Part shown: positions 1 to 19,028 of the stretch, one piece after another
How positions within the stretch are numbered: the first letter of the stretch is position 1
Layout: each line of letters opens with the position of its first letter
Assembly (NCBI GenBank): GCA_003009755.1
Contig: PXUB01000025.1
Coordinates: 85,187-104,214 of the forward strand
DNA length: 19,028 nt
Source of the DNA: Thermoplasmatales archaeon SW_10_69_26
Lineage (GTDB): Archaea; Thermoplasmatota; SW-10-69-26
Reading direction: 5' to 3'
Notes under the pieces: generated by a model
Databases searched by the model: none
What the model was told of the DNA's origin: nothing
Seen by the model: the letters and a program-made list of their open reading frames with translations, nothing else
Position numbers and translations under genes: made by a program

Positions 1-36
1 GATGCTCGAGGATTCGAACGACCTTCGGTCGTCCTC

Positions 37-86
37 TCGCCAGCATCGGGCCCGCGCAACCGCTGTCGGGCCAACGATGCTGGCGA
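37..86. repeat. Inverted repeat / hairpin (possible terminator for the minus-strand gene at 178-381)
   Basis: TCGCCAGCATCG (37-48) is the perfect reverse complement of CGATGCTGGCGA (75-86), with inner GGCCC (49-53)/GGGCC (68-72). At the window edge, so context is unknown. Confidence 0.5.
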
Positions 87-177
87 TCTGTACGGCCTCA
101 GCGGTATCCGCGGTCGGCCGTACCATCCTGAGAGACGCCGTTCTGTGACCGCGAGGTGCCCGATGGTGAGGCGTCTC

Positions 178-381
178 TCAGGACGCCCCGACACGAACGA
201 GGACGCCGCCGCAGTCGCACTGGCCGACGCGAGCGCCCACGGGCACGGTCTGCTGGACGCCGACTTGCGTGTTCTCGCCGCAGTCGGCGCACTCGATCGG
301 CAGATCGCGGCGCCAGGAGTGGGCGTGCATCCACGGCGTCTCCTTCAGGTTGAGGATCTCGGTATCGGGGTCTTGGGACAC
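178..381 (-). CDS. Small (67 aa) putative zinc-ribbon protein
   Basis: 3' part of ORF 178..606, from GTG at 381: VSQDPDTEILNLKETPWMHAHSWRRDLPIECADCGENTQ...GQCDCGGVLVRVGAS, with CxxC...CxC. The upstream part of the ORF is shadow of the neighbouring gene; the start is inferred. Confidence 0.65.
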   Translation of the reverse strand: MSQDPDTEILNLKETPWMHAHSWRRDLPIECADCGENTQVGVQQTVPVGARVGQCDCGGVLVRVGAS

Positions 382-455
382 GTGGGAAGCGCCTCGCCTG
401 TCAGGGTGCCGGCTTCCCCCTTCAACGTTGGGGACTCGGCTGAGGGGCGGCCCGA

Positions 456-1022
456 TCAGTGTTCGTCCTCGTGACCGTCCCCGTGATCGTGGTTCTCGGT
501 GTGGAAGTAGTCCCCGTGCTCGTGGTCGGTCTCGCCCGCGTGGTAGTGCAGCGGGAACGCGAGCGTGGTGCCGTCGGAGAGCGTGATCGTGAGGTCCACG
601 ATCCAACCCTCGGGCTTGTCGAAGGTCGCCACGCCGTGGTAGACGCCGTTGCCGGAGTGCGTCGGCGTCTGGGTGTGGGAGGACTCCAGGTCCTCGTGGC
701 TCTTCGAGACGTCCATCGAGATCTGGGCGTCGATGACCGGCTCGTCGGTCTCCGAGTCGAACAGCAGGAAGTAGAGGTCGTTCTCACCCGTGGGGACGCC
801 GCTTTGCGGGTCCGAGGGGGAAAGCGTCTTGATCCGCAGCGGGTGGTCGGGGTCGTTGTCGAGGGACGGCGCATCCGGCGCCGCCAGCACGACGCCGTCG
901 CTTCCCTTGGCTTCCTGGTAGCTGTCGAAGGACGGCCCGGCGGAGATGCACCCCGTCAACGGGACCGCCAACAGCGTCATCGTGACTCCCAGCAGTGCGG
1001 CAGCTCGTCGGTTGCTCGTCAT
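456..1022 (-). CDS. YtkA/FixH-like Ig-fold lipoprotein with His-rich C-terminal tail (putative metal-binding protein)
   Basis: Signal peptide ending in lipobox LTGC; GENDLYFLLFD...EPVIDAQI...GNGVYHGVATFDKPEGWIVDLTIT matches the YtkA-like pattern; tail HYHAGETDHEHGDYFHTENHDHGDGHEDEH; GGAGG upstream of the ATG. Confidence 0.75.
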   Translation of the reverse strand: MTSNRRAAALLGVTMTLLAVPLTGCISAGPSFDSYQEAKGSDGVVLAAPDAPSLDNDPDHPLRIKTLSPSDPQSGVPTGENDLYFLLFDSETDEPVIDAQISMDVSKSHEDLESSHTQTPTHSGNGVYHGVATFDKPEGWIVDLTITLSDGTTLAFPLHYHAGETDHEHGDYFHTENHDHGDGHEDEH

Positions 1023-1080
1023 CCCTGCTCCTCCACCCCGGCGAACCCGATCACCCTTGTTAATCTTTCACGGTGCTTGA

Positions 1081-1373
1081 CTGCCGGACGGTATCTGCGT
1101 ACCTCTCGCCGCCCTCAGCAGGTCGAAAGCTAGGAGCCAAGACGAAGGAAGGCCCGCAGGGCCTTTCGAGGTCGACGGCGACGACGCTTGCGGCAGCGGC
1201 GAGGGCGTTCCCGTCGGCATCGGCCTGCTGAGGGCGGCCCCCCAGGCGGCGGCCTGAGCGGCCCATCTCATCGTCGGCCTGCATCGACAACCCGCAGGGG
1301 TTCCCAGCTTGGGCCTCCGTGACCTTGCCTCGCTCACGCCGCCGCGAGATGTTACGCACATCGAGTCCGGCAG
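1081..1373 (+). ncRNA. Candidate structured non-coding RNA, family unknown
   Basis: Ends pair (CTGCCGGAC 1081-1089/GTCCGGCAG 1365-1373; TGCGTA/TACGCA; TCTCGC/GCGAGA); 19-bp stem 1108-1126/1220-1238; second arm 1246-1260/1331-1343; G-U pairs favour the + strand; no credible ORF. Confidence 0.45.
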
Positions 1374-1546
1374 GCTAGGACCCGCCACAGCGGCGGATCC
1401 CCGGACCGACACGGGGACGAGCACGACCCAGACGAGCCAGGCGCCCACCTCGACGCCCGGGTCGACGAGCACCGCCGCCGTCCGGGTCCTCGGCGGAGGC
1501 GTCGGGCGCCACCAGAGGGCGATCCGATCCCGCCGCCGACCGGTTG

Positions 1547-1553
1547 TTTTTAA
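1547..1553 (+). promoter_or_regulatory. TATA box of the HisA-like/DUF2240 unit
   Basis: TTTTTAA in GC-rich background, ~24 nt before GTG 1577 (leaderless geometry). Confidence 0.6.
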
Positions 1554-1576
1554 GGGGTCGGGGGTTTGCCGTGCGC

Positions 1577-2335
1577 GTGCCGACCACCTCGCTCGAGATC
1601 TTGCCCGTCATCCACGCCCGCGATGGCGCGCTCGTGGGTCCCGACGCCGAGCCCCTGGAGGAGGATCTGCGGCAGGTGGCCCGCCGCTTCTCACGCAACC
1701 GGGACGCGGTGTACCTGGTCGATCTGGACGGCCTCAAGCGCAACCGGCCCCAGGTCGGCTTGATGCAGCGCCTCTCCGACCGCGTCCACACGTGGGCCGA
1801 CGCCGGCCCGCGCAACGCCGAGGACTCGATGGATCTGCTGATGGCGGGAGCCGAGCAGGTGACGGTCCGCTACCACACGGCTGAGGCTCGCGACGTGGTG
1901 CGGGAGACCGTGCGCATCTCCGAGCAGGTGGCGCTGGGCATGGAGTTCCGCGACCAGGAGCTCGTCCAGAACCGTGCCTGGCCCGCGACGCCGCCCGAGC
2001 TGGTCGACCTGGCCGAGGACCTGCAGATCCCGCTCGTCGTCGTGGACCACTCGCGAGCCGGCACCGCCAGCGGGATCGACCGATCGGTGGCCTGGCACGC
2101 CCGCCAGCACGAGCCCGGCGCGTACTTCGCCGGCGGGATCGCCTCCCAGCGGGACCTCGACGTGCTCGAGGACCTCGGCTACCAGGGAGCGTTGATCTCG
2201 ACGGCCCTGCTCGAGGGTGAGAGCTTCGAGGGTCAGGACTGGCAGGGCCCGCCCCGGGCTCGCGAGGACGACGAAGAGCCCATCGACCCGTCGGGCTTCG
2301 ATCCCACGCCCGATCCACGGGAGGGGATCTTGTGA
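1577..2335 (+). CDS. HisA/HisF-related TIM-barrel protein (divergent)
   Basis: ILPVIHARDG, VYLVDLDG, WADAGPR, LMAGAEQVTV, AGTASGID, YFAGGIASQRDL...GALISTAL follow the HisA/HisF barrel pattern. Start GTG 1577 (or 1571) chosen from TATA spacing; the ORF track starts at 1544. Confidence 0.8.
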   Translation: MPTTSLEILPVIHARDGALVGPDAEPLEEDLRQVARRFSRNRDAVYLVDLDGLKRNRPQVGLMQRLSDRVHTWADAGPRNAEDSMDLLMAGAEQVTVRYHTAEARDVVRETVRISEQVALGMEFRDQELVQNRAWPATPPELVDLAEDLQIPLVVVDHSRAGTASGIDRSVAWHARQHEPGAYFAGGIASQRDLDVLEDLGYQGALISTALLEGESFEGQDWQGPPRAREDDEEPIDPSGFDPTPDPREGIL

Positions 2336-2844
2336 CGACGGCAACCCAGCAGGCGCTGGCCGTGGTGTTCCGCCGGTTCAACGACGAGGTCGTGCCGCGC
2401 GACGACCTGGTGAAAGCGATGAGCCTCGAGCTGGACTGGACGAAGCCCTCCAGAGCCGAGAACCTGCTCGATCGCGGCCTCAACGGGGGCTACGTCGAGG
2501 AGCGGGATGGCGGGCTGGCGGCCGGCTTCGACGCGAGCGCGGTCGACGTCCCGTTCGGCTTCGCGCCCGCCGAGGACCTGTTCGAAGCCGTGGAGACGAC
2601 CGCCGACGGGGCGGCGTCGGCGAGCCCCGAGGAAACGCCGCTGCTGGATCGGTTGCTCGATCGCGTGGCCGACGCGTTGGGTGGCGATCGGAACGAGGCC
2701 ATGGCGGCCGCCAACGCTTGCCAGGACACGATGGGAGGCCTGGTCTCGATCGAGGCGGCCGCGCTCCTCGTCGCCCACCGCGAAGGGGTCGACGTGGGAG
2801 ACGAGGCCGAGCAGGTGCTGGACGCGCAGCGGGCGGAGGCCTAA
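2332..2844 (+). CDS. DUF2240 family protein
   Basis: ALAVVFRR...MSLELDWTKPSRAENLLDRGLNGGYV...FDASAVDVPFGFAP...IEAAALLVAHREGVDV is typical of archaeal DUF2240; GTGA overlap with the upstream stop. Confidence 0.8.
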   Translation: MTTATQQALAVVFRRFNDEVVPRDDLVKAMSLELDWTKPSRAENLLDRGLNGGYVEERDGGLAAGFDASAVDVPFGFAPAEDLFEAVETTADGAASASPEETPLLDRLLDRVADALGGDRNEAMAAANACQDTMGGLVSIEAAALLVAHREGVDVGDEAEQVLDAQRAEA

Positions 2845-4769
2845 CGCCGGCTGGACCTCGCGCGCGTGAGCGCGGCGCCGGACAAGGCGACGACCAGCGT
2901 CGCGAAGAACCCGACCGTGAACCATCCCACCGCCACCGAGCGGTAGGTGTGACCAAGCGGCGGGGACAGATCCTCGCCCTCCCAGGGTTCGACGAACTCG
3001 GTCGGTGTCGGCTCGCTGCCGGTTTCCAGCGTCGCGGACATGCCGGCGAGGACGCTGGCGGTGCGGTAGAAGCGCAGCGCGGCACCGTCCTCCTCCTGGA
3101 CGCCACCGAACTCGAACAGGGCGATCGGCAGGATCGGGTCCACGCCGAGCCCGCGCGCCTCCTGGATGGCGCGAGCGGCTGCATCGCGGGCCGTGTCGAG
3201 CTTGTCCTGCGTGATGAGGCCGGCTCGGAGCTCCACCGACAGCGCCGAGATGACCTGGGTCTCGGCCGCCTCGACGGCCGCGCCGGCGTGGAAGCCGCGG
3301 CGCTCGTTGTCGCGCGCCTGCCGCATCGACTGGGCCGCCTCGTTGGGCGGCCGGTCGCCGAGGATCTGGCTCGTGTACGCCAGCATCTCGTCGGCCAGGT
3401 CCAACATCTCGTCGGCGAGCTGGTCGGCCGGCACCGGCAGACCGGGGCCGGGCCCGAAGGCCTCATCCAGCTGCAACCACCAGTGGACGGTCGCCGAGCG
3501 CTCGATCGCGCGCGCCGCCGACTGCAGCGCCGTGCCGGGCTGCGGGGCTTGGGATCCGTTCCAGGCGCGCTCGGCCTGTCGGACGCGTTGCTCGGCGTCG
3601 GCGACGCGCTTTTGCGCGGCGCCGACGGTGTAGAGGCTCTGCATCCCCGTCACGTTGGCATCGCCGGCGGCCTGACGGGCGCGCTCGACGGTGGCGGACG
3701 CGTTGGCGATCGCCTCGTCGACGACGGCCGGGTCCCGGTCCTGCTGGTGGTAGCGGAACAGCAGCTCGGCGTGGCGGGCCTGGATGGCGGCCGCGAACGC
3801 GCGGCTGGCCGCGCTGTAGAAGCGCTCGGCGTCGACGTTGGCCTCGGCGCGCTGGACGTCGTCCTGGGCGCCTCGCAGGATCTCGACGATCTCCCGCGCG
3901 GGTTGCTCGGCCACCGAGCTGGCGTTGAGCTCGGCCCAGACGTCCTCGTAGATCCGGCCGCGGTCGATGAGCCGATCCGCGAGCGGAGCCAGCGTGTCCT
4001 CGTAGCCGGCCGTGGTCGGTCGATCGCCGAGCTCGGGCTGGACGAACCGGTGCCCGGTCGCGAGCTCGACGAGCTGCTTGAGGTTGCGGACCTCCTGGCA
4101 CTGGATGCGCAGCTCGTCACGGCAGTGCTCGCCGACGTCGACCGTTTCGCCGCCGCGTGCAGCGACGGTGCCCTGGCCTTCGGGGACGAGGAACAGGCCG
4201 GCACCACGGTCGGCGGCCGCCTCGGCCTTCTCGAGGATGCCACCGACGGGACCGATCGAGCCGTCCGGGTTGATCGTGCCCGTGACGAGCACGTCGTCGG
4301 TGATGTTCCACGCCGGCTCGTCGGGGGCTCGGTGGGCGTTCTCGAGCGCGACGGTCGCCGCCAACGCCATCACCGAGCCCGCCGAGGGCCCGGAGATGAC
4401 GGGCGAGTCGCTGCGGACCACGAAGTAGAAATCGTGGTTCTCGAGGGCGTAGCCGGTCGCCGAGGCCGCCACGCGCGCGGCGATGCGAGCCGAGCCCTGC
4501 ATGTCGGTGCCGGTCAGGGGCTGGGTGGCCAGGCTGACGCCACCGGTGCCGTTCGGGCTGACGGTCACGCTGATCGTCGCGACGGTGCCGACGGTCTCGC
4601 CGGCCTCGGTGCGGGCGACGGCGACGGCGTCCATCTGGGCGTTCTCGGACAGCTGCCGGGTTTCCTGCGCAAGCGCCCCGGTCGCCAGCGGTTGGACGGG
4701 GACGAGCAGGAGCGCGAGCAGCACGAACGCGACCGAGCGCACGCGGCGGGCACCATCCACGGGGGACAT
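2841..4769 (-). CDS. Exported Lon-like serine protease (S16 family, no ATPase) with helical C-terminal region and TM anchor
   Basis: Signal peptide; ISGPSAG (catalytic Ser) and VTGTINPDGSIGPVGGILEKAEAA (catalytic Lys); C-terminal hydrophobic helix followed by RARSSRR. Confidence 0.88.
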   Translation of the reverse strand: MSPVDGARRVRSVAFVLLALLLVPVQPLATGALAQETRQLSENAQMDAVAVARTEAGETVGTVATISVTVSPNGTGGVSLATQPLTGTDMQGSARIAARVAASATGYALENHDFYFVVRSDSPVISGPSAGSVMALAATVALENAHRAPDEPAWNITDDVLVTGTINPDGSIGPVGGILEKAEAAADRGAGLFLVPEGQGTVAARGGETVDVGEHCRDELRIQCQEVRNLKQLVELATGHRFVQPELGDRPTTAGYEDTLAPLADRLIDRGRIYEDVWAELNASSVAEQPAREIVEILRGAQDDVQRAEANVDAERFYSAASRAFAAAIQARHAELLFRYHQQDRDPAVVDEAIANASATVERARQAAGDANVTGMQSLYTVGAAQKRVADAEQRVRQAERAWNGSQAPQPGTALQSAARAIERSATVHWWLQLDEAFGPGPGLPVPADQLADEMLDLADEMLAYTSQILGDRPPNEAAQSMRQARDNERRGFHAGAAVEAAETQVISALSVELRAGLITQDKLDTARDAAARAIQEARGLGVDPILPIALFEFGGVQEEDGAALRFYRTASVLAGMSATLETGSEPTPTEFVEPWEGEDLSPPLGHTYRSVAVGWFTVGFFATLVVALSGAALTRARSSRR

Positions 4770-4844
4770 ATGGGTTCGGGAATCGGTCGCCGCGCCAGGC
4801 GCGGTGGGCCGGTCCCTCCGGCTGTCTCGTTAAGCAGGGCCGCG

Positions 4845-4952
4845 AAGGACACGAAGGATCGCCAAGGCCACGAAGGGCCTGTGTACTCGCCGCCGGGCGG
4901 CGTTGTCACGGCAGCTGCTCGCCTTTGTACCCTGGCGTCCCCTCGCGTCCTT
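4845..4952. other. Long irregular hairpin in the protease/Sec61beta divergent spacer
   Basis: 4845-4864 pairs with 4933-4952 (three A-C oppositions on + become G-U on -); inner ACGAAGGGC/GCCTTTGT and a CGCCGCC/GGCGGCG apex. Confidence 0.4.
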
Positions 4953-5039
4953 GGTGGTGCCCCCCGTTTCTTATCCCTACAGCGCGCCGGTCCCTCCCCG
5001 TCAACCTTTTCAACCACCACCGATGTCGTTGGAGCAACC

Positions 5040-5225
5040 ATGGCCAGCGGAGAAGGCGGAGGCGGATTCCAAGAAGCAGCAGGCCTCGTCCGTTACTTCG
5101 ACGAGGAGGAGGAATCGGCCATCCACCTCGATCCCCGTCTCGTGCTGGGGATCTGTTTCGCCACGGCGTTCCTCACCATCCTCTTCAACTGGCAGTGCAC
5201 CCCCGGCGCGGGTGCGTGTTTCTAG
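5040..5225 (+). CDS. secG: Preprotein translocase subunit Sec61beta (archaeal SecG), 61 aa
   Basis: MASGEGGGGFQEAAGLVRYFDEEEESAIHLDPRLVLGICFATAFLTILFNW: AGLVRYF...DP signature plus one TM helix; only the last 61 codons of ORF 2217..5225; TATA-like CTTTTCAA at 5006-5013. Confidence 0.92.
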   Translation: MASGEGGGGFQEAAGLVRYFDEEEESAIHLDPRLVLGICFATAFLTILFNWQCTPGAGACF

Positions 5226-5268
5226 GCTCGGTCGGTCGGCTGCGTCGGCCGCTCCCTCGGCGGGATGG

Positions 5269-5651
5269 TCTGAGCGGTCGCGCTGACGGCGTCGAGCTGC
5301 GTCGGAATCCCGCAGAGGGGATTCCTACCTCGCTCTCCTTGTCAGCGACCGCTCAGATGGCTCAGTCGTGCGGCCATCCTGCCTCGGTGCGCGGCCTCCT
5401 CGCCGACCCCCCTCGCATCGACGCGGCCACCCCCGGCGGTTCGGTTCCTCCCCAAGCGGCGGCTGGCAGGGCACCCCCCTTCCCTTGTCAGCGACCGCTC
5501 AGGTTCGAAGGGGCCGCCACCCTCCTGCCTCGGTCCGACCCTTCGGTCGCCGACCTCCCTCGCCCCTCCCAACCCGGGCCCGGACTCCCAACCCGTGAGG
5601 GACGTAGGACGGAGCACGTTCACCTCGAGTTCCTGGTCAGCGACCGCTCAG
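5269..5651. repeat. 16-bp motif GTCAGCGACCGCTCAG: three direct copies plus one inverted copy, in degenerate ~147-bp units
   Basis: Exact copies at 5341-5356, 5487-5502 and 5636-5651; inverted copy with a 2-nt insertion at 5269-5287; units 1 and 2 also share TCCTGCCTCGGT...CGCCGACC.CCCTCGC. Confidence 0.85.
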
Positions 5652-5885
5652 ACGGTGGGGTTGATGCGGCCACCCGGTGTGCGGCGATACCCATCGAACG
5701 GAGATAGCGTTTCGAGCGCGGTCTCCGAGGCCTCCCGGACCGGTGTCCATCGTCGGTACGCGTCCGCGAGAACGTTCACGGATCTCCCGCGCGAGACGGG
5801 GGAGCCCTGCCAGCGCTGCTGATCCGGCTGGTGTGGGCCCGCCCGGCGTCGGCCCCGGCGCTCGAGCGGGTCGCTCGGCGGTCGC

Positions 5886-6049
5886 CGCAGCCGGGGCCAG
5901 ACGTCGGTGGAGCGTGGAGGCGGCCTCGCGGGGGTCCTACCGCCAGGCGAACCCTCGCGAGAGGGGGGGTGGATCTCCCATCCATCCAGAGGGCTGGGAG
6001 CCCTCGATACAGGCCGAGGGCCCAGCCGACGCTCCATCGATCGGCTACG
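5886..6049 (+). ncRNA. Candidate five-way-junction RNA structure upstream of lysS
   Basis: 12-bp closing stem 5904-5915/6029-6040 enclosing four helices, including CCCTC-GCGA-GAGGG (GNRA loop, 5952-5965), 5967-5987 and 5992-6027. Confidence 0.4.
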
Positions 6050-6086
6050 AGGGCTCCGTTGGAGGGGAGGAGTCTCGCCCTGAGGT

Positions 6087-6094
6087 CTTATTAG
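6087..6094 (+). promoter_or_regulatory. TATA-like box of lysS
   Basis: CTTATTAG ~23 nt before ATG 6117. Confidence 0.55.
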
Positions 6095-6116
6095 GGGGTC
6101 GTTCTTCCCTCACGCG

Positions 6117-7673
6117 ATGCACTGGGCCGACGTCCTCGCCGAGGATCTGCTCGAGCGGGGCTCCGAGCACACGCTCGCCACCGGGATCACGCCCTCGGGA
6201 CCGATCCACGTCGGGAACCTGCGCGAAGTGCTGACGACGGAGGCCGTCCATCGCGCCGTGCAGGACCAGGGCGGATCCTCCACGTTGCTTTACGTCGGCG
6301 ACACCTACGACCCGCTGCGCAAGGTCTACCCCTTCCTCGAGGACCACCCCGAGATCAACTACGCCGACCACGTCGGCGAACCGATCTCGACGGTGCCGGC
6401 CCCCGACGGCGAGCACGAATCCTTCGCCCACCGGTTCCTGTCGCCGTTCCTCGACGCTCTCGCCGAGCTCGGCATCGACCCCGAGATCCGGCTGGCGCAC
6501 GAGCTGTACGAGTCCGGCGCCTACCGCGAGGCCATCGAGCAAGCGATCGACCACGGCGAGACGATCCGCGGGATCCTCAACGACGTCGCCGGTCGCGACC
6601 TCGAGCCCGGCTGGGTGCCGTTCAACCCGCGCTGCCCCGATTGCGGGCGCTTCAGCGAGACCGAGATCACGGCCAGCGATGGCACCAGCCTCGAGATCCG
6701 CTGCTCGTGCGGGTTCACCGGGTCGCTCGACGCGTTGGACCCCGGCGCCGGCAAGCTGCCTTGGCGCGTCGACTGGCCCGCGCGGTGGGCGTTCCTCGGC
6801 GTCTCCTTCGAGGCGTTCGGCAAGGACCACGCCGCCAGCGGCGGCAGCTGGGACACCGCCGTCCCGATCGCCGAGCAGGTGTACGGGATCGATCCCCCCG
6901 GCCACGAGGTGTACGAGTGGATCCACGTCGAAGGCGAGGGGGCGATGTCCTCCTCGAAGGGGACCGGGATCGCGGCCCAGGACGTGCTCGAGGTCACCCC
7001 GCCCGAGGTGCTGCGGTTCCTCTTCATGCGCTACCGGCCGAACAAGCACGTCGAGTTCGACGCCGGCGAGGGGCTGCTGGACCTGGTCGACGGCTACGAC
7101 CGGGCGATGACCGAGCTCGAGGAGGAAGGCACGAGCGACGAGCTGCGCGATCCCGAGCGCGTGCTCGAGCTGTCCCAACCCTCCGGCGAGATGCCCGAGC
7201 ACCCCAGCCAGCACGTCTCGATGCGGCACCTGGCTCGGTTGGTCGACATCTACGAGGACACCGAGGAGGTGTTGGCCAGCGTGCGCCGGTCCGGCCACAT
7301 CGAGGAGGTCACCGACGCCGAGGAGGGGTTGCTGCGCTCGCGGATCGAGCGCACGCGAGCCTGGCTGGCGACGTTCGCACCCGAGGACGCCCAGTTGACC
7401 AGGAACCCGGGCGCCTGCGGTCGCGCGTGCACGAGCTCACCGCCTGGCTCGACGGGGCGCCCAACGTCGCCTCGCAGGGCCCGGGTCCGCCCGAGGAGCT
7501 GGCGGTGTTCGCCCTTTGGCGCGCCCTGGCCGCGAGAGACGCCGTCGACGTGGAGCCGCCGACGAAGCCGCGCGATCTCGCCGGCGAGCTGCAGACCCTC
7601 TTCGAGGGCGAGATCGACCGAGTCGACCGGCAAAGCTCCGACCAGGTGCTCGTCCCGCTGGCCTTGCACCTAG
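6117..7673 (+). CDS. lysS: Class I lysyl-tRNA synthetase, disrupted in this sequence (genuine LysRS sequence ends at ~7396)
   Basis: MHWAD, GITPSGPIHVGNLRE (HIGH-like), GKLPWRVDWPARW, GKDH, AMSSSKG (KMSKS-like), CPDC/CSC Zn motifs. Residues after EDAQ (7397-7673) are off-frame reading of a foreign fragment, and most of the anticodon-binding domain is absent. Confidence 0.93.
   Translation: MHWADVLAEDLLERGSEHTLATGITPSGPIHVGNLREVLTTEAVHRAVQDQGGSSTLLYVGDTYDPLRKVYPFLEDHPEINYADHVGEPISTVPAPDGEHESFAHRFLSPFLDALAELGIDPEIRLAHELYESGAYREAIEQAIDHGETIRGILNDVAGRDLEPGWVPFNPRCPDCGRFSETEITASDGTSLEIRCSCGFTGSLDALDPGAGKLPWRVDWPARWAFLGVSFEAFGKDHAASGGSWDTAVPIAEQVYGIDPPGHEVYEWIHVEGEGAMSSSKGTGIAAQDVLEVTPPEVLRFLFMRYRPNKHVEFDAGEGLLDLVDGYDRAMTELEEEGTSDELRDPERVLELSQPSGEMPEHPSQHVSMRHLARLVDIYEDTEEVLASVRRSGHIEEVTDAEEGLLRSRIERTRAWLATFAPEDAQLTRNPGACGRACTSSPPGSTGRPTSPRRARVRPRSWRCSPFGAPWPRETPSTWSRRRSRAISPASCRPSSRARSTESTGKAPTRCSSRWPCT
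7298..7396 (+). repeat. 99-bp exact direct repeat, copy 1 (inside lysS)
   Basis: CATCGAGGAGGTCACC...GAGGACGCCCAGTT, identical to 8044-8142. Confidence 0.95.
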
Positions 7674-8043
7674 TCCGCTCGATGCGGCGCCCCGCGGTCG
7701 ACCGGGACCCCCAGCGACTGGCCGACCGCGTCGAGGCCAAGATCGACGCCATCGGCGCCGGGCGGCCGGGCTCGCTGCCGGACCCCGAGACGCTGGCCGA
7801 GTGCGTGCGCGTCCTCCACACCGCACTGCACGAGGGCCTGCCGGACGCTCGCGACCGCTCGCCCGGTGAGCTGCGGCGACTGACCGATGCCCTCGAGGAC
7901 GCTCTCGCGGAGGCCGGCATCGAGCAACTGGCCGAGGCGGACCTGGGTCTGCCCGAGCTGGCGATGACCGACGTGCTCGTGGCTCGCTCCCTGCTCGAAC
8001 GCGCCCGCTCGGGCCTGGCGACGTTCCGCGAGCGCCACGAGCG
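7397..8043 (+). other. Internal fragment of an unrelated helical protein gene (no own start or stop) between the repeats
   Basis: Open with normal codon usage in the frame of ORF 6641..8236 (DQEPGRLRSRVHELTAWLDG...LATFRERHER); runs in frame into repeat copy 2; no LysRS, transposase or integrase motifs recognised. Confidence 0.65.
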
Positions 8044-8142
8044 CATCGAGGAGGTCACCGACGCCGAGGAGGGGTTGCTGCGCTCGCGGATCGAGCGCAC
8101 GCGAGCCTGGCTGGCGACGTTCGCACCCGAGGACGCCCAGTT
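8044..8142 (+). repeat. 99-bp exact direct repeat, copy 2
   Basis: Identical to 7298-7396, offset 746 bp. Confidence 0.95.
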
Positions 8143-8144
8143 TG

Positions 8145-8177
8145 CTCGACCGCCTGGCCGCCCTCACCGGACCCTGA
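8145..8177 (+). other. Probable orphan 3' end of lysS (LDRLAALTGP-stop)
   Basis: Resembles the xLxRL terminus of class I LysRS; followed immediately by hairpin 8181-8201 and then the aIF5A promoter. Confidence 0.55.
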
Positions 8178-8223
8178 GCGCCCCGGTCGGATCGGCCGGG
8201 GAACCCAGCCGGCTGGTCGTCCC

Positions 8224-8238
8224 CGAAAAGGCTTAAAG
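8224..8238 (+). promoter_or_regulatory. BRE plus TATA box of aIF5A-pyrF
   Basis: CGAAAAG-G-CTTAAAG ~25 nt before ATG 8264. Confidence 0.7.
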
Positions 8239-8263
8239 GCTCCGGGCTCTGGACCGAGCAACG

Positions 8264-8650
8264 ATGACGACCCGACAAGCCGAGGTCCGAGAACTGCGTG
8301 AGGGCCGTTACGTCGTGATCGACGACGAGCCCTGCAAGATCAAGTCGATCTCGACGAGCAAACCCGGCAAGCACGGCAGCGCCAAGGCCAAGATCCAGGC
8401 CGAAGGCATCTTCGACGACTCCAAGCGCCGCATGAAGGCGCCGGTCGACGACCGCTGCCGCATCCCGCACATCGACAAGCGGCAGGCCCAGGTCATCAGC
8501 GTCCAGGAGGACATCGTCCAGCTGATGGATCTGGAGACCTACGAGACATTCGAGCTCCGCATCCCGGAGGACCTCGAGGGCCAGATCGAGCCCGAGGACG
8601 AGATCGACTACCTCGAGGCGATGGGGCGCCGCAAGATCACCGGGACGTGA
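8264..8650 (+). CDS. eif5a: Translation factor aIF5A (eIF-5A)
   Basis: Hypusine motif SKPGKHGSAK; VQLMDLETYETF; 128 aa. Confidence 0.97.
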   Translation: MTTRQAEVRELREGRYVVIDDEPCKIKSISTSKPGKHGSAKAKIQAEGIFDDSKRRMKAPVDDRCRIPHIDKRQAQVISVQEDIVQLMDLETYETFELRIPEDLEGQIEPEDEIDYLEAMGRRKITGT

Positions 8651-8654
8651 GGCC

Positions 8655-9419
8655 GTGGGAGCCTTCCGGGGCCGCATCGAGACCCTGAACGACGAGCGCG
8701 GCCACCTGTGCGTGGGCGTGGATCCTCGGCCGGGTCGGTTCCCGCCCGACGACCAGGACGCCGCGGGGCTCGAGCGCTGGTGCCTGAACCTCGTCGAAGC
8801 AACGGAGGAACAGGCCGCCGCCTACAAGCCCAACCTCGCGTTCTTCCTCGCGATGGGCCCCGAGGGGCTTCGAGTGCTGGAGGCGGTGGCCGACCGGGCC
8901 GAGGCCGCCGGCGCCTTGACGATCCTCGACGGCAAGTTCACCGACATCGGTTCGACGGCCGAGGCCTATGCGCGGTTCGCGGACGACGTGGTGGGCGCCG
9001 ACGCCGTCACGTTGAGCCCGTACATGGGGACCGACGTGCTCGATCCGTTCCTCGATCGGGATCTCGACGCCTTCGTGTTGGCTCGGACGACGAACGCCAG
9101 CGCCAGCCAGGTGCAGGACACGGTGGCGGGCGAGGTCGTGCAGACGTTCTCGATGCGCGGCACCGGGTTCGTGGCGCCCGGCAACGACCCGGACACCGCT
9201 GGCCACGTCCGCCAGACGGCCGGCGGCGCGCCGCTTCTGTTGCCCGGCATCGGTGCCCAGGGCGGGTCGGCGGCGGAGGCCGCTTGCACGGCCCGCGGCG
9301 GTCCGTTCCTGATCGCGATCGGGCGAGGCATCGCCCACGCCGAGGGCAGCTTCCCAGACAACGCCCGCGAGGCCGCCCAACGGTTCTCGAAGGAGATCGA
9401 CGCGGCCCTCGACGGCTGA
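8655..9419 (+). CDS. pyrF: Orotidine-5'-phosphate decarboxylase
   Basis: LCVGVDP, AYKPNLAFF, catalytic DGKFTDIGST (DxKxxDIxxT), VTLSPYMG, LLPGIGAQGG. Confidence 0.95.
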   Translation: MGAFRGRIETLNDERGHLCVGVDPRPGRFPPDDQDAAGLERWCLNLVEATEEQAAAYKPNLAFFLAMGPEGLRVLEAVADRAEAAGALTILDGKFTDIGSTAEAYARFADDVVGADAVTLSPYMGTDVLDPFLDRDLDAFVLARTTNASASQVQDTVAGEVVQTFSMRGTGFVAPGNDPDTAGHVRQTAGGAPLLLPGIGAQGGSAAEAACTARGGPFLIAIGRGIAHAEGSFPDNAREAAQRFSKEIDAALDG

Positions 9420-9421
9420 GC

Positions 9422-9946
9422 TCAGCGCCGGCGGGCCGCCCACGCGCCGACCGAGACGGCGGCCAGCGCCCCGAGGGTCCCGAACCCAGGCTGGGGCCGC
9501 TCGTCGCTTTCGGCCAGCGAGGGCACGTGGATCGTGAACACCTCGCCCAGCGCGGCGTGACCGTCCCGCCCGCACTCGAGGGTGGCGTTCGGTTGCCCGG
9601 CCTCCTCGATCGCCGGCCAGGGGATCTGCAGCCGCTGGGTTTCGTCGGCTGCCAGGGTCCGGTTCATGCCGTGCTCGGCCAGGGAGGGTGCCGTCTCGTC
9701 GGCGAAGGTGAGGTTGTGCGCGATCCGGCCCTCGTTCGTGACGCGCAGCACGAGGTCGGTGCCTTCCTCGAGCGTGACGTTGCCCGGCTGCACGCAGAAC
9801 CGGTCCGGTCCGGCGGGGCAGCCCTCGTCCTGCAGGGTCAGGTTGACGGCACGACGCGGTCGATCGTCCTGGGCCGCGGTCGCGGGGACGACGATGGCGG
9901 CGGCGAGCAAGACCCCGGCGACGATCAAGCCCCTGGCAGGCGGCAT
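9422..9946 (-). CDS. Secreted cupredoxin-domain protein with PGF-CTERM anchor (174 aa)
   Basis: Start ATG 9946 (MPPARGLIVAGVLL...ATAA signal peptide); NEGRIAHNLTF and LECGRDGHAALGE copper-site pattern; QPGFGTLGALAAVSVGAWAARRR sorting signal. Confidence 0.8.
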   Translation of the reverse strand: MPPARGLIVAGVLLAAAIVVPATAAQDDRPRRAVNLTLQDEGCPAGPDRFCVQPGNVTLEEGTDLVLRVTNEGRIAHNLTFADETAPSLAEHGMNRTLAADETQRLQIPWPAIEEAGQPNATLECGRDGHAALGEVFTIHVPSLAESDERPQPGFGTLGALAAVSVGAWAARRR

Positions 9947-10058
9947 CGTGCGGGCGAGCAGGCGCCCTCGGCAAAAGCGTTCCTGACCGGCTCGCGCCTT
10001 GGCCCCCTCACGCGGGGACCGCACGGCTTATCAGGGACGTGTCGGGTCGCTCGGGCCG

Positions 10059-11234
10059 GTGCGTGTCACGGTCGGCGACGTGACGCTCGTCGGGACGGCG
10101 CACGTCTCGCCCAAGAGCGTCGAGGAGGTCCGGGATGCAATCGAGGAGATCGAGCCCGAGACCGTGTGCGTCGAACTGGACGAGACGCGGCTGCAGGCGC
10201 TGCGCGATCCCAACGCGTGGGCCGAGCTGCCCGTCCTCGATCTGATCAAGCAGGGCAAGGGCCCCCAGCTGTTGGCCCAGGTCCTGTTGTCCTCCTACCA
10301 GCGCCGCATCGGTGAGGAGACCGGCGTCCGCCCCGGTCGGGAGCTGCTCACCGCCGTCGAGGAGGCCGAGGCCCGCGAGGCCGAGGTCGTGCTCGCCGAT
10401 CGCGACGTCGGCACCACGCTGCGTCGCGCCTTCCAGGCGATGCCCCTCCGCGAGAAGGGCCGGGTGGCCTGGGAGATGATCAAGGCCACCTTCGCCGACG
10501 AGGAAGCCGAGAGCTTCGAGGCCGAGGAGATCGACGAGCTGCTCGAGGAGGACGCGCTCACGCAAGCCATGGAGGAGATGGCCGAGCTGGCTCCCTCGGC
10601 CTCGCACGTCCTCATCGACGAGCGCGATGCCTACATGAGCACGAGGATCCTCGACGCCGCCGACGAGACCGACGGCGAGCTCGTCGCCGTCGTCGGCGCC
10701 GGGCACCTTCGCGGCGTCGAGGCGGCGCTCCGCGAGCAGCGACGCGCCAACCTCGAGGTGCTCGAGAGCACGGACAGCTCGGGCATCCCGTGGGGCAAGG
10801 TCGTCGCCTGGTCGCTGTCCGCCCTCGTGATCGGTCTCTTCGGCCTGCTGGCCTACGAGGCGTTCACGACCGGGAACCTCGACACGCTGGGCCTGGGCCT
10901 GTTCTGGTACTGGGTGATCAGCGGCATCCCCGCTGCGATCGGCTCGATCATCGCCGGCGGAGGCGTTTCGACCACCATCGTGGCCTTCCTGGCCTCACCG
11001 TTGACGAGCCTCAACCCGGCCGTGGCGGCTGGATGGTTCGCCGGCGCGGTCGAGGCCTGGCGCCGGGAGCCCAAGGTCGGCGACGTCGAGGGCCTGTCCG
11101 AGATCTACACGTTCGCCGACATGCGCGAGAACCGGCTCGTGCGCGTGATCCTCGTCGCCGCGCTCGTCAACCTCGGCTCGATCGTCGGGAGCTGGGCCGG
11201 CGCGCTCAAGCTCTTCGAGGTGGTGCGCGGGTGA
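10059..11234 (+). CDS. TraB/PrgY/GumN family protein (pheromone-shutdown TraB-like) with C-terminal TM helices
   Basis: LVGTAHVS, VCVELD..R, LADRDV..TLRRA, LIDERDAYM, VAVVGAGH, ASPLTSLNP..AAGWFAG; GTG 10059 lies ~25 nt after TATA-like CTTATCA (10027-10033). Confidence 0.92.
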   Translation: MRVTVGDVTLVGTAHVSPKSVEEVRDAIEEIEPETVCVELDETRLQALRDPNAWAELPVLDLIKQGKGPQLLAQVLLSSYQRRIGEETGVRPGRELLTAVEEAEAREAEVVLADRDVGTTLRRAFQAMPLREKGRVAWEMIKATFADEEAESFEAEEIDELLEEDALTQAMEEMAELAPSASHVLIDERDAYMSTRILDAADETDGELVAVVGAGHLRGVEAALREQRRANLEVLESTDSSGIPWGKVVAWSLSALVIGLFGLLAYEAFTTGNLDTLGLGLFWYWVISGIPAAIGSIIAGGGVSTTIVAFLASPLTSLNPAVAAGWFAGAVEAWRREPKVGDVEGLSEIYTFADMRENRLVRVILVAALVNLGSIVGSWAGALKLFEVVRG

Positions 11235-11902
11235 ACGAGCCCTCCGCGTACCGGTTCGAGAAGCGTGAGACGCTCTCGCTGGTGGCGAGCACGCTCGTGC
11301 TCGCCGCCGCCTTCAGCTTCCTCTTGTCCTGTTCGTACCTGATCGAGACGGCGCTCGTCGCCAACTGCGCGCCCGGGTTCGACTGGGGGATGTTCTTCGG
11401 GACCGCGTTCCCGGTCAGCCTCGTGCTCGTGCTCGGCGCCTTCGTGTTGCACGAGCTGGCGCACAAGTTCGCGGCTCAGTACTACGGCCTGTGGGCCGAG
11501 TTCCGCGCCTCGACATGGGGCCTGCTGTTGGCGCTGGCCGCCTCGGGCACGTTCGGCATCGTCGTCGCCTCGCCGGGCGCGGTCGTCATCATGGGCCCGG
11601 CCGACGACCGCGAGGCCGGCATCATCAGCGTGCTGGGCCCGATCGTGAACATCGCGTTGGCGGTGATCGCTCTCCCGCTGTGGTTGGCCACCGATCAGCC
11701 GGCGGCCTTCGACGTCGGCCTGCCACGCATCGGCAACGTCTTCCAGCTTGCGCTGCTGGTCAACGTCGTCTTGGCCGCGTTCAACATGCTGCCGATCAAG
11801 CCGCTGGACGGCTCGAAGGTCGTGCGTTGGAGCGTCTCGGCCTTCGTCGTCGTCTGGCTGGCGATCGCGACCCTGTTCGCCCGCACGGTCGGCTTCATCT
11901 GA
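11231..11902 (+). CDS. Site-2 protease (M50 family) intramembrane metallopeptidase
   Basis: HELAHK (HExxH), SVLGPIVN, FNMLPIKPLDGSK (NxxPxxxLDG); GTG start overlaps the TraB-family stop (GTGA). Confidence 0.93.
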   Translation: MNEPSAYRFEKRETLSLVASTLVLAAAFSFLLSCSYLIETALVANCAPGFDWGMFFGTAFPVSLVLVLGAFVLHELAHKFAAQYYGLWAEFRASTWGLLLALAASGTFGIVVASPGAVVIMGPADDREAGIISVLGPIVNIALAVIALPLWLATDQPAAFDVGLPRIGNVFQLALLVNVVLAAFNMLPIKPLDGSKVVRWSVSAFVVVWLAIATLFARTVGFI

Positions 11903-12149
11903 GCACCTCGCCGCCTGGGCTCTCCCGTCGGCAGGCGGCTGCCAGCCGTCAGGTTGGCGGCGTCGGTCTCCATCGCCGTGGCCCGGCCATGCCTGCTTCG
12001 ACCATCGGGCCAGCGACCGCTTGGACGACATGGAAGATGTGGGCACCCTGCCTGGGTCCGAGCCATCGTCGGCAACGGCTCGCGCTCTCCCGCGTCCACC
12101 GAGCCCTCTCGCCAATACTGTGTTGATCGGGCTGGCGTCGACGATCCGT

Positions 12150-13253
12150 CTACCGGGTCCGCGAGGTCAGGTCGATGGTGGCGTCGGCGTCGGGCCCGGA
12201 GCTGGTGCCGCCGCGAGCATCGCCCTCCCACGTGTCCGCGAAAGCGTCGTAGTTGGCGGTGAGGACGTGGGTCTGCTGGTCGCCCGAGCGGACATCGATC
12301 GGCTCGCCGTCACCACCGTCGTCGTGCAGGAACGTCAGGCGGATCTCCTTCGCCCAGTTCCCGCTGGCGTAGGCACCGCCCAGCTCCTCGGTGAACTCGG
12401 AGCCGCGATCGGCGACGTCCAGCTCCATCGACCATTCCAGTTCGTTCTCGCCCCTCTCGATGGCTTGGGGTCCCTGGGTCGCCTGGGCCTGAGGGCCGTC
12501 GACCTCGACGAGCAGGTCGGCTCCGCCGTCGATCCGGAAGTCTTGCTTGAGGTTGACCGAGCGGATGTGCACCGTGACCCGCAGGTCGCCGAGAGGCGCG
12601 GCGTCGTTGAGGTCCAAGACACCGTCGTCGTCGGTGTCCTCGATGGTGGGACCGGTGGCCAGCTGTTTCTCGAGGCCGTCGTGGAGGCCGTCGCGATCCG
12701 TGTCGGCGTTCTGCAGGCCGGGGTTGGAGCGCGCGTGGTAGGCCTCGCCGGCGACCGGCTGGACCTGCCAGCCTTCGATCTCGGTGCCGTCGTCGAGCGT
12801 GTCGCTGAGCTGGGGGCTGCTGTCCGAGTGGGCATCCGCCGGGTTCGACCGGTAGGAGAAGTCGCCGATCTCGGTGCGTTGCTCGCCGAGGTAGCAGCCC
12901 GCGCGCTCGGGATGCTCGAGGACGTCGGCCTCGAGGATGCGATCCTCGAAGTCGGACCCGGACTCGGGGCACAGGGTAGCGCCGTCGAGCAGCCGGTCGC
13001 GGTCGGTGTCGACGGACCGGGGATCGATGCCCGCGTTGAGCTCGTCGAAGTCGTTGAGCCCGTCGCCGTCGGTGTCCGTCTGCGTGGGGTCGGAGGTGAC
13101 GTTGTAGGAGCGTTCGGTCCCGTCGGGGTAGCTGGCGCGCACGGTCCATCCGCCGGCTTCGGCGTCGGCGGGCAAACCGTCGCTGTCGCCACCGTCCGTG
13201 CACCCGACGAGGGGGACCGTGAGCAGGCAGACGGCCAGCAGGAGGCGTTTCAC
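12150..13253 (-). CDS. Lipoprotein with acidic Ca-binding (thrombospondin type 3-like) repeats
   Basis: Lipobox LVGC; repeats DPTQTDTDGDGLND, DPRSVDTDRDRLLD, NPGLQNADTDRDGLHD, PTIEDTDDDGVLD; beta-rich C-terminal domain; coupled to the upstream gene by GTGA. Confidence 0.8.
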   Translation of the reverse strand: MKRLLLAVCLLTVPLVGCTDGGDSDGLPADAEAGGWTVRASYPDGTERSYNVTSDPTQTDTDGDGLNDFDELNAGIDPRSVDTDRDRLLDGATLCPESGSDFEDRILEADVLEHPERAGCYLGEQRTEIGDFSYRSNPADAHSDSSPQLSDTLDDGTEIEGWQVQPVAGEAYHARSNPGLQNADTDRDGLHDGLEKQLATGPTIEDTDDDGVLDLNDAAPLGDLRVTVHIRSVNLKQDFRIDGGADLLVEVDGPQAQATQGPQAIERGENELEWSMELDVADRGSEFTEELGGAYASGNWAKEIRLTFLHDDGGDGEPIDVRSGDQQTHVLTANYDAFADTWEGDARGGTSSGPDADATIDLTSRTR

Positions 13254-14110
13254 TCGTACTTCACCTCGAACCAGTTGCCGGGCGGGTCCTCACGGTACAC
13301 GGTCGGATCCATCGGCACGTTCTCGTTGCCCCTGGCTTCGGCGTTGTGGAAGGTCGCGGTCACGTTGTAGGATCCCTCCGCTGGACGGTCCTCCTCGTAC
13401 TTCTGGGATTCGAAGTTGTCCCACGGCACGATCACGTTCGTGACCGCCGTCGTGTTCAACGGGACGGTCCCGTGGAAGACGTTGTCGTGCTGGGCCTGGC
13501 ACTCCTGGGTCTCGTTCGCGACGCCGAGCCCAGTTCCCAGCGGGCCCTGTCGGTCGCAGTCCTCCCAGTAGACGTCGAGCACGAGTTCGCCGGAGGTGAA
13601 CACGCTCGAGCTCAGCGGTTGGGCCTTCGACTGCGCCAGGGCGACCTCGATGCGGGTGCGCTCCTCGGTCTCGTTCGGGAACGAGCGGATGTAGACCCAG
13701 TTGACGACCTTCTCGACAGAGAAGCGGGTCTGGGCCTCGTCCTCGCCCATCGTGACCTCGACCTGGTACTGGCCGTTCTCGCCGGCGAACCTCTGGTAGG
13801 GGATCTCGAGCGTGCCCTCGCAGTCCTCGACCTCCACCTGGCCGAGGACGCTCGGGTAGACGATGATGTCGTCCTTGAGGATCTCGACGTCGGCCTCGTC
13901 CTCGCAGCCGCCGACCAGGCCCGGGTCCTTCTGGATCAAGACGGTGATCCCGTCCCCGGACTCGGGTGCCTCCACCGCGACGAAGAAGCTCTCACCGCCG
14001 CCGACGGCACCGCCGAACGTGGGCAGCAGGAGGACGAGCGCCACGATGCCGATGGCGAGCTTTTTCGCGTGGCGTCGAAGCCGCTCCGGCACCATGGTCC
14101 TCGTGTCCAT
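13250..14110 (-). CDS. Hypothetical exported or N-anchored beta-rich protein
   Basis: Basic N-region plus hydrophobic helix (KKLAIGIVALVLLLPTFG); acidic beta-strand pattern; four Cys; GGAGG upstream. Confidence 0.75.
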   Translation of the reverse strand: MDTRTMVPERLRRHAKKLAIGIVALVLLLPTFGGAVGGGESFFVAVEAPESGDGITVLIQKDPGLVGGCEDEADVEILKDDIIVYPSVLGQVEVEDCEGTLEIPYQRFAGENGQYQVEVTMGEDEAQTRFSVEKVVNWVYIRSFPNETEERTRIEVALAQSKAQPLSSSVFTSGELVLDVYWEDCDRQGPLGTGLGVANETQECQAQHDNVFHGTVPLNTTAVTNVIVPWDNFESQKYEEDRPAEGSYNVTATFHNAEARGNENVPMDPTVYREDPPGNWFEVKYE

Positions 14111-14163
14111 CGACGGGAGGCCTCCAAAAACTTCGCCTTACGGGAACGGCTCCCTTTGGCCCA

Positions 14164-15453
14164 TCAGGAGGGCTCCACGCCTCCGGCGGGGTCGCGGTCG
14201 ACCTCGTCCTCGGAGGGCTGTTGGGCGCGTTTGCGTTCCAAGAGGGCGCGCTTGCGCTCGAGCAGGCGCCGGCGTCGTCGGACGTCCTCGGGGTCGGGGC
14301 CCTCGCCCTCGCGGGCGTCCACGAGCGCCGCGTGGCGTTCGCGGTAGGCTTCCTGTAGGGCTTCCTCGGCCCGTTGGCGTTCCTGGTAGGCTTCCTTCCA
14401 GGCGTCCTTGCGCTGGTCGTACAGCGTCTGGAGCCGGTCCTCGACGACGTCGGCTCGCTCGGGGTCCTCGATCTTGAGGGCCTCGAGCTCGGCTTCGTGC
14501 TCGGGGTCGAGGCCCGGGTAGCTGGGCTTGCCCTTCTCCAGCTTGCGCCGCCGGATCTTGCGCGTCGTGCGCTTGGTGATGAGACCGACGCCGAGCAGCA
14601 ACAGCATCGCGTGGGGGGCCACCCACGCGGGGGCGTTGGCGCCGGATTGGGTGACGGGGATGTTGGTGGTGACGAGCGGCTGACCGTTGGTCTCCGAGAC
14701 CGCGCGGACCGTGATCAGGTCCGACGAGCTGGTGTAGAGGAACCAGGGGTTCTCCGGCGAGCGGACGTCGATGTAGACGGTCTTGGTCTCACCGGGAGCC
14801 AGGCGGATCGAGGAGGGGGGGGAGACCATCCATTCCTCGGGCCCGTTGACCTGGAAGGAGGCCATGTCGGGGTAGTAGTTGTTGTTCGTGACGGTGATCG
14901 GGACGCTGCGCTTCTGGTCGGGCTCGAAGTCGTCCGGGATCTCGGCCATCTGCATGTAGAGCCGCGGGAACGACTCGGCGACGGCGAGCACGGAGGCGTT
15001 CGCCACGGTCTCGTCACCGGAGACGGGGGTGTAGACCGCCGTGACGCGGACCTCGACCGTCGGGGCCTGGATGGTGGCGCCGGCCTGGATGTCGAGGTTG
15101 ATCTCGTGCGTGTCGCCGGGTTCGGTCTGGAGCGTGTACCGGTCGAGGCTGGCAGCCCAGCCGGCCGTGTTGTTGCCGACGATGTCGACGGAGAGCGAGA
15201 TCCGGTTGCGCTCCCGAGGGTTGTCCTCCGAGGTGGCCTGGGTGCTCACGTCTTCGACCGTGATCGGGATGTTGGCGGACCCGCGGAACTCGATCGACGC
15301 CGAGCCCTGCTGAGGAAGGACATTGGCCGCGTAGTTGTCCCGGGTGGTGTCGGGCTCGGGGACCTGCGCCTGGATCGGCGCAGCGAGGAGAAGGAGAGCA
15401 AGGAGGGGGAGCAAACCCCGTCGATGGCGGGCCCTGCTCCCCACAGGTGGCAC
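14164..15453 (-). CDS. Single-pass surface protein: two Ig-like domains, TM helix, charged coiled-coil tail
   Basis: Signal peptide (...AAPIQA); GWAASL...PGDT and EEWMVSPPSSIRLAPGETKTV Ig-like motifs; TM around HAMLLLLGVGLI; E/R/K-rich tail. Start position uncertain. Confidence 0.75.
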   Translation of the reverse strand: MPPVGSRARHRRGLLPLLALLLLAAPIQAQVPEPDTTRDNYAANVLPQQGSASIEFRGSANIPITVEDVSTQATSEDNPRERNRISLSVDIVGNNTAGWAASLDRYTLQTEPGDTHEINLDIQAGATIQAPTVEVRVTAVYTPVSGDETVANASVLAVAESFPRLYMQMAEIPDDFEPDQKRSVPITVTNNNYYPDMASFQVNGPEEWMVSPPSSIRLAPGETKTVYIDVRSPENPWFLYTSSSDLITVRAVSETNGQPLVTTNIPVTQSGANAPAWVAPHAMLLLLGVGLITKRTTRKIRRRKLEKGKPSYPGLDPEHEAELEALKIEDPERADVVEDRLQTLYDQRKDAWKEAYQERQRAEEALQEAYRERHAALVDAREGEGPDPEDVRRRRRLLERKRALLERKRAQQPSEDEVDRDPAGGVEPS

Positions 15454-15460
15454 CTCGAAG

Positions 15461-16390
15461 CTACTCGATCCGCTGTCGGCTCTTCGTCAGTGCCAGGGCC
15501 ACGCCGGTCATGGCGATCGCGCTCAAGGCGGCGCCGGGACCGGGCACGTAGAAGCCCTTGGTCTTCGTCAAGGTGGACACCTGCGAGCTGGCGCCCTCGA
15601 TGTTCGTGTCGGCAGCGTAGAAGCTGTCGACCTGGAGATCGATCGAGGCGATCCGGTTCACGTACCCGTTCTTGAACGGGGTGAACACCTGGAAGGTCGC
15701 CTGACCCTGCGTGTTCTCGCCGCCGGTCGCTTGCGAGCGCACCGTCAGCGGGCTGGGAAGCGCGGTCTGGAAGCCCTCGGGGGTGCCGCCCTCTTGGGCC
15801 ACGCTGAACTCGAAGCGGGTGTCCCCGTTGGAGAAGTTCTCGATCACCATCGGGAAGGTGACCTCGCTGTCGGGGCCACCCTCGGCGATCTTCCCGTCGA
15901 GTCGCACGTTGTACAGGTTGAAGTACCCGGGCGTGACGGCGATCTGCGTCGGGTTCGTCACGGCTTCCTGCCCCTCCCCGGTCCCCGGCTGCAGGTCGGG
16001 GACGAGGCGGAGCTGGGTCGCGACGAACGCCGGCGCGTCCTGCCTAAGGGACACCGAGACGGTGAAATCCTTCGTCTCCGTGCGCGTGTCGCCTTGAGGC
16101 GGGGTGAAGGTCATCGAGCTCGGGGAGATGATGACGTTCATCCAGGACTTCTGGTTGGCGGTGTTGATCGTAAGGGACGTCGGGTTGACGGGCTCGGACG
16201 TACCGCCCGACCATTCGACCTCAGCCGTGCACTGCCATTGCCCCGGAGGCCCGAGCGGCCGGATCTCTTCCGGGCCGGGGTCGCAGGTCAGGCTGCCAGT
16301 TACGTTTTGTTGCGCGCTCGCCGTGGGGACCAAGGCCATCGTAAGGCCCCCGGTCAGGAGCATCACTGCCAAGAGCTTTCGTGCCACCAT
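15461..16390 (-). CDS. Secreted Ig-like surface protein with PGF-CTERM-like (VPGPG) anchor; resembles Thermoplasmatota choice-of-anchor T proteins (tentative)
   Basis: Signal peptide ...TASA; VTPGYF...GPDSEVTFPMVIENFSNGDT; C-terminus GFYVPGPG + hydrophobic helix + KSRQR; GGAGG upstream. Family name is from recollection only. Confidence 0.7.
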   Translation of the reverse strand: MVARKLLAVMLLTGGLTMALVPTASAQQNVTGSLTCDPGPEEIRPLGPPGQWQCTAEVEWSGGTSEPVNPTSLTINTANQKSWMNVIISPSSMTFTPPQGDTRTETKDFTVSVSLRQDAPAFVATQLRLVPDLQPGTGEGQEAVTNPTQIAVTPGYFNLYNVRLDGKIAEGGPDSEVTFPMVIENFSNGDTRFEFSVAQEGGTPEGFQTALPSPLTVRSQATGGENTQGQATFQVFTPFKNGYVNRIASIDLQVDSFYAADTNIEGASSQVSTLTKTKGFYVPGPGAALSAIAMTGVALALTKSRQRIE

Positions 16391-16600
16391 GTGCTTGTCT
16401 CCTCCGCGCGTCTACTCGGAGGACCCCACAAGTGGGTTGCGGTCTCGTGGGCGACGCCTCCGTTCGACGCAGCCAGGGAGTCAGGCCGGAGACGGATAAC
16501 GTTTGTGGGTACGTCCTTTGACCGGCTGGACGGCCCCCGGGGGAGATCCGGGCCCGCGGGCGGTCGACCGGGGCGATGCTCGAAGGCCCTGCTCACCAAG

Positions 16601-16608
16601 CTTTTATC
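16601..16608 (+). promoter_or_regulatory. TATA box of the membrane repeat protein gene
   Basis: CTTTTATC ~25 nt before ATG 16633. Confidence 0.65.
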
Positions 16609-16632
16609 GGGGGAGTCTCGTCCCTTGGGCAC

Positions 16633-18942
16633 ATGGAAGACCGGTTCTCCGGTGATCTCAGCCTCCCCGAGGTCGATACGCCGGAGACCGGCGAGTGGTC
16701 ACAGTTCGTGCGCGAGCACTGGTGGACGGCGCTGCCGGCGCTGCTCGTCCTGTGGGGCGTGTTCTCGCTGCTGTTGTTCCCGATCGTCGGTTTCGTCACC
16801 GGCTCGATCACGGTCGGCATCCTCGCGTCGCCGCTGTTGGGCCTGGCCGCCGCGGGGGCGCTCGGCCATCGTTGGGGCCTGGTCGAACCCGTCGACGAGG
16901 CGAGACGCGATGCCCCGCTGTGGGCCCGCCTGCTCGTGCCGGTCCCCGTCTTCGCCGTCCTGTGGGCGCTGTTCTTCGTGGGCGTAGGCTCCTTCGTCCA
17001 GACCTTCACGCTAATCGCCGCGATCGCGACGGTGCTGGCGGCCGCCGCGACCGGCGCCGGCGTCGCCTCGCTGGGGCTCTGGCGAGGGTCGATCGAGACG
17101 ATCCGTGACGCGAGCCCGCTCGCGCGGCTGGGCATGCTCGCGAGTTTCGGCACCACGGTCGGCCTGCTCACGTTCGCGGGCATCGTCGTCGGCCTCGGCA
17201 ACGTGCCGCTGGCGCTGGCGACGCTCGTCCCCGTCGCGTTGCTGGCCGGCGTGGGCCTGGCCCACGGCCTCGGCTGGACCGAGGACGCCTACGAGGCGAT
17301 CCGGTCCCCGCACTTCGGCATCCGGTTGGGCGTCTTCGTCGTGCTCGAGGCGCTGTTGGCGGTCTACATCGCCGTCCAGGTCGGTCGGTTCATCCCGGAC
17401 GCCCGCTTCGCGTACGCGATCGGGATCGCGGCCGGCCTCGCCCTGCTCGTGCCCGCCACGATCTGGGTGCACGCCTGGCGGGACGCCTGGCAGGCGTTCA
17501 CCGACCTGGGCGAGGAGCACCGCGCGTTGGTGCTGTTGCCCGTGTTCCCGCTGGTCGCCGTCCTCGTCTTCGGTCTCGTCGTCGTGTTGACCGACAGCTT
17601 CGAGGCCGGCTACATCCTGAGCGTCCCGGCGGGGATCGCGGCCCTGCTGGCCGTGGGCGCGCCGCTGGGCGTGACCGGCAAGATCCCCTCGATCGTCCGC
17701 CGCAAGCAGCTGCCGACCCGGTCGGCGATCTTCCTGGCTTCCTTCGCGCTCCTCAGCGCGTACGCCTACCTCGGCTTCGCCCTCGTCATCCAGAACGTCG
17801 AGATCTCGCTCGTCGCCGGCATGGCGTTCGCCGGGCTCGTGCTCGGCGCCGTCAACTCGGCCTTCGACCTCGGCCGGGGGTTGGGCGAGGAGTTCGAGGC
17901 CTACGGCGCGCCCAGCGAGGCCGCCGTGCTCGTCAGCGTGTTCGCGCTGTCGCTGGCGCTGGCGTTCCTGGCGTTGGCGCTCACGACCGGCGACTTCCGG
18001 CTGGCGTTCCTGGTGAGCGTCGTCGTCGCCGCCGGCCTCAACTACCTGATCGCTCACTCGACCGGCCTCGTCGAGAGCATGCGAGCTGTCGTCGCCGACG
18101 TACCCTGGTGGGCCGACCTCGTCGTCCTGGCGGTGCTGTTCGCGGGCGTGGCGGCCTACGGCACCGTCGCGGTGGGCGTGTTCATCGCCAGCGCGCCCAT
18201 CGCGCTCACGGCCGGCGTGCTGCTGGGCCTGGGCGGCGTCGTGTTCTTCTCGCGCGACCTGGCGATCGGCCACGACGTGATGGCGGAGGCCGAGGAGCAG
18301 ACGACGGCCCGGGCCGTCGTGCTCCTGTTGGCCTTCCTGGGCGCCTTCCTCGCCGGGTTGTTCGCCTCCGGCGCCGCCCTCTCGCTGACCGGGACCGCGA
18401 TCTTCGGGTTTCCGCTCTTCGTCGCGGTCGTCACCGGCTCGGCGGCCGCGATCGCGCTGGCACGGTTCCGTGGCTGGGACGAGACCGTGCTCGGGCGCGT
18501 CCGCTCGCGCACGGACAAGCTCAAGGTCGTCACGATCCTCGCCGTCTGGTTGGCGGTCGGCATCTTCACCGGCTTCTCGCTCACCTCGCTGCCGGTCGGC
18601 GAGGCCGACCTCGGCATCGGCTCCTCGCCGAGCCTCCCGCTCACGCTCACGATCGGCGCCGGTCTCCTGTTGTGGATCTGGATGCCGGTCATCCTGTTCC
18701 GAGCCGTCGACGTGAGCCGCGGCCCCGCCGAGGCGACGATGGAGACCCGCGACCGCGGCCGGGCGCTCGCCAGCGCCGGATGGGGCCTGCTCGTGTTCGC
18801 GATCGTGCTCGTGACCGTGCTGTCGATCTTCAACCAGCCGGTGGTCGCCGTCGCTTCAGCCCTGGCCGTGGGGTACTTGGTGGCCCTGCTCATCAGCACC
18901 CGCGGCTCTCGGAACGACCCCGAGGACGTTGAGGGCTCATAG
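16633..18942 (+). CDS. 769-aa polytopic membrane protein (~20-22 TM helices) made of 66-aa tandem repeats; function unknown
   Basis: Start MEDRFSG at ATG 16633; alternating hydrophobic hairpins and amphipathic linkers with an exact 66-aa period over residues 27-554; stop TAG 18940-18942. Confidence 0.85.
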   Translation: MEDRFSGDLSLPEVDTPETGEWSQFVREHWWTALPALLVLWGVFSLLLFPIVGFVTGSITVGILASPLLGLAAAGALGHRWGLVEPVDEARRDAPLWARLLVPVPVFAVLWALFFVGVGSFVQTFTLIAAIATVLAAAATGAGVASLGLWRGSIETIRDASPLARLGMLASFGTTVGLLTFAGIVVGLGNVPLALATLVPVALLAGVGLAHGLGWTEDAYEAIRSPHFGIRLGVFVVLEALLAVYIAVQVGRFIPDARFAYAIGIAAGLALLVPATIWVHAWRDAWQAFTDLGEEHRALVLLPVFPLVAVLVFGLVVVLTDSFEAGYILSVPAGIAALLAVGAPLGVTGKIPSIVRRKQLPTRSAIFLASFALLSAYAYLGFALVIQNVEISLVAGMAFAGLVLGAVNSAFDLGRGLGEEFEAYGAPSEAAVLVSVFALSLALAFLALALTTGDFRLAFLVSVVVAAGLNYLIAHSTGLVESMRAVVADVPWWADLVVLAVLFAGVAAYGTVAVGVFIASAPIALTAGVLLGLGGVVFFSRDLAIGHDVMAEAEEQTTARAVVLLLAFLGAFLAGLFASGAALSLTGTAIFGFPLFVAVVTGSAAAIALARFRGWDETVLGRVRSRTDKLKVVTILAVWLAVGIFTGFSLTSLPVGEADLGIGSSPSLPLTLTIGAGLLLWIWMPVILFRAVDVSRGPAEATMETRDRGRALASAGWGLLVFAIVLVTVLSIFNQPVVAVASALAVGYLVALLISTRGSRNDPEDVEGS

Positions 18943-19006
18943 CTCAGCCTGGTAGAGCGGCGGGCTCATAACCCGTCGGCCGGCGGTTCGAATCCGCCTG
19001 GGCCCA
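18933..19006 (+). tRNA. tRNA with CAT anticodon, most likely tRNA-Ile2 (agmatidine type); no intron, CCA not encoded
   Basis: Acceptor GGGCTCA/TGGGCCC + A; D arm GCTC/GAGC; anticodon arm GCGGG-CTCATAA-CCCGT; T arm GGCGG-TTCGAAT-CCGCC. G1-C72 excludes the archaeal initiator (A1-U72); the GGGC acceptor fits Ile rather than elongator Met. Confidence 0.93.
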
Positions 19007-19028
19007 CTTCTCGACGGCCTTCGGCGAT

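Follow-up and report, generated by a model that had tools for sequence, protein, structure and literature searches.

The question raised by this locus is what kind of protein is encoded on the plus strand at 16633..18942 of the window (the whole 19,028-nucleotide stretch of DNA analysed here), for which a first-pass annotation had proposed a chain of transmembrane (TM) hairpins with an exact 66-aa period, and what such a chain might do in an archaeal membrane. 16633..18942 is a genuine coding gene for a membrane protein of 769 aa (plus the stop codon), with a GC content of 0.95 at the third codon position and orthologs that are 41-98% identical to its product. The open reading frame itself extends further upstream (16576..18942, plus strand, 788 aa) to an in-frame ATG at 16576; the homologs all begin at the equivalent of its Met-20 (ATG 16633), which gives the 769-aa protein, and this start is further supported by a TATA-like box located 25-30 nt before it. 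The box suggests a leaderless or short-leader archaeal transcript, its promoter role being read from position. Residues are numbered from ATG 16633, as in the first-pass annotation, so that residue 27 begins at base 16711 and eight units of 198 nt end at 18294.

16603..16608, plus strand: TATA-like box TTTTAT, 25-30 nt upstream of ATG 16633, read from the sequence
16633..16710, plus strand: N-terminal acidic segment, residues 1-26, predicted to be cytoplasmic, poorly conserved (mean column conservation 0.45)

DNA near-identical to the gene was found in halite metagenomes only, no RNA runs being listed among the sequencing runs that contain it, and contigs from a second study carry relatives at about 98% identity. 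Sequencing-run contigs over the gene revealed no convincing joint of unit size (198 nt), and the joints that are listed there have short sides and probably derive from other organisms. Open reading frames on the opposite strand or out of frame with the gene (e.g. 17011..18273, minus strand, 420 aa) were dismissed as high-GC shadow frames, because the plus frame alone passed the codon-position GC test.

From residue 27 onwards the protein divides without gaps into eight 66-aa units (16711..18294), whose starts (REHWWTA, DAPLWAR, DASPLAR, SPHFGIR, DLGEEHR, RKQLPTR, AYGAPSE and DVPWWAD) are exactly those originally described, as is the Arg at unit position 7 in units 2-6, with E and then D in the next two. 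The bit scores below come from profiles in which each unit was left out and the HMM was built from the other seven.

16711..16908, plus strand: unit 1, residues 27-92, 25.3 bits; TM helix, turn, TM helix, interfacial helix (AlphaFold2 helices 30-56, 59-80 and 84-93)
16909..17106, plus strand: unit 2, residues 93-158, 33.4 bits; duplicated in the orthologs of 837-843 aa
17107..17304, plus strand: unit 3, residues 159-224, 24.5 bits
17305..17502, plus strand: unit 4, residues 225-290, 22.6 bits; block-duplicated together with unit 3 in the 902-aa ortholog P0006
17503..17700, plus strand: unit 5, residues 291-356, 36.1 bits
17701..17898, plus strand: unit 6, residues 357-422, 27.7 bits; invariant Q387 and E390 in the turn
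17899..18096, plus strand: unit 7, residues 423-488, 30.3 bits; 20 invariant columns, including D454, R456, N470, H475 and T477, the highest conservation among the regular units
18097..18294, plus strand: unit 8, residues 489-554, 34.7 bits

The periodicity exceeds chance by every measure applied. BLOSUM62 scores of the protein against itself peak at offsets of 132 (z 5.08), 66 (z 4.23) and 198 (z 2.67), the hydropathy autocorrelation at the same offsets is 0.30, 0.25 and 0.21, and the eight leave-one-out scores (22.6-36.1 bits) compare with maxima of 5.0-13.8 bits among shuffled sequences (200 per unit) and at most 2.0 bits for reversed ones. No 198-nt repeat was found at the DNA level in the gene, so the repeat must be old; the view of the locus as an old structural repeat in a polytopic membrane protein thus gains support. 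The exactness of the 66-aa length holds for the eight units of the window protein and does not extend to all its relatives, some of which carry insertions of 6-9 residues, exclusively at the extracellular turn; a MAFFT alignment of 40 units from five orthologs is gapped internally at a single place, where two orthologs carry a 9-column insertion in unit 4.

Beneath the 66-aa repeat lies a second, longer one. The offset-132 peak exceeds that at offset 66, and in hhalign comparisons of unit pairs (means taken by hand) units of the same parity score 23.1 on average (12 pairs) vs 13.3 for units of different parity (16 pairs); the greater likeness of same-parity units indicates a 132-aa super-repeat of four TM helices. 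It had been proposed that homologs be inspected for differences in unit number, and they do differ, in steps of one or two units: the window protein has eight regular units, P0007, P0008, P0009, P0011 and the ortholog in genome G005 have nine, and P0006 has ten. The extra unit of P0007, P0009 and P0011 matches unit 2 at 42-51% identity, while P0006 (902 aa) aligns with itself over 130 aa without gaps (score 231), which corresponds to a duplication of units 3 and 4. As these alignments read, the extra ortholog units are recent duplicates, and the array is best described as having grown through tandem duplication, with a two-unit block (132 aa, 4 TM helices) duplicated first, and as still varying among orthologs by one or two units. 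The 132-aa super-repeat, together with the C-terminal module and the six-unit sister family described below, was absent from the first-pass annotation.

The anatomy of a unit agrees with the order originally proposed (TM helix, turn, TM helix, amphipathic helix), which fits the per-position profile, the helices of the AlphaFold2 model and the peak of hydrophobic moment. Each unit opens with a short polar stretch that includes W5 and R7 (60% of the 40 units have K/R at position 7). Next comes a Phe-rich TM helix of about 23 residues, with Phe at positions 15 and 23 in 23/40 and 25/40 units, respectively. The second TM helix, of about 18 residues, bears a stripe of small residues at every fourth position (36, 40, 44 and 52 in 31, 34, 39 and 28 of the 40 units), and is followed by a Gly and a 10-residue interfacial helix, predicted to lie on the cytoplasmic side. 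The hydrophobic stretches themselves cover unit positions 8-30 and 35-52, where the AlphaFold2 model has helices of about 27 and 22 residues, and are separated by an acidic turn of 3-4 residues, which at positions 31-32 contains D/E and lacks K/R in the 40-unit profile. The hydrophobic moment reaches 0.50-0.53 at positions 56-59, vs a mean of 0.22; the amphipathicity of the linker helix is above 95% of its own shuffles in three of the eight units, and weak in units 7 and 8. In units 1-8, 20 K/R residues are found in linkers and two in turns, and from this distribution we infer that the linkers and interfacial helices are cytoplasmic and the turns extracellular. Charges are almost missing from the TM segments of these units (one D/E and one K/R in total in the first helices, zero in the second), and 28 of 43 conserved polar residues reside in the linkers. 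Mean-field DCA on 119 units produced no ladder of contacts between the two TM helices, only artefacts of end gaps and unit identity.

Two or three looser units had been proposed to follow unit 8. Units 9 and 11 bear this out narrowly, with scores just over their shuffle maxima, while unit 10 has no repeat signal.

18295..18513, plus strand: unit 9, residues 555-627 (73 aa), degenerate hairpin, 8.8 bits vs a shuffle maximum of 6.6
18514..18753, plus strand: unit 10, residues 628-707 (80 aa), two-TM hairpin without repeat signal (-0.3 bits)
18586..18639, plus strand: long predicted extracellular loop, residues 652-669, SLPVGEADLGIGSSPSLP, with P654, G661, G663 and P669 invariant in the alignment
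18754..18939, plus strand: unit 11, residues 708-769, last degenerate hairpin and a short acidic tail, 9.6 bits vs a shuffle maximum of 9.1

This C-terminal module is non-repeat-like and better conserved than the regular units. Unit 10 shows the highest conservation in the whole protein (0.73, 22 invariant columns), and its loop 652-669 is the sole long extracellular loop predicted, on a topology derived from the K/R distribution. Invariant polar residues occur in units 6, 7 and 10 (Q387, E390, D454, R456, N470, H475 and T646).

The family is very narrowly distributed. Among 1.84 billion proteins it has four representatives; a word-indexed search with the family profile yielded no further members, and a scan of metagenome contigs no relative. 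The long form is present in all six genomes of one uncultured Thermoplasmatota family and in none of the 15 others in the class, while a short form of about 470 aa with six hairpins shows the complementary pattern (0/6 and 13/15, respectively), and the unit profile finds matches with E-values of 1.4e-6 to 1.1e-3 in 11 of the 15 genomes outside the family. Aligned with hhalign, the two family profiles match with a probability of 95.7% (E 8.9e-9, 343 columns, score 76.6), long-form residues 296-653 against short-form residues 16-395; reversed controls scored 35.9 and 37.0, and eight block-shuffled ones 20.1-24.5. The long form may on this basis be regarded as remotely homologous to the six-hairpin family, with the reserve that this is a single profile-profile score between two TM-rich repeat proteins. 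Both consist of tandem 2-TM hairpins in which a motif containing Gly follows the second helix; however, the short proteins (12 TM helices, 447-502 aa at 10 genome loci) comprise six units that vary in length (about 66-83 aa), have a G-x-P motif after the second helix, unlike the long form, and end in a basic coiled tail, whereas the window protein has 11 hairpins in 769 aa, eight of them exact 66-aa units and three looser, and a short acidic tail. The short-family gene lies directly 3' of kptA (PF01885) in 9/10 loci; there is none at the rpiA-kptA locus of the window's genome, and in genome G000 an unrelated gene comes after kptA, at a distance of about 500 bp. The long form appears to be one Thermoplasmatota family's expanded counterpart of a class-wide six-hairpin protein, although, given the different genomic context of the short form, they may instead be paralogs. 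The short family likewise lacks a significant match in Pfam or the PDB, and no ESM Atlas structure matched it with a TM-score of at least 0.5.

Could the protein represent a new family of transporters, channels or flippases, in which some of the 22 helices line a pathway and the polar residues of units 6, 7 and 10 form the substrate site? It is large and polytopic, the C-terminal half brings together its invariant residue pairs (Q387/E390, D454/R456 and N470/H475) and the conserved G-I-G loop, and P0020 is automatically labelled 'MFS family permease', in a single source and alone among short-family proteins otherwise named 'hypothetical protein'. We nevertheless consider this reading unlikely. 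The statement that the protein belongs to no recognisable transporter family stood up to the searches: the window protein has no match in Pfam or NCBIfam at E <= 1, and profile searches of PDB sequences with the full-length, sister-family and unit alignments gave nothing meaningful, only single-helix matches at chance level (E 0.04 or worse). At E <= 0.1, 12 family members produced one match, of one member to DUF1129 (E 0.022), and 10 members of the short family none to MFS; none of these scans of the window protein, the 12 family members and the 10 short-family members (the last also at E <= 0.1) matched an MFS, APC or DUF2339-type fold, suggested earlier as an alternative account of the periodicity. 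Moreover, charged residues are nearly absent from the TM segments of units 1-8, and carriers usually consist of two inverted or parallel halves, whereas here there are 11 direct repeats of the same topology. Finally, orthologs have acquired one or two extra 2-TM units mid-chain, a change that a defined pathway would rarely tolerate.

A second possibility is suggested by the neighbourhood. A divergent four-gene operon (12150..16390, minus strand) adjoins the repeat gene, and the two are arranged head-to-head in all five family genomes with a contig extending to the operon (G000, G001, G003, G004 and G005); in G002 the contig ends at the repeat gene, which places it outside this count. The operon products have signal peptides or lipobox-like N-termini, and two of them match 'choice-of-anchor T' with E-values of 1.7e-13 and 4.1e-7, below the 70-bit cut-off. 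The repeat protein, with its one conserved outside loop, might then serve as a membrane anchor or assembly platform for these surface proteins. We regard this as improbable, since the operon is class-wide (21/21 genomes have a match to its first gene and 20/21 to its last), no repeat protein adjoins it at any of the eight loci fetched from other families, and the short sister family resides elsewhere, next to kptA. On the other side of the repeat gene, the order of a tRNA methyltransferase and a ferritin-like gene is also kept within the family, so the adjacency to the operon may be plain inherited synteny.

The reading that we tentatively favour over a transporter, without giving it the better half of our confidence, is that of a structural, non-catalytic array in the membrane that ends in a conserved C-terminal module. 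It draws on the nearly charge-free TM segments, the conservation concentrated in cytoplasmic linkers and the variable number of units, and is reached largely by exclusion: tolerance of added units, lack of buried charges and conservation of the cytoplasmic face would argue against a precisely shaped pore or active site. Of the functions suggested at the outset (scaffold, pore or curvature protein), we lean towards a scaffold and away from a pore or transporter. The gene product is a protein of the archaeal cytoplasmic membrane with about 22 predicted TM helices, i.e. 11 hairpins in a row. The stripes of Phe and of small residues might let these hairpins pack side by side and build an array extended in the membrane plane, the inner leaflet of which would be lined by a conserved layer of the 11 interfacial helices. 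Such an array could act as a non-catalytic structural element, e.g. a scaffold, stiffener or spacer, in which hairpins 9-11, with the single conserved outside loop, would supply a specific contact site. The side-by-side packing and any extended shape, including the solenoid or ring originally proposed, are conjecture, because the full-length AlphaFold2 model (12 sequences) is unreliable (mean pLDDT 55.1, pTM 0.32).

The invariant polar residues of units 6, 7 and 10 might just as well belong to a site of binding or catalysis, an observation that speaks against a structural role.

Internal duplication is a common origin of membrane proteins; what is unusual is a chain of at least eight direct hairpin repeats of equal length whose number varies among close relatives, and a literature search revealed no described natural counterpart. 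With the repeat protein, one uncultured Thermoplasmatota group (a salt-rock archaeon) shows a lineage-specific innovation. If the extended in-plane array were true, it would provide a natural model for the folding and growth of TM repeat proteins, for membrane stiffening or bending by protein arrays, and for the design of modular membrane scaffolds, with a weight limited by the very small size of the family and a function that we infer.

Proteins of the MFS, APC and DUF2339 type (the last of which we take to be PF10101) share with the repeat protein many TM helices and internal duplication. The MFS layout consists of two domains of 6+6 TM helices, whereas here 11 2-TM repeats follow one another directly. 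Alpha-solenoids and designed circular tandem-repeat proteins likewise have helix-turn-helix units of fixed length, but they are soluble; proteins of these kinds ranked highest among the structural neighbours of the AlphaFold2 model, all at E 0.57 or above, and one of the latter, 7rdr_A, was the best Foldseek match in the PDB, which is not significant (E 0.57, TM-score 0.18-0.26, model pLDDT 55), and nothing was found there at E <= 0.001 with this low-confidence model. The ESM Atlas offered no usable look-alike of the long form (best feature score 0.76, TM-scores of at most 0.26 by query), and the phrase 'transmembrane solenoid' has 0 occurrences in about 8.4 million texts.

In Piezo channels a curved arm is joined to a trimeric pore module; the arm, or blade, comprises nine tandem 4-TM 'transmembrane helical units' (e.g. 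PMC13490357). The repeat protein resembles it in the long direct array of TM blocks (the evolutionary block being 4 TM helices, 132 aa) and in the helices at the intracellular surface, followed by a distinct, better conserved C-terminal module; it is, however, far smaller, archaeal and devoid of a cap or pore domain, which makes this an analogy of architecture and not of membership. By that analogy, the variable array of 4-TM blocks with its inner-leaflet helices might sense tension or osmotic stress by deforming or reading the membrane, and relay this to a C-terminal module that oligomerizes or gates. The super-repeat with its two interfacial helices per block, the placement of all these helices on one leaflet, the Gly-rich loop of the C-terminal module and the restriction of near-identical DNA to halite, where we suppose osmotic swings to be strong, would suit such a sensor. 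Neither Piezo nor any other channel resembles the protein in sequence or fold, with no Piezo match in Pfam, among PDB sequences (E <= 10) or by Foldseek (E <= 0.001, low-confidence model); the outside loop has only about 18 residues, and oligomerization is a supposition. This places a sensor among the very remote readings. Somewhat less far-fetched, if still a long shot, would be a natural transmembrane solenoid, in which the 2-TM hairpins of a single chain, stacked in the membrane plane, form an open arm of adjustable length, with all eleven interfacial helices on the inner leaflet and an oligomerizing or gating C-terminal module, serving Piezo-like membrane shaping or tension sensing tuned by the number of units.

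For the structural array that we favour, the sequence of a hairpin and an interfacial amphipathic helix in each unit also invites comparison with curvature proteins. Reticulon and REEP proteins bend membranes with short hairpins that do not span the bilayer, accompanied by an amphipathic helix. The repeat protein, which has no Pfam match, differs from them in its full-length hairpins (about 23 + 18 residues), present in eleven copies per chain. At this length, and with charged residues at either end, the hairpins are expected to cross the whole bilayer instead of inserting into a single leaflet.

The window is archaeal and GC-rich (67-73%), and its housekeeping genes include those for a DUF2240 protein and a class I lysyl-tRNA synthetase. 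The repeat protein is encoded by the following open reading frame (ORF):

16576..18942, forward strand: ORF of 788 aa, third-codon-position GC 0.95

ORFs overlapping it in other frames were rejected as shadow frames by codon-position GC. All homologs start at the equivalent of Met-20, and a TTTTAT box is located at 16603..16608, 25-30 nt 5' of the ATG at 16633, a position that suggests a leaderless transcript; we therefore take the gene as 16633..18942 (769 aa), in agreement with the residue numbering of the first-pass annotation. The search for DNA near-identical to 16576..18942 gave matches solely in halite metagenome runs, from three studies, one of which may be where the sequence came from; contigs of a second study carry the gene at ~98% identity (e.g. 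27 differences in 1645 nt).

The 66-aa periodicity of this protein is above chance. The first-pass annotation had divided it, from residue 27, into eight gap-free units of 66 residues with Arg at position 7 in five consecutive units; the division was reproduced exactly, down to the first seven residues of each unit, and the Arg residues belong to units 2-6, followed by Glu and Asp. Ungapped self-comparison scores peak at offsets 132 (z 5.08), 66 (z 4.23) and 198 (z 2.67), and hydropathy autocorrelation has its maxima there too (0.30, 0.25 and 0.21, respectively). When each of units 1-8 was left out in turn, it scored 22.6-36.1 bits against a profile of the other seven units taken from 12 family members, as compared with maxima of 5.0-13.8 bits for 200 composition-preserving shuffles per unit and at most 2.0 bits for reversed units. 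Profile-profile comparison yielded E-values of 1.6e-6 to 1e-4 in 11 of the 28 pairs of units 1-8, over 62-66 columns, and a MAFFT alignment of 40 units from five orthologs is free of internal gaps, save for one insertion of nine columns that two orthologs have in unit 4. Among the looser units reported to follow, 9 and 11 were recovered marginally (8.8 and 9.6 bits; shuffle maxima 6.6 and 9.1), and unit 10 was not (-0.3 bits). No 198-nt repeat was found in the gene at the DNA level; the duplications are therefore old, as had been proposed. In both self-comparisons offset 132 exceeds offset 66, and same-parity unit pairs (n = 12) have a mean hhalign score (computed by hand) of 23.1, versus 13.3 for different-parity pairs (n = 16), which suggests an older building block of two hairpins (4 TM helices, 132 aa). 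This super-repeat had been missed in the first pass.

Per-position counts over the 40 aligned units reveal the anatomy of the unit. The first seven positions are polar; Pro occurs at 3, Trp at 5 (16/40) and Arg at 7 (24/40; K/R 60%, D/E 25%). A hydrophobic segment (8-30) comes next, in which Phe is frequent at 15 (23/40) and 23 (25/40); it is followed by a turn (31-34), with D/E present and K/R absent at 31-32, and by a second hydrophobic segment (35-52), with G/A/S at 36, 40, 44 and 52 in 31, 34, 39 and 28 of the 40 units. Position 56 is Gly in 25/40, and hydrophobic and charged residues alternate at 57-66. The earlier reading of the unit as TM helix, turn, TM helix and amphipathic helix fits this profile, the mean helical hydrophobic moment, which is highest for segments starting at positions 56-59 (0.50-0.53 vs 0.22 for all phases), and a low-confidence AF2 model, in which most units comprise helices of ~27, ~22 and then ~10 residues; taken singly, only three of the eight linkers (the interfacial helices) beat 95% of their own shuffles, those of units 7 and 8 being weak. 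Units 1-8 contain 20 Lys and Arg residues in the linkers and two in the turns; by the positive-inside rule, the linkers and both termini should therefore be cytoplasmic, and the turns are predicted to lie outside.

The family is very small. Among 8000 candidates scored from a 5.8-billion-protein collection, nine proteins match at E <= 1e-3, and an exhaustive search of 1.84 billion cluster representatives returned four matches, one of them a 103-aa fragment. A scan of metagenome contigs found no relative, and the family profile added no members. The protein is present in all six species of one order (one family, four genera) and was found in none of the 15 class genomes outside that order (72-100% complete). 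Its lengths cluster at 764-786, 837-843 and 902 aa. By the unit profile, the window protein has eight regular units, the orthologs P0007, P0008, P0009, P0011 and that of genome G005 have nine, and P0006 has ten; the counting profile was built from units 1-8, hence only the extra units are independent matches. In P0007, P0009 and P0011 the additional unit shares 42-51% identity with the adjoining unit 2, and in P0006 a gap-free alignment of 130 residues matches the two additional units to units 3-4 of the same protein. These similarities indicate that unit number changes by recent tandem duplication, one or two units per step. The stepwise variation anticipated in the first pass thus holds; the exact length of 66 holds for most units of most orthologs, and the exceptions are insertions of 6-9 residues, all at the outside turn.

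When the 66-column unit profile was searched against 401 genomes of the phylum, strong matches (E <= 1e-10; 8-9 units in each genome) were confined to the six family genomes. Eleven of the 15 other class genomes have weak matches (E 1.4e-6 to 1.1e-3), located in ORFs of 456-583 aa, and the 380 genomes outside the class gave 16 isolated weak matches in assorted ORFs. The class-level ORFs make up a short family of ~470 aa (447-502 aa at ten loci). Its members have six TM hairpins of unequal length (12 TM helices) and a C-terminal tail that is basic; a G-x-P motif follows the second helix. The short family has been identified in 13 of the 15 non-family class genomes and in none of the six family genomes. 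An example is:

L039:1375-2880, reverse strand: short-family gene, among loci L033-L042 from other families of the class

Comparison of the long- and short-family alignments with hhalign gave 95.7% probability, E 8.9e-9 and a score of 76.6 over 343 columns, the controls scoring 35.9-37.0 with either alignment reversed and 20.1-24.5 in eight block-wise column shuffles; the two families are probably homologous. At nine of ten loci the gene immediately upstream of the short-family gene is kptA (RNA 2'-phosphotransferase; PF01885, E 5.7e-31), with rpiA nearby. Because the rpiA-kptA locus of the window's genome lacks a short-family gene, the long form would be either a relocated, expanded counterpart of the short form or a paralog that replaced it. 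The short-family profile has three weak matches in the family genomes, two of them inside the long gene. A weak match elsewhere in the window's genome, at G000:C17:64009-64209 (reverse strand, E 3.4e-3) in a 528-aa ORF, may be due to chance or to another hairpin-type membrane protein. Of the 31 relatives of the short family, one bears an automatic 'MFS family permease' label and the rest are 'hypothetical', and no significant Pfam match, PDB match or usable Atlas match was found; like the long family, the short one is a separate family that lacks annotation.

For the window protein, Pfam revealed no family at E <= 1, and the sole NCBIfam row was a chance-level match of 10.9 bits; a scan of 12 family members with a limit of E <= 0.1 yielded one DUF1129 match (0.022) and nothing else. 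The family profile matched no PDB chain at E <= 10. In the ESM Atlas the best feature score was 0.76, below the level often reached by shuffled proteins, and structure TM-scores were 0.26 or less by query. The AF2 model (mean pLDDT 55.1, pTM 0.32, no residue above 90) gave only Foldseek matches of E >= 0.57 in the PDB, headed by a designed circular tandem-repeat protein and then HEAT-like solenoids, suggestive neighbors to which we give no weight. The protein may form the solenoid or ring proposed in the first pass, a shape that these comparisons neither favor nor contradict. A confident match to an MFS, APC or DUF2339-like fold was looked for and not found, in keeping with the earlier remark that the protein resembles no transporter family recognized in the first pass; by these searches, the protein is a genuine orphan of unusual architecture within a small clade. 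A new transporter or channel is an unlikely reading of such a polytopic protein; the TM segments of its regular units are nearly charge-free. The first-pass observation of the repeat is thus confirmed and extended, and its interpretation is partly supported, since the protein has no known family, an old structural repeat and a variable number of units.

The repeat gene is arranged head-to-head with a four-gene operon (12150..16390, reverse strand):

15461..16390, reverse strand: predicted cell-surface protein
14164..15453, reverse strand: predicted cell-surface protein
13250..14110, reverse strand: predicted cell-surface protein
12150..13253, reverse strand: predicted cell-surface protein

Two of the products are described by their signal peptides: one of these carries a C-terminal TM anchor, and the other combines an NPCBM_assoc domain with a TM segment and a coiled tail that is long and charged. 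Of the remaining two, one is anchored at its N-terminus and one is lipoprotein-like, bearing Asp-rich repeats of the TSP3 type. Two of the four products score 50.3 and 29.4 bits against 'choice-of-anchor T', below the cut-off of 70. That the repeat protein anchors these surface proteins is a rather improbable alternative. The head-to-head arrangement is found in all five family genomes whose contig reaches far enough. The operon, however, is class-wide (first gene, with several paralogs per genome, in 21/21 genomes; last gene in 20/21), no repeat protein was found beside it at eight loci from other families, and the gene order on the other flank of the repeat gene is likewise conserved within the family; adjacency therefore weighs little. 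About 0.7 kb past the 3' end of the window (L009:8920-10710, forward strand) there is a predicted secreted protein of 596 aa that contains Gly/Asp-rich repeats (about six, D-x-G-G-D-D-x-Y type), each paired with Cys-containing stretches; its best Pfam match is not significant (E 0.27), and NCBIfam gave none at E <= 0.1. Elsewhere in the window (2841..4769, reverse strand), a 642-aa protein matches a single Pfam family, the Lon protease C-terminal proteolytic domain (E 2.4e-6), at residues 50-224 and thus close to the N-terminus; its other ~400 residues are unassigned.

As for the mode of action, 28 of the 43 conserved polar residues of units 1-8 are in the cytoplasmic linkers, and the most conserved parts of the protein are units 6-7 and 9-10, unit 10 having the only long outside loop (predicted), in which P654, G661, G663 and P669 are invariant. 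From the copy-number differences we infer that whole-unit gain is tolerated in the middle of the chain. Together with the charge-poor TM segments, these features lead us to propose, tentatively, a modular, non-catalytic structural membrane array with a specific C-terminal module. Its hairpins would pack laterally, a Phe stripe against a stripe of small residues, under a layer of inner-leaflet helices. A Piezo-like tension device is very unlikely; the comparisons with Piezo and with reticulons are analogies. The remaining probability falls to readings other than the structural array, transporter or channel, surface-protein anchor and tension device. Polytopic proteins that arose via tandem duplication of blocks of TM helices are a known kind, and the repeat protein is a variant thereof.
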